A DNA stretch of 63,682 nt, filler included, from Sphacelaria rigidula (lineage: Eukaryota), in assembly GCA_964200075.2 (NCBI GenBank). It is 9 parts of 9 records of this genome, joined end to end, with 100 filler letters (N's around TTAATTAATTAA, not from the genome) between each part and the next. Parts side by side here need not be neighbours in the genome. Positions count along the whole stretch, not along the records: positions 28,353 to 35,338 come from CAXNAA020017071.1; 8 more parts are not named here. One strand, written 5' to 3'. The notes under the pieces are model-generated. The model was not told the origin of the DNA. It saw only the letters and a program-made list of their open reading frames with translations, and made no database searches. The position numbers and the translations under genes are program-made. Positions 1 to 63,682 of the stretch are shown here, one piece after another (position 1 is the stretch's first letter; each line of letters opens with the position of its first letter).

Positions 1-1459
1 AGATTTATTCGGGATATCCCCAGCACATTTGGAATAGTTATCCTGGCGTACTCTCGCGTATTTTCATAAGTCGTGTTTTGGGTGAGATAAAGGGCTCCTA
101 ACAATTCTAACCTCAGAAAATATTTGTGTACCCCTACCGTAGCATCACTCTACCGCAGGTGGCACAAGCACAATATGCGAATGATGACCACTACCACCAT
201 GTGGAGGCAGGCTAGATGATGGCCTTGGGTGTACAAATCCCCCGGATTTTTGTGTACGACTATAACGTGGGACTCTGAAGACTGACTTTTCTGAAAAAAG
301 TCGATGAGAAAAGACGTCCGCCCGAACTTTTTTCAGTGACTTTGTTCGATCCAGAAGAAGCGACCTCACCTCATTTCTGAGATTCAGACTTTCAATTTTG
401 GGACGAAGGAAGAATGGAGATACTACAAAATACGTTTCGGGGCAATGACCTTTTTCTTCATGGCTCAACGGCGTTTTCCTGAAAACTATGTACTGATTAC
501 GGCCACTAACTGACGGAAAAAAAAAATGTCCCAAAAAGGTATTTTTTAGTATACCCCATTCCTCCCCCGCACCAAATTTGAAACTCCAACCCTCAAAATT
601 GAGGTGAGGCGGTGTCTGCAGACCGAACATTCGCGTCTTGGTCGGCACACTTTGTAGCGCATTATTCTCAAATCAAAAATGTGCGGCGGAAAACGGAAAC
701 TACGACCTGATGGATCATGATTTCAACTAACGTCATTCACGGCCTATTAGACAGGTATTCTCATTTTTCGCAGCAGTTTTTCGATCGAAAAATCATGTGG
801 GAAGACATGGCCTGAGAAAATAAAATAAAAACAAGAAGCGAGCAAGGCAGCCTGCCTACCGACAACGACCACCATGCATTCTAACGAGGTAACGCGGTCA
901 CACAAATACAGAGTTGTTTGGGGAGAGCGACATCCCATTGGGCACTAGACGCAGTCGGAAACAGACCTGGGCATTTCAAGGGCCGCAATTGAAACACATG
1001 ACTGGAGGCGTGTCTTGCTAATACATCATTTTTTTCCATAAAAAATGTGCGATGGAAAACAAAACAAAACAGATTTGAGACGTCGGCAATTCATCATGCA
1101 CTCGTGACGTGGACATGAACGACAACTATCAGGCCGGAATTTAGCTTTTGCCACCTCATGTTTTTCGATCGAAAAATGACATGCTGAGACACAGTCTGGA
1201 ACACGTTACACCTACGTCGTACGCAACTCGGCCCGAGCAAACACGCACAGACACCCATAGCACAAGCGCATCACGCCTAGCGGTGATTCTTTCTCATTTA
1301 CACACACACACACACTGTCGTTTGTCTCTTGCGGCGGTATTGGAAGAGAGGCGACTTTATGTGTGTGTGTGTAACAAAAATTCCTCGCGATGGAGTCGTT
1401 GCACGTTTTTGGGCATGTTACACGACACCTGTCTAACAGAAATCATCGTGTCTGATCCG

Positions 1460-1680
1460 AAATTCGACTTGATTGTCGACGAGGGAAACGGATTGCTGAA
1501 CCCCTCCCGCGATAAAAAAGAAAGGCGAGCATCGCAGAAGGAAGGCGGAGAAATGAAACAAGGAAGGGAAAACTCCTGTGTTGCCCTTTCTCCTGGGTGA
1601 CCCCGGCTGATGCGCCCGCAGAAACCGAGAGGTGTAGACCGGCGTCCAGAATATTTTAAAAGGGACGACAGCACACACAC
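1460..1680 (+). mobile_element. 5'-truncated copy of tRNA-derived SINE family A
   Basis: Aligns by eye to the body and 3' end of the 2008-2372 copy (GTCGACGAG...CCCGCGATAAAAAAGAAAGGCGAGCATCGCAGAAGGAAGG...GTAGACCGGCGTCCAGAAT) and ends in a CACACAC tail. Confidence 0.75.
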
Positions 1681-2007
1681 GTTCAACTTCGAACCGATAT
1701 TTTTTGGACAGGGGGGAAACAACAGTAACTAATTTATAGTATTAATTAATTAATTAATCAATTGGTTGGTGGATTGGTTGGATGGTTGAGTTTTATTTCT
1801 TGGACAAGGGAAAGACAAATATATAATACACATGAAGTAAAAAAGAGGGGTTGGATTTCTTGTTTTTGGTTCTTTGGATTATTTTTGGTTTTTGGACAAG
1901 GGGAAGACGAAATATCGCGACGATCGATCAACATGCATCATTCGTTCGCTCGTGTTTTTTCTTGTCTCGATAACACTGACTACAAGCACTGCGCACCTCA
2001 AACCGCC

Positions 2008-2372
2008 GGTCGCCCCGGTGGCTCAGTTGGTCACCTCGTAACCTTCTGCGGGCTGGGTCGTGGGTTCAAGTCTCGGAGCGATCTGGGATTTTTTCTCACC
2101 GGTGCCCAACAGTGGAGCGCGACTATGTCGGGAGTACACAACCTTCAACTCAACGGTCGACGAGAAAAAGGGACTGCTGACCCCTTCTCGCGATAAAAAA
2201 TAAAGGCAAGCACCGCAGGAGGAAGGTGAAGTACTAAAAAAAAATAAAAAATAAAAAAAACTTCAGTGTTGCCCTCCCTCCTGTGTGACCCCGGCTGGTG
2301 CGCCCACATATACCGAAAGATTTAGACCGGCGTCCGGAATAGATGGGGCGTCAACATACACACAACACAACA
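2008..2372 (+). mobile_element. tRNA-derived SINE family A, full length
   Basis: Head GGTCGCCCCGGTGGCTCAGTTGGT (A box) ... GGGTTCAAGTCTC (B box), then a conserved body and CA-rich tail. Further copies at 1460, 5801, 7320(-), 11670 and 13774. Confidence 0.8.
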
Positions 2373-4761
2373 GACCTCATTACACATGAGTGTCTCGAAA
2401 CCACTCGCGGTGGCGGGCAACCTCACACTCGAAGTCACTATGGAATTTACTTCGGTTCGCCTCAGGAATAGCCAGGGAAACTCTCTACGATAACCCCCCC
2501 CCAAATAAATTGGCTGGTTTGGGGAGGCAAAATCTACTCGTAAATCGAAATGAAAGAAGCCGAGCACCACAGGCAGCTGGGAATTCCAAAGCTTGGGTTC
2601 GCTTTCGCCAATGTCGCACATATGAGGCGCTTCATGCAGCCTGAAACAAAACATGAGGCGCTGAATGATCATTTTCTTCGAGACAATTTTGGGCTGTTTT
2701 TTTTTTGGGGGGGGGGGGGCTATCGTTGAAAGTGTCCAGGGTTGATTGATATATGACCAGATTTTGAGTGTCGACACCGACGTTCAGATCTACTATAGTC
2801 GAGAGTTGTGTCAAGATAGAGATGCACAGAATATTTTCTGACTTTTGAAGTGCTGGGAGCCGTCGATCTCATCCGAAAGACGCCTTGTTGAAATATGTGA
2901 AATCACGCCACGACTAACCCTTTTGGAACTTGCGAAAAACAGTAAAATTTCGCATATGCAAGCTTTGGTCACCGGGGAAACGTCACTACTAGTTTCGTGC
3001 CCGATTTTGTCACATGAGTATACTTGAACTTGGAGTGGTGCACCGTTTCAGCGGGCTGCATCATCAACACTTACAGAAAAACAACCATATCTTGCCCAAG
3101 AAAACATCAATCATAAATCGTCACTTTTCTATCAACGGTTCCAAAAGGGTCAAGTTTCCATATGGATTCCGAAACAGGAATATCCCGACCCACATTTCTT
3201 GTGTAGCTCCTAAGTTTAGGAGCCCCTCAACGACAAATATCCGAGCCCAAATGTGCAACTCCTACCGTAGCATTACTCTAGCTTACTGCTAGAGTTGACA
3301 GTCCCGTTCTTGAGGTCCGCCCACGCACACTTTGCCTCGGCATCCTTTACACCCCCTTTTCCGATGGTTCTCGGTTAGCCTTGATTTCGGGTTCGGGTTC
3401 GGGTTCGTGCTGAACCCTCCTCCTTGAAGTGGAGCTTTGCGGTAGTTACTGACTGTACCACAATACGGACGGGGTTGGTCGGATTGAGTCACTCGACAGA
3501 TGAAGACTTGACTTGCTGTACTCTCCGGGAGAGACAGAGGGAGAGAAAAAGAGAGAACGAACTTGAGCATTAAAGGGTACACACGTGAACAAATTAGGGG
3601 GGAAAAATGAAATTTCAACAAAGAGCAAGGGTGTACCCTCCCGGTTCGTACACAAAAAGGGTACTCTCACGGGCTCTCCTTTTTCGCATCGTAGTTAAGC
3701 CTCATACACGTGTGAATAAAAAAAATGGTGAGGCATGCTGCTCAGACACCTTGTCCGTGGGGCTGAGGCGCTGGAACGTGTTCTCGAGGTGTTGCATTAC
3801 CCACGCATTCCCCTATTTTTGTTCGAAAACTATACGGGTATACCCTTCTTGTATAGTGCCATTTTTTTTTTGTCTCGACAAGAAGCGGCCTTATGGCAAA
3901 CAAAAATAGAAATCTGGAAAATTACCTTTCGGAAGCTTCTGCGTCGTTTAAAACCTTGCACAGCGATCCCCCGCAGGTGAACTGAAATGGACTATGCCAC
4001 ATTTGGGGCTCAAAACAGCTCCTTCTTGCTACACAAAACGCCTTTTTTTTCATACAGGCTGGTTCAAGGTGAGTACCCGAAATTTATTCCCCACTAGATA
4101 CAGATCGCAAAATTGACCCAAAAGAAACATAGTTGATATAAGAATGATTCCCACGAGCAGTGTGACATGTCCAGATTTTTTCTTGTGTCCTCTGCCGTGG
4201 TACTGGTAGTGAAAATGCTTCTCGGCCAACCAGCGGTCTTCAAATTGTTCTGAATTTTCATATGCAAAATTTCCGATACAACCTGGGCCCAATCTCATCA
4301 CGAATCAGACCTTAGTAACCACCATCAGCTAGGGAAAGTCACATGAAACACAGATTTGAAAACGGTTCGTGTGGAATCGAGTTAAACCCCCAAAACGTGG
4401 TATTTCGGCGATGTGGGGTTTTTGCGTCGTCGGATTTTTACTGATGATATGAATCGAAGACACAGAAGGCCTCATGACGTTTGCCCATGTACCTTTCGTA
4501 TAAACGCTCCAATTATCCTCAAACTTGGCTGTTTGGTACATATGAGTGCTATAAATGGGAAAACAACGTTGAAAAATATTTCAGCGTTTATCCGCTCTCT
4601 ACCAGCTTCAGGGGGTCCCAGCGTGAAGATTCCCCAGAAGTCGGTACAGATAGCTTCAATATAACAAATTCAAATTTGACTCGTCTCGAAGTGGTTTAAG
4701 GAACATTTTTACTAAGTTTTGCCGCGTAACTCGAACAGCTGATCCCAAACGATCGATTTAA

Positions 4762-4859
4762 CCCTTAGACCGCGAGATTAGTCTTTCTGGATCATGCATA
4801 CTTTTCTTCACTTGAAATTGATGCCAATTCAACAGAAGACTACCCTCGCGGTCTAAGGG
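4762..4859. mobile_element. piggyBac-type MITE (~98 bp)
   Basis: TTAA|CCCTTAGACCGCGAG ... CTCGCGGTCTAAGGG|TTAA: TTAA on both sides and CCC-starting TIRs. A close copy lies in opposite orientation at 21702-21805. Confidence 0.85.
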
Positions 4860-5800
4860 TTAAGCTCAAGCGCACAAGGAGAACGTCGGTAGCATACTAT
4901 AATCAAGTGATCAGGGGGACAATTGAAAGACCCCCTTCATACCGATCCCCCTTCCTGAGATCCCGGGTATCTGGCGAATACTAAAGGCGTAAAGATCCCA
5001 TTCATACAGCCCTTGTGAAAATCTCGAAGCACCAGTATGCAAAAGTTCAGTCTACAACTCCAAATAGCGGCGTGAGCAATCGCCGGGGAGCAAATTCCGA
5101 ATGTCTACCCCGAAGCATGTAGTCATGTGGACGTTTGGCATCTATACAGAAAACTGTCTCGGAAAACCCGTGATGCGTTTTGACCCTGCAGTCTACCACG
5201 TGGAGAGTCAGTATGTGTGCCGCATGTCGTCGCTGGATCGTAGCGGTAAGATACAGTCAGCGTGCCATCACTCTCCACTAAACACAATCTACTCCATGCT
5301 GCTCATGTCTCTGCTTAGTGTTCCACAACAGCACTGAAGACAGCAATGCTGGCAACGCGTGAAGGGTCAGGCAGGCGGCACAGACCACGTGTAGAGCATA
5401 AAGCACGGTGTTTGTGCCCACGTAATCTATGGTTGAATTGCCGTGACCAAAATGAAAAGTACGGCGAAACAGCGAAGCAGTCCACCTGTAGGGGGGAACA
5501 AAGTGGCCACTTTGACAATCGTTATTGGTCAGAATGGTCACTCCGCTCCTCTCGGGCCTCGTTCCTGGCTTAGGATTTTCCGTGGGAAACTTCCAAACAC
5601 ACATGTTTGACTTGGTGAGCATTTCGGCTGTCCTGCGAACAGGCGCCCACCCCTTGCTCAAAAACCACCCCCCCGCGCCCCCTGGAAACCTCCGGATGTC
5701 TCCGGACTGTCAGCTTGTGAAGCTGCTCCGAGGCGACACGTGCCGTCTAAGGTTTAGGCTTGTTTTTTACGGCAGTCACCAATCCATATAAAGCGTTGCC

Positions 5801-5845
5801 GGTCGCCCCGGTGGCTCAGTTGGTATATAGCCCTCGAAACCTTCT
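5801..5845 (+). mobile_element. SINE family A head fragment
   Basis: GGTCGCCCCGGTGGCTCAGTTGGTA...CCTCGAAACCTTCT, followed by unrelated sequence. Confidence 0.65.
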
Positions 5846-6616
5846 ATGATGATGGAGGGTACATCACTGTATTGCTCTGGGGTACCACGGTACGGCGCTG
5901 TACTCGTAGAATGATTCACTGCCTGCCTGCTCTTCGGCTCCACCAGTACCCGATGCCACACCAATGCAGAAAATGGCCGTCCGTGTACAGAACTACTTCA
6001 CAAATCTGTGAGACTAAAAAAATGTACCCACAGATCTGACTTTCGCAAAAATATGAATCCCCCCGATCTTTCCCACATTGGGGTCTCCACGGAATCGGGA
6101 TTCGTCCCCCTGAAAAACTGGACTTGGGCCACTTCCTATGTGTAGGAAAACAAAAAACTTTTTTTTTGTTGAAAACTGCCTTTTTGGTCCTTTTTCCGTC
6201 GGTGTACGCCCGAAAGGAGGGCTTCGACGCATGATGACACCTGCAATTCACTTGCTCTACTCGTCGAAACCGTTCGAGGGCACCTTTGGGCTTCCCAGTA
6301 ATGGCACTTTTTTTTTTGGTCAAACTTGCATTTCCAATCACAAACGGTAAAGCTGCAGAATAAACTGGCAATTTTGCCCCTGATTTTTCAGGGCTTGACC
6401 GTTTGTGAATGAAAGTGCAAGGTTGGTAACAAGAGAAAAGTGCGGCCACGGGAAAGCACGAAGGTGCCGTGGAACGATCTCATCGAACAGAGCACGTCAT
6501 TCCAAGGTGTCAACAGGCGTCTAGCCCTCTCTTTCCGAGCGTACAACGACGGAGAAGGGCCAAAAAAGGCAGTAGTTGACGACAAGATTTTTTCGACACA
6601 ATGAGAGTGCTTTCAA

Positions 6617-6714
6617 CCCTTGTAAAGCGAGCGTAGTTTATCAGGATCATGTATACCTTTTTCAAGTGAGACTGATGCCGATCGAACAGATGACCTACTC
6701 TCGACGTCTAAGGG
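6617..6714. mobile_element. diverged piggyBac-type MITE copy
   Basis: TCAA|CCCTT...GGATCATG...TGATGCC...AACAGA...TCTAAGGG|TTGA, collinear with 4762-4859. Confidence 0.65.
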
Positions 6715-6988
6715 TTGAGCAATGAGGGAGAGCTACAGTAGTCAGCGTCAAAAGTTTGCAGAATCCGTAATTTCTTAGTTTCTCAAAGACCGTCCAAATT
6801 TGTTTTGCTTGACAGCATTCATCACAGTGACTGTTGGATGCAAAAAAATGGGCATCCGGAGATATTTTTCACCTCTTGACAAATATTGAAAAAAAAATCA
6901 TCTGCGATCAATAATAAGGGACTTACGGGCTTGACCGGTATTCGGGGGTCGTGCGAAAATATGACCACAGGCGCTAGCTTTTGGGTGT

Positions 6989-7088
6989 NNNNNNNNNNNN
7001 NNNNNNNNNNNNNNNNNNNNNNNNNNNNNNNNTTAATTAATTAANNNNNNNNNNNNNNNNNNNNNNNNNNNNNNNNNNNNNNNNNNNN
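6989..7088. other. artificial contig linker
   Basis: N44-TTAATTAATTAA-N44 (stops in six frames). Confidence 0.98.
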
Positions 7089-7097
7089 AGAAGGTTT

Positions 7098-7281
7098 CAC
7101 ACCTTGGACAATATATGGTCAATAGTTGCAATAGACAAGAAACGTACTGCATAAAGTATAGGCCTATTGCGGTATTTGTCGGCCGGTATTTGTCGGCCGG
7201 CAATAGTTGCAATAGGCCCATACTTTATGCAGTACATTTCTCGTCTAATGAATCTTTTGACCGTATGTTGTCCAGGGTGTG
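7098..7281. mobile_element. MITE with 8-bp TSD (hAT/P-type), inserted in a minus-strand SINE A head
   Basis: TIR CACACCTTGGACAATATATGGTCAA / TTGACCGTATGTTGTCCAGGGTGTG; exact TSD GAAGGTTT at 7090-7097 and 7282-7289. The flank 7282-7320 is the reverse-complement SINE A head. Confidence 0.85.
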
Positions 7282-7351
7282 GAAGGTTTCGAGGTTACCG
7301 ACTGAGCCACCGGGGCGACCGGATTGCTGTACGTGTACGTACAAGGTAGTA

Positions 7352-8133
7352 TACGTCGATAGCACCACATCCCGTCCGCTCTGTGGAGTTAAGCGGCGTC
7401 GGGTCAGGATAGTACTACAACTATGGGGGACCACGTGGGAAGCCCTGGCGCTGTTCCATTTTTTGTATTGGTTGGTTCTCCATCTAGCGCACCGCGCACA
7501 GTCACTCACCTTGGTCCACCTACCTTCTACCTAGCTGTATGTTCAGTAGATCATCGTAGATCATCGTAGATCATCGTAGATCATCGTAGATCATCGTAGA
7601 TCATCGTAGCTCTTCCCTCCGAAACAGTAGTTTTTAGACCCATATATGCGTGAGTGGGAAAACGAGCCTCTGCTGTCGTTCCAATCGTCTTCACATTTGA
7701 AACCGTTCCGGTATCTGCGCAATACTTCAATACTTCCTCTGTACAACAAGAATAGATCAATACAAAAAAGGAACAGCACCAGGGCTGCTCACGTGGTCCC
7801 CCACCGTAGTACTAGCCTGGCCCGACGCCGCGTAACTTCACAGAACAGACGCGATGTGGTCCTCCAAAATAACAGTTTTTAGACCCATGTATGCGTGGGT
7901 GGGAAAACGAGCCTCTGCTGTTGTTCCAATCATCTTAACATTTGAAACTGTTCCGGTATCAGCGCAGTACTTCAATACTTCCTCTGTACAACAAGAATAG
8001 ATCAATTCAAGAATAGATCAATACTAAAAAGGAACAGCTCCAGGGCTTCCCACGTGGTCCCCCACCGTAGTACTGGCCTGGCCCGACGCCGCTTAACTTC
8101 ACAGAGCGGACGGGATGTGGTGCTATCGACGTG
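7352..8133. repeat. foldback with ~115-bp inverted arms and an internal ~245-bp tandem duplication
   Basis: 7353-7470 is the reverse complement of ~8018-8132 and partly of ~7758-7860; 7615-7860 is duplicated at 7861-8130. Confidence 0.8.
7546..7609 (+). repeat. 10-bp tandem repeat (GTAGATCATC)x6
   Basis: Perfect units, read directly. Confidence 0.95.
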
Positions 8134-8797
8134 GTATGGCCGTTCCTGGGGGAAGACGGCACTGTTGTCATTATATACACAACAAGCGTGTGCGTTCTGC
8201 TGTTTTTTGGCCCATGTCAGTCGCCGTGTTCTCCAATGGTGGCCCTTCACACAGCGGAACAACTACACTTGTGATTTTGGCAGGAAGTCTAAGGATCATA
8301 GCGTGCTTAGATTTGAACATGTGCTCTCTACGACAGTATCGTAGCTGTACTGTATGTAGTTGAAGGATTGATTCGCTTAACTTCACACGGCGGAACAAAT
8401 ACAGTTATGATTTCGCATAAATTTCGATCTCTTTTTGTTCCCATATTAAGCCCTGTAACGAGTTCCCATTTTTCAGGACCCCCTGTTACTAGTTGTGGGC
8501 ATATGGTACGTGAAATGATCACGTGCTATTTGCATTGCAAGTATATACATTCATGTATTTCATGTCTATACATAGGAATGGATGATGATTAGACCTCTGT
8601 AGACAACACAGCCTCGTCCCCAGGAATAGGAGGGTTTAAAAGTGTCGCAATAAATCAAAGCCGGATAAAAACACGTCACAAAACGTTAGCGCTTCGCCGC
8701 TGTGGGTGCGTGCCTCAACTACATGGGTGGTACAGCAATGACACTGTCGTGGAGAGCACAACATGCGCAAATACGACCGCGCTATCCATGCTCCGTC

Positions 8798-9979
8798 TGT
8801 TCAGGAAGCGAACAGTTCGCCAATTGAACCAGTGAGCACTCACTGGTTCAATTGGCAAACTGTTCGCTTCCTGAACAAAAATATATGCTATGTAGTCAGT
8901 CCCGGCATCACACATCAGTGATCTCCTGGGCCCCTTGCCCCTTGCAAGCCTCACTGTTCACATGTCAAACTCATTCCTTCTACAATCGATCATGCCGGGA
9001 CTCGAACCGCATATCTTTTGTTTAGGAAGCGAACAGTTAGTCCATTTGAATCAGTGAGCGCTCACCAAGTGACTCAGTGGTGGAGTTATTTTCAGTTCGT
9101 ATCTTCCGGCGCCTTCTCCGGGTTGCCCCTCGCCAACGCTGCCGAGGTGATCAGGGTGGGCGTAGACGCTGACATCTTTCCACGACAGTGGGAACGACCT
9201 TTCCGCGACGAGGGGAAAGAAGAAGTGATCGCGCCGAGAATCGAACTCGCTCTTTTGTTCACGAAGCAAACAGTTTACCCATTGAACATGTGAGTGGGCG
9301 CTCACTGTCTGGTTCAATGGCCAAATGTCCGTTTGTGGAACAAGAGGTCGAGAGTTCGAGTCTCTATACGATCGATTGTCAGGGGAAATTAAAGTGTGAA
9401 CAGTGAGGCATGCGAGGAGAAAGGGGCCCCGGACATCACTGACGTGCCATGCCGGGACGGACCACACAGCATATCTTTTCTTCAGGAAGCGAACAGTTTT
9501 CCCATTGAAACAGTGAGCACACAGTGAGCGCTCACTGGTTCAATGGGAAAACTGTTCGCTTCACACGCGGCCATTCGGCTACCCCCATAAACAACTCTAT
9601 CGCGATTTTCATCCGCTCGAGGGTAAAGCGACCCTCCGGAGGATAAAAATATCCTCTGAAGGGTATTTCATACTCAGTTCCGGTCACAAAACGAATCCTC
9701 TGAAGGGCATCTGATGCTCCAGTGACTTTTGAGGTCTGAATTCCTCCAGAGTAACAAAAAAGATGGTGCTCTGGAGGGCCGCGCATCCTCCGAGTTTCTC
9801 CAGAGGGTGCGCGGCCCTCCAGGGGTAAAACAAGCCTCTGGAGGCGTTCGATCCCATCCCTCTGGAGGGCCGCGCACCACGCAGAGGCGTTTAATTCCTC
9901 TGGAGGCTCGAAATTTTGACCGGAACAGAGTATTTTTGAGGGTAGCCGAATGGCCGCGTGTGTTCCTGAACACTGAACA
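8798..9979. mobile_element. modular element of palindromic tRNA-like repeats with TGT...ACA ends
   Basis: Palindromes TGTTCAGGAAGCGAACAGTT...CAGTGAGC(G/A)CTCACTG...AACTGTTCGCTTCCTGAACA at 8798-8877, 9019-9065 (half), 9256-9342 and 9479-9972 (interrupted). Spacer 8878-9018 is inverted at 9343-9478. Flanks CCGTC / TCGTC. Removing the block restores an older repeat that is inversely homologous to 8110-8365. Confidence 0.7.
9562..9962. mobile_element. CACAC-terminal MITE with 2-bp TSD (CMC/EnSpm-like), nested in the palindromic element
   Basis: TIR CACACGCGGCCATTCGGCTACCC; TSD TT; many internal CCTC(T/C)GGAGG(G) motifs. Removing it restores AACTGTTCGCTTCCTGAACA. Confidence 0.85.
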
Positions 9980-10531
9980 TCGTCTTTTTGCCCAAAATCA
10001 CATCTGTAATTGTTGCGTAAACTGAAGTGTCACCATAAGAGGTCACTGCGAGCGACACGAGCCAAAAGGCAACATACGGACATTACTGTGCATGCAGTGT
10101 ATACAATCACAATGATGCGCGTGTTCAACAGCGACGGCCATACCTCGTCAATAGCCCTCCATTTGGGATTCCGTGTTAATCCTTGTCACCACCGCATGTG
10201 CTATCATTGCCATTACTGCAACATGTCTACACGAAGACACTCGTTCTAACTGACTTTTCTTGTCTCCCGTGTATGCTTTTGCATTTTATATCGTCCTCTA
10301 GTGGCTGCGACTCGAATGACACGCAAAAAACACCTCCTCCTCTACTCCAACCCCGAGTCATCCAGTGGCGGCGGGGGAAAATGCTATGACCGAATGTTGT
10401 TCGAAAACAGCCGCTCGGGACCTCGCTCGAGACCAGTACAGAGCACCTGAAAATGTACCTTTTTTTGTCAATATTGAGTGACATGTCGATAGCGTAACGA
10501 CGCGTACACTGGAATGACGTGTTCCAGAGAC

Positions 10532-10714
10532 CACCGCGCCCCGGTAATCCAACGGCACAGTCAAGACTACTTACCAGGTCGGATAACGTGAGTTCGATTC
10601 CCGCTAAATGGGTTCCGTTTGGATTTTTATCCGCCAAGTGTCTGATGTCCCTCATTGAAAACATGATGACCTGAGTAATAGTAGCAGCAATACTGTGTTT
10701 AGAGCTGAAATAAC

Positions 10715-10789
<75 letters not shown>

Positions 10790-10950
10790 GCTGAGTTTGC
10801 TTGACAGAGAGTTGTCGCCGTGCGGGTGTGCTGATGGTCATTATCCAATCCGTGGGACCAAAAATGCAAGGGGTGTACCCGAACTTGGGGAGATATCTTT
10901 CAACCCCTCGAGACAATGGACTCGTCCGGAGGAAGGGGATGAGTTAGAAG
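10532..10950 (+). mobile_element. tRNA-headed SINE (different head, shared core) with internal (AAT)n expansion
   Basis: Head CCGCGCCCCGGTAATCCAACGG ... GAGTTCGATTCCC; core GAGTTGTCGCCGTGCGGG...CCAATCCGTGGG; 3' block GGACTCGTCCGGAGGAAGGGG shared with 38297-38354(-) and 55915-55970. Confidence 0.6.
10709..10788 (+). repeat. (AAT)n microsatellite
   Basis: About 26 units; explains the poly-I and poly-Y ORFs. Confidence 0.97.
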
Positions 10951-11419
10951 TGTTACCTAGAAGCAATTAAAAGATGAAAAAACGTGCTGGACTAGGCCAC
11001 CAATGCGATACTTACGAGAGGGTCAAGACGGATGACGCATCCATTGTGCATGACGTGACACGCATGTTCAACATGTGTTACAAATCCATGATTTTCTACG
11101 ACGGTAGCTACATCCGCTGCTATTGGCTACCCCTAGACGGAAACTGTGTTGTAACGTAGGCCACGCTTGCTCAAGGGATAAAAAACTTGAAAAAGTCAAA
11201 AGTTAGTTCCTCTCAATTTTGTTTCTGTGGTCTCCCTCAGACGGTAGCTGAACGGTATACAGGTCCTGTTTTTTCCTAGACACTTTTTTTTCTTCTTGTT
11301 GCATTTTCATTCCCTCCCTTTTCCCGGGATGGGTCCGTCCGTGGTCTAAAGAAATCACTCTATCTATCTCCCAGTACACATACACGAGCATGTGTATGTT
11401 GATGAACGGTATAACACAC

Positions 11420-11544
11420 CTTTGGAGGCTCATGAGCACAAGCGCGGCGGCTCCATCATTGAGACTGGACGCATTGGCCGCAGTTACGGTCCCTCCCTCT
11501 TTCTGGAACGCCGGCCGCAGGGCACCGAGCTTTGCCAGATCGAT
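11420..11544 (-). CDS. acetyl-CoA C-acetyltransferase (thiolase, ACAT/ERG10-like), single internal exon
   Basis: tag|[41 protein letters not shown](R)|gtgtgt; matches the thiolase LxPxF...[21 protein letters not shown] motif. Not captured by the ORF track. Confidence 0.9.
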
Positions 11545-11669
11545 CTATACATGCACCACGCAGCGTTTAGACGCACCAGCACATGCAACACAAAGAGTAG
11601 ACACCCATACGAGCACCGACAGTTCACTTACTTAGTAGCCTTTCCAACACGCGTAGTTTACCATGAGTC

Positions 11670-12358
11670 GGTCGCCACGGTGGCTCAGCTGGTAACCTCG
11701 ACCCCTCCTCACGGTTGGATTGTTGGTTCGAATCTCGGAGCGATCTGGGATTTTTTTCACACAATGCCCAACATTACAGTGGAGAGCGACTACCTCGTGG
11801 ATACACAACATTCGATATAGAACGATCGACGAGAGAAAGGGGCTGCTGCACCCCTCTCGTGATGAAAAATGAAGGCAAGCACCGCAGAAGGAAGGTGGAA
11901 AATTTCTCACACAATTCCCAACATTACAGTGGAGCGCGACTACGTCGTGATTACACAGCATTCGATAGAGAACGGTTGGCGAGGGGAAGGGACTACAGCA
12001 CCCCTCTCGCGATAAAAAATGAAGGCAAGCACCGCAGAAGGAAGGTGGAAAATTTCTCACACCATACCCAACAATACAGTGGAGCGCGACTATGTCGTGG
12101 TTACACGACATTCGACTTGAAACGGTTGACGTGGGAAAGGGACTGCTGCACCCCTCTCGCAATAAAAAATAAAGGGAAGCGCCGCAGAAGGAAGGTGAAA
12201 AAGTAAAAACAAACAAAAAAAGTAAAAACTCCTGTGTTGTTCTTTCTCCTGTGTGACCCCGAGTGGTGCGCTCACCATATATACCAAAAAGTGTACACAC
12301 TTGCGTCGAGAATAGATGGGACGAGAACACACACACACACACATACACATACACACAA
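11670..12358 (+). mobile_element. SINE family A with triplicated 150-bp core
   Basis: A box GGTGGCTCAGCTGGT and B box GGTTCGAATCTC; units start at 11758, 11908 and 12058; (CA)n tail. Confidence 0.85.
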
Positions 12359-12689
12359 CCATGCCAGCGTCTTTTTATTCATTTATTTATTTCTCGTCAT
12401 ATCGAGAACCCCCCCCCCTTCCTTCGGAAGATTCCGAGTCTCGAGGGGTCAACCAATCTACCTTCCTCCCGGTACTTGTGGACGCCGGAAATTTTGGCAT
12501 CGCAGATTCGACCAGCACTACTGCACCGCAGCCACGTTCGCCGAATTTTCTTGACTACTCACGTTCCCCGGTTCATGACGATGGAAATCGGATACGATAA
12601 CCTCCAGAAAAACGTACTGAAGTAAGTGTACATTCTGGGAATCGAACCCTACTTGTCCACCCCGACCGGGTTTTGATATGTACCATTTG

Positions 12690-13117
12690 ACAGCGGATTC
12701 TCAAAAATGGGGTTGAACACAAAAATTAGGTTCGACTCAAAAGCAGTGCTTTCCCTGACCTAAAGTAGTGGCAAATGATAAGTCATATGGACGACTTCAT
12801 CCCTCCCGACCTCCCTAAAACTATTTCGGGGGGTTTTTAGCCTTCCGTTCCCCCACAGGGTATGTGTGCGAAATCACACTTCCCCCTCGATTTCGGGGTG
12901 TGAAAAAAGGGGCGCTTTTTTGGCCCAAAAACCGTGCTTTCGCACATACTCTTTGGGGGAACGGAAGGCTAGAAACCCCCCGAAAGAGTGTTGGGGAGGT
13001 CGGGAGGGATGAGGTCGTCCATATGAAAGGCATTTGTCATGACTCTAGGTGAGGGAAAACATTGCTTTTGAGTTGAACCTCATTTTTTCTTCAACCCCAT
13101 TTTTGAGAATCCGCTGT
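12690..13117. mobile_element. foldback MITE (~200-bp arms), probably Tc1/mariner-type
   Basis: ACAGCGGATTCTCAAAAATGGGGTTGAA ... TTCAACCCCATTTTTGAGAATCCGCTGT|TA (left flank TG). A related end lies at 21265-21332. Confidence 0.85.
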
Positions 13118-13773
13118 TATTTTTTATTTAGACCACCGGGCCGAGGAGGCGAGTTGCGTTACACATGTTGCCGGTGGGTTGTCTACCCAGGGTCGATCTA
13201 AAGAAGCTTGGCGTCGGAGGGGTTAGAACGCTCGCGCAGGAAAAACCAAAGGATTCACAGTCCAAGAATTCAAACACACAGACAGAAACAGAGACAGACA
13301 CACAGACGCATGGACATCAGCAACACACTTACTTACCCCTTGCTTGCTCGCGAAGTCGTCATTTTGGTAAAGGTATACGTCTCCTAGGCCTTCATTCACT
13401 TCTGTCTGAAATTTCTTCAGTCGTGATGCCGTGTATATGGCACGTCGCTTGGTGTCACCATTGTCGGGAGGTTGGGCGTTCCGAAGACAAAACATGCGTA
13501 CGGTTTTGCGGAGCTCTCTACGAAAGGAGGCAGCAAAAGCAGTCTTTGTCTTCTTATTCAATCGAAGTTCTTGACGGAGAACAAACTGATCCATCACACC
13601 ACATCATATATATGCCCATACTAACCCCAATCTTATCGTGTATGCATATTTTAATGTTGTGGCAAAATGCCATTTTATCATATTGAGGAAGTAGACACCG
13701 AGCGTGTACCAGTCATTGGAGCGTTTGTGGCTTTCGATTTATGAAGACTGTATACGCACATTCCCACAGAACC

Positions 13774-14076
13774 GGTCGCCCCGGTGGCTCAGTTGGTAAC
13801 TTCACATCCTTCTAGTGGTTGGGTTGTGGGGTTCGATTCTCGGAGCGTTCTGGGATTTTTTCTTACACCATGCTCAACAGTGGAGAGCGACTATGTCGTG
13901 GGTACACACAATTCGACTTTACAGTCGACGAGGGACAGGGACTGCTGGACCCCTCTCGCGATAAAAATTAAAGGCAAGCACCGCAGAAGGAAGGTAGGTC
14001 ACTAAAAAACAAATAAAAAATAAAAAGCTCCTGTGTTGACCTTCCTCCTGTGTGACACCGGTTGAGGCGCCCACAT
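13774..14076 (+). mobile_element. SINE family A, cut by contig end
   Basis: Same head, T6 run and core as 2008-2372. Confidence 0.8.
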
Positions 14077-14176
14077 NNNNNNNNNNNNNNNNNNNNNNNN
14101 NNNNNNNNNNNNNNNNNNNNTTAATTAATTAANNNNNNNNNNNNNNNNNNNNNNNNNNNNNNNNNNNNNNNNNNNN
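14077..14176. other. artificial contig linker
   Basis: N44-TTAATTAATTAA-N44. Confidence 0.98.
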
Positions 14177-14311
14177 TGGAAGAAACGTAATGAGCGCCAG
14201 AATGTTAGAGGTGTCTCTATTAGGAGTAGAAATGGTGCTCCGTTTCGAAAGGGATGCGTAGTCAGTGATCAAACGACTAAGCCAAGCAAAACATAAGTAC
14301 GCCCCACCCCC
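14177..14311 (+). mobile_element. 3' end of C-tract-terminated non-LTR retroelement
   Basis: ...TCGAAAGGGATGCGTAGTCAGTGATCAAACGACTAAGCCAAGCAAAACATAAGTACG followed by a C-rich tract; homologous to 33048-33354 and 46667-46732. Confidence 0.75.
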
Positions 14312-14420
14312 TCACTCCCCATTTCTCCCCTACGCGCAATAGTTTGCGCGTTTTACGGCTTCACCATGGAGTGAGATCACGAGTAGTTGTCACGGGTACA
14401 GATGCAAAGCCCCGTCGGCT

Positions 14421-15720
14421 TCAAACTGCTTTACCAAATGCCCGTATGACAGCATAACGTAGCATATCAAAACCGAACGCCCAAGCCTCACCCTCGTACC
14501 ACTCGCGGGGTATATCTCGCTGTAGCGTGCCGCGCGAGTCATGGGTATCTCGATGAAGTCGATCCCCCAGAACAGTGTCCCCGGGAACTTCTTCACCACA
14601 GCTCTCCGTCGAGACGGCTTTTGCGATTAAAGCACAGACCACATTTCGCGCTTCGTCTCCCGTGGCCGCTTCCTCTTTAGTTTGTGGCGAAATGTACCCA
14701 CTTTTTGCCAAAGAGTCAACACCTTCTCGTTTTGTATATTCTCTTGCGTGACATCCCCTTGCCAGAAGCGCTCGAACCAATTCCCTCGTGGATGCCCACT
14801 CCCTCGCCACAGCGAGAGATGCCAAGCCGACAGAGCGCAGAGTCAGCATATCGCACGCATCCTTTTTCCCTACTGCCTCTGACTCGAGTTTGTCTTCCCC
14901 CCAACCGCCGCCCCCGTAGCCGCCGATGGTTCTCGAACTCAAGCCGGTGTCGCAGGATGATGGCGTCGTGGCGTCGGTGATGTACCCAACGCAGTTTCCA
15001 TGTTCGTGGCGTTGCTGATGAACCGAGGCTGTCGTTTCCATGTTCAGCGATCTCGGGTGTTCTGCGCTGAGAGTAGCCATTCCGTATGGTGAATCGTGCA
15101 AGCTTTGCGTCTGCCCTCCCAATATCATCATGTCGACGTTTTTCCGGCGTGTGTGTATCTCTGTTACATGATCATCTTCCTCCCCCGGATCGAGATCATC
15201 TTCCTTTCCTAACCCAGGAAACACGCGGTTGAGGGAGGGCCTGTGTTTCGCTTGTCGGCCCCATGTCCATAGCTTCCTGGTGCCTTTTGCATTTTTTCCT
15301 GGGACACTACTATTACTGCTATACCGACCTCTGGCTTCTTCCAGTAGGGTCTGGTAGGTGACCGGAAGGGTAAAATATCTCCTCCGTTTTCGTCTTGGTG
15401 TTCTTGTTCGGCTTTTTCTGGCGTACACTTGCTGAGGATCTATTTGCGCGCTATCGTAGTCTTCTAGCGATAGTCGCTGTATCCCGTCTTTGCCTGCGAC
15501 GGCCGAGTTTTCGACAGGTTCACGACAGGTAGAGGCGTGGAGAGCGTCAGGTGGATGTATTCCAGCCCCATTCACACCGACAATGAGAAAATATCTCCAA
15601 ATGAGGGGTTGATAACGTTCCGACAAGGTGGCAAGGGACGGATACATGAGAAATTTGTCGCTATCCGTACTTTTTAGGGAGCGTAATACTGGGATAGGAA
15701 ACTCTGCATATCGATACTGG
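14421..15720 (-). CDS. putative large terminal exon of an unknown protein
   Basis: 408-aa ORF whose frame stays open to ~15750; possible acceptor ttgtccag near 15720. No recognisable domain, and the join to the upstream exon is unresolved. Confidence 0.5.
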
Positions 15721-15725
15721 ACAAA

Positions 15726-15961
15726 TGCCGAGATAGCCCCCCCACAAAAAGTGTATCAGCACCATCCAACGAACCGGCTGAAATCTCACTATTGGGCTCG
15801 TTTACAGCAATTTCGCCCACATGAGAGGCGCGTAGCAGTCCGAAATCAGCTATAACGCCCGAATCAGTCGCGTCGTGCAGCACGAAACCCGCTTTAACGG
15901 CAGTTATGATTATCGCCTCCGTGCACATTTTCGGCCGGTTCGGGGGGGGGCTATCTCGGCA
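15726..15961. repeat. inverted repeat / possible MITE
   Basis: Perfect 18-bp IR TGCCGAGATAGCCCCCCC plus an inner imperfect arm CGAACCGGC(T/C)GAAA. Confidence 0.6.
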
Positions 15962-16311
15962 GCAGTCACTGACGATATTTTGACATGTATCAAAGGATGA
16001 ATCAGGAGCAGCACTCGTCGTGCCCTTTGAAGTTATTCAACGATGGATAATAAGAGGTGTCCTGGAATATTTCCCGTGGAGGGGTGTTGTAGCATCTCGG
16101 TTTAGCTTCAATTACCGAGCCTTAAGGCAACGTACGTGCTACGCGGTTCTTCGACGCGAAGAGGGAGCGGGATTAATAGAATTCGTCGGAGATGAAAAAA
16201 TATGCTTTCGATTCTTACAGAACGCGACAGAGAAAAAATACCATCTTTCCTTGAACGATCCTTCCGTTTCCCTTCCGAACTGTCAGGCGCTATATGTTGC
16301 CGTGCACTTAC

Positions 16312-16591
16312 CTATTCCTTCAAAGCGTGCATACGTCACTCGAATCGTGATGCCCTTTGCTACTCTCATCAGAGACGAGCAAAAGTAAATTCCAGTGACA
16401 TGCGGCACGACAGCATACGGTCGACCCTCTGCCGCCAGATGTGACACGAGCGTGTCGGTTGACGCGATTTCGTGATGGACACAGTTACTGTCCTTCGCCA
16501 TGTCGCGCGCGAGTTTCGAGATACCAGGTACCACATAGGATTCCACATCAGGAAGTAAGTCAAATCCTTTCGGCGAGAGCTTCCAGCATAG
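16312..16591 (-). CDS. putative internal exon of an unknown protein
   Basis: cag|LCWKLSPKGFDLLPDVESYVVPG...RVTYARFEGI G|gtaagt; open for 280 nt; phase 0 acceptor matches the donor at 17204. Confidence 0.55.
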
Positions 16592-16715
16592 CTGCTTGTG
16601 GGTTACCCATGGTCAGCGCAAGAGGGATGGACGGGACGGGTGGGCGGGGGCGGACTTTGTGGTCTGTTCAGCTATTCAAATGTCAAGACTGGCTGGCTAT
16701 CCTAAGCTCTCGGTT

Positions 16716-16886
16716 CACGCCTCATAAATTTGGATTTCGATCACCGAAATATTTGGGTCCTAGGTCGGAAACCAATTTCGGAACCATTTTGGCGTCGGTT
16801 CGGACACCCGAAATTCCCCAGAATTGGTTTCTCACCTCCTAGGACCCCGACATTTCGGTGATCGGAATCCAAATTTCTATGGCGTG
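16716..16886. mobile_element. hairpin MITE (~170 bp)
   Basis: CACGCC...AAATTTGGATTTCGATCACCGAAAT...GGGTCCTAGG pairs with CCTAGGACCC...ATTTCGGTGATCGGAATCCAAATTT...GGCGTG. Confidence 0.8.
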
Positions 16887-17203
16887 TAGCAATTGACAAT
16901 AGGTATCAGTAGGTGAAGAAATCGAACCATATTTCGAAGATTTGGTGTGGATACGAATATTTTAATTCTCCGGGTTTCTCATCCCCCCCAAAAGATCCAT
17001 CCCCAGTTTGTAAGATCCCGTGTTCATAGCCGACGCAGGCAAATAACCGGGACCCGGAGGTGAAAAGTGCGCTACGATACTGTACATTTCATAGATCAAC
17101 AAGTTCTGTCATTTTAATAGTCTACCTCATTGGAACAGCAAAAGTTGTACTTCGAACACAGTAGCACATGTACGACTTGCTACAATAGATAGAAGACAAG
17201 CAC

Positions 17204-18028
17204 CTGTGCGCCATGAACCCCATCGGGTGCAACGGCATTGTCCACGTCAGCAAGACCAACACACTCTGACAGATCAAAAGTTGGTCCATTCAGAGGGCAC
17301 TCGACCACAGCTCCTGGAAACTTGCAGTATATCCCAAGCCTCGACTCTATCTGGCTACCGTGGCGGTACCCATACCCCCAGAAACTCTTCTTGGAGTTGC
17401 TGAGAATTCCGTTGGTTATCCCACCGCCGCCTTCATAACGAGACATTGCACTGCGGCCGTAGGGATCTGCTAGGTGATTATTTGCCTCCTCGAGAAAATT
17501 TGCGAAGCGCAGAGTGCGTGGCGGTGCTCGGATTGCGAGCACTCCACCGTCGACGTGTGAAGGGGCTGGCGGGGCGCGGTTGCCTTCGGCCGTGTGGTTA
17601 CAGTGCGAAGTCGAAACCACCGCCAAAGCGCACTTTCCGATCACCGCGTCTTGCATGCCCGGTATCTGGCTGTGCACTTCGCGTGTAGAAGACACCACGG
17701 GGATGCGCAATCCTCGGCCAACGGCCTCCCAGCTGGGGGTTGACGGCGTTCGCCCGTCCCAGTCTTCGTTGTATGGTTCGTATTGCTCTGGCGGCCGTTT
17801 TTCGCTGTTGTTCACGACGAATCCGCCGAAGGTGCTTCTACCCTGCACAGGCAGCGACGGTGATGTTTTCGCCCAGTATTTGTGCCCGCTACCGGCACCA
17901 CCAGTTGAGGTGGTCTTCCCCAGCAGTCTGCCGGCAAGAGCCGATCGAACAGCATGCTTCCGGCTGGTCGTGGGCGAAGTATGCGGAAACAACACCCCGC
18001 TCATGTTTGCATTCACGCTACGCAAGGT
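17204..18028 (-). CDS. putative large exon of an unknown protein
   Basis: ~275 open codons ending ...DGVHGAQ|gtgctt; 5' boundary uncertain (in-frame TAG at 18029-18031 may be the acceptor). Confidence 0.5.
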
Positions 18029-19839
18029 CTAGGCCGCCGCGGGCACAACGATGTGGACGCAGCTGCTTTCTCGAATGGCCTTTACAATCCTATAGCTTCT
18101 CATGCTCCCGCCTTACCTACCGTAGAAAGTCCGCAATCCCGTTCCGTAGCCCATTTGCTACTTCGAGCCTGTTGTTCATCGATCACCAGCCAGCACACTT
18201 ACACCTCATGGCCTATATTTTGCTCCGGTTTTATGTGTGTCTTCGTGTTGACGGTACAGTATGTGTAGTGTCTGTGGAGAATGTTCGTGTGTACCGTGTA
18301 GCAACGGGTTAATGCCCTTCGCCAGTTTACAGAGCACTAAGTAATACCATACCAGGACATGCGTATCGGTACAGTCACTCAACCGTGGCAATGTACACCA
18401 TAGATTCGCCACGTGCACTGCAAACCGGCTAAAGATATTGTCTCTCCTGCTAACAAATGTCATACTCCAACACATCGTGTTATTTGAATACTCTGTCCCA
18501 CCTGATGTATATAGTGCGTGGATATCCCTCCTCTTTGCATTGGACGGCGCACTCTCGCTACCTCAGACCCAATCAACCAATGACACATCAATGAGTGCGA
18601 TGATGCTAGTGTTTGATTATTGACATTTTTTCTGCCGCCACCGTTTGATCGAAGGGTACGGCGCAGCCAGCGAGTTTCAAGCCTGCGGCCACATGCAGCA
18701 TGGTGGTCGGGGCACTAGCTGTATACTATGCTGTCTCACGAGCTTTGTTCTGTACTGAGAGGACGCAACTGAAGTAAACTAAGCCTTTTCCTGGGGACAC
18801 GCGCCGGACAACGGACATCTGTAAACCGCAGGAGGCACAGAACACAGAGAAATAGAAATACACACTAATCGAGGTGACATGATACAAGTTTTGTTGACGA
18901 AGGGAGGGTGCCGTGCATCACACAATGGCGATAAACAACGGAGGTGGCAACCAGGGGGGAGTGCTGTAATGAGCCGCGTTTGTCAAGTGGCGGAGCACGC
19001 GAAGTCGAGATGATTGGGATAGACAAGCAACGGCGATAGTGAGATTCACGAGAGAGCTGAGAAGGAAGACGTTAAACTCCGAAAGATCATCAGCAGCTGC
19101 GATGATTGAGGGCTGCTGACAGTAGGACTGGGGTTAGCGACGCTGAGGATCACCTTGGGTGAGCTCGCCCAAGTACACACTCCCGAGTGTGATACCTGGC
19201 ACGTGTAAGGTGAGGGATGGAAAAGGTAGCAGGGTGCTGTAGTGTTGATGCGGCTAGCGTGATGACAGGAGCACGCAGTAGAAGCTTGGCGCCTGGACTC
19301 TTCAGATTCGCAAATCAACTCCCGAGTGCCACGATTCTAATCGTGTCCTCACCTGTATAGCACGTACGTCTCGATTTCATGAACAGATGAGGTCCCATGT
19401 CGGCCTTTCTGTTATTGTAGCGTCTTGTGGATACGCACGTGACATTTTTAAGTGTTCTTGTTATTCGTCACAAGTAGTTTGTGCACTATAAGAGATGTCA
19501 TCAGGTGCATGGTAGGCTCGGCTCACAGCTCACAGTTGTGGTGCCTCGTGTACAAGTCGCCGTTTTGGACGAGCTACAGGAGGGGAAACTCCATATTTCA
19601 TTATTCTAGCCGCACGACGGCCGAAAGTGAACGTGAACACTCTGTAATCACCTGATGCCACACGAATGACGGATGGCTCTAAGCCTTCCTTCGATTTCGC
19701 GGTGGTTTCAGTCGTTGTCCAGAAAGTTGATGATTGCCAAGTTTGCAACTTGAGATATTTGTAATGAGCGCAGCATACTCTATACTTTTCCTGTTGTGCC
19801 GTGCAGATTCCGAAGGCCTCGTAGTCAGGGGGCAACTTA

Positions 19840-20557
19840 CTCCCTCCGATCGAAAAATATAGGATCGGTGAGGACGAAATGCTTATAATAGTAAGTCAAC
19901 CTGTAAGTGAAAAGTTGGGGCGTGGATTCGATCATCACTGAAAAAACATCCTTTTTTCTTCGAAAAAGCACACTTTTTTCTTTAGTTTGTTTTTCTTCGT
20001 GCTGTTTTTTCGCTTTAAAGGTGCCGATTTTTGGCACCCTGTGATTTTGCTCCCGGTCAAAAGGGGAGATGTTCGTTTATTACAGCAAATTGTTGGTCTA
20101 CAGCATGCTCTATATACCCAAGATTACAACTAAAAAAAGAGATTGGAGCAAAAAACTTGTATTCGCTCCATACGGGAGAAAAAAACGACACTTGAGTTTC
20201 CCTACTGACCAGATCTTCGGAAAATCCGTCCGAAGAAAAAAACAGTCATTCGGAGGGGATGTAAATTTACCATCCCCTGTTGTAGGCCATATATTTAATC
20301 TGTATACCGATAGGAGCACGGCAACACAAAACGGCGCAAAAATACCTTTTGTAACGCCCTCAACGACCGAACCGCCGATCTTATATTATTATTCCGGAAA
20401 CCCGCACGGGTGGCCACTGGGGTGCCCGTAACCTCAAATTTGGACGTTTTAGATCCTGTTCAACATCTGTAACGTCCAAATTTGAGGTTGCAGGCATCCC
20501 AGTGGCCACCCGTGTAAGGCCTTATCTTACCGATCTTCAATTTTTGGTTGGAGGGAG
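19840..20557. mobile_element. Stowaway-like (Tc1/mariner) MITE
   Basis: TA|CTCCCTCCGATCGAAAAAT...GATCGGT ... ACCGATC...ATTTTTGGTTGGAGGGAG|TA. Confidence 0.8.
20405..20514. repeat. near-perfect 110-nt hairpin nested in the Stowaway-like MITE
   Basis: CACGGGTGGCCACTGGG...AACCTCAAATTTGGACGTT / AACGTCCAAATTTGAGGTT...CCCAGTGGCCACCCGTG. Confidence 0.85.
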
Positions 20558-21164
20558 TAATGATTTTAAAGATCACGGACGCATACACAAGAGCTGCCCG
20601 TTCACATGTAACAACGTTTTCTTGAGATTGAGAGTAGAGCGCGGGTTGAGGGTGGCTTTGGTAATTTGCCTTGACCTAGCCAATTTTCATTCCGTGTGCG
20701 CTTTTCTCTACATCTATATTACCAGCGTGTGTTTACAGCCACACGTCGATATCCTACTCAGGGATATCAAGGGCCTCAGTGGCAAGCTACTACAGAAAGC
20801 ATGTCGGGCCTCGTGGAGGGGCCTCTCGGAACTGAAACGATTCATTCACTAATTGACCGCTTTCCACTGTCAATCGTATCCTCTATACTCTCAATCTCAC
20901 GAAAATATTGTTCTGTAGAGAGGAGTACCTTCAAGCGAATATTGCAACTTTCGATGCTGTGCTGGGGGTTGAGATTGTCACCTCCTTTTTGGTAGGTATC
21001 ATGTCAAGCATTTCATTGAGTGTAGGCTTTTAATAGGAAACTGTTGTTCGTATTCTCCATTCAAGGGTGAAACAGTAACATTGAACGGTGCAAAATCTGA
21101 GCACAACTTTTAACAGCAAATTGTGCGAATTGAGGTTTAACTCCGAGATGAGGTTCAAGCCTAA

Positions 21165-21264
21165 NNNNNNNNNNNNNNNNNNNNNNNNNNNNNNNNNNNN
21201 NNNNNNNNTTAATTAATTAANNNNNNNNNNNNNNNNNNNNNNNNNNNNNNNNNNNNNNNNNNNN
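21165..21264. other. artificial contig linker
   Basis: N44-TTAATTAATTAA-N44. Confidence 0.98.
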
Positions 21265-21701
21265 AGGGAAAGCACGGCTTTTGAGTTGAACCTCATTTTT
21301 TTTTTCAACCCCATTTTCGAAAATCGGCTGTTAACTGCTATCTCCATCATCCAGCGATCAGGGGGTACCCCTCCCATGAAATCGGGTCACCCCCCCCTCC
21401 TCCGACCCCAGAATGAGATTTGTGCAGCGAAAGAGGGGGTGGTACATGGATTTCCCGATATGGGCCCCCTCGTTTCAAAGACTATACTACAATGATGAAA
21501 CAACAAATCCCCCGGCGTAACACTGACTACAAACTACACTGCTGACAATTTTGACTCTGATGTTCGATTTCATTTTTGAAAATAATACGTATGTTATATC
21601 TGTTTCTGGCTGCGCCCAGTGCCGAACTAATCCCCGCTCTTCCAAGAAGGTCCCTTCCGTGTTGTGGGATAAAACGTCGTCTGTAGGTAAAGGCATCTTA
21701 A

Positions 21702-21805
21702 CCCTTGGACCGCGAGGTCAGTCTTCTGTTGAATCGGCATCAATTTCAAGTGAAAAAAAGTATGCATCTGCATGATCCAGAAAGACTAATCTCGCGGTCT
21801 AAAGG
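21702..21805. mobile_element. piggyBac-type MITE
   Basis: TTAA|CCCTTGGACCGCGAG...CTCGCGGTCTAAAGG|TTAA; reverse-complement copy of 4762-4859. Confidence 0.85.
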
Positions 21806-22055
21806 TTAAACTCGAGGTTCCCGATGAATTTAACAGTAATCTAGACACTGCGTCCGAAAATATGTGGAGACTTCGGAGATGCCCGAAAGCTCGTTAATGT
21901 TAGCCATAGAAGTATCTCAAAGTCGAGGTTCCGGGATATTTAACAGCAGTGATACACCATCAGATGTGGGGGGAACCTCGACTTGGAGACATATACTACT
22001 GTTGAATATACCGGACACCTCAAGTTTAAGATACTCCTTTATGGGCGGGCAGGCT

Positions 22056-22482
22056 CATACGCGGCCATTTGGCTATTCCCAAATATCCCTTCTACGCAAA
22101 AATTGACCCCTCCAGAGGGTTCGGACTAGCTTCCTCGAGGTGTTTAATCGCTCCACAGGGTGGATATAGGTGGATAGTATCCCTCTCCAGAGGGATTAAA
22201 CACCGCGAAAGGAATCGACTAAGCTCTAGAGAGATTATCATATACTACTAGCATTGTGTTGGATCCTCCAAAGTGCACATAACCCTTCTAGCGGGGCTTC
22301 ATCTCCTTCCGTCTAGAAGGGTGACTTTGTCTGGACGATTCCTCTAACGGCGTCTAATCCCTGTGGAGGGGCTTACTTTCCACCCTCCAGAGGGGTTTAA
22401 CGCCTCCAGGGTCTTTTTCCCCTCTGGAGGGGAAAATGTTCGTGAGGAGGGATTTTGGAGGGTAGCCAAATGACCGCGTGTG
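22056..22482. mobile_element. CACAC-terminal MITE, second copy, 2-bp TSD CT
   Basis: CT|CATACGCGGCCATTTGGCTA ... TAGCCAAATGACCGCGTGTG|CT; internal CCCTC(C/T)(A/G)GAGGG motifs as in 9562-9962. Confidence 0.8.
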
Positions 22483-24399
22483 CTACCTTGCTCGCTTTTG
22501 CTCATTTTTGCCCTGATAAGACACGACCTCAGGACGGCAATGATGATGCGATCGTGCGGAGTACCGACAACGGAGAAACTTTTTCGCGCAGCTGATCTTT
22601 CATCGCGAAAAAACCGTGTATATCGGCCGTGACTGGACTCCTTTGAAACGGGGACAAGAAATAAATGCTCCCTGAGTCACAGACACAAACACCGCGCCCT
22701 TGGTTGATCCGACGAACCGCGGAGACGGAAATCTTTGTGGTTATCGTGCATTTCAAGAGAGGATGCAGATTCGGGCTAGAGTATAGTGGTTGATGACGAG
22801 CGGCCTTTTGTGTGTCTACTACTTGACAAAAGTCTGCCCACTAGGTCATCATCGCTGACTGAGCGGTCTAGGACGGGGGTTCCTCAATAGCTGGCAAAAT
22901 AAGCACCGAGGTCAGTTCCCGCGACAGTAGTACTGGCGAGGGGAATTGATCATTGGAGATGCCACCGGAGAGTCTTCGAGCTTAAGGGTTTCAATTTTGT
23001 TCGATGAAAAACAAATCCACCACTACATCACCCAGTCAGCGCTGTGACGGCGTGGTTAAGTGAGGAGGGATCCTCCCAACATCAGACATGTTCGTGTGAC
23101 TGGTAATACTTCTGTTGTGTGGCTGACGACCTTTTGGATGTAGTGACGACTGCCGCATCATTAGGAAGGGTGTATACATCACTCCCACACCCGTGGTTGT
23201 AAAGAAGTGATAACCGGCCGTCACTGCCGGATAAACGTTGTCAAAACAACGTGGTTGTAATGGGTCGGAGGATCGCGTGCTTAGGGGACTGCATCGCGGT
23301 TCAAAACACCTCATGATCGATGATTTTCGAAACCAATCGTACCAGTCCCTGCAGTAATTACGTCCCTGACCCTAATCCCAACACCAACCCCGATACTAAC
23401 CCTAAGCCTCACCCTGAGGATCTTTCGATTCCGGTGCGGTCTACTAAGCAAACGGTCCTCCCACGCATTACACTGGTGGCTGAATATCTCGCCAGCTCTA
23501 CTCCTCGCCGACTTTTGTCTTGAGTTTACAAATTGTCGCGCCACAACCTGTTTCCCTGGCTCTACTTGTAGCATGGCGTCATGTCTGAAGCTAGTGCGGC
23601 ATCATGCCGGGTGTTTTCTCTGGACTGATTCACCTCTGATCCGACGGCAGTACGGCATTTATTTCTTGTTTTCACTCCTCCCGATTTGGGCGTCCTTTTC
23701 TCGAGGTTTATTTGGCGAGATTTTCCCTATGTGTACCTCGGGCGGGTTCCACAGTAAAGCTGATTATTTTTTGCGAGTTTTTCAGAACGCGGCGAAAAAT
23801 GGGTCCTAAGCTCTGACATTGGCACCAACTTCCATTAGATCACAAGGATGATAAACATATACATATATTTATATTATATCGTCCTCGTGGTGGTAAATCT
23901 GGGCAAACTTCGCCTCCGTGGCCCCCCCGAGAAAAATATAAACCCTTCCGAATCGTATAAAAATTCAAGGAGGACTAGTGTAACATTGCTGCACACATTT
24001 CTAGAGTAGTAAGAAATGAAAACCAAACATTTCTGCGCTACTTATGCCTATTCAATGTTTATTGTAGAAAATGGGGATAACCTGGGACAAAATTTCGATG
24101 ACAATGAAATATCCCTTCCCCGGGAATACGTTCCACATGTTGATTCAAGCTCTGTGAACTTCATGCTAGGGTAATTTTGGGTCGGGGGTCACGAGTACAT
24201 AATAATCAGAATTACCTCGTTCGGCAATGCAACCGACTCATAGGTGTACAATTGCTGGGCTTTCGTGAGCCATTTCAAGATTTCCGAGAATTTGAAATCC
24301 TCTTCCGGGAGTTTTTGACGGAGTAACTTTCTGAGTGACTCTACCCCTCCTATTCCGGCCAAGCCGAATCGATTGCCGCTGATTCCAAAAACGACAGAG

Positions 24400-24740
24400 T
24401 TCGCAAAGGCCTCGAACAAAAATATCGAGCCAAAGGTAAACTTTTGTTTTTTCGGGGGGGGGGGGGGGGGGGGGCGTGTTTAAAAAGAATGATTGGGGCC
24501 GTTCCTAAAAATTGGGGAAGAAGATTTTAATGAGTTTTTTTTTCCATCCCNNNNNNNNNNAGACAATGAAGTAAAGCCGAAAAGAAAAAAATTAGGGGTA
24601 AGTTTTTGTGGTTGGGTTGGGGGGGGGGGGGGGGGGGGGGAGGGCTTGTTTCAAAGGTAATGTTTGGGCGTTTCAGGACAAAGTACGAAGTCGATTTTCA
24701 TCATTTATTTTTTCGAGCCCGGAGAGCCCATTTTTCTTGA
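24400..24740. repeat. poly-G-flanked dispersed repeat spanning a 10-N scaffold gap (24551-24560)
   Basis: Motif CGAAGTCGATTTTCAT shared with ~58229-58244; long G runs on either side of the gap. Confidence 0.5.
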
Positions 24741-26703
24741 GCTCGGAACCCGCCCTCGATACGTCTGTGTGGTGATGACCACTGCTGGTTTCGTAGCGGG
24801 TATATTCATCGTGCACACCAACCAACGATCAGTCAACGGAACTAGTGGAATGGCGGGACTACCTAATGAGGATGGCGCAAGTAATAAGGCGGAGCATTTG
24901 TAGTATCCCTTCGTTATTTATGGCTTATGCTCCGCCTACTGTGCATCCTGTATCGTGATACCATACGGTACGACATGGTGGGCACTGTACTACCTACCGT
25001 AGCCCACTATCCTTCTGTACAGGAATCATGTTGAACACCTCATTTATGACGTTGTTACACAACGGGACGAAGTACGACAATCCCTCAACCATCGCAGTCT
25101 TACACGAGTAACACTCTCTCCGGGACAGAGGGCGCAGCGGTAGACGACAATACTTCTCGTGAGGCGAAAAATGACTCGCGTGCCGCAGATGGCGCATTCA
25201 TCTTTGTCCCTTCTTGCTTGCAATGTTATTGACATGAGTGTCGCTTTCACCTCACGACTCTTTCACCGGCCACGTCCGGAGGGACGGACGTACCCGCCCG
25301 TTTTTACCGACCAGAATATTGCTTCGGGAGGTGAGCGTATGGTCGATGTACTTGCAAAGCTCAATGTGTGTGTTTGTGGTACTATTCGACCTCAACGAAA
25401 ATTAAGTACTGCTGCATGCTGTGCGGCCAGTACACGCTCCTAACTGGCCGATACTCTTTTCGGAAGACATGATTTATGTGGAGGTGCTTGTCGCGTTGGT
25501 ATCAACATGAAGAACTGAATACTTCTTAAAACCATGAACGTGTCCCCCGCAAGTGTTTGTGACATGGTTACGTCGTTCGGCGCGTCATGACCTGTAGATT
25601 GTTACGTCGAGCGGCTATGCATACTGTCGACAGGCGACGGGGCTGGACGCATCAAGAATCACCGCAAGCAACGATTCACCGCAAGCGAACGAAACCAGTT
25701 TTTTCACGAGATTGCATCTGCATGATTGATCGCGATATGAGAGTGTCTCATCCACACTCAATCACCCGAACTCCGGTCAGTAGCTCAGTAGACTGAGCAG
25801 CGCGCGAAAACACCTCCGTGGACACAGCCGATGTAAGCACCACCACAATCGTCACCACTGTCAAGACGGTAACTACTGTCACCGCCGCCAGAACAATTAT
25901 CACTGCCAAGACCATAACCATGACCACGACCACAGTTTGACGACGACAAGACACGGCAAAGGTTGAGGGTTGCCATTTGTTTGCAATGTGGGCGAGAGGC
26001 GTTTTCACTGGTGCCCGTTGTGGGCAAAGAATACACACACAACAAAGTGATGCCGACACCCACCCCCTCACATACACACCAACCAGCCCCAAACCTGTCT
26101 GGGAGAAAATCTCCATATTGCGCCTGATAGCTGGTTTCAGACTACGTGAAGCGCCTCATCCCAAGCGTTGGAGTTCCCGGGTGCTCAATGTGCTCGATTT
26201 ATGTCATTTTGATTTGCACGCAAATTTGCCCCCCAGACCAGCCACTTTTTCTGGGAAAGGCTATCGCGGTATCACTCAATATTCCGTTTTTTTGTCGGAC
26301 TGAATAAATGATGACCTCGTGCGAGTCAGTTTCACGGAACAACCACGACTTAAACCTATCGTTCGTATACGTAGGCAATCTGCTCATGAATTCATTTTTC
26401 AAGAGAAAATTATGTTGACTCAACAGATGACCTCTGCTCGCGGTCAGAGGTTGAATTGACATCGTTGAACGAATCACGACGACGACCAACACGATTTTAA
26501 TAATCATCACCAACAACCATAACCAACACCACAAAAAACAAACCACGACAATAACAACCACAACGAAAACAACAGCTCGAAACCCATAAGGAGCACCCTC
26601 ACAATTGACGGGGCGACGACGGCATTCGCGTAGGAACGAGACACCATTATTTGCTCACACTAATGGCTTCGCTGCACAATCTACCCCTCAAGACTGATCA
26701 TAG

Positions 26704-26839
26704 CGGGAGGCTGCGGTGGAATGGTCAACATCACCCTGTACGTCTCGAACTTGACTACGAAGTTGTCGCGATGTCCACAGAACAGTACACGGTTCTTCGT
26801 GGGGGAATCGTCGATGCCCAAGGCCAACTGCTCATGCAG
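26704..26839 (+). CDS. possible isolated exon of an unknown gene
   Basis: catag|..GRLRWNGQHHPVRLELDYEVVAMSTEQYTVLRGGIVDAQGQLLMQ|gtattc; protein-like composition, no family recognised. Confidence 0.3.
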
Positions 26840-26864
26840 GTATTCATATGACGTGGCACCCTTT

Positions 26865-27282
26865 GACAGACAACTCTATCAAATGAGGTTGCATAATGAA
26901 ATGAGGTTCAAGCCCAAATGAACGCTGTCTCCACACTTTCAGCGACGGATCTCAATGGCGTTTTTGTCGGCCTCATGCCCCTCGATCGGGAAGATACTTT
27001 TCCAGCGCATTTTTACCGACTCTGTGAGCTTACAGCGCTGACCGAAACCGCCGTTCCCATGATATCACCCCGCCCCCCTGAACGATCGAGGGATTTGACG
27101 GTTTCGGTCAGCGCTGTGAGCTCACAGAATCGGTAAAATACGCTGGAGAAGTATCTCCGCGATCAAGAGGCATGAGGCCGACAAAACCGTCATCGGGTGC
27201 CATCGCTGAAAGTGTGGGGAAAGCACCGTCTCGGTCTTGAACCTCATTTCATCGTACAACCTCATTTAAAAAAATGTCCGTC
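26865..27282. mobile_element. foldback MITE (~190-bp arms)
   Basis: AAATGAGGTTG...GAAATGAGGTTCAAG...CAGCGCTGACCGAAACCG pairs with CGGTTTCGGTCAGCGCTG...CTTGAACCTCATTTC...CAACCTCATTT; termini resemble 12690-13117. Confidence 0.8.
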
Positions 27283-28252
27283 CTTCACTGCCTCACTTGA
27301 TGGATTCAACTATGAAGAGGTGTCGAACGAGGTGTTGATGAGTTTACGCCACAAATTTTCCAGGTTATGGTGGTAGTGCACTTTGATTTGACGATCACAA
27401 AGCAAGGTTGGTATGGGCGGTTTCGATAGTAGTACCCAGGGTTTATTCTGCCGTATGCATCATCTCCCCCATGTTTTGTACCTCTTGTCGGTAGCCTTTC
27501 AACAGACACGTATTCATATCAAGTGTACATATATATGAGAATCACTCACCTGCTCCCACGCATTCTACACTTCTTGGGGCTTCGAAAGTTCCTAAAGATA
27601 CCTACCGTAGGCAAACCAACAGCATCCATGTCATACAGGGCGGCACGAGGTTGACGAGGTGCCCTGAGCTGGCCTAGAGCCGGATATCTAGTTCGAAACG
27701 ACGTTTAAAGGAGGGTGAGACACCTTGGCTTAGACACCTTGGCTCTGGTTCTACAGAGGAAATGAAACGTTTTTTTTCCAGGTCCTGTTCAGGCTTGAGT
27801 TCCGTATGTGCGTTTTTTTGCTTGAAATTAAGGTCCTCTTTTTTAATTGTCGGCTTTTATTTTTTGAAGCCCCACCTTAAGCTGTTTTGGCGTAAAGTAG
27901 GCGCGCTTTATGCGCCTTATTCCCGCCCTTGTTGTGGTGTTGTTGCAGTATGCTCTCACGAGGCGCCCCTTCTAGCATGAGGACGAGACCACGAGATGGG
28001 AAGTTATGGTGTTTTTGTAATTGATAAATGAGGCTTTTCACCAGTCATCGAGTTTGAAGGCCACAATCTGCGCACCTACACCCTAACCCACGTGCGAAAA
28101 GGACGAATAATAAATGCCACTGCGCCAGGGGGCAGCGAAAAAACAAATTCAGAACACGTAGGCCCCAAGATCGAAAATTCGAGTTTTGAGGGGCGGGAGG
28201 GGGGTAAGGAGGGGGGGGGGGGTATTTATTCGTTGCTTGCCTGAGGCGTTTG

Positions 28253-28352
28253 NNNNNNNNNNNNNNNNNNNNNNNNNNNNNNNNNNNNNNNNNNNNTTAA
28301 TTAATTAANNNNNNNNNNNNNNNNNNNNNNNNNNNNNNNNNNNNNNNNNNNN
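28253..28352. other. artificial contig linker
   Basis: N44-TTAATTAATTAA-N44. Confidence 0.98.
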
Positions 28353-29104
28353 ACCCAGGCACACGCAGCCCAGACACGCGGAATGGCGCAAAAGTTACGT
28401 GGATACCCCTTGGACCAGCGATCAACTTTTCACTCCCTTTTGGGCAATCAGGCCGAAGAAATGGTGAATTTGGTGATTCCTAGTCGTGATGATTCGTCCT
28501 AACCGAACCATGCAAGTGCGTTAGGTTCGATAACATGCCGTCGAGCACTTTGCTCTGTGGGTGCGATTTGAATTCGGAGGGAGGGGCGGGGAGGGATGTA
28601 CTTATGATCATGGGGGGGGGTTGCTTCATTGAAAAGAAAAGAACAAAGCAAAACGACGACAAGAAGAACTGCGTCACGACATTTTTTTCAGTATAATAGT
28701 ACCATGGTGTCTAAATACGCAGACTTGTCGGAACAACGAGTGAGGGAAACATGTGAGTGGGGGTCCAGAGAACAGTCTAGAGCGAGAATATGCCCCGATG
28801 TTTAGCCTGCGATTTTTTACCTGCACGCGTCAGAAGTTTCAAAAATATCATTTTCGACGAAGCAAATAGAACGAGAAGGTCCTTCCCTACCTTAACTTCC
28901 AACCATTGATACTACTCGTCCGGAATTGGCTTTCCGCACTATCATTATACCTCGAGAAGCTATACCGGCCGCATCAGAACAAACCACCGAGGAATAGTGT
29001 GCTAACCGTACGTTTTTCCCGCCCCTGAATGGATCGTCGTAATCTCTCTGTCGGGCTCTCTGTGTTTCCGTGTGTTTCACTGCTGAAATTGGTGACTGTC
29101 TCAG

Positions 29105-29185
29105 CCGGAGAGAAAAGGGAACAGGATGCTCGTGTGTGACACTTGCGATGCGGAGTACCACTGCCGATGCCTTGGTTACGCGGAG
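29105..29185 (+). CDS. PHD-chromo-QLQ-PDZ-like protein, exon a (PHD finger middle)
   Basis: cag|PERKGNRMLVCDTCDAEYHCRCLGYAE|gtatgt: CxxC-x4-H-xx-C of a C4HC3 PHD finger. Confidence 0.88.
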
Positions 29186-29577
29186 GTATGTACTTGATAG
29201 TATATGGTACCCTTCATCTGCATGGAATGGGATCTTTAGGATCTAGATTGATTTCACGCGCTTGGCGGCTGGAGTATAGCCCAATTCCTTCACAGTGTCG
29301 AAACCAAATACCAATACACAGCGTTTCAAGTCAAAATGATCGTGGTGTTGGGTACAGAGTGTAGTGTGTATATCTTTGTGCTATTCCTCTATGCAGAGAT
29401 GAAGAGATGCATCCAAACAATTCCGACGACAAGTGCACCAAACATTGGTTGGTGATGAGGATATTCATTTTGAGTGTTTCCCAAACATTAGTCTGATTGA
29501 TATTTGCGTATTATTTTGAATATCTGCTGTTGTATTCAGTTTTCATCGTGACGACTCTTACAGTTCCCTCCAAGTAT

Positions 29578-29878
29578 GCCGCCGCACCTCGTTTTGTAAC
29601 TGGTACGCGAATAGACAGTTGGGGCGGGAAGATGCCGGTTCGAGACCCGACATATACGGTTCTTCCCTGACCGCCCGCCCGCCCCCTTTGTTTATTCTCC
29701 GACGTTTTAGGACGTGAAGTTGTGAGCAGGAAAAATATCATGGGAGTTGACCCTGTGTGAGAATGCTGGTCTAGTCGGTGACACGAAAATGTTGGACATG
29801 CACAGGGGAGAAGTATGGGCTGGTCTCTGGGAGTTACGGTATGGACTCGTTCCGAATAGGGGGAAGGGTTCGAAGTAA
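29578..29878 (+). mobile_element. diverged tRNA-headed SINE with shared core, intronic
   Basis: GCCGCACCTCG head, B box GGTTCGAGACCC, core-like GAGTTGACCCTGTGTGAGAATGCTG and 3' block GGACTCGTTCCGAATAGGGGGAAGGGTT. Confidence 0.5.
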
Positions 29879-30519
29879 GACGAAATATATACATACTTGC
29901 GCACATACACAGATGTAAATTATTTTTCTCGTGTATGTCATGGTCAATGGCTCCGGTTTCCTCCTCGGAAATGATGGGAATTCGATGATGATTCTAGTGG
30001 AGCACGATGTTTACTGCCTCATTTTTTTGTGCTCCGTTTACGATATGCACAGGCTAAACACCACAGCAATTCGGAGATTGGTTTCAGACGGCAAGCGAAT
30101 AATGGTACGAGTATGTCAGTCACTCTTTCCTTGAAACCAATGCCTTATACCGCGCGCAACGTGCCTCCAAGCACAATCCCGGGTGGTATGATGTTTTCTT
30201 CACTCGTCGCACTTTGAACCCCTCCCCTTTCTCGGTACGAGTCCGTGGTCTCAAGGAATCAAGCCATCCCTCCTCGGTTCAAGGAAATAGCAAGTGATAC
30301 TCGTGCCACTATTCGGTGGCCGTCTGAAACTAAAGTAACCTGGGAGCGACTTAACCTATTTCTGAGCACTCTGAGTCGCATCGTGTGTGCATGATGACAC
30401 TTTTCGAGACAGTACATCGTGAAAACCCCGTCCCGGTTGCTAGTACGTCGCCTCTGCGTTGTTTTGCTTACATAGAGTGGTCTGTGGTTGTCGTCGTCGT
30501 CGTCGTCGTCGTGTCGCAG

Positions 30520-30642
30520 GTGCCGAAAGACAAACAGTGGCTGTGTCCGGTGTGCACAGTCATGCTTCACAAGGGCCAGACGCTTTTCTCGCACCAGACC
30601 GAGGTTGAGAAGGCCAAGAGGTCGCAATACCCCCCACCGACG
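30520..30642 (+). CDS. PHD-chromo-QLQ-PDZ-like protein, exon b (PHD end)
   Basis: cag|VPKDKQWLCPVCTVMLHKGQTLFSHQTEVEKAKRSQYPPPT|gtgcgt: VP...WxCPxC completes the PHD. Confidence 0.88.
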
Positions 30643-30958
30643 GTGCGTTTGTATGCTTTTCAGCAGACCTCTTTGCCTCTGTGCGCCTAAATTTCTGACG
30701 TCCGTACTAAAAATGATAGAAAAGCATGGAATTATCCCGCTAGTATTTGCCACTCCTCCACACCGTGTGTGTGCATGTGTGCGTGTGTTTTCTCACCGAA
30801 CGCCGTTAATCTCTGGCTGTCGTGGTCCGTGTGGATCGCACTTGTGTTCCGTTCTGCTCACCCGTGCGTTGTATCACTGTATGTCATGTTTCTGCTGAGG
30901 GTGCAATGCGAGGTGACGTGTTCCGTTTTGTCTTCTTTTTTTTTCCATCTCCACCCAG

Positions 30959-31042
30959 GTGGAAGTCATGGAGGTGCAGAAATACTTGGTCAAGTGGAGC
31001 GGCTTGTCCTACCAGTTTTGTACTTGGGAAGACCGAGAAGAG
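30959..31042 (+). CDS. PHD-chromo-QLQ-PDZ-like protein, exon c (chromodomain)
   Basis: cag|VEVMEVQKYLVKWSGLSYQFCTWEDREE|gtgaat: YLVKWxGLxYxxCTWE chromodomain signature. Confidence 0.9.
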
Positions 31043-31960
31043 GTGAATTGGAGAATGACCAGTGGCTAGCCCTATTCCGTTATACACTTCGGCAATGATC
31101 GAAATATGCAGCAACATGAAATCTCAGAGGTTGGAAATCTTGAAAGTGATGCATCACAGGTTAGCAGTAAAGATATTCTCCTCTTCAGTTCATCCTCATT
31201 CAAATATCTTCTCCGAAAAGGGCTCGCTCCGAATGTTGTGGAGTTAATGGTATGCTTATGGAAATATATGAAGGGCACGCAGTGAGCTGCGAGTAGCCGG
31301 CCACGATAAAACTGACTCGAAAAGAAGGCGCTCTCTCATGAGTTTAGTTGAAGCAAGTCGGATTGAGACTTGAAATTTGATGGATTTTTCGAGAATCAGT
31401 TCAACTGGGTATTCGCGTCATCGATCTTGGGTAAGTGTGTTATTTGAGGTGACGGAACGTCGAAAGAGAGTAGACACGTGTTTTGTTCTCATGTTACCGT
31501 TGTCATCGTCATCGTCCATATTTATCGCTAGTCCCGGCAAGACGGTTCATTTGTTTGCCAACACCCCGCAGCACATTTAGTGAAAGCATTGCCCCTGACG
31601 ATCTCGCGTGGTTTGTCGATGTTGCCTCATCGTGTGTTGGTGGATATGCTGAGGTGTCATGCTCAATTTGAAACAAGAATAACTGAAAACGCATACCATG
31701 AGAGCTGAAAAATTATGGAAAGAAAAATGTTTGTGCTCCACAAAGAAATTTGAATGTTCAAGTTTGCCATAGATTAATTTTCCTTGTGCTGCACGAATTG
31801 TTTTGCGCACATCGTAATTTGATTCTGCTCTGCTGCTCAGCGTATTTGTTCGCTCCCTGCCTTGCCTTGCCTTGCCTTGCCCTTCTTTCTGATCCTTGAA
31901 CACCTTCCGACGTGATGTCGTGTTCCGTGCATTGTGCTTTTTGCTTGGTGCTTCGGGCAG

Positions 31961-32035
31961 CTCAACAATGACGACAAGATAGAGCAGTTCAAACGCCTCA
32001 ACGATTCTCCGCCCGTCAGTCCTCCCATGTCCGAG
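31961..32035 (+). CDS. PHD-chromo-QLQ-PDZ-like protein, exon d (chromodomain helix)
   Basis: cag|LNNDDKIEQFKRLNDSPPVSPPMSE|gtatat; phase 0. Confidence 0.82.
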
Positions 32036-32530
32036 GTATATTTCAGTACACCAACTTGAGCACCGTGTTGATGTGTTCGCGGAATAGTGCCGACGAAAAT
32101 GACCCCAAACACATACAGCCTTTGCGCTTGGAATAATCCGCACTTTTTTTTTTCCTAATCGCAATCAGCAATCGCAAAAACTGTGGACAACTCGATTAGT
32201 TTCAGGATTTGTGTCTCAAGTTTGGTTGTGGTCGACGTGGCGTCACCTTGTCACCTTGTCGCCTTGCGCGCACCAAAAGTTTTGCCAAAGTGTACCGTTA
32301 TTCCTTTGAGACGGTAGGATTAGGCATTCCGAGGTGCCATGATACGCATTATCGTCATGAAATATGGCACTGAGTATAAGGCATGAATTTGGCCATAATA
32401 TAAGCACCTTCCTGGAGACACCAACTGTGTGGTTTTCATATTTGGAGAGTTATCGTACTGTTCGATTTTTCAAGCTTTGTTTATACGCGTGAACGTCATC
32501 ACTTTTATTTTTTTGCGATTCCATCTCCAG

Positions 32531-32632
32531 GAAGAGCTGTCCCGCACGCTCTCTCAGACCAACCACGATGTGCTACCGGCGCTTATGGAGCCAAGTGCCG
32601 TGCTGGAGTACAGCGCGCAGATCTACAGTCAG
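32531..32632 (+). CDS. PHD-chromo-QLQ-PDZ-like protein, exon e
   Basis: cag|EELSRTLSQTNHDVLPALMEPSAVLEYSAQIYSQ|gtacgt; phase 0. Confidence 0.82.
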
Positions 32633-33047
32633 GTACGTGCCTTCGCTGTTCCGATCATCTTGTTGCGCGATTCTCTCAGGGGGTCGAGCACAAACCAAGA
32701 GTAATTTTGTCGTATTCCATAACTCAGCGCAGCTTTCACGTCAGCATTCAACTCCAAATAGTCACACGGGAAACATCTTCGAATGGGTATCAAATCAACG
32801 TATGCAGCTTCGCCTCCATGTAACGAGATATATCTTTTCCCCATCGTTAACACACGGTCGCCAGTTGCGTACTTGTTTTTAGCAAGGATTACGCACACAA
32901 ACCAAAGCAGGACCGTCAGTCTATTTGTATGCTTCATTGTCCGGTCGTTCTTGGACGTTGAATGCTTGATCATTAAGATACCGTAAGCATGTTTGATTTG
33001 ACTCAACAAGGTCGCCAGAATCTGCAACCCCCCCCCCCGATATGTAA

Positions 33048-33354
33048 GCCAAACAAGGAGGAATGGGACGTGGTAGAGAGGGAAGTGCGGGACGTGAACG
33101 AAGGTGGCATGAAACCGTTTGATGCATTAGACAGTCATGAGAAAACGATGGCTATACTAGGAGATCGATGGTGGCCACAGACGGGCGAAACAGGACGGAT
33201 ATAAGATATGTGATTTTTTGTGTAATGTTCGGAAGAAACGTGGTGAACTCCTGAATGTTGGAAGTGTCTAAATTAGGAGTAGGAACGGTGCCCCGTCTCG
33301 AAAGGGATGCGTGGTTAATGGTCAAACGACTAAGGCAAGCAACGAATGAATACG
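33048..33354 (+). mobile_element. 5'-truncated C-tract-terminated non-LTR retroelement with 16-bp TSD
   Basis: TSD CCCCCCCGAT(A/G)TGTAA at 33032-33047 and 33355-33370; residual ORF ...KEEWDVVERE...EKTMAILGDRWWPQT; ends GGCAAGCAACGAATGAATACG. Confidence 0.8.
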
Positions 33355-33391
33355 CCCCCCCGATGTGTAACGACGTTTGATTGTGCGGCAG

Positions 33392-33487
33392 ATTCGAGCC
33401 TTTCATTTCTTGAGGCATGGGATGGCTCCCCCGACGGGGTTAATGAAGGAGTGCGGGAAGGCGGCGGCGACGTTCGCGTATCAACAG
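33392..33487 (+). CDS. PHD-chromo-QLQ-PDZ-like protein, exon f (QLQ-like)
   Basis: cag|IRAFHFLRHGMAPPTGLMKECGKAAATFAYQQ|gtaaca; with exon e gives SQIRAFHFLRHGMAPPTGL, resembling the QLQ consensus QIxAYKxLxxGxPxPxxL. Confidence 0.82.
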
Positions 33488-33758
33488 GTAACAGCAACAT
33501 ACTCCATTATAGCAATCTAATGCTGTCGTTCTTCATGTTATTATAGCAAAATATTTTCTTGCAAGGTTCAGACAAATAACGACTCGTCTGAAACTTATTG
33601 TCGTTATATACCTACTCGTAGTTATACCTGCCTAGATGAGATGTGCAACGCACATGTAGACAGCACGTCTTTTCTGTTCCGATTTCCGTTTTTTTGTCGC
33701 CCTTTTTTCTTCATCTCTCGTCACATTCGACTGCTCTGCGCGTCTCCATTCATGTCAG

Positions 33759-33923
33759 GAGGCGAAGGCTGCTTTGCCGGAAGGTGCTGCCCCCGACAGC
33801 TATCGTAGAGAGATTGATGCGCTCTTGTTCGATATGAAGAACGCTGTGAGCCACGGGAAGAAGTACGAACCCCCTTCCCGGTCGGACCTGCCAGCGCTCG
33901 AGCTGCACAATGCGGAGTATGAG
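33759..33923 (+). CDS. PHD-chromo-QLQ-PDZ-like protein, exon g (GC donor)
   Basis: cag|EAKAALPEGAAPDSYRREIDALLFDMKNAVSHGKKYEPPSRSDLPALELHNAEYE|gcaagt. Confidence 0.75.
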
Positions 33924-34752
33924 GCAAGTGGAGCATGACATGATGAATAGTTTCGTGAGTAGCTGTTGTGTGCGTGGATAACTTGTGTCGTTCCATACCT
34001 ATTTGGTTTGGCTTTTTGGTTGCGTGGCTGCTTGAACCTCGTCTGGGAGATCGTGAGATGTTCGGTGTTTGCGTTGAGTGCGAGTGTGTCATGTTGACCA
34101 ATTTTTTTCTTCCACAGTGTTTTTATTTTCATTTTCATCATAATGTATCTGTTTTGTTTTCGGAGGAAGGAGAAGAGGAAGGGCTTTCTGCTGAAGATGC
34201 ACGCTATCATAGGGTCGTACGGAGCTTGTTCCTTGTTTGGTTGCTCGCAAGTGGCAAACATGGCGCTTCGTACAAAAGCGTGCAATTATGGACCAATGGT
34301 GGTATGTACCTTGTGTCGGTTCGCATGCGAACCGAAACATGCAACATGACATTTGTCTGATAAAGGGGGTGCTTGCGTGGCATAGTTTTTTCGGGGTATT
34401 CTGTCGGATGGATCCATCTCAACATGAGCCCAAGGCGTAGGATGGACGCGGTTGACTTCAATGCGGTCGCTCGCCGTGCCGGTTATGCCATTTTAGTGGT
34501 GCAAATGGGCGATGTTCTCGCCACGCGATGTCGTGCCGAATGTTGGGAATGCTTCAAGGAGCTGCCGTCGTGGAGCGAATGGTGGTAGCATTGCGGTTTG
34601 CAAAAGTGTACGGTGGTCTGCTTGCATGGCGGGGGTTTTGCTCGGTTGCTATGCAACCCCGTTTTTTTTTTTTTGTTGTTGGCAGTTTGATTGCACAGTC
34701 GCACATCTTGTCTTGTTCCGTATGTGCGTGTGCTTGTATCATTATTACCCAG

Positions 34753-34850
34753 GTGACACTGCCGAAGGAAAACGGCAGTCTGTTCATGAACATTCACCAG
34801 CAGATATGCGACGGGCTCACGTGTGTCTTCATCTCCTCGCTCACGCAGAG
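34753..34850 (+). CDS. PHD-chromo-QLQ-PDZ-like protein, exon h (PDZ-like start)
   Basis: cag|VTLPKENGSLFMNIHQQICDGLTCVFISSLTQ(R)|gttagc; YEVTLPKxxGSLxMxI...VFISSL follows the PDZ betaA-betaB-betaC pattern. Confidence 0.75.
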
Positions 34851-35338
34851 GTTAGCCAGTTTGTCCGTCTTGTCGTTGCCTCTATTGAGAATCGTGCAAG
34901 GATCATGCATGAGTGAGGACACGGTCACAACTGGTCACTTGTTATCTTGCAGCTCTTTCTCCTCAAATTTGACGCGTTGCATGCGTGGATAATGACTCAC
35001 GCACTCTCGAGCGTGTTGCGCGCACTCTGACTCCCATATTTACTCCTTCCCTCGCACGATGGATACCCTGCTGCTGTCGCCGTCGCTGTCGCACAACTGT
35101 ACTGTAGAGTCAAGTAGAATTGCTTTTCCCCTTCTCTGAGCACGTCCGCTTTGCGCAAGCACGTGCCAGTGATCGCCTTGTTGAGCACTTCCGCGGTGTT
35201 CAAACAACAATGAGAATATTATAACCCCCTCTGAGGCAGTGCATAAGCCGTGACTGTCTTTGGAAGTGGCGATACCAGATAACAAAGCAACTCATCGTAG
35301 GCTGTCATCGAATTGCAGGATAATCAGTAGGCTTCGGG

Positions 35339-35438
35339 NNNNNNNNNNNNNNNNNNNNNNNNNNNNNNNNNNNNNNNNNNNNTTAATTAATTAANNNNNN
35401 NNNNNNNNNNNNNNNNNNNNNNNNNNNNNNNNNNNNNN
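35339..35438. other. artificial contig linker
   Basis: N44-TTAATTAATTAA-N44. Confidence 0.98.
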
Positions 35439-36661
35439 CCCAGCTGCCCACAACTTCTTCCACAACCCAGTTCTTCATACTGTGTCATAAGCCTTTTGCC
35501 CGTCTAGAGAGAAACAGTACGTTGTCCGCCCGGTGTCTTTCCTACCATGAATAATCTTACTTGGGGTGTACACATGGTCTACGCTGAGGGGGGGGGCGGG
35601 GGGTGATGTGTGTACCACCACACAGAAGGGACAAATTCCCACAAGTGTCTGTCAAGGAGTCATCTTTTCACAATGCATTATTCATTATTGTTTTTGCAGG
35701 TGATGGTTTGGGCCCCCACTTTCTTCACGATTGAACCCCCTTCTGGACCGAGCCTCCACTAAACAGAGGTGAAGACCTGGTCTGCACACAGGGTCCTTTT
35801 GTCAATCGGGATCATTTTCATTCGTTTTCAAGTGAAAATGATGCCGACTCAGAATGGGCCCTCACCCACGTTTAGTCCACTCCGGTCTCAAAAGGGTCAA
35901 GGTGGGAAAAAATCACGTTGGCGGGTTTTGAGGACATGCGGACACTCTGTTTTGTCGACAGTTATACGAATAGAATGTTATGTCCCGTCTGAGTATAGGT
36001 CATGCTGCTGATACACACATATGTTACGACGTGCTATTGATCATACAATGGGAGCCTGCCTCATTTTTGACACGGTACAACTATATCGGGGAGAGGTGAG
36101 TTTATGCCTTTAGACCATCGACTGTTTCCCGAGGGAGGAAAAGAGATGGAAGTGTGACGAAACGAAAAAAGAAAACATTATAGCGCAGGGCAAGAACTGA
36201 CAACCGTGTTGCGGGACTTGACCTTGTTCAGGTGGATCGGATCCTCATTACCTACCGGAAGATTAATGGAGGAATCTGACTTACTTCCACCTCTGTTCAA
36301 GTGCGGGGGCCCCGCCTTGAAAACGATCGCCTCAGAGTGGAAGGATAGACACACACCACTGTGCTTGCGAAAAACACTCATGCGATTTCTTCGCTCGAGT
36401 AGTTTCGCAGTGTCAAACAGTCCATCGTTTGCATGTTAATTTTCCCTTCAAATAGACGATACCGACACACCAACGAAATGTCATGAGCTAGTTAGCGTGA
36501 AACAAAAGGCAAACGCACACGTGAGCACACGCACGCACATTGGAGTATGACACACTAGCAAACGAGACACAAAATCAAATCAAACGATAACCCTTTGCGA
36601 TGGCGATGAGGCGGCGCCGGTTTCAACACCACCAAGCGAGCGATTGGCACCGCCCACGTAC

Positions 36662-36754
36662 CTCCTTCAAACCTTGAGGCTTGGCCGTGTTACCCTTGCC
36701 AGTAAATCCAAAGTTCATCGGCACAGAATCCGTCGACGTCAGCATCAGCTTCAT
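36662..36754 (-). CDS. URE: urease, catalytic (alpha) domain, exon 4 of 4 seen
   Basis: tag|[31 protein letters not shown]|gtacgt; [10 protein letters not shown] motif. Confidence 0.93.
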
Positions 36755-37017
36755 CTACAGGGAACACGAGGCATATATATAGGTAGGACCGGGAGCGATG
36801 GGGGCGAGTGGGCGGCGGCGGGAGGGTAAATCAAGGAGAATGAAAAAAGCACAAACACACAAACACAGGTTGTGTAGAGAACGTTCTTCACGTTCCCGGG
36901 GTTCTAAAACTCCGGTCCCTCGAAAGCAACTTCCATGAAAGGGATTTCTTCTCCATTTAGCGGGCAGTTTTGCTGCATAGCTGACCCCGTGTCAAGGAGA
37001 AAAATCACCCTCGAACC

Positions 37018-37392
37018 TCAACCAACCTGGGTGTGTGTGCGTGTGTGTGTGCTCATACTATATCCACCAAAACTAGACCCCTTACAACAACTAGAGTACA
37101 GGCAAAGCCCTAACCGCAAGTCGGCAGTCTTTCCGTAGAAGCATAAAATGGCATTTCTAATTTGGCGACAATGAGGTTGAAGTTTAATCCTTCTATGTAT
37201 CGGCCGACGTTGGATAATACAGTGATCACAACCAACCTGTGCGTGTGCGTGTGCGTGTGCTCATACCGTATCTTCCAAAACTAGACCCCTTACATTAACG
37301 AGAGCACAGCCACAGCCACAACCGTAAGAGGGCAGTCTTTCCGTGGAAGCATAAAATGGTATTTCTATTTGGCGACGGCACGGCTGGAGTTT
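37018..37392 (+). repeat. diverged tandem duplication (~211-bp period) in a urease intron
   Basis: CAACCAACCTG(TG)n...CCAAAACTAGACCCCTTACA...GGCAGTCTTTCCGT(A/G)GAAGCATAAAATGG occurs twice. Confidence 0.85.
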
Positions 37393-37797
37393 ATTATTTT
37401 ATTCCTTGGTCAACGTCGGAGAATCCAGTTATTCACAACGGGGTGTCATTGTCGGCGAAAAACGAGCGACTCTTCTCCACTCGCAGCAGCAGACAAACAG
37501 CGGATACTTGTGGTGGGCAAGCAGGGTTGCCTCGACGTTTGCCAGCAGATGTGTTTCATTCAGCCTGCCGACGTGCCTAGCAGAAAAATATAATCAGTTG
37601 ATCCTACGATCCCATTTTGCGGAAGTGGGCGGTTCTGCGCTCACGGTTACTGGCTGTACGGCTTGTTGTACGAATGCGCGAACAGGGCCACAGGAAATAA
37701 CGTGAAAAAAAAGTCAACATCGCGATGGAGACAAGGAAGAAAAACTGGCGCATGAACATTGCAAGCGTACTGCAGCGACAAGAAGTGCGGGTCGTAC

Positions 37798-37890
37798 GTG
37801 CTCCGGGTGAGGTGTACACGTGGTCGCTCTTGTTCCCGTGGCGGGGCCGGTCCCGCCGCCAAGGAGAGTAGTCAGTCCTGAGGCAAGAGC
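37798..37890 (-). CDS. URE: urease, exon 3 of 4 seen
   Basis: cag|[31 protein letters not shown]|gtacga; GGGTGPAxGTxATTCTP signature. Confidence 0.95.
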
Positions 37891-38150
37891 CTGCATTGCG
37901 CGAATGAAACGAAACGAAACGGAACGAAACGAAGCGAAGTAAGTGTAATGAGACATACATGCATTGTCCCGGGGAGAGATGAGGTGATCCCTTGTGACTA
38001 CAGACTCGTCCCGAGGAAGAGGAGGCGTTGATATTTCGACAAATAAAAAACTAGTAGAAAATATAGAAAATATAGAAAATATAGAAAATATATGTACATA
38101 TGCTTCTGACGTTGCACTGAAAGGAAGTATCTATTTTGATTATACTTATA

Positions 38151-38580
38151 GTTGTAATACATTTTACAATAGGCCCTCTCATTGGTTGTGGTGCCGGTCG
38201 GTTTTGCTTCTTCTCGACTTCGATCTTCCCTGTGTCAGTCCGTTGGTGTCAGGTCTATTACTCCATTTTTCTTCTTTTTTTTTCTGGCACTTTGAACCCC
38301 TCCCCTTCCTCGGGATGAGTCTATGGTCACAAGGGATCAGCCCAACTCTCCCCCGGTGCGCGCCTTTTATTTTGTTCTCGCGGATTGGGTCAGTACTCCC
38401 GCACCTCGTCAACTCACGTCACACAACTCCAGTCGACTACTTTGTTTACTCACGTTCTCACGCTTTCTACGGTGGAAATCATACATTACGAAGAAATAAC
38501 CCAACGCATCGGGAATCGCACACCCGTTCTCTCCACCCTAATGGCGACAGTCGAACCATTACGCAACCGAGGCGCGGCGC
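38151..38580 (-). mobile_element. tRNA-headed SINE family B, full length, in a urease intron
   Basis: On the minus strand: GCCGCGCCTCGGTTGCGTAATGG (A-box-like) ... GTGCGATTCCC (degenerate B box), core GTTGACGAGGTGCGGGAGTACTGACCCAATCCGCGAG, 3' block GATCCCTTGTGACCATAGACTCATCCCGAGGAAGGGGAGGGG. Fragments at ~30218(-), 36088, 37971, 39094, 55187 and 55865. Confidence 0.7.
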
Positions 38581-38689
38581 CATTGATGTGTGTATATAGA
38601 TCACTGGTATGCCAATTAGGCATAACTGATGAGTATACTATACATGCTCTTCGAGGTTGAAGCGCGCCCCACCCACGCTCTGTCGTACA

Positions 38690-39003
38690 CGTCGCGGCTT
38701 TTTTTCGGACTTGAACAAGTCGAGGAGGGCTGTGGTCTCCTATTTTCCCACTTGCAGCACTCAGCATCCAGCTTCAGTCAAGATTGGGCAGCTGCCTGTT
38801 TTTTCTTGCTTGGTCCTGCATTTCCTTTGGGTTCGGTTTCTCACTCAGTTTACTCCTTTTTCTTCGTTCTCTATCTCTCTATTTATTGTTGTTTAGTTTT
38901 TTTTTCTTTAGTGAGCGTTCTCGTTTTGTTTATCTCGTGCACATCTTGAGACGACGGTTGGGTCCCGTGGCGGTCAGTTGATGTGCGAAAATCAATCAAT
39001 CAA
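38690..39003 (+). mobile_element. probable LINE (RTE-like) 3' UTR ending in (AATC)n
   Basis: T-rich tract, then TGAGACGACGGTTGGGTCCCGTGGCGGTCAGTTG...AAAATCAATCAATCAA; short tandem tails are typical of the RTE clade. Confidence 0.45.
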
Positions 39004-39389
39004 CCCATTAATCGACATTTCGCTAACAGCAGCAACAATAAAGGAAGAAGGAACGAGAAACTGCTTGAGCTTTCCGTCTCCCCTCTCCCACTACCGGGGA
39101 AGAGACGATGAGCTGTTTAATCCCTTGAGACGACGAACTAGCCCCGAGGAGAGGGGGGGTTAAACGTGTGTAAAAACAAAAATATATCTCTACCCCGGCA
39201 CGCACGCAAAACCTTGAAACATAACATGGGTAAACTCGAATTATTTTCTTCAATACACACTAAAGTGAAGTGCACGAAGTAGAGTGCGTCAAATCAACGA
39301 GCGCCTTTAACTCGTGTAAGGAATGGTGGTGACAGTACTGACAAGGTACCACGGATTCAAGAGATGGTGTTGATATGCGGAAATAGTTA

Positions 39390-39615
39390 TATCATAGTAC
39401 TGCTTCTAATGCGACCAATGCTACTAGTGCGACCAATGCTTCCGATGCAACTGATACTACTGATACTACAAATACTGATACGCTTACTCATACCAATATC
39501 AATACTGGTAACACAAGTAATACTAGTATTAATACTAACACTAACACTAAGACCACCATCACCACTACTACTACTACTGCTACTACTGCTGCTAATACTA
39601 CTATTACTACTAATC
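39390..39615 (+). repeat. degenerate (CTA)n low-complexity tract
   Basis: CTA/ATA/CTG triplets; produces the spurious Leu- and Ser/Ile-rich ORFs. Confidence 0.85.
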
Positions 39616-39650
39616 ACCACACGGAATGAATATGTAGGCCAACTGATCAC

Positions 39651-39773
39651 CTCGTCGCAGATCTGCGGACAGATGAAGTGCACGTGTGCATCCATGCCTC
39701 CGGTCGTGACAATCATCCCCTCTCCAGCAACCACCTCCGTGTTTACTCCTACAGTCATGCCGGGGGTAACACC
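39651..39773 (-). CDS. URE: urease, exon 2 of 4 seen (Ni-binding HxH)
   Basis: cag|[41 protein letters not shown]|gtgatc; GGxDxHxHFICPQ nickel-ligand signature. Confidence 0.96.
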
Positions 39774-42224
39774 CTGCAACAGCAGCAAGGGCGGAGGTCG
39801 GTCGATCGGTCTGTCGGGAGGGGCATGCAGAGTGGAGAATTCCATTGACGATGAATTATCGTCTGAACACGAGTTAAGCCGCAAAACAAATGGTGGCATT
39901 GAATACAGAAGTAAAATAAAAGGTTGCAAACACCGAGGACCCCCCACCCAGAGCTGCTCCTGGGTGTTTTTTTTTCGTGTTCTGTTCGAAGGCAGGCGGG
40001 GGGAGGAAGCGTAGTACCGCTGCCGTGTAGTGTCCTCCCCGAAGTTGTTGCACATGAACCCGACGACCATTAGATCCAAGTCCGTAGGGCTCGGTACTGG
40101 ACCAGTACACACTGGCAGCGCTTTTAATACTGGCAAAAAGAGCAGGCAGCGAGTACTGCAAGTACTTTTTTTCCAATTTACATAAATCCCACTACAATGC
40201 CTCATTATTACACTGAAAAGCCGTCTCATCGCGCCGCAAGTGAAGCTGAAACAATGGGGCGGTGGAATCAATTTGAGCGAAAAATTCTCGTTTTGATGCA
40301 GTTGGGTCCAGATGGATTCTCAAGCTTTCGATCGGAGACAGACAGTGAGATTCACGAAACGGTGCATGGTCACTCGTGTACAGTACAGACAGTCTGAATC
40401 GCCTTTTGTGCCATAGTGAAACCAAATCGCGTGGAGATGTGCCTCCGGCGGGGCTTCGCCTGCGGACCCGAGGGGCTGGCAGGATCCAGTATATTGGCTG
40501 ACTGCGTCAGTAGTACCCAGCCCTACAAGGTTTCAAGGAAGAATGAATCAACATTGTTCGAATCCTGGTTTTCACCAGCGTACAGGTAATGATACTTGGA
40601 TAGGGTATCACGCCTCTACGTACTCGCATTCAAAGTGTATTAGTATGTTCGGCGCGTCCCGTCCGGCAAATACTCGCAAAATGCTGCTGCACTTCGACCG
40701 CATGCACGGAGCAGGGTCGTTCCTTTTCGATAATATGGAGGCTGTACTTTTGGAAGCTTAGACATCGAGACAAGGCGCGCCTCGTGTGTGATGGTGGCGG
40801 GACTTTCAGGTATGTGTTGGATGATGACACAGGTGGGATTCAAAGCGAAAGCTTCGGTGTCGCCAGACTCTCCGGGCGCTGTGTGGGTTGAAACGGTGGT
40901 TATCAGCACGGTCATATTTTATCATTATTTGACACCCGTTGTCTACAGTAGTGATAACTATGGAGGGTACGTTATCAAATCGACGAGGAGGCAACAACGG
41001 ATGCTGCCAGCCGTGTCATGATATTTAGCCCGCTCATGAATGGGCGCTCGATGCAACGCAGCTAACAAGCACCATTTGGGCTCCGATATATATATATATA
41101 TATATGAGGGTATTGGACTCGACGTTCCCGCTGCAACTCGCGCGACATATCAACTTCAAGCCCCTCCGGCGCCAACTGTGGATCCTGCCAAGCACCCCAG
41201 CAAAACTACCTGGTAAGGGGCAACGTCCCCCTACAGTCAGCAGCAGAACTTTCGGGGGACACGTTACGAAAGCTTGAAAGCCACGGAGGCGCTCGCCACG
41301 GTATTCTTCCAATATCGGGTTAAAGTAAGGCGGATCGAGGCTTGTACGTGAATATTTCTGTGGTCCAGCAACTTCCACTTCACCGAGCTCTTGCGGAGTA
41401 TTTTACTTCCCAACAAAGTGACACGTCAGGCGAATCAAGTTCCACGCTAGTACTCGTTTGCACAGAGTGGCACCCGCAGCTCTGCGAACACGGTACCATT
41501 GTAGTCATTCAGTGCGGCGGGAGGGCAGATTTCGAGTGGCGACGGCTTGCCATCTGCGCGATGGCGTTCCTCCTGCGCGGTGCTGATTCCTCCACCGGAG
41601 ATCAAGGCCTGCTGCGCCAGCTGTCCGTCCTGATTGTGATGACCCCTCTTCCCACGATGGTTTCTTGACTGGGCTCAAAACAATTAATACTGTGAAGCAA
41701 CCGGTGACTTCATCATTAAACACCGGCGGGAGGGCAAGTTTCGAGTAGCAACTTCATCAACTGGAGCATTACAGCCGGTGTTGGATAAAAAAAAGGCCAA
41801 TAAGAAACAAGCCTGCATCTCATTGAAAAGAAACAACACTGAGAGCAGTCAGTGGCTCTCTTCGATGTTCGGAATGCAGACCGCTGTACTACAACTCAGA
41901 CAACACATGTTTCATATTTTGGTGCTTTTGTGGTGCCTGTATTTTTGCGTAGCAGCAACGGCAGCGGTACCTCGTTACGGCCGCCCTTCAGTCTACCGCT
42001 TGCTGTGTGGCTACTTTGTGATGGGCTGTTGGTGTCGTCGCTGGCTTGTGCCTGTTGTTCGCTAATGTTGTTGTTGCTGTTGTTCTTATCTTTACATTAA
42101 AAAACTTTTCTGAGATATGTGCAGTACTCCGTTGTCACAGGCTAGCTACCCAAGAATAGGTATGAGGAGATAAAAAATAAAACAGAACCCAGAAAAGCCG
42201 CCTACATGCAGAAAAACTGCATAC

Positions 42225-42293
42225 CTCCATCACGTCCGGGTTTCCGGCCTTGCCGATACCCGATATCAGCCCGTCCTTCATGCCGATGTCTGC
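42225..42293 (-). CDS. URE: urease, exon 1 of 4 seen
   Basis: cag|[23 protein letters not shown]|gtatgc; ADIGxKDG...GIGKAGNPD motif, joins in frame to 39773. Confidence 0.94.
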
Positions 42294-42424
42294 CTGCAAA
42301 ACACGTGCAAATCACGGATGGGGGTAAAGCATCGCGCAGAGCGCCAAACGGTGGGAGGAATGAAGGGTGTACTCATGATCGTGCATGCCATAGTCATCAA
42401 ACCATTGACCTCGCATCCCTACAA

Positions 42425-42524
42425 NNNNNNNNNNNNNNNNNNNNNNNNNNNNNNNNNNNNNNNNNNNNTTAATTAATTAANNNNNNNNNNNNNNNNNNNN
42501 NNNNNNNNNNNNNNNNNNNNNNNN
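42425..42524. other. artificial contig linker
   Basis: N44-TTAATTAATTAA-N44. Confidence 0.98.
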
Positions 42525-43763
42525 ACAAAAAAAAAAAAAAAAATAAAAATAAGAAAAAAAAACCCCCACAACCCCCCCCCCCCCCCCCCCCCCCCCCCAT
42601 CGTAGCATGACTCTAGAGTGCTATTCACGTGCGGTCCTGTCTACGGTGAAAACAGTTTTCAAGCAGGATACGACGGTTCGGTGCGAACCCGTCGTAGACT
42701 CGGTGCCATGCCACCGTCATCACGGTCCGACTCGGGCATGGGTCCCCTTCGTTTCGTCGGAAGCGGATCATCTGTCGCCCAGACGTGTCCACCCGTCGAG
42801 AGTTTCACACGCAATCACCGCGATGAGTATTGCACCAAGAACTGGGGAAGGAAATCGTGATCCGACCGCTGTTGTTCAAGCTGAACGTACGGGAAGGCGT
42901 TCTATTCTACCGTCGACATCCATGCGCTGCTACGGGAGCGCACGTTTATAGTTGTGTTTGGATAGCTAGCTTCTGCCCTGCGCCCGCGGGATAGTGGTGT
43001 GTTCAACGCTCACGTTGGTACTATTACCATCGAGGGCCTCGTGGGCACAGGGTCGAAACCTGACCTGAATCTGTACGTTGTCATCTTCTATCTGCCTACA
43101 TGCAAAAGCCAGCCTGTGGTAGTTGTGAGGCAGTGCGCTACCCTACACAGCAAAACTGTGTGTTTCTCGCGTACTTTCCCCCTCGTTCGAACTCTTTCAT
43201 CGTTACATTTCCCGTCCATCCATGGTGCGTGTTTCCCGTGCAGTCTGCCTCTGATGCCAAGTCCCCCCCCCTGTCCATGCCAGGAACATTCATTGTAGGG
43301 TTCATTAGGTCTTTCGCTGCCGTTTTTTGTACTTACCGATCGTGCTGCTTGCATCTCATGAAAAATGGGGCCACATGCGCTACATATACTCTACAAAGAT
43401 CATGTACTCTACTTGTCGGAGAAAAGTCGCTTCGTGTACCAGTCACTGGATGGGTACGTATAGGATCATTTACGGGGGAATCTGTTCCCGCGAAAGGATG
43501 CGAAAGTGATGCCATTCTTCGTGCGCCGGCGACGTTCAGGTCTGCGGTTCTCACATCGTGTTATCAAGCAACTCAATCCTCTAGTCAAGCACGTATTTCA
43601 ACCCGTTTTCCGTACAGTAGATAGTATTGAATCCATGTTTCAATGCAAACACTCCTCTATAATAGGCGTCAACGTATATATGCAACGCTACCAATCCTAA
43701 CGTCTCGAGTTCAGCTGTTTTCTCACTCCCCGACTCTCTACGTTCCACACAACGAACGAACAG

Positions 43764-43883
43764 GTGGGCTCCTCCCATCACGATGCGGAAATTCATCTTG
43801 TGCACCTGGAAGATGGAACAGACGACGAATATTTGGTGGTGGGCATCTTTTTCGACGCATCCCTCTACGGCTCCAACGAGGAG
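43764..43883 (+). CDS. alpha-carbonic anhydrase, exon 1 of 4 seen
   Basis: cag|VGSSHHDAEIHLVHLEDGTDDEYLVVGIFFDASLYGSNEE|gtcaga; ExHLVH with the third Zn-ligand His. The HxH exon is not on this contig. Confidence 0.92.
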
Positions 43884-44636
43884 GTCAGATAACATGCGTG
43901 CAGGGATATGTTGAAAGCATGTATGCATGCAATTGTTTTATCGCTTCTTCTGATTGAACCCATCACGCGGACTCTCGAGAACAGTCCATACCTCAATGGC
44001 CAATGCTGTTCCCGCGCGAAGGTACATTTAATTTAGGCCAGCAAATATTTTCAAATTCTGTCGAGATGGACGTTATAGGTTGGGTGTTCTCTGAGGCCAG
44101 CTGTCGGGAATATGGTAGGATGGCGTGCTGTGTTGTGTGAATAGCCTTAAATCGTCACCTGGAGACGGTTTACGCGATTGTGAAATCTAATTGACGCACT
44201 TTCTTCCTGTAGCACATGTGACATTCATGACGCTCATGCTTTATGGCAGAAGAATGCGGCGCCGTGACGCTGGGATCAGATGCAGTCTAACTCGGCGTGG
44301 CCGTACCGCCATAGCAGGTTGTAGACTAGGTTACTGAAACATTCCCCCATGGTTGAGCTAGCTTGAAAATGGTCTATTAACGAGCCCATTTGTGGCGCGA
44401 AATATGACGATGTCGTGAAACAAAACACGCCTACTTGGGAAGTGTGACCACTTAACTTTTCACACCGCAGGTCGCCCTTATTATTAGCAAAACTTCAACA
44501 TTTCCATCAGCCGTTCCGGGGTGGCAAGTATTCTCATTCACCTGTCCATCTCGACTCCCTGTCTCCCGGCCTCCTGCCCCATGCCTTCGCCTCGCGCGTT
44601 TACCGTCGCATGTCGAAAACTACTTTCTTGATTCAG

Positions 44637-44780
44637 ATCGAAAAGCTGTGGACGATCGCGAACATCGGTGGCCGTAACACGACAGATGTCATGTTCTCAT
44701 CCGACCCTTACAAAATGCTGCCCGCCAACCCGACCCACGTGCACTACAACGGCTCCCTCACGACCCCTCCGTGCACAGAG
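44637..44780 (+). CDS. alpha-carbonic anhydrase, exon 2 of 4 seen
   Basis: cag|IEKLWTIANIGGRNTTDVMFSSDPYKMLPANPTHVHYNGSLTTPPCTE|gtcagt; YxGSLTTPPCxE motif. Confidence 0.95.
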
Positions 44781-45065
44781 GTCAGTCAAATGTTACACAA
44801 TGAGGTGTGCACTATGAGGTAGCCATTGCTACGCCGGTTGCGTTACTTGTAGTGCCGCGGATGCACGTGAAATGTAGTTGTGGTCTTTGTGTGCAGGGCG
44901 ATGATCACCATTATACTGTTGGCCCATCTTTATCGCATTGGGGAGAAAGGATTAATAAAAACGTTCTGGAAGGACTGTCATAATCACTACCACCTAGCGG
45001 CACTACTTCACAAGGACTTGAACGAAGCCGCGGCTACACGGTCAGTAGAATGGGTGCTTTCCCCC

Positions 45066-45068
<3 letters not shown>

Positions 45069-45112
<44 letters not shown>
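45069..45112 (+). repeat. (TG)n microsatellite
   Basis: About 22 units. Confidence 0.97.
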
Positions 45113-45115
<3 letters not shown>

Positions 45116-46048
45116 TGTGGTGACCTCGAAGCGTTTGTTTTGGAGAATATCCACGGCGTTTGATATCCAGGTATCGGCGCGATCTCTTGGTATATACTCT
45201 GGGTGTACAAACATCTTAGGAAAGAAGTGATCCCATACACAACTTCAGCATGAGAACGAGCTTGGATGCAGTAGATATTTGGTAAGCCTTACGATATAAC
45301 CCGGCATCGTGGTTTATCAAGTTTGCTTCCCGGTCTGGTGTGTATCGCTGGCCACGGCCATCGATACTTCTCCGTTTTCCTTCACGCGTGCGTACGCTTC
45401 ATAGTTACAAAAGCGGCCAGGACAGACGAGCAATGATTACGCCATCGTGGAACAATATCACTGTTTACTGTATTTTCAGGACTTGTCTCGACATCTCCTC
45501 AAGAACATTTTGCGTTGGGGTTGATTGTACACATTTTCGGCGGCTTATAGAGGAGAGCAGCCAATATCAAGCAAAATGAACACAAATAAGGGTGCTTGAA
45601 GTACCCCATGGTACTACTCTTCTCCACAAGTTCCATGCTGACCCACTTATGTATTCAAATCGTCGTAGAATTTACCACGACGGAAGATGTTTACGCTAGC
45701 TCAATTGCGCCAATTCAGCGTGGACATGCTTCACTTCTATCTTGCAACTTGAGCGGTGCAGATGCGCTAATTTGTTGTCCTCGGTCACAGTCTTGTCGCT
45801 GCACATTTAGACTATCTTGTCGTGTTCCGTCGGGGGAGTGCGAAGGTGTAGAGATCTTCTCGACTTCTCCCTGCGTGAGAGACTTCCGGAATGTGTATTT
45901 GTTGGTTCCGTGTGTGCTGACACAGCGCGAAATGCTCCATGTTTCGAACCGACAACATCTTGATCTTTCCCTACCTCACCAACGAACGCGGCGTTTGCTC
46001 GCGTTGTTTTGCCCCCGCTCTCTATTCGTGTTGGTGTTATTTCCCCAG

Positions 46049-46144
46049 GGCGTGAAGTGGATAGTCATGACCGAACCCGCGATGATGGGAAGCAAGCAGC
46101 TGACGGAGTACCGCAACCACTGCAAAATGCTCAGCGACACCATT
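46049..46144 (+). CDS. alpha-carbonic anhydrase, exon 3 of 4 seen
   Basis: cag|GVKWIVMTEPAMMGSKQLTEYRNHCKMLSDTI|gtacgt; VxWxV...QL motif. Confidence 0.93.
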
Positions 46145-46666
46145 GTACGTGCCCGTCTTTTTGCGTAGACACACAGCGAAATGTCTCAGACCTTACAGGA
46201 AGTCCGCGATACACTCGGCCAACATTTTGTTTGAGTAACAAGATGAACTCCGATAACTGGTGCTTTAGCCGATCTGGCCCATCAGCGTGCGTGGCTGTCC
46301 GGTCACCCCTTGGATTTTTGTCGCGAGCAGGTCGATTAATCGCAGCCACGCGTTTTGTTTGTATCAATCATTTGTTGTGTACGTTACAGCTCTCTCGCTC
46401 AATGCCTCCAGTGCCATCAAACACGGTATTCACGTTTTTATATATTGTTCAGGATTTGTGTGAAATTGACGATCGGTGGGTGCGCGTCATCCGAAAGAAT
46501 CATAGCGAGCTTCGGCGTCTTGATGATCTGTGATCAATGATAGTGACATGCAACGTATGGACGCGCTACTGACGCGGTATTTCTGCCTGAGGTATTGCTT
46601 AAGCGCTTCACATATGTCGTGGAATGTAGCTGAGCTCCCCCCCCCCCTCAACCTCTCCTCTCCGAC

Positions 46667-46732
46667 CTCTCCGTCTCGAAAGGGATGCGTGGTCAATGGT
46701 CAAACGACTAAGGCAAGCAACACATGAGTACG
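46667..46732 (+). mobile_element. extremely 5'-truncated (~66 bp) C-tract-terminated retroelement with TSD
   Basis: TSD CCCCCCCTCAACCTCT at 46641-46656 and 46733-46748, extending to TCCGAC with a 4-nt indel; body CTCCGTCTCGAAAGGGATGCGTGGTCAATGGTCAAACGACTAAGGCAAGCAACACATGAGTACG. Confidence 0.85.
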
Positions 46733-46797
46733 CCCCCCCTCAACCTCTTCCGACGCCGCCGCTGCATGCCTCCTTATTATATTTATGGACTGTTCAG

Positions 46798-46869
46798 GTG
46801 GATGAGCTTGGCAACACAAACCGCCCCAGCCAGCCACTCAACAACCGCACCATCAAGTATGTTTCGTAA
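46798..46869 (+). CDS. alpha-carbonic anhydrase, terminal exon
   Basis: cag|VDELGNTNRPSQPLNNRTIKYVS*; NxRPxQPLNxR motif and TAA stop; AATAAA near 46994. Confidence 0.94.
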   Translation: MDELGNTNRPSQPLNNRTIKYVS

Positions 46870-48497
46870 GTAATTGTGCAATTAGGCCATCGCCTAAATA
46901 GGCATGCGCGTGCCTTCAGGCCATCCTGCAGACTGCGCTACTCGATACAGAGTTTGTTGAGTTTGGGTCCAGCTAATCCCAGTACTGTATTGAAATAAAA
47001 GCTGCATAGCGCGATGTAGAGAGAGCCTGCATTTCGTTCCCGACTATTCGCCGGGGGGCAAGGAATTTCAAGAGGTCGATTGTTCGAAGATAGAATGAAC
47101 ATAGAATGTAAGCGTTGGAGGACAGGGGGGACGAGGATGGGGCTAGTGTATCTGCTGTGCTGTGTATACCTCGATGTCAGTGTTGCGTCTGGAGTCTACA
47201 CTTGAAAACTGGACTACCTCGTCTCCCCTGCCTTGTGGGTGTTGCGCGGGTTTAGCAGTGTTTCGGAATATTTATATTGCTTCGCAATGTCACTAGTGTT
47301 TCACAGTGTTTGAGTTGGGGAGTGTTCAGCAATTTTGATAATATCGCAATATTTGTTGTGTTGTTTCGATGTTGGTTCCGAACATATATGACGTCATCGC
47401 TGTCGGAATGGAGCACGATTTTGTATGTGGTGGAGACACTACTAGATGTGCACGGTACACAGTAGTGCAATCGAAAATTGATGGCCTCGAATTGGGACTC
47501 AATCTTCTTTCGTTCTGGAGAAGTGACGATGGAAGCCGATTTCCATCACCGTATAGTGGGGTTCCACTCAGATAGTTCTGTGTTGAATTGGCGACACTCC
47601 CGCAGTACGATTTGTTCGGGCTGAGAGCACCCGACTTCCGCCATACTGCAAGGTTCCACTAGTATTATAAACTGGACATACGTCATACTGTAGGGTTCCA
47701 ATAGATGTACCTGGCAAATAGGAGGTGTTGATTATTAGGAGGATATTCATGTGTGGAACACGGGTTCGTCCAATATATAAATACAGCGTTGCGTACGGGT
47801 GGCTGTGGCATTACGTTGAATGGCGGGGTTGTGAATACATCTGGTCGCTGCGTTCGGTTGAATAACGACCAATGTGAACTGTCGATGGATAAAGATGAAA
47901 TGTTAAGATGCTTAAAGTTAGATATCGAACTGGTGCGCAGGAGTTGAGGAGTTACTAGTGAGTCTTGATACATATGGCTACCATGTAGGGCCACATTGAC
48001 CATCTGCGTTTTGGATCCACGTTTTCTTGGAAATCGTATAGTAGGAGCCAACACAAAAATCCCTGCAAGTATTTTCCGAGCATCTCTTCTTCACGTCCGG
48101 CTTCTAGCTGAATGCGGATGAACGGGTCCACAGCGAAAGAGACCTCCAGTCACTGGCTTTATTTGCTGCGTTCACCAATGTTTTGGTTTTGACTTTGTTC
48201 GATTCCCGTTGCGTCTATTCCATATCGCTGAGATGATCTTGTGTATCAACAAACCCCTGATTCACCAAGGGCTTGACCTTGAGCACGTGTGCGGCTCAAC
48301 TCATTTAGCAGTTGAAGTGTCTAGCAATTTCCTTATACAAGAGTATCGATCGCGGAAAATATTGAATTTTGACTGTTATCGACTGTCGAGAAAATATCGA
48401 GTACTCCACACGGTCTTGCGTTAGCGGGTAACCTTCATGTGGGATATCATTTACATGTAGAGCATCCACAATTGGTATCAATGTCAATCTGTGATGA

Positions 48498-48710
48498 TCA
48501 TCTGGGATATGGACACAATAGATGGAGTTCCGACATGTCCGTGTTGCAAATGGACAGCAGATAGACATATCGATTAGCCATTACAGATGGATACCAATAC
48601 TTCAAATTGACGTCCCAGATGGCTGTCCACGTTCGAGACCAATGCCCATATCCCAGATGGATACCCATATCCCAGATGGGTGTCAAAGGTTGATTCGATA
48701 TCCCGGATGG
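48498..48710. repeat. small inverted/tandem repeat element
   Basis: CATCTGGGATATGG on the left versus several CCATATCCCAGATGG-like copies on the right. Confidence 0.6.
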
Positions 48711-49510
48711 AGACTACACGAAAGTGCAAGGCTGCTATAATCTACAGTACCTGAAGTATCAACTGCTGAAAAGAAAGCGGAGACCATTGGGGCTAGCACC
48801 CCAATAGAAATTGCCAGGTGGGCGTCGGCAGGAGTCAAATTTGAGCAAAAACGCATCCTGTGCGCGATGGCGAGCACCTATGACAGTGAGCCCCTCCTAC
48901 AGATCCGAACATGAAGGTTCACATTGAACCGAAGTGTTTATTCAGCCGTGAAAATCGGTGATCATCTCGTAATAACTCAACTGCGTACCTATCATGCGTA
49001 ATCTCAGTCTCGGTGATAAATTGGGTAGCTGGTCCAAGGCTGTTGCTATCTCTCTCCGTGCAGATATCATTTCGTAATCATGTTGCTGTCAGATGGCCCC
49101 CGTAGCTGCTTGCGCGTTATACCGCGTGTTGATTTCACCTAGAAACGTGTTTTCGAGGTATTCGTGCGAGACGTCGCCGGTTCCCTTTGAGACCCGCTCA
49201 CGGCATGACCTCCCGCAAATACCAGGGGCGGACTTTGCAGGTGTTACTTGATTCACGCCATCATCTCTTCGTGCATGGATACTGTTACCCCCTATACTCG
49301 TTCAGTGGTTCCCGGGGGGGGTGCGCGCGCGCACGGGGGGGGGTGATTCCTTCTCTGTCCAAAACATTTCCCCCAAGCAGATGGTCAACATTTTGCAACC
49401 ATTTTCACTCACGGTCTTGACCCCATATAGGGTGTATCTTCATTTTTTGTACTGTAGCCAAAATACACCAAGGCGTAGTTGATGTAGCATGTAGGATCCT
49501 GGATGATTAC

Positions 49511-49610
49511 NNNNNNNNNNNNNNNNNNNNNNNNNNNNNNNNNNNNNNNNNNNNTTAATTAATTAANNNNNNNNNNNNNNNNNNNNNNNNNNNNNNNNNN
49601 NNNNNNNNNN
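49511..49610. other. artificial contig linker
   Basis: N44-TTAATTAATTAA-N44. Confidence 0.98.
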
Positions 49611-52130
49611 TGCTGGAATGCGCATGTTGGCGCAAATGCCCTTGCTTATTCCTGCTTTGTAGTATCTCGCCCACTGCAATTCGAGAGGTGACGGGTACTT
49701 GCTGTTGTAACGCGAAGTTGCTTTGCACAGCAACGCAGAGTAGCTTGTTATCAACGTACACAGGCAGTGGTGACTGCACATTTTTTCCGATTGTTGTTGG
49801 TGTACAGAGGCGATGCACAAATATCCCACCTGTCCAGTCTCATAGTTTCCTCCTCTTATCTTGTTATTAATGCACACAGGCAGTAGTGACAGCAAACGTT
49901 ATGGCTGTCTTCGGTCTATAAAAGGCAGTGCATCGAACATCGAAAATGCCGCGCTTGAGGCCCTGGCTTGTGCGTTCGATAGCGTAGACACGACACAGCC
50001 GATTTTGATCAGAGCAAACTATATGGTTCGTGGTACTCTAAATTGGGAGAATGAATTGCCTCTTGTATACGAGCACATACAAGAAATCAGCACCCCATGG
50101 CAGGACGGAAGATACATACACACACCCTTCAAAACGAAGCTTGTCCCATGTTGCATTGTTCACATATTGTTCTTAGTATTCATAGTCAGTTACCAAAACA
50201 TCTTTGCTGTCTCCCGACTGTGAAAAAACCAAGGACCGCAATAAAAATTGGGCGCACCGGCTTAGCTTATCCGCTGGTCCCAGCACTCTGACATGAAACA
50301 GACGCGTCAAACTTTTCGGTGACCGCGTTGAGCGTTTCGGTGGCCGCCTTGTGTTCTTTCTCAGCCTTCTCCGCGCGTTGAGGCGCCGCCTTAACCTTGC
50401 GCTCGGCCGCCAGGGCACAGGTCAAGTCTTGACCGGTTCTTTCCTTGTACTCCGCCCATGCTTCGCGGGATTTCGATTTTCTCTTGAACTTCGAAACACC
50501 GTGCTTCTGAGAATTTCCCATTTTTCACCTCCGCAAAAGCTGCTGGTCCTCAACCCACAACAGCCGACTTTTCAACTCTATTTTCTCGGCAACCAGGTAG
50601 AGGATTCCACGGCGGTTTGGTGCGTGCGCTTCCCATACACCGGAACTGTCCAGTGTGGCCACAGCTTTCCGTACGCGTGCCCAGCACTTCAGAAACCGCT
50701 GCACCAAATACAAGATGTTCTGAAAAACGCGTTTTCCGCAACGTTCTGGGACTTTTTGGACCCCCTGTGGCGAATGGAGCAAATCTTCTTCCGCTGCTGT
50801 ATAGGTCTAGCGTGTGTGCTGGGGGCTGTGAAGTTCCAGAGGCCGCTATGCTTCCTGTCTCGAGATAATTGCGATGAAAAAAATTACATCTGTCGCATAC
50901 TAAACCTGGGTAACTTGGGATGGAGCGTGTGTCATCTTCGGCAGAGGTTCGGCAGAGGTTCGGCACAGGTCCGACCAGTCTACGTCTTAAATACGTCTTA
51001 AATACGTCTTCAATATCCGTCCGCATTCAATTTTGTTTTTATGGGCCCCGGAGTTTTGGTCGGTAAGGCCTTCATTCACCCCGATAACAGTATCTCGGTT
51101 TTCAATGTTCTGTGTACAGTACAGACGCGGAGCATCGCAACGAAAGCTCGAATTCAATCGCAGATCCCCGATATTGCAGCGGTCCAGCGCAGGACCATCG
51201 CTTTGGAATCTCGAATATATGCTGTCAACCTCGCTTTTGTTGAGGTTGGTTCATTCACCACACGCAATTTTTGCAGAGATTTTGGTATCCGCTAAAACCT
51301 TCCACCGCAGATGTCGATCATTTGTTAAATCGGCGCCGCTTTCACTCAAAGATGACTGCGATTTGTTGGATCGGATCCGCCTTGAGTATGTTCCAATGGA
51401 CCAAAAGCCAACAGTTGTATTGCATTTGTGTTCCCTCTCTCTTGATTTTCGTTTCCTTTGTTTCTTTTCTTCTTTTCCCCCCCTCTCTCTCAGGATGGTT
51501 GTGTTCGGTCTCTCCACTGCTTTTCGTCTTTGTCTGTTCTCGAGTTTTCCTTCAGTAAGTGCTGTTTCCATGTACTTGCCCTGGATACATTCATCGTTTG
51601 ACCGCGACTGAATTATTATTCGCAGCAGGGTACATGTGCGGCAGGATTTGAATAAATCGATGAGTGCCATACTGCTCTGTGCCCGTGTATACCGTAATGC
51701 ATCGCTAAAGAAACTCCGGAGTATGATTATTGGTAACCTCTTGTTGGTTGGAAGATGACTTTTCTATGGGTTGAGGGTGCAGAGAATCTGATGTTTTATA
51801 TTCTTGCCATTTTTTGCCAACTTAAACTCAGGATATCTCGTCCCCAGACAACTTTCGGTAAGATAACTGGAATACATGGACGCATTTTTGTTTTTCATGC
51901 TTCGATATTTGCGGCTGACTTTCTCTTTTAAAGGGGGTCATTTTCCATGAAGCGCGGCTGGAACCTCCGGGCAACTGCGGACAACTAGTAAGGACCTTGC
52001 AGCACCGTTACCCATATTCTGCAGGATGAACGTCTCGTGAGGCGCAGAGGAGAAAAATGTACAGAAGTGAAAGAGAAGTGGAGTGTGTGTTTGAACGACC
52101 TAAAATGCACGAATGATGCTGACATATAAA

Positions 52131-52404
52131 ACTCTAATCGTGAGATTCAGAGTGCAGTTTCAGATTCAGAGTCAGGATTTCAAACGGAAGAACTGTTTTC
52201 TTTGTGGTCGATTATTATGCGAAACAGTTCGCGTCACTGATCCGCCAACATTGGAGGCTACGAAAACACGCACGTTCATTACTCGGATTGGTTGATTGGT
52301 GACGCGAACTGTTTTGCATAAGAATCGACCACGAACAAACAGTTCTTCCGTTTGAAATTCTGACTCTGAATCTGAAACTACACTCTGAATCTCACGAATA
52401 GAGT
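52131..52404. mobile_element. foldback MITE with ~112-bp arms
   Basis: ACTCTAATCGTGAGATTCAGAGTG...AAACAGTTCGCGTCAC pairs with GTGACGCGAACTGTTT...CACTCTGAATCTCACGAATAGAGT. Confidence 0.85.
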
Positions 52405-52576
52405 CTTCTATGGAGTATGAAATGTGAAATAAAATGAAGGCATAATAGAATGGACATGGAGAACTATATTTCCTCATGAACACACTTCGCTTTTTTTCGA
52501 TTCTGCCTGCTCTTTGCCTTTCGATGAACGCAATCAACGGGAACGATTGGACCATACGGCCGGACGAACACAACAG

Positions 52577-52726
52577 CCAACCCGGCCCGGCCTTTTGGGG
52601 ACAGAACCGGTGAATCTATGCCCCCTCACGGGGGAAGTCGCGGACTGCAGGCACTGGTCAGAGCCTGGGGTGGTGGAGGAGTGGAACAAACTTATGCTCA
52701 ACCATTTGTGCCCAGCGCACGAGTGA
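52577..52726 (+). CDS. probable terminal exon of a TBL/PC-esterase (SGNH-like, DxxH) protein
   Basis: aacag|PTRPGLLGTEPVNLCPLTGEVADCRHWSEPGVVEEWNKLMLNHLCPAHE*; resembles the TBL C-terminal DCxHWCxPGxxDxWNxLL motif. Confidence 0.65.
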   Translation, partial: PTRPGLLGTEPVNLCPLTGEVADCRHWSEPGVVEEWNKLMLNHLCPAHE

Positions 52727-55700
52727 GACATGTTGCCGACTCCTATTCCTGAACTTGTACACTATTGATGTTCGTGTAAAATCTTCATTGTAGGGTGACC
52801 GCACATATTTTTGGGAATGTGGATGCATGTGGGTCAGCCACGCGTAGGGTTGTCACGTATTTTGCGATGACGTAGCATCCGTGGCATCCATCGGTAGACT
52901 GTGCCTTGGTTGGAGACGCTTTGGGTGGGGTGCGAGTGTTTTCCAGAAACACGCCGTTATCTCTTGGAAAACTGCAGCAGCGTCGGCCTTAGCGGTTGCG
53001 TATTGAAACGCATGACGTCTCCGCAAAAGACCGTTTTTCCGACGCCACGACTGTGTCTGTTTGTGGTCAGTGTTGTCCTACATAGCTTTTGCGATACTGT
53101 CATGGGGAAAAGTGTATCGGCTGCAGGGCGGACTTACGGCGCCCTGCGTTGGTAGTGGTATATTGGAAGCAAGTCCGTCGTAGCTGGAAGAAGATAACAG
53201 GGTGACGATGGTGAATGTGGGGAAATTATTGGAGGATAGCTCCTGAAGGGAAAATACGAAATTGTGATGTTTCAGAAGCAATTTTATTTGGATACTCCGT
53301 GGGGTAATGGAGCCAAAGCTGGCGCTCGTGAGCCGTATTTGCATTGTGAACAAATTTGACTGTCGGCCGGTGTTGTTGCGTGGCGTCGTGTGGCGTCGCG
53401 CGATTGTTGCCTTGAGCATTAGAGTCTGGCCATCACCGAGTAATGAGGCTGGATGGATCGAGCTACGACCGACAATCGGTCGACATCCTGACTGGTGGAG
53501 TAGTTTGACTGATTTTCTTTTTTTTGGCCTGTTAATTAACCCCCGAGGGATTCAGCCCCGGTCTTTGTCCAGCCATGGTCGTTATCCATATGATGGACGT
53601 ACCCAAGATGAACAAAACCGAAACAAGCACTGAAGAGAAAAGGGAAGGAAACGAGAAGGTGAAACAACGGAGTAGACTAGATAAGTAGTGTATTGAATAA
53701 TATGATGGTTTGCGTGTTGATTGTTGGCGATCTTTTCGCACTGGCGCGTAGCCGTGCGCTGGCCATAACCGGTCGCCAAGTTTTTGTGAGACTTTCAAGT
53801 ATAATAGTGAAGTAACGTTTGCTTCGGAAGCGTGGAATCAGAATCGCTCATATGATAACAGTCTATTGTACGCAAAGGCGCGTCGACTACCGCGATAGAT
53901 ACGTTGATTTGTGGAAACGCGTAAATCTTAAAACTTTGCGGTTTCGAAGTATTTGTATCGATATCTGTTCTCGCCGAAGCCTTTGTTTCGAAAAGATGGA
54001 CATGCTTTGCTCGTTTTCTCTCGATATCTAGAAGAGAAATGACGTGCCTCAGGATAATATGTCCTGTTTGTACCGCAGTTACACTCTTTTCCGTACCATG
54101 GCAATGCTTGGTTTCGTGGTTGATGTGCTGTTTGGGATTGGTGAGTGCAGTGCTGGATTCACTTTGCCGGTGGCCTCATAATTATGACTCTAGTTCAGTG
54201 TGGTTTGTCTTTCGACTCGTCAACGCGGCATTTTGTGCTGTAGTGATATGGCAGGATATGTCTGGAGAAGATGCACTCAACGCTTTTCTGTAAATGAAGA
54301 GCAGGTGGATTAGGGTCGGAGTTGGGATTTCGAGTTGTATTCGTGGGTTTAGTGATATTTTAAGTCTTCCACTAGTTATGATTTGCGGCCTCCTCACAGA
54401 GCAGCAGGGTATCACTGAGAGAGAAAATATACTGGAGGGTGTAGTATTGTGTTCTGTATAGTTTGTTTCGTGTTGACTTGGCGTGGACTCTTTTTGAAAA
54501 GGCCCAACTTTTCGGTGTGTGTGCACGAATAATCACCGAGTGTAGTTTTCCTTTCCCCATCGAGACCGTTTCCTTTCGTTCGTTTTTCTCCTTTCTCCTC
54601 CTGTCCCTTCTGCCTGGTTTCGTTCTTGTTGTTCGCATATGTGCCTTTCAACTACTACTCCTTTTGTTTTATGTTTTTGTTTCTTCCATTGATATTTTTC
54701 TGCTGCAAGCTTTCCCCTTCTGTTTACCTTCGGTACGTCCAACCTGGTCACCACGGCTTGGTCCCTCGAGGATCAGTTAATACTTTAGTATAGTTGATTT
54801 GCTACAGTGAAACACGCCCGGAGACGGCTGGCGAAATGGCGAAATGGCGAAATTTGCCGGAGGGGGGGGAGGGGGGTCCTGGGCTCGTTTCCCTTGTTCT
54901 TTGTTGCGTATCTACAACAGTTTATCCGTAAAAGGCATGATGGTGAAGTGCCTCCAACAAATATAAATTTCCATCTTCGGGGTTGAGTGACGTACGGTGT
55001 TGTATACTCGCGGCACGTCGCGGGAGACGAAAGCTGTTGTACGGCAGTGGTGAAATATATGCATCCAAAAATATTTATGTGGTATGTATGTTTCGTGCAT
55101 ATCGACGTGATAGATCCACTCGAGGAACGCAACTTGATTGACTTGATTGATTGTTTGGGTGGCGTCCATTAACTACTAGTAATCTACCGGAGAGAGGTGG
55201 GTTGATCCCGTGAAACCACGAAGTCGTCCTGATGAAGGGGAGGGGTTTAGAGTGTAACAAAAAAGTGACCTTGCGCTCAGTCGAAATTCGGCGCGTTGGT
55301 ACTCTACCGCTGTGCTGCTTTCACAGTTTCAGATAGGGTAGGTGGGGTCTTTGTCGCATGTAGAAACACTTGTTAGGGGATTGTTGGTTTCGACATGTGT
55401 TTTTGTGCTCAAAACGATGGGAGCGCCATTTGTTTTGCTCCTGCCCCGACATAACGAGGGCTTTTGCTGCTTGTGGGAACGGCGAATGCATATCGTTGGT
55501 AAATTTCAAAGCATCTTGTCCTTTGTGGCCCAACACAGTATTTCTCGGTACCCACGAGGTGTTGTTCGGGCTCGAAGTGTTGGATCACAGGCTAAGCGTT
55601 TGGATTTTTTCCTGCTAGGGTAGGTCGTCTGTTGAATCGACATCAAAGTCGCTCATACATAAACTATGTGACCCAGATGGCCCACTCTGGTGACGGAAGG

Positions 55701-55864
55701 GTTGAGTCGCGGTCGTCATGGTGATAATACTGTGTCTTGAGGTCGGGATCTCCTGTGGCCGTGATTGCCCAATGAATAGGGGACGCACGCGGAGGGAACG
55801 TGGCGTCCCACATGGTTTGTGGACTGTATTAGTACAAGAAGAAATGTCCGACTTTATTTGACGA

Positions 55865-55972
55865 GGGTCGACGCGGTATGGGACGGCTGACCCAATCCGC
55901 GAGACGAATATGTAGGGAGATGGGTTGATCCCTTGAGACCACGGACTCGTCTGAGGAAGGGGAGGGGTTGAA
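55865..55972 (+). mobile_element. SINE family B core + 3' block fragment
   Basis: GGTCGACGCGGTATGGGACGGCTGACCCAATCCGCGAG...GATCCCTTGAGACCACGGACTCGTCTGAGGAAGGGGAGGGG. Confidence 0.7.
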
Positions 55973-56596
55973 AATTTGACGAAAGAGGATCGTCTTGTGT
56001 TGGGAATTTGTTTTCGAAGGGTGGCGAGTATCGCTTTTTGTTTGGGAATTATTTTTTCGTTAGTCGGAGGGCGTGGACAGAAGGGCGTGCAGTGTAGCAA
56101 AGGGTTAATGCTAATCTAGCAGCAAATAGTAAGTCCGCGTGGTGTCATTTTATCTCAAAGTTTAAGCAGTTGTACTCGTGTTTTGTTGAGCAGGGCGTAT
56201 CATGTATTTAATCTCGACCCTTTGACCTCCAGCTCTCCCCAGATCGCCGGACATCACCCATGGTCAAATTCGACTTCGGATTTGTTTTCTTCATGTGGCA
56301 CAACACACGCCTTTTTATCTCAAAATATGGGTGTTGGTTACACTGCAACTGATATACGATGGCCCCTAACCGTCTTCTCTGGCCAAGCCACGTGGGCGAA
56401 CGTTTCGGTATGCATGGTGAGTGGGTGGTGAATGCTGCCATGCAAGCAAGTGGTGCACACTGGCCACCACTACACAAGCAAGAGACTCTCCGCCTTGGTA
56501 TAGTGATCTTGGTACTTCAAGCTATTAACAGCCAATTATATATTTTGGGGTTCAAACAAAATATGGGGCTGAAGTGGCATATCTGCCTTGCACGGA

Positions 56597-56696
56597 NNNN
56601 NNNNNNNNNNNNNNNNNNNNNNNNNNNNNNNNNNNNNNNNTTAATTAATTAANNNNNNNNNNNNNNNNNNNNNNNNNNNNNNNNNNNNNNNNNNNN
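56597..56696. other. artificial contig linker
   Basis: N44-TTAATTAATTAA-N44. Confidence 0.98.
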
Positions 56697-59599
56697 CTTT
56701 CGAGTTACTCGTCTCCCCCACTCATTTCCAGAGTGTGTGCACTGGGGTCCTTAGCAGTCAACTCCAAACATTCCATCTTAAACCGTCAAATGCCTCAGAT
56801 GCTGAAGAACAGCAAAACTCAGCCGAAAAACGGCAAATTTTACAAAGAGAAGAACGGGGGTGGCATGAAAAACCCTGGAAAAAACATCATTTGGGATACC
56901 TGACATGATCTACTTGGGCGTAACGTAATATTCTTGGGGTTTCGGAAGGGACGTGTGAACTCTCAAATCGATGGCCCCTTCGTTCAAGTATTTGTCGAAG
57001 GTATTCCTTGTGCGTGCATCGACCATATTGTAGTACTGACTTGTTTGTGAGCTCAAACATAGTTTACTGTACTTGATATGTAGGGCTTGTCGTCTGTCAA
57101 AAGAGTCGAGGGTGAACATGGACTTGTTCCTTGCCGAATTCAGAGTTGCCGGGTGACTGGTCTACCATTGCGGGTTTTTCAAGATACAAGGATGTGGTAT
57201 GGCCATTTGTTTGCTTGTTCCCTAATGTCATAACGCAGGTTTGAGTACGATAGTGACGCGGACGGCTTTTGAGGTGATCCTACGATGGACGGGCACCGTT
57301 TGCTCGAGCTGTTTGTGGGTGAACAGGCTGTCACGCGATGTGAACACATGTGTTGACATAGAGAGCACCGAAACAAAATTTGGTGGTTGAAGTGTCACCT
57401 AAACGTGACTCCTTTGATCAAGAGGTGCTTCAACGCTCCCACTACGTGGCGGGTTCCGCGCTAAAACTTAATATGTTTTTGGGCGGGGTTCCGTGAATTC
57501 TCACCATCTCCACCCCATTTCTCGAAACAAAATGGCATGGTCCTGTGATGAAGTTATATATTATGTTGAGTAAACTTTGAGGGGAAAATTCCTTCGTCTT
57601 GCCCAGGTTTCAATGAATGCTAGTATATCCCTATGGCTAAGAATCGAAACGCAGAATGCGGGGATGGTACCGAAACATCCCCGGATTTGAAAACGGCTCG
57701 AGTGAAGCTGACAACTTCCTGTTAGGATAATATTGGGGCGGGGATCACGAACCCAGTGTCGGCTTTTCATCATTTTGATCTGGCGCAAAGTTGTAGCGAT
57801 ACATGTCGCTTGTCGTTTTATCGCCGCCGCTAAACAAACCACCTGTTGGCATACCTATATTAACACAAATCCCCCGACATACATGATGGAGTTTCCGTCC
57901 GTGGCGCACCGTGCGTTGGTCCAAACCAGCATACGTAATGCGAAGGCACTCGCCTCCTCCCGTAACAGCTGGGCCCTGCGGCCCAACCTGAGACCGACTC
58001 ATTACAGCGCACTTCCCAGCGTGGGTTTTTGTCTGATCAATAATCTGAGTGGCTCTACGCCCCCCCCCCCCCTCCCCAAATCGGCCAAGCGGAATCGATT
58101 GGAGCAAGGTTCTAAAACAAAACAAAATTCGGGAATACAATGCGGCGAAAAAGTAATTCAAGGCGAAGATGAGCTTCTTTTTTTCAACCTTTCGTTGTAT
58201 ATCGTTTTCGGCGTTCGAGAACGAACAACGAAGTCGATTTTCATTTTTGTATTTTTGGCAGTGGAAGAGGACATTGAGTTTAGCGCGGAACCCGCCACAT
58301 GTAATATATTTGATGGTCCAGCAGAGCGATTGTCTTCTCTCGCTGGTCGCCCGCCTTCTCACGGACAACGCTCAGAAGCTGGTATGCCTTGTTTCGAGGC
58401 GCCTGTGGAAAATGGAACGATGGCCCGTGAGATTTGCAGCGCTTTGCTTTGGGAAACAATGATGCCAATGGTAGTAGTGGTCTTCATTGGCAGAACAGTC
58501 GAGGGCAGGAGGCTATTGCATCGATCTGGCTCGTATACCTGTGTACGTCAGTTAACCTCCTCTCACTTCGGGCACTGAATAGTAGCAAAGGAAGGGTTTG
58601 ACTACACCGTCACAGGAACGCACCTCCTGCATCATATCGTTGAAAGACATGTTGTCGTGCGAGTTGTGGTGGATTTGTCGGGCGCACTCTTCACTTTTCC
58701 TCCCTCCGTAGCCGATATGATACAGACAATCCCCCCGAACCTCCTCAAAATTTAGTTGTGTTTTCGAAGCTTGCGGTACACGCTGAACATCCTCTGCAAG
58801 CCGGGCTGACTGGAAGATGTGCCCAAAGATTCAAAAGGTTTCGTCGCAGTGCTGCGCCTAGTGTCACGTTATTTAACACCCCCACACAACGAAATCGAAG
58901 TGCCGTCGAGTCTAGAAAGTACAGCGAGAAGCTAGCTGTTGGAGGGCACTGTAACATGTTTTTGTCTCTGAAGATTTATTCAGATGATGCAAAGTGGCTG
59001 CAAGGCCCAATCGCGTCACTGGGCGAATATAAAAGCCGGGCAGCTTCATTCGAGGTCAGGTAGAAGGCACGCGTCTATGGAAAAGAGTGAGACAGAGCGG
59101 GTGTGGTTATTTCTCATCTCATGAAAGCACGCGGACTGAAATGATCCACCTCAAAGCGCGTCGTAGATGATCAGAATAACTCAAGATAAGACATATATCC
59201 AGTTCATATCTTGCTGAGCTTACAGAGGGCGAATGCATGCCGTTATTCACTATACTTGGCGATGCGGTCGAAAGATATGCTTTCAAAACTGACACCGTTA
59301 CAATTCGTGTTTACGAACCGTAACAAGATCTGCCGCATCGTGTCCCCTACACTTGCATCACAAGTGCAACCAAAACATCAAACATGCATTTAGACTTCAT
59401 TACCTGTGCTTCCTAAATAAAGGAAGCCGCTTCGGGGATATATAGATACACACATGTTTTGCGGCTGACCTTTAGAAATATTTTAAACCACGTATATTCA
59501 CCACAGCACACAGACGGAAGGTGGGACTGACGCGGCGGTGAAAGAGCGGACGCCACAGAACCGAAGGCGTTTTCTATGCTGGTCTCCACTCCAAGATAC

Positions 59600-60300
59600 T
59601 GTAACCGCTGTAACGGCATTTGTCGACGTCCAGATGGAATCCGAGGCTGTGTGCGTATGGATAGCAGGGAGTCATCGAACTGGTTCGAAATCAGACAGGT
59701 GCTCCAACAAGGGTGCGTGCTGGCCCCACCTTATTCAACATTTTTTTGCCGTCGTCCTGATCACGGCGAGGCGGACGATTTACGAGACGAAACGGTGTTT
59801 GATGACATGGTGCCAATCACAGACCGGAAGAAGAATGGGGGAGGAGGAAGAAGGGGGTGACACAAGCGGGTGTGAGGGTATTTCATACCGTAGTCATACG
59901 ACCATTGATCCTGGGGTGGTGGGCATCGCGGGGTCGAGGCCACAATGAGGGCAAGGTCGGTCGTACAGCAGCCCGACGAGACGGGGGTTGCGGGCGATAA
60001 AATACAAGAATTGCTCTCAGAGCCAGCAGGTATGGTGGACGCCCACGATGCCGGCACTGCGTCAAGGTCACAGGCGAGCCTTGCAAAGATGACGGCGGTG
60101 GCTGTGAGGCCGTGCGAATTACACGCCCTAGCCGTGTCAGAGGACAAGGTGAAAGCTGCGTACCCGCCTACACCGCGCAAAAAGCGGATACAACAAGTAA
60201 CAGGGCCGCGGGTCAATCGTATGCCCCAGCAGAGAGCTTCGTGTACATCCATCGAAGGAGTGGCCGAGCTCAAACGTCGGACCCCACTCGCGTAGTCGCA
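59600..60300 (+). mobile_element. degenerate RTE-clade LINE reverse transcriptase fragment
   Basis: DGIRGCVRMDSRESSNWFEIRQVLQQGCVLAP (QG motif) and, after frameshifts, GMVDAHDAGTASRS...LAVSEDK (decayed YADD region). Confidence 0.8.
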
Positions 60301-62556
60301 CTCTAGGGAGTCATGCCGGGTGTTTCATGACCAAAATTGACATCGGCCACATCTCTAGAGCTCATGAACCCGGGTTCTGAAAAATAAGAGATGGAGGAAG
60401 ACAAACGAAGAAGCCACGAAGGGAAGCCGAATGGGTGCGCTCAATTCGCCGCCCACAAGGCGGTACGGGTGGATATTCTTTCTCGCTCATCAGTCTACTC
60501 TTTTTGTATTCTGCTTTTTGTTCTTAGCTTCCTCTATTTCTTCCTCTTGTGTCATCTTTGGTCTTTGTATTGGAGTGTTGGCGAAAACAACATGCATTCG
60601 TCTATTTAACATCTATCGTGATAGCCACTTGCCACCTTCTGGTCGCTGACCCCAATGCTTCAAAGCCAGCTGGCACCTGAAATCATGAAAACTATTATTT
60701 TCACCATCAAGCCTCGGAAATCACTAGGATTTTGGCCGGAGCTTGATAATATGACATTAGAGAAGGCAGGCTGGACTTCGAATTAGATATAGACATAATA
60801 CGTCTATCGGGAAGATAAAATCCGAAAGGCCTAGACCGCTAAACCTTACATGTAATGTTCGTTGTCTACAGCTATGCGAACTGCCCCGGCTCGCACCTTC
60901 ATTTACTCCGCATTGATATGCCTGTGCAGCTGTAATGCGCGTGCTACGCGACACGCTGCTGCTATTGGTGCGTACATGCATGTCAAGTACTGATATCTGC
61001 CGCAGTTGCGTGAATAGTCTGTACTGTTGCTCAGCGATGCTGGCTGCTTTGCACTATTGCTGTACCCTGCTGTGAACGGCATTGTTGTCTGTCGTCCATA
61101 CTGCCTCCACCTCTACTACTCTATGTGCTGTCTGTACCGCCAGCTGCACAGTGGTACTTGATTTCAGGTATTTTCGATAAATTTAAGCCCCTACTCCCAC
61201 GAACTTTGATTCCTCTTGACAGCATGTTTCTTTTCTCAACAAGATGGGCAGGAAGGGCACGTCTCTGAAAATTTTCGTTTGGCTTCACGTATATCTCGCA
61301 TCTGCGCAGCCTTTCGCAATGAATTCGTCGAGGGAAACATTATTTGTTGCGACATGCTCGTGCGTCTGGACTACAAGAAATGGCAGAAGCGTATTTCAGA
61401 CACCGCATTATTCTGTGATTGATCGGGAAGTCTGTGTTTTGTATCGTGTGTCACACTGTTGCATGTCATGTTCGCATACGAGTAGACATGACGTGGTCTG
61501 ACGCAAGTGCACGGCCGACTTTTAATCGAAAAGTTTTTATTACGTGGATCGTTTTCCATCTGTGCCATGGGAATCATGTTCCTTGGAGACTAATTGTCTG
61601 ACACAGATGCCCACCGTTCGCCACTCCAAACGGTGACTACACACAGCACCGACGTCGAACTTGAAACCACTGATGGCAATCTCTCTTTTTCGGAATACGA
61701 GGCTTCACTCGCTATTTCGTTAATAACCACCTTTTTCCAGGCCATGGAATGCTCCCTCCTCTTTCGATCATGCGCTCTCCTCATCGTTTCGCCAACAGGC
61801 ATACTGTACACCGACCTCTTCTACCCCACGCTAGCCACCCCCTCCGGCGTAAAGCATTCTACATGTTTTCAAACGCTGGGATCTCGTGACTTTTAGATTT
61901 TTTTCGTTATATCACGGGTCTGCCGGGGGAAAATGTTTGGACACGTGGCCCGCCCCCGCCGCTCCCCGCCGCCCCCTACCTCCCAGAGGGCAATTGTTCA
62001 AAACTGTCATGATTTTTTAATCATTGTTTTGGTTAAATATTGTTCAAGAAATGGATCAAGAAACACTGACGAAAACCAAGAAGTCTGTTGGGCTTTGCGA
62101 GGTTCGTATCTTTGCTTCTGCTCCCTGCCCGCTCTGTCCCGATGACCTTGGATGCCAGCCATGCTCACACTCATGTATGCACACGAGCGCACGGTAGCGA
62201 CAGCCTGTAGCAAAAGTAGCAACATCATCTCACGCATCGCCAAACTTGCGCGGACAACTGGTAGGTTCTCGAGGCACATTATACGGAACATGTACCATAA
62301 ACTGCCACTTGACAACAGAAAATCCCGGACCGACAACCACAATAGAGCTAGACATACAAAAACGTGAATGACCAATTTTGCTTTCCCCCATGAACACACA
62401 GGCTGGATATAGACATGATGTAACAGAGCTGGGATTTTTTCATCTCCTTCCTTTTCCTCACTCTGTGTTTTTCCCTTCCATTTCGTCTTTTTCTCCTCCC
62501 CTTTCCTCTTTATCTACATCGTTCCCTCTCTATTTTCTGTTTGTTTGTTTCTTTCG

Positions 62557-63165
62557 CTACCATAACACAGCCCGGACAAAAACATGAAGTAGAAAAGCGA
62601 ACCATCCCTTTTCTATAACGTACCATGACAAAGCCCGGACATGGTCATGAAATGAAGAAGCTAACCATCTGTTTTCTTCAACCTACCATAACACAGTCCG
62701 GGCGTAGACATGAAACAGAGAATAAAACTATGCTTTTTCTTTAAGCTACCATAACACAGCCCGGACATAGACATGGAATAACGAAGGTATCCATCCGTTT
62801 TCTTCAACCTACCATAACACAGCCCGGACATAGACATGAAATAGAGAAGCTAACCCTCGTTTTTCTTTTACCTGCCAAAACACAGCCCGGACAAACTCAT
62901 GGAATGAAGAAACTAAATCTGCTAATTATTTAACCTACCATAACACAGCCCGGACATAGACATGAAATAGAGAAGCTAACCCTCTTTTTTCAACCTACCA
63001 TAACACAGCCTGAACATAGACATGAAATAGAGAAGCTAACTCTGTTTTCCCTTTACCTTCCAGGACACAACCCGGATATAGACATGAAATCAAGAAGCTA
63101 ATCCTGTTTTTTCTTCAATCTATCACAATACAGCCCGAATACAGACATAAAATAGAAAGAAAAAC
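62557..63165 (+). repeat. minisatellite, ~10 units of 60-63 bp
   Basis: Consensus CTACCATAACACAGCCCGGACATAGACATGAAATAGAGAAGCTAACC(C/A)TC(T/C)GTTTTCTT(C/T)AAC; a degenerate unit lies near 62386. Confidence 0.93.
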
Positions 63166-63682
63166 ATATGAACTTTCCCATGCCAAGACGGGAAATAACC
63201 GAGATTCTTACCCCATATCGCACCAAAGGTAAGACAAGAACTAAGCCAGACCCTGAACATGTAAGTAATATTGTGAAGGTTGACCACCTTACATGCAACT
63301 CAAGAATACAACAGATAAAGCCAGTACGGAGAGGGTAGGTTTATCACCCCCTCTATGTTAAATGCACGTGGAAGTTGGGGTCTCGTGGTGAGATACCTGT
63401 GAAACCGCACCGGTTTTCAGCAGGCGGTGGAAGTCTGGTGAGCCATTTCCCTATATTTTCTGCCATTAGGTGCAAAAGGCGCCTAGTGAAGGGAAGGCGC
63501 GGACAATACATGACGTAAACGTCAAGACCCACTGCACTCATGAAACAAACGCTTTACCAATGACCGATCACATGACCTACGAGAAGAAGCACCAAGCGGT
63601 ACGTAGACTTCTTGAGATCTTGAAGGATAGAAGCTGGTACAAAGTGTGAGGGAACCGTTGGCCAAGCTTTCGGCAGCGAAGG

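What the first reader, a model, noticed from the sequence alone, without database searches (positions are those of the whole stretch)
8798..9979. Modular element built from palindromes of back-to-back tRNA-like Pol III heads separated by spacers
Seen: four related ~80-bp palindromic repeats (8798, 9019 half, 9256, 9479) centred on CAGTGAGC(G/A)CTCACTG. Read outward from the centre, each half looks like a tRNA head: A-box-like TGGTTCAATTGG and a 5-bp stem/7-nt loop TGTTC-GCTTCCT-GAACA. In three cases a B box follows ~10 nt on (GGTTCGAGTCCC 9008-8997 minus, GAGTTCGATTC ~9248-9238 minus, GAGTTCGAGTCTC 9352-9364). Spacers are ~140 bp (8878-9018), ~190 bp unique (9066-9255) and ~135 bp (9343-9478, an inverted diverged copy of the first). 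The block starts TGT, ends ACA, is flanked by CCGTC/TCGTC and interrupts an older repeat cleanly. Established: TG..CA ends with a 5-bp TSD are the integrase-type signature (LTR/TRIM, Ginger2/Tdd); plant Cassandra TRIMs carry 5S Pol III boxes in their LTRs. Inference: an integrase-mobilised non-autonomous element with bidirectional tRNA-derived promoters that would transcribe each spacer convergently into short RNAs or dsRNA, with spacers invertible between palindromes. I saw no PBS/PPT or coding partner, so function is speculative.
Basis: partly seen in the sequence, partly recalled or inferred. Interest (0 to 1): 0.75.

Follow-up and report, generated by a model that had tools for sequence, protein, structure and literature searches.

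The report
Arrayed miniature transposon with palindromic ends
This is a cluster of copies of a small, non-coding mobile element whose 80-base end-repeats are perfect palindromes built from tRNA-like sequence; the family is abundant in this alga or protist, it is an unusual variant of a known kind of element, and no function was shown.

Summary
Four related palindromes (one a half) separate three "spacers" at 8798-9562, and the TGT/ACA ends and CCGTC/TCGTC flanks are real.

Two corrections:
- 9563-9962 is an unrelated, very abundant 400-bp TIR element nested in the last palindrome arm.
- Spacer 2 is not unique. It is a diverged, moderately repeated member of the same family.

Contigs of four public runs show single-copy flanks. 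The palindrome-plus-spacer unit has a summed depth hundreds of times higher, with sharp ends at the outer palindrome edges.

My reading: a ~300-bp non-autonomous element (palindrome, 140-bp internal part, palindrome), here as a four-repeat, three-internal array. It inserted once, with a probable 5-bp duplication, into a degenerate 5S-rDNA-associated repeat.

Each arm plus the adjoining spacer end has a tRNA-like layout: A-box-like motif, hairpin, T-arm/B box, T-run. Rfam finds no tRNA, and ARAGORN finds one only below its threshold.

An integrase-type insertion fits this one locus. No primer-binding site, polypurine tract or coding partner was found. Convergent Pol III transcription is untested.

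The closest published architecture is the tandemly arrayed TRIM, and the element also resembles Ginger-type and foldback MITEs.

Verdict: a new variant of a known kind, of moderate interest.

The parts
8793..8797 (.). Left copy of the putative 5-bp target-site duplication (CCGTC)
   Evidence: Read. In the alignment with the paralogous older repeat, one extra 5-mer stands beside its near-copy.
8798..8877 (.). Palindrome 1 (terminal repeat): arms 8798-8837 and 8838-8877, starting TGTTCAGG and ending CCTGAACA
   Evidence: Arms 97% complementary and 95% identical when read centre-outward. DNA hairpin -43.6 kcal/mol, z -15.3. In runs X3 and X4, 51 and 41 contigs run into unlike sequence just behind 8877.
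8878..9018 (-). Internal segment 1 ('spacer 1'). Its B-box/T-arm-like end lies at 8985-9018, with the B box at 8997-9008 on the minus strand. Its other end (8878-8911) is a degenerate inverted copy of that end.
   Evidence: The nhmmer head model reaches model position 68 on 8837-8907 (E 1.3e-11). Summed contig depth is 17,000-19,000 against about 22-24 for the flanks in X1.
9019..9065 (.). Half palindrome 2: a left arm (9019-9059) plus 6 nt of a right arm (9060-9065), then an abrupt break
   Evidence: Contigs from other loci join this arm to a complete right arm (joints 9022->9522 and 9038->9525).
9066..9255 (-). Internal segment 2 ('spacer 2'): a diverged family member with a B-box/T-arm-like end at 9222-9255 (B box 9238-9248, minus strand) and no arm at its far end
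   Evidence: The head model hits 9223-9296(-) at E 6.4e-21. Depth is about 700 in X1 and about 500-660 in X7. Identity to the other internal segments is 46-48% in a global alignment.
9256..9342 (.). Palindrome 3, degraded: arms 9256-9297 and 9300-9342
   Evidence: Arms 69% identical. Hairpin z is only -1.7. Run X3 contig 14 covers 9221-9473 with 3 differences.
9343..9478 (+). Internal segment 3 ('spacer 3'): an inverted, 75.5%-identical copy of segment 1, with its B box at 9352-9364 on the plus strand. Together with the preceding arm it gives the sub-threshold tRNA-like fold at 9304-9373.
   Evidence: ARAGORN at -ps90 gives 2 hits in the whole window, and this is one of them.
9479..9562 (.). 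Palindrome 4: the left arm, an 11-nt internal duplication (9511-9521), the centre at 9529|9530, and the first 33 nt of the right arm
   Evidence: Hairpin -39 kcal/mol, z -12.5. Arms 95% identical.
9563..9962 (.). Nested, unrelated 400-bp TIR element (30-nt TIRs at 9562-9591 and 9933-9962, TSD TT or TTC). It is not part of the palindrome family.
   Evidence: Depth is 29,000-61,000 in X1, with unlike sequence beyond 9562 and beyond 9962/9963 in all four runs. A second copy lies at 22050-22482.
9963..9979 (.). The rest of the right arm of palindrome 4 (9963-9972, TTCCTGAACA) plus a 7-nt repeat of the terminus (CTGAACA, 9973-9979)
   Evidence: The arm as rejoined in a script is 95% identical to its left partner. 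The parse that includes 9973-9979 in the block scores better.
9980..9984 (.). Right copy of the putative target-site duplication (TCGTC). The last 4 nt (CGTC) are identical to the left copy.
   Evidence: Contigs of X1, X3 and X4 run from 9937 to 10600 across this junction.

Best explanation
The block is a cluster of copies of one old, high-copy, non-autonomous mobile-element family.

Canonical unit. It is about 300 bp: an 80-bp palindromic terminal repeat, a ~140-bp internal segment, and a second 80-bp palindromic terminal repeat. A palindrome is its own reverse complement, so each end-repeat acts as both a terminal inverted repeat and a terminal direct repeat. Any two palindromes can therefore bound a mobile unit, and an internal segment can sit in either orientation.

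This locus. It holds four end-repeats and three internal segments, which would be written 'L4I3' in the TRIM literature. The array entered a degenerate 5S-rDNA-associated repeat once, through a staggered cut that left a 5-bp duplication. The ends are TG...CA, which is typical of a DDE integrase or transposase supplied in trans. I think a DNA (foldback/MITE, Ginger-like) route is more likely than a cDNA (TRIM-like) route. Later, an unrelated 400-bp MITE landed in the last arm.

Origin of the end-repeats. Each arm plus the first ~30 nt of the adjoining internal segment derives from a tRNA-like sequence. Two such sequences are joined 5'-end to 5'-end at every palindrome centre.

Shown: the repeat structure, the abundance, the sharp ends, and the nested element.
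Inferred: the single insertion with a TSD, the enzyme class, and the tRNA ancestry.
Not shown: any transcription.
For: Abundance and ends (Logan contigs of X1, X3, X4, X7 at 80% likeness):
- Flank depth is about 22-24 in X1. Depth is 12,000-19,000 over 8806-9051 and 35,600 over 9462-9543.
- Contigs run into unlike sequence exactly at 8798 (44-55 per run in X1, X3, X4) and at 8877 (41-51 in X3, X4). The consensus behind 8877 is random-looking (agreement 0.32-0.34).
- Joints 9014->8798 and 9014->8794 show an internal segment followed by a full palindrome at other loci.
- Per-position depth over the palindromes is roughly 2-2.7 times that over the internal segments.

Local structure in independent data:
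- X1 covers 8341-8967 with 0 differences.
- X3 covers 9221-9473 with 3 differences.
- X1, X3 and X4 cover 9937-10600.

Both block ends fall at the same arm position. The head model stops at position 44 for 8837->8796, and the last arm ends the same way once the nested element is removed.

Empty-site comparison with the paralogue 8180-8375: one extra 5-mer, GACGG beside GACGA.

The two ends of each internal segment are inverted copies of each other out to about 68 nt from the palindrome centres (E 1.3e-11 and 4.4e-11). The centre-to-centre unit folds as a ~70-bp-stem hairpin (-100.9 kcal/mol, z -10.4). This fits a TIR/foldback DNA element and not the PBS/PPT asymmetry of an LTR element.

Published parallels (passages read):
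- Ginger1 elements have 40-270-bp TIRs, TGTNR ends and CCGG or CCGT 4-bp TSDs. TDD-4/5 make 5-bp TSDs (PMC2836005).
- Tandemly arrayed TRIMs (L3I2, L5I4, and one with two inverted TRIMs) are flanked by a single 5-bp TSD (PMC4717578).

tRNA ancestry:
- The T-loop TTCGA(G/T)T with 4-bp stems shows one compensated pair between units 2 and 3 (read).
- ARAGORN at -ps90 gives 2 hits in 63 kb, and one is 9304-9373.
Against: - The TSD rests on one locus. It has a mismatch (CCGTC/TCGTC) and a small score margin (161.5 against 158.5) against a 72%-identical paralogue.
- The fifth base of the terminus is C, not the purine of TGTNR.
- No autonomous partner was found. No integrase, RT or transposase domain appeared in the 14, 88 and 29 ORFs scanned, and the three sets overlap.
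- No copy outside the window could be read base by base, so the canonical 'palindrome-internal-palindrome' unit is inferred from summary tables of short contigs. No contig spans the array.
- Part of the unlike sequence before 8798 spells an internal-segment end (consensus ...GCATATCTTT). Some of those 'ends' are therefore junctions to diverged internal segments, not to unique DNA.
- The tRNA-like frame runs across the element's outer boundary (arm, then T-arm in the internal segment). That is awkward if the 40-nt arm alone is the recognised terminus.
- Rfam's tRNA model finds nothing.
- X1 may be the sample the window was assembled from, so it is not independent support.
Confidence: 0.5

Rival explanations
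1. A TRIM-like miniature LTR retroelement, a tRNA counterpart of Cassandra. The palindromes act as LTRs carrying a Pol III promoter. The element is copied through RNA and inserted by a retrotransposon integrase. The array is a tandemly arrayed TRIM.
For: - TG...CA ends and a probable 5-bp TSD.
- Terminal repeats that are also direct repeats. The size (~300 bp) is close to the ~280-bp maize SMART element.
- TRIM arrays with one TSD, including inverted ones, are published (PMC4717578, passages).
- This block lies 651 bp from a 5S gene.
- There are more than two palindromes per internal segment by depth, as solo LTRs would give.
- T4-5 runs stand at four of the six internal-segment/palindrome boundaries.
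Against: - No TGG-initiated primer-binding site lies within 5 nt of any palindrome, and no purine tract precedes the downstream repeat (read).
- The two ends of each internal segment are inverted copies of each other. LTR elements do not show this.
- The T-run lies before the downstream palindrome, so a Pol III transcript would carry no terminal redundancy (R) for strand transfer (inference).
- The palindromes flanking one internal segment are no more alike than others: 85-88% for 1 against 2, 67-81% for 3 against 4.
Confidence: 0.2
2. A tRNA-derived SINE. Its cDNA snapped back on itself at the RNA 5' end, which gave head-to-head palindromes centred exactly on tRNA-like position 1. The copies spread by LINE-mediated retroposition.
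For: - The palindrome centres coincide with the 5' end of the tRNA-like frame, with the A-box-like motif, hairpin and T-loop at tRNA-like distances.
- Sub-threshold ARAGORN calls start at or within 4 nt of the centres: 8986-9060(-) and 9304-9373(+).
- Ordinary single tRNA-like relics exist nearby, at 13783-13851.
Against: - The block and family ends are symmetric (TGTTCAGG/CCTGAACA).
- There is no A-rich or simple-repeat tail, and the duplication is short.
- No LINE reverse transcriptase is in the window.
- The call at 8986-9060 appears only at -ps70, where the background is 3.4 hits per kb.
Confidence: 0.08
3. A functional Pol III small-RNA locus. Each palindrome is a bidirectional tRNA-type promoter, and the spacers are transcribed convergently into ~180-nt RNAs or dsRNA that feed silencing.
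For: - The B-box/T-arm motif is kept in all three units although the rest has diverged, with one compensated stem pair.
- For 3 of the 5 heads that face an internal segment, a T4-5 run lies at the far end of the segment and none lies before it.
- The spacing of the A-like and B boxes is within the tRNA range (my count; box consensus recalled).
Against: - No expression data exist. No listed run is on record as RNA.
- Only one end of each internal segment keeps a good B box. The other end is degenerate.
- Copies differ from this locus by about 15-17% (about 30 differences plus 5 gaps in 210 nt), as expected of decaying transposon copies.
- Hundreds of dispersed copies argue for a parasite rather than a gene.
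Confidence: 0.07
4. Not a mobile unit at all: a local inverted duplication or small satellite-like array of an ordinary repeat that arose in place.
For: The array is roughly symmetric about 9299|9300. Units 1 and 3 are inverted copies.
Against: - Units 1 and 3 are only 75.5% identical, no closer than unrelated genomic copies are to this locus.
- The same palindrome-plus-internal architecture and the same outer ends recur in many contigs from other loci.
- The block interrupts an older repeat, with a candidate duplication.
Confidence: 0.05

Closest known systems
Tandemly arrayed TRIMs / SMART elements, and Cassandra (plant miniature LTR retrotransposons)
   Same: - Tiny, with no coding capacity, and terminal repeats with TG...CA.
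- A 4-6-bp (mostly 5-bp) duplication.
- Arrays of n+1 repeats and n internal segments bounded by a single duplication, including inverted pairs (PMC4717578, passages).
- Cassandra carries a Pol III gene-derived promoter and terminator in the repeat and clusters near 5S rDNA (PMC7215508, abstract).
   Different: - The repeats here are perfect palindromes of only 80 bp.
- There is no PBS or PPT.
- The ends of the internal segment are inverted copies of each other.
- The Pol III-like part is tRNA-like rather than 5S, and it straddles the boundary between repeat and internal segment.
- The host is an alga or protist, not a land plant.
Ginger1 / Ginger2 (TDD) integrase-related DNA transposons and their non-autonomous derivatives
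   Same: TIRs of at least 40 bp, TGT... ends like LTR elements, a 4-5-bp duplication, and a CCGT-like target in Ginger1 (PMC2836005, passages). The left flank here reads CCGT-C.
   Different: - The terminus is TGTTC, not TGTNR.
- No transposase-bearing partner is known.
- Only one duplication was seen.
- The papers I read do not describe palindromic doubling of the TIR.
Foldback elements and MITEs in general
   Same: - Short and non-coding, with hundreds of copies and long inverted repeats that fold into a long hairpin.
- They nest in and beside other small elements. The same 7-kb piece holds a nested MITE and a 430-bp foldback element.
   Different: - The terminal module is itself a palindrome.
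- The inverted repeat has a tRNA-like layout with a conserved T-arm.
- The superfamily is undetermined.
tRNA-derived SINEs
   Same: An A-box-like motif, a B box/T-arm, a T-run and a unit length of about 180-220 nt. ARAGORN calls one head just below its threshold.
   Different: - The ends are symmetric, there is no 3' tail, and the duplication is short.
- The units are joined 5' to 5'.
- Rfam's tRNA model is silent.

Membership tests
TRIM / miniature LTR retrotransposon | Two terminal direct repeats bounding a short non-coding internal region, under about 1-1.5 kb in all | tested here: met
   80-bp repeats flank 136-190-bp internal segments. A palindrome counts as a direct repeat as well. No Pfam domain was found in ORFs over the block.
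TRIM / miniature LTR retrotransposon | TG...CA ends and a 4-6-bp target-site duplication, different at each copy | tested here: inconclusive
   The TGT/ACA ends are met. There is one candidate 5-bp duplication with one mismatch. Other copies could not be read.
TRIM / miniature LTR retrotransposon | A primer-binding site complementary to a tRNA 3' end next to the 5' repeat, and a polypurine tract before the 3' repeat | tested here: not met
   The sequence next to the palindromes reads AAAA(T/G)ATATGC or AAGAGG on the way in and ...CATATCTTTT on the way out. There is no TGG start and no purine tract. The T-arm-like stretch is in the sense orientation, not complementary.
Ginger / TDD integrase-type DNA transposon (non-autonomous member) | TIRs of about 40-270 bp with TGTNR termini | tested here: inconclusive
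   The TIR is 40 nt (80 with its mirror). The terminus is TGTTC, so 4 of 5 positions fit and the purine does not.
Ginger / TDD integrase-type DNA transposon (non-autonomous member) | A 4-bp (Ginger1, CCGG/CCGT) or 4-6-bp (Ginger2; 5 bp in TDD-4/5) duplication | tested here: inconclusive
   One locus: CCGTC/TCGTC.
Ginger / TDD integrase-type DNA transposon (non-autonomous member) | An autonomous element with the same ends that encodes a Gypsy-integrase-like transposase | not testable with these tools
   No genome is held. None was found in the window. The 18-nt terminus occurs only in this block.
MITE (generic) | Short, non-coding, TIR-bounded and high in copy number | tested here: met
   TIR and hairpin; depth hundreds of times the flank depth, with the tool's caveat that summed depth is not a copy number; no domains.
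tRNA-derived SINE | A 5' head recognisable as tRNA-related, with A and B boxes | tested here: inconclusive
   - A good B box/T-arm is present in 3 of the 5 heads that continue into an internal segment. Those three are the sequences the profile was built from.
- An A-box-like motif is present in all arms.
- Rfam gives no tRNA hit at E<=10.
- ARAGORN gives none at default settings, one head at -ps90 and another only at -ps70.
- In the raw frame counted from the centre, I found no paired acceptor or D stem.
tRNA-derived SINE | A 3' tail (A-rich, simple repeat or LINE-derived), asymmetric ends, and variable and usually longer duplications | tested here: not met
   The ends are symmetric, there is no tail, and the candidate duplication is 5 bp.

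The most novel reading that the evidence does not exclude
A tRNA-promoter counterpart of Cassandra in an alga or protist. It would be an integrase-mobilised miniature element whose 80-bp terminal repeats are perfect palindromes made of two tRNA-derived Pol III promoter halves fused 5' to 5'. Each repeat would then be at once an LTR, a TIR and a bidirectional promoter. It could fire outward into both neighbouring internal segments and stop at the T-runs. Any pair of repeats could be mobilised together, which would explain arrays with internal segments in either orientation.
Probability: 0.15. Interest if true: 0.65.

Novelty: new variant of a known kind. Interest (0 to 1): 0.4.

Why it matters
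If the reading holds, this family blurs the usual line between TIR and LTR elements. A palindromic end-repeat is both at once, so one recognition sequence can bound units in any order and orientation. That offers a simple route from a single miniature element to modular arrays. It would also be a second, independent case, after the 5S-bearing Cassandra, of a Pol III gene-derived promoter riding in the end-repeat of a miniature element, and again next to 5S genes. In practice, hundreds of 80-bp perfect hairpins are a source of assembly breaks, of possible hairpin small RNAs and of genome instability in this organism. If it is only a decayed foldback MITE, it is ordinary repeat annotation.

Tried and rejected
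- Own genome: none is held.
- Copies elsewhere: the 18-nt terminus gave 0 loci in viral contigs.
  - It gave 17 single-match loci in metagenome contigs. All 17 were aligned to the 221-nt unit, and the best local score was 29, so I treat them as chance.
  - It gave 9 single-match loci in genome contigs. All have bacterial titles. I did not align them and judged them chance from the listing.
- Earlier notes of this scan: five look-ups, nothing.
- RNA evidence: no RNA holder is listed among the 11 runs. Expression is therefore untested.
- Rfam hits over the palindromes are microRNA-precursor models far below their gathering scores. They only reflect the hairpins.
- Centre-to-centre unit as the mobile unit (a TIR element ending CACTGG...CCAGTG, with CACTA-like or Transib/RSS-like 'CAC' heptamers and an A-rich block 27 nt away). 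I rejected it as the main model for two reasons:
  - Both block ends, and the recurrent ends in other contigs, lie at the outer edges of the palindromes, not at the centres.
  - The 27-nt spacing fits neither 12 nor 23 (the RSS spacings are recalled).
- The 80-bp palindrome as an independent mini-element inserted between unrelated sequences: individual palindromes have no direct-repeat flanks, and the tRNA-like frame continues into the internal segments.
- Hammerhead or other ribozymes (retrozyme or Penelope-like): none at E<=10.
- Arm-to-arm homogenisation within palindromes: 95% within palindromes against 88-92% between palindromes 1 and 4. That is only 2 differences against 3-5, which is too few to argue from.
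- Literature: searches listed no paper on palindromic tRNA-derived terminal repeats. I saw the listings and abstract starts only.
I reworded it.
Full report
WHAT IS THERE

- Palindrome 1 (8798-8877) has 39-nt arms that are 97% complementary.
- Palindrome 4 (9479-9562, continued at 9963-9972) is almost as good.
- Palindrome 3 (9256-9342) is degraded.
- At 9019-9065 only a left arm and 6 nt of a right arm remain.

As single-stranded DNA the palindromes fold as follows:

| Palindrome | Energy (kcal/mol) | z-score | Shuffles as good |
|---|---|---|---|
| 1 | -43.6 | -15.3 | 0 of 200 |
| 4 | -39 | -12.5 | 0 of 200 |
| 3 | -14 | -1.7 | 10 of 200 |

The centre motif and the 18-nt outer terminus occur only in this block of the 63.7-kb window. 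They occur 9 and 5 times, against 0.09 and 0.06 expected. The three B-box-like motifs, the TGT/ACA ends and the CCGTC/TCGTC flanks are at the stated coordinates.

CORRECTIONS

1. 9563-9962 is a different element. It has 30-nt TIRs (9562-9591 and 9933-9962) and a 2- or 3-bp duplication (TT or TTC). It splits the right arm of palindrome 4, whose last 10 nt follow at 9963-9972. A second copy lies at 22050-22482.
2. Spacer 2 is not unique (details below).
3. The window is nine 6988-nt pieces joined by 100-nt linkers (44 N, a 12-nt linker, 44 N). Only 7089-14076 is contiguous with the finding.

HOW COMMON IT IS

No genome is held. Scans of three public collections with the 18-nt terminus gave nothing, or single chance matches.

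The informative evidence comes from Logan contigs of four public runs, laid at 80% likeness. The runs are labelled organism A, algae metagenome and protist metagenome, and they come from three studies. Summed contig depth:

| Region | Depth |
|---|---|
| Flanks (X1) | about 22-24 |
| 8806-9051, palindrome 1 to half palindrome 2 (X1) | 12,000-19,000 |
| Spacer 2 (X1) | about 700 |
| 9298-9379 (X1) | about 900 |
| 9380-9461 (X1) | 3,600 |
| Palindrome 4 (X1) | 35,600 |
| Nested element (X1) | 29,000-61,000 |
| Palindrome 1 (X7) | about 2,200 |
| Internal segment 1 (X7) | about 640-860 |
| Spacer 2 (X7) | about 500-660 |

The tool warns that summed depth is not a copy number. I use it only to say 'hundreds-fold' and 'tens-fold'.

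- X7 lacks the flanks but holds the family, at the depths in the table.
- Single contigs from other loci match 8798-9008/9014 at about 83-85%. The copies are therefore old and diverged.
- Contigs run into unlike sequence exactly at 8798 (44-55 per run in X1, X3, X4) and exactly at 8877 (51 in X3, 41 in X4).
- Behind 8877 the consensus is random-looking. Before 8798 it partly spells the end of an internal segment, so some of those contigs are junctions to diverged internal segments.
- Joints such as 9014->8798, 9014->8794, 9022->9522 and 9286->9525 show that, elsewhere, internal segments are followed by complete palindromes and that half palindrome 2 has complete relatives.

No contig spans the whole array. 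These local junctions are covered:
- 8341-8967 in X1, with 0 differences;
- 9221-9473 in X3, with 3 differences;
- 9937-10600 in X1, X3 and X4.

X1 may be the source sample of the assembly.

ANATOMY OF A UNIT

I read each arm from its palindrome centre outward and aligned the seven arms. They share GCTCACTGGTTCAATGG, about 8 further nt, and then a 5-bp-stem, 7-nt-loop hairpin that ends ...GAACA.

In three cases the internal segment continues with AAAAGA..., a 4-bp-stem T-arm with loop TTCGA(G/T)T, and (G)CGATC. A profile of these three heads finds all seven arms:
- Two further arms (8837-8907 and 9518-9450) match out to model position 68 (E 1.3e-11 and 4.4e-11). The 'other' end of spacers 1 and 3 is therefore a degenerate inverted copy of the B-box end.
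- The two outermost arms stop at position 44, which is exactly the block ends.

Every internal segment is thus flanked by inverted repeats of about 68-77 nt. The centre-to-centre unit folds into a long hairpin (-100.9 kcal/mol, z -10.4).

Spacers 1 and 3 are 75.5% identical. Spacer 2 shares only its B-box end and some patches, at 46-48% in a global alignment.

IS IT tRNA-LIKE?

- Counting from the centre, the T-loop falls at raw positions 54-58, and a G-C pair falls at 53/61.
- An A-box-like motif sits at positions 7-18, or alternatively at 1-9.
- The hairpin sits two positions upstream of where an anticodon arm would be. This is my count, and the box and numbering conventions are recalled.
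- Units 2 and 3 differ by one compensated pair in the T-stem.
- Against this, Rfam's tRNA model gives no hit at E<=10 on 3 kb or on 91 nt. ARAGORN gives none at default settings.

With lowered ARAGORN thresholds:

| Setting | Hits in the whole window | Relevant hits |
|---|---|---|
| -ps90 | 2 | 9304-9373(+), the head of unit 3 |
| -ps70 | 215 (3.4 per kb) | 8986-9060(-) appears only here |

At -ps80, shuffles of the array give 0.38 hits each.

I conclude that tRNA ancestry is likely and that a working tRNA fold is not present. An ordinary single tRNA-like relic at 13783-13851 (the other -ps90 hit; A box, B box, T6) shows what an unpaired head looks like here.

HOW THE BLOCK GOT THERE

The left flank (8715-8785) and the right flank (9992-10082) together match, in inverted orientation, one older repeat at 8189-8363.

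I aligned that copy with the two flanks joined in a script. The block reads best as 8798-9979, with one extra 5-mer (GACGG beside GACGA on the aligned strand). That is a 5-bp duplication, CCGTC/TCGTC. The margin over a no-duplication parse is small (161.5 against 158.5), and the paralogue is only about 72% identical.

The older repeat carries 5S fragments. It lies just upstream of a 5S gene at 8029-8147(-), one of three 5S copies at 7339-8147.

INTERPRETATION

The sharp, symmetric, recurrent ends, the high abundance, the lack of coding capacity and the candidate duplication make this a non-autonomous mobile element.

The simplest canonical unit is palindrome-internal-palindrome, about 300 bp. 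It explains:
- why the array starts and ends with whole palindromes;
- why palindromes outnumber internal segments about 2-2.7 to 1 by depth;
- why internal segments can lie either way round.

Published relatives (passages read):
- Ginger1 has 40-270-bp TIRs, TGTNR ends and CCGG/CCGT duplications. TDD-4/5 make 5-bp duplications (PMC2836005; see also PMC6839031).
- The array architecture has an exact published precedent in tandemly arrayed TRIMs: L3I2, L5I4, and one case of two inverted TRIMs inside one 5-bp duplication (PMC4717578).
- Cassandra carries 5S-derived Pol III promoters in its repeats, forms arrays and clusters at 5S rDNA (PMC7215508, abstract).

I still place the DNA (foldback/MITE) route ahead of the TRIM route. 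There is no PBS or PPT, and the two ends of each internal segment are inverted copies of each other.

T4-5 runs sit at four of the six boundaries between an internal segment and a palindrome: 8877-8881 on the minus strand, and 9016-9019, 9253-9256 and 9476-9479 on the plus strand. This is compatible with ~180-nt Pol III transcripts from 3 of the 5 heads that face an internal segment. No RNA data were available, so this stays a hypothesis.

WHAT REMAINS OPEN

- Whether the duplication and ends are consistent across copies.
- Which enzyme moves the family.
- Whether the arrays form during or after transposition.
- Whether anything is transcribed.

Five literature searches listed no description of palindromic tRNA-derived terminal repeats (listings only). 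bioRxiv supplements were not consulted.

VERDICT

This is a real, well-described structure. The integrase-type reading is plausible but rests on one locus, and the Pol III/dsRNA function is untested. It is a new variant of a known kind (miniature TIR/LTR-like elements), of moderate interest.

Noticed in passing
window 6989-7088 and every 7088 nt after (14077-14176, 21165-21264, 28253-28352, 35339-35438, 42425-42524, 49511-49610, 56597-56696): The window is nine 6988-nt pieces joined by 100-nt linkers (44 N, a 12-nt all-frame stop linker, 44 N). Neighbouring pieces need not be adjacent in the genome. A 10-N gap lies at 24551-24560.
   Followed up: yes
window 9563-9962 and 22050-22482: A very abundant 400-430-bp TIR element with 30-nt TIRs starting CACACGCGGCC and internal CCTCTGGAGGGCCGCGCA sub-repeats. 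The 2-bp flanking repeat is TT at one copy and CT at the other. Summed depth is 29,000-61,000 in X1 and up to 158,000 over 9708-9789 in the protist-metagenome run X7.
   Followed up: partly
window 7339-7457(+), 7768-7880(-), 8029-8147(-): Three 5S rRNA genes or pseudogenes (54, 42 and 104 bits) in a ~250-260-bp repeat. Isolated 5S fragments lie at 8245-8265 and 8374-8394, inside the older repeat that the block interrupts.
   Followed up: partly
window 13783-13851(+): A single, unpaired tRNA-like relic (A box GGCTCAGTTGG, B box GGTTCGATTCTCG, then T6). ARAGORN calls it only at 90% of its threshold. Weaker T-arm-like motifs lie at 10587-10604, 11721-11745 and 12625-12651.
   Followed up: partly
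window 12690-13117: A ~430-bp foldback element with nested inverted repeats: 84-nt arms at 92%, 74-nt arms at 77%, and 35-nt outer arms at 94%.
   Followed up: no
window 11746-12195 and 10709-10790: A 150-bp tandem repeat in three copies (82-86% identical) and a long (AAT)n microsatellite.
   Followed up: no
window 11428-11538(-) and 44637-44783(+): Isolated exon-sized matches to Thiolase_N (E 4.8e-14, last 36 profile positions) and to eukaryotic carbonic anhydrase (E 3.7e-06). The thiolase exon lies 1.4 kb from the block, so the block may sit in an intron or next to that gene. No other exon was found in the piece.
   Followed up: partly
window 7095-7284 and 7549-7610: A 190-bp near-palindrome (91-nt arms, 81%) right after the linker, and a 10-nt unit (GTAGATCATC) repeated six times between two 5S copies.
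   Followed up: no

Follow-up and report, generated by a model that had tools for sequence, protein, structure and literature searches.

Copies of a probable RTE-X-type LINE with a C-tract 3' end in the brown alga Sphacelaria rigidula often begin at a fixed point 66 nt from that end

The closest described systems are the RTE-X LINEs of Ectocarpus sp. 7. In the parts of the repeat catalogue of that genome covered here (Dinatale et al. 2025, PMC12477816), RTEX-1_Ec32 is annotated as 'single EN-RT ORF; (C)n 3'' and RTEX-2_Ec32 as '(C)n termini/TSD', and the target site duplications (TSDs) of all RTEX families are given as C-rich. The same pages describe RTEX-N1_Ec32, an element of 604–607 bp that occurs in tandem, is 83% identical to the LINEs over the 60 bp of its 3' end and weakly resembles a LINE 5' end; it is possibly the 'Sower' repeat, to judge from the 2.5 Mb given in the available part of PMC3145265 and the 2.48 Mb given for N1. 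RTEX-1 is also recorded from Saccharina in the portion of PMC4421812 covered. In green algae the terminal repeats of RTEX elements are (CA)n or (CAA)n, according to the sections seen of Ohshima (2013, PMC3747384), which also describe LINE/SINE pairs of the stringent type as having a structured 3' tail in common, with predicted stem-loops. Insertion at (C)n repeats is reported in the covered part of Craig et al. (2021, PMC8557442) for Chlamys Penelope-like elements (PLEs).

The window analysed here is a stretch of 63,682 nt from the S. rigidula assembly GCA_964200075.2, in which N linkers separate nine contigs of ca. 7 kb each. A preliminary description of the window had noted three ends of the form ATRARTACG followed directly by C, on three different contigs, and these are present on the plus strand at 14293, 33346 and 46724. 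A fourth match to ATRARTACG (27517, minus strand) is unrelated; TGTC comes next, not C. The focal copy, at 33048–33354 (+), is a 5'-truncated LINE copy of 307 nt that holds the last ca. 100 codons of an endonuclease-reverse transcriptase (EN-RT) ORF. It is flanked by a 16-nt TSD that begins with C7: the 5' copy (33032–33047, +) lies inside a C11 run at 33028–33038, and the 3' copy (33355–33370, +), the original target, matches it at 15 of 16 positions. The ORF remnant is broken by stops and a frameshift, and its TGA stop codon (33347–33349) is followed by 5 nt before the C tract. Alignment to a full-length homolog, P0002, gives 55% over 49 aa (E 6e-16), and the translation terminates like that of P0002. 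Among the matches listed in the genome, 40 scored copies are related to the focal copy at 85–87%. Its last 67 nt (33288–33354, +) are a domain also present in a non-coding partner family, B; this domain is predicted to form a three-way junction that a basal helix of 6 bp closes, and its 5' edge is the breakpoint of the 66-nt class of copies described below. The focal copy itself carries mutations in the basal helix, and no three-way junction is predicted for it (z +0.87).

The insert and one TSD account for 323 nt of the 759-nt host intron (32633–33391, +, GT..AG). This intron is spliced out in contigs of three RNA-like runs (X1, X2, X4) and is unspliced in the DNA-like run X5, the type of each run being an automatic guess from its behaviour, with four small-share runs classed as RNA-like. 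The focal copy is therefore intronic, in sense orientation, 37 nt before the next exon of a multi-exon gene, which the RNA-like contigs place at 33392–33487 (+, 96 nt). The host gene (29104–34850, +) has eight RNA-supported exons, transcript contigs of ca. 10.8 kb, and one intron with a GC donor (33924–34752); its translation contains what we take to be PHD-, chromo- and QLQ-like motifs.

The second copy (46641–46748, +) consists of a TSD (46641–46656), filler (46657–46668), the element (46669–46732) and the second TSD copy (46733–46748), with the two C7-led TSD copies identical at 16 of 16 positions. The element is tail-only, at 64 nt, and is a member of the 66-nt class. The insert lengths of 307 and about 66 nt in the preliminary description hold, the second being 64 nt plus 12 nt of filler. 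Both copies had been described as sense to the host gene, 37 and 65 nt before an exon; splicing in the RNA-like contigs supports this for the first, while the exon after the second (46798–46856, +) is predicted only, with an exon model score of 18.8. The third copy (14178–14301, +) is cut by the contig start and is followed by a C-rich tract, with no predicted exon within 150 nt. Two further ends had gone unnoticed: the 3' end of a fourth copy (28223–28252, −), cut by the contig end and followed by C12, and a family B 3' end (42368–42424, −), 74 nt before a predicted sense exon (42225–42293, −) that has an exon model score of 24.2 and a translation that probably resembles a urease alpha subunit. 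Elsewhere in the window, a tandem array at 62548–63170 with 63-nt offsets, the same period as a repeat in the LINE 5' leader, is probably the leader of another LINE copy, and imperfect palindromes of 190–430 nt (6175–6573, 7095–7284, 12690–13117, 26881–27267, 52123–52412) are probably MITE-like elements.

Genome-wide, in the 244-Mb assembly of 27,214 contigs, the 18-nt end pattern of the LINE (family A) has 4,370 exact matches, and the reversed control has none. The earlier view that this is a non-LTR retroelement with the hallmarks of target-primed reverse transcription (TPRT) is supported. Copies have variable 5' truncation, TSDs of variable length and no LTR; a profile search of copy L211 finds an RT domain (RVT_1, E 4e-28) in an open frame of 337 aa; and the best homologs are single-ORF APE-RT proteins of 1,328–1,360 aa at 71–73%, along with proteins of Ectocarpus sp. 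CCAP 1310/34; these Ectocarpus homologs and the intron-rich genes are in keeping with a brown-algal genome. Residues 1–1326 of P0002 are collinear with 4.0 kb of one genomic copy (L255) at 55–69%. P0002 carries an N-terminal APE endonuclease (PF14529/PF03372) in the same ORF, and the genome's own short EN fragments had no Pfam match. The C-terminus of the homologs matches the translation of the element's last codons. The LINE has a single EN-RT ORF whose stop codon lies 5 nt before the C tract. Upstream of the ORF is a leader of ca. 2.1 kb with 8–12 copies of a 63-nt repeat and a 5' head common with family B. Pieced together from separate copies, the full element would be ca. 6.2 kb. Among 30 long copies, coverage falls steadily upstream, into RT sequence. 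No intact ORF was found in the 150 scored of 1,991 RT candidates, the longest open frame being 355 aa; young full-length copies may be collapsed or hidden in the fragmented assembly. In one locus, L254 (G000:C961:12000-17933), the C-terminal part is inverted relative to the 5' part, or two copies stand head-on.

The element resembles RTEX-1_Ec32 and RTEX-2_Ec32, as far as these are described in the parts of the catalogue covered, in its single EN-RT ORF, (C)n 3' end, C-rich TSD, length (5.5–5.9 kb there, an inferred 6.2 kb or so here) and thousands of mostly truncated copies, many of them intronic. It differs in belonging to another genome and in having older, decayed copies, with younger relatives present in Ectocarpus, and the C end of the Ectocarpus elements is given only as a table comment. 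The RTE-X assignment is made by matching descriptions, not sequence, and we consider it probable, as part of an explanation in which a brown-algal RTE-X-type LINE with a ca. 600-bp non-coding partner primes on C/G runs and has its position set by C tracts. An Ectocarpus sp. CCAP 1310/34 homolog, P0006, is 61% identical in the RT region and has the C-terminus in common. Membership in the RTE clade was rejected: RTE-1_Ec32 and RTE-2_Ec32, in the same partly covered catalogue, end in (CAA)n and measure 4.0–4.6 kb, and the ends here are C-rich (2 of 198 A-rich) on a longer element. A Chlamys PLE identity was also rejected. On the description available in part, GIY-YIG and a PLE-type RT would be expected, and the close homologs carry APE domains and a LINE RT. 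The preliminary description had not known of any report of this insertion specificity. It is already catalogued in Ectocarpus, where RTEX-1, RTEX-2 and RTEX-N1 are given as '(C)n 3'' with C-rich TSDs in the pages covered, an outcome that the preliminary description had itself named as counting against its proposal.

The lack of poly-A and the C tract at the end extend well beyond the window. At least six of the next ten nucleotides are C at 175 of the 198 distinct 3' ends sampled, at least five are A at 2, and the base directly following the end is C in 95%. End patterns served to retrieve 90 of the loci in the sample, and CC was a required part of the pattern for 30 of these; with a C-free end pattern, CCCC follows 73 of the first 100 matches (hand count). 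Insertion at C/G runs is supported by C-led TSDs and by the 120 truncated copies with both flanks, 91 of which have CCCC just upstream of the 5' junction, compared to 11% of random 36-mers. A TSD score of at least 6 was reached by 25 of the 120, compared to 2.7% of shuffled pairs. Two of these 25 matches are spurious, leaving 23 clear TSDs, and a statistically clear TSD is found in only about a fifth of copies. Eight of the 23 have extra C-rich 3' letters missing from the target (two of them doubtful by eye), the target run is longer in seven, and eight are unclear. A same-strand neighbour lies within 400 nt at 48 of 200 ends, compared to 6 with an opposite-strand neighbour – a clustering that is expected if each insertion duplicates a target. 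At the 5' junctions of L043 and L045/L172, filler with TTAGGG units, which we take to resemble the telomere repeat, lies between the TSD and the element, and is possibly a telomerase-like addition at the break.

Human L1 offers an analogy for how such copies could arise; in its TPRT model, priming is on A/T. Here, in a way that fits the junctions just described, the endonuclease would nick the G-rich strand of a C/G run, and the freed 3'-OH of the G run would anneal to the C-rich 3' end of the RNA. The RT would then copy the RNA while anchored to its folded terminal domain of 67 nt, and a second nick some 10–24 nt away would give a TSD beginning with C. Each insertion would duplicate a C tract and so could seed the next. 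The two systems are alike in single-protein APE-RT TPRT, in a homopolymer tail paired with a homopolymer-rich target, and in TSD length; they differ in the bases used, A/T in L1 and C/G here, and the homology to the solved ORF2p is distant (E 7e-21 over the RT).

The end type of family B has 3,162 matches genome-wide. The family is non-coding and ca. 600 bp long, with C-led TSDs and tandem occurrence. It has in common with the LINE a 3' end of ca. 52–67 nt, at 79–85%, and a stretch of ca. 45 nt in the 5' head, at 78–84%. By description, B matches the RTEX-N1_Ec32 type in size, lack of coding capacity, common 3' end, 5' similarity and tandem copies, with two features absent from the Ectocarpus notes covered: the break described next and a repeat at the start of some copies. 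B copies break at 95–99 nt from the end (9 of 58), not at their own helix base (1 of 58, at 72 nt). At least two copies, L176 and L182, start with a repeat of ca. 55 nt of their own −98 to −45 segment, at the place where those 9 of 58 copies break. Family A and B resemble the stringent-type pairs, as described in the sections of PMC3747384 covered, in being autonomous and non-autonomous partners with a common 3' end and predicted stem-loops. They differ in that the tail lies inside the ORF (with a 3' UTR of 5 nt), in that the end is C, not (A)n or a short unit, and in that the tail alone forms an abundant class of fixed length.

The last 67 nt are predicted to fold as a three-way junction with the basal helix starting at −67, with a pair probability of 1.0 for the A consensus and 0.98 for B. 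Stability relative to controls gave z values of −2.4, for a near-consensus real A copy, and −1.9. Between A and B, 39 of 40 paired and 17 of 27 unpaired positions are identical (p 3e-4, an optimistic value, as the structure was partly drawn from both). Changes thus avoid the predicted stems, with no compensatory pair change. One real B copy folds differently, and the A fold switches to an alternative once upstream sequence or the C tail is included. A single base, G in A and A in B, separates the helix from the C tract. A metagenome scan gave one weak, uninformative match. A similar short motif closes the C-terminus of distant homologs (P0006, P0012, P0014, P0037, P0041; 43–61% in the RT region), which suggests an ancient origin for the structured tail within the ORF and a range wider than this genome. 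The 5' head of the LINE and B resembles an H-type pseudoknot by eye (L249:~210-260, also L248, L253 and L182), and changes between the two in these stems, again by eye, preserve pairing, with no Rfam match.

The 5' ends of family A copies have a sharp peak at the base of this predicted helix. Among 83 copies sampled irrespective of their length, the 5' end lies at exactly 66 nt, counted from the 3' end, in 17 and at 62–68 nt in 33. The stop hazard at 66 nt is 0.30, compared to 0.003–0.01 per nt elsewhere. Genome-wide, the 23-mer starting at −66 is preceded by non-G in 1,027 cases and by the LINE's own GG in 1,083, and upstream LINE sequence is missing in 10 of 11 local non-G-preceded matches. 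The flanks of short copies are unrelated unless they are nested in other copies. The fixed 66-nt break is thus a robust genomic pattern, located at the base of the terminal helix and inside the ORF. The variable 5' truncation of the preliminary description is real, and it hides this discrete class, to which the second copy of that description belongs. A second, weaker cluster of 5' breaks lies at 37–42 nt, near the base of an inner hairpin (family A copies L042, L013, L190, L056, L137, L083, L166 and L051). The 66-nt class looks undescribed: the literature searched, with most subscription journals and Repbase Reports outside its coverage, has no report of a fixed-length tail-only class or of acceptor targeting. 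The parts of PMC12477816 covered contain no acceptor test, 3' RNA structure or 66-nt class, and those of two preprints (bioRxiv 2024.02.19.579948, 2025.12.07.692804) have nothing on poly-C ends or a tail-only class.

Several known RNA types were searched for at these ends. If B or the 66-nt class were a true SINE, a Pol III head of tRNA, 7SL or 5S origin would be expected, and an Rfam search of four loci (two 66-nt copies and a full-length B copy among them) retrieved none of these at E values as high as 1. With the same cut-off, neither the 3' domain nor the 5' head matched a ribozyme or any of these three RNAs; microRNA and CRISPR-repeat families gave weak scores, well short of threshold. 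At the break, an HDV-like fold was compared by eye with the consensus and did not fit. A terminal-repeat promoter model was also set aside, since the LINE 5' end lacks a repeat of the −66 sequence.

Of the explanations for the 66-nt class, we favour, at a little under an even chance, an RNA template with a defined 5' end. Cutting or trimming would shorten LINE RNA as far as the base of its terminal helix, with protein bound to it, and the remainder would be copied in full. Next in probability, and clearly behind it, is release of the RT on full-length RNA: positions −66 to −61 pair with ca. −79 to −74, and the RT would let go at the loop of this hairpin. The upstream hairpin is the minimum free energy fold of the longer RNA, B breaks elsewhere and has a different upstream sequence, and short and long copies have one consensus with no diagnostic position, all of which speak for it. 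However, reverse transcriptases usually stop before a stem, not after it. The short copies also have fewer mismatches over 44 nt than the long ones (2.4 vs. 3.9; n = 28 and 20, with the same ascertainment; p 0.04), unexpected if both came from the same templates at the same time.

That difference in divergence would be accounted for by an independent mini-retroposon, in which 66-nt RNAs are excised from host transcripts and re-inserted, outliving the burst of the LINE; this is an unlikely reading, less so than some below and more so than those above. The single-nucleotide 5' end, the unrelated flanks outside nested cases, the transcription of host introns with copies, and the lack of an intact LINE ORF in the candidates scored all agree with it. 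The long copies that match best, which were selected for similarity, are however as little diverged as the short ones, at 2.4–2.5 mismatches. The single consensus means that no mutation is diagnostic of a subfamily, Rfam gave no match to a promoter RNA or ribozyme, and young full-length copies may be concealed by the assembly. A broader form of the idea, speculative and slightly more probable, is that the last 66–67 nt are an autonomous RNA module: a nuclease, or self-cleavage, would free it precisely at the helix base from LINE transcripts or host introns, and it would recruit the RT, prime on G runs through its C tail, and spread by itself. If true, this would be a headless, promoterless retroposon of 66 nt with more than 1,000 copies, and a ready-made minimal TPRT substrate at C/G homopolymers.

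The preliminary description had offered another account of where copies are found, in which sense insertions are funnelled to the 3' ends of introns, just upstream of splice acceptors, as a safe niche. Acceptors were predicted with an exon finder trained on kinase exons with inferred and hand-curated boundaries (curation removed 12 acceptors and 6 donors and shifted 4 acceptors, and 14 long or multi-exon matches were kept out of splice training). In cross-validation on 41 exons, before a masking fix, a score of 12 gave a sensitivity of 1.0 and a false rate of 0.16 per 85-nt window, and a score of 18 gave 0.93 and 0.02; the focal exon (33392) scores 13.5. In element-centred loci, 21, 12 and 6 of 149 copies had a predicted sense acceptor within 100 nt at scores of 12, 15 and 18, compared to 28, 20 and 12 of 175 empty tracts of C6 or more in the same loci (Fisher p 0.64, 0.35, 0.33). 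In kinase loci, the counts were 7, 5 and 4 of 32 copies and 31, 21 and 16 of 180 empty tracts (p 0.5–0.6). Pooled, 17 of 181 copies and 42 of 355 empty C tracts are near an acceptor, so that funnelling is not supported; empty tracts have an equal or higher rate, and the share of copies close to an acceptor is a seventh or so at most. Sense acceptors are about twofold denser in the first 100 nt after copies than in the 100–1,000 nt bins (21/149 vs. 98/1,263), an excess with p values of 0.012, 0.034 and 0.14 at the three thresholds, but empty C tracts show it too. In the window, a sense exon follows three of the five ends at a distance of 37–74 nt, a much higher share than in the genome sample, and these three cases look like a small-sample excess.

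Most of the strand comparisons are balanced, and a sense lean appears in one subset. The first downstream exon is sense or antisense in ratios of 67:62, 46:49 and 28:28 at 160 element-centred ends, and the AT skew of flanks is +0.004 (SE 0.008; 89 negative and 88 positive, n = 178), compared to −0.083 in introns. At 70 kinase loci this exon is sense in 24 of 29, 23 of 28 and 20 of 26 cases (24:5, 23:5, 20:6; p 0.001–0.009). The 24:5 figure is inflated, because 6 of 15 copies antisense to the kinase also had a 'sense' first exon; orientation relative to the kinase strand itself is 21:15 overall and 12:10 within 1.5 kb (p 0.83). Pooled counts are slightly sense, at 69:54 downstream and 42:35 upstream, and calls concordant on both sides are 28:30, 20:13 and 15:9. 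The sense bias of the preliminary description is absent from element-centred loci and AT skew and survives as a lean in kinase loci. By these predictions a strong acceptor niche is excluded, and a mild sense lean inside genes may exist.

The TSD had also been thought to regenerate the pyrimidine tract of the acceptor. The C7 is 30–37 nt upstream of the AG at 33391 and is not the acceptor's tract, the 30 nt before that AG contain only 13 pyrimidines, and regeneration of a tract holds for any insertion with a TSD. In Ectocarpus, the covered part of PMC12477816 counts 11,904 intronic RTE-X copies, 4.2% of intron sequence, and a modest contribution to intron length is thus documented; this speaks for the niche, although 4.2% falls between the values for distal (3.2%) and proximal (6.1%) intergenic sequence. 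The niche, already largely refuted for a strong effect, is very improbable, and the better explanation, which we hold with good confidence, is that position within genes follows the locations of C tracts, not splice acceptors. Least probable of all is addition of the C tail by a CCA-adding-type enzyme on a tRNA-like end (a 6-bp stem and one unpaired base): only a single base does separate the helix from the C tract, and it differs between A (G) and B (A), and extra C-rich letters occur at 8 of 23 TSDs, but A at +3 is found in only 3%, with no excess, the extra letters are mixed, with G, T and A among the C, and look more like donor-flank read-through or slippage, and the fold is no cloverleaf and has no Rfam match.

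What is added here is the sharp, fixed 5' break 66 nt from the end; the C end is not. Being catalogued, the C end is of little weight, as is the unsupported acceptor targeting, and it is the 66-nt break that is worth following. C/G-primed TPRT is seemingly in print for the RTEX family only as a table note, in the parts of the literature covered, and the priming model can be tested through the extra C-rich letters found at some junctions. Truncation in LINEs is as a rule scattered, whereas here a single nucleotide, bordering a predicted fold within the ORF, is the start of a large share of copies. The break defines a candidate minimal RT-recognition element, and it points to a step of RNA processing or of RT release in the life of this family.
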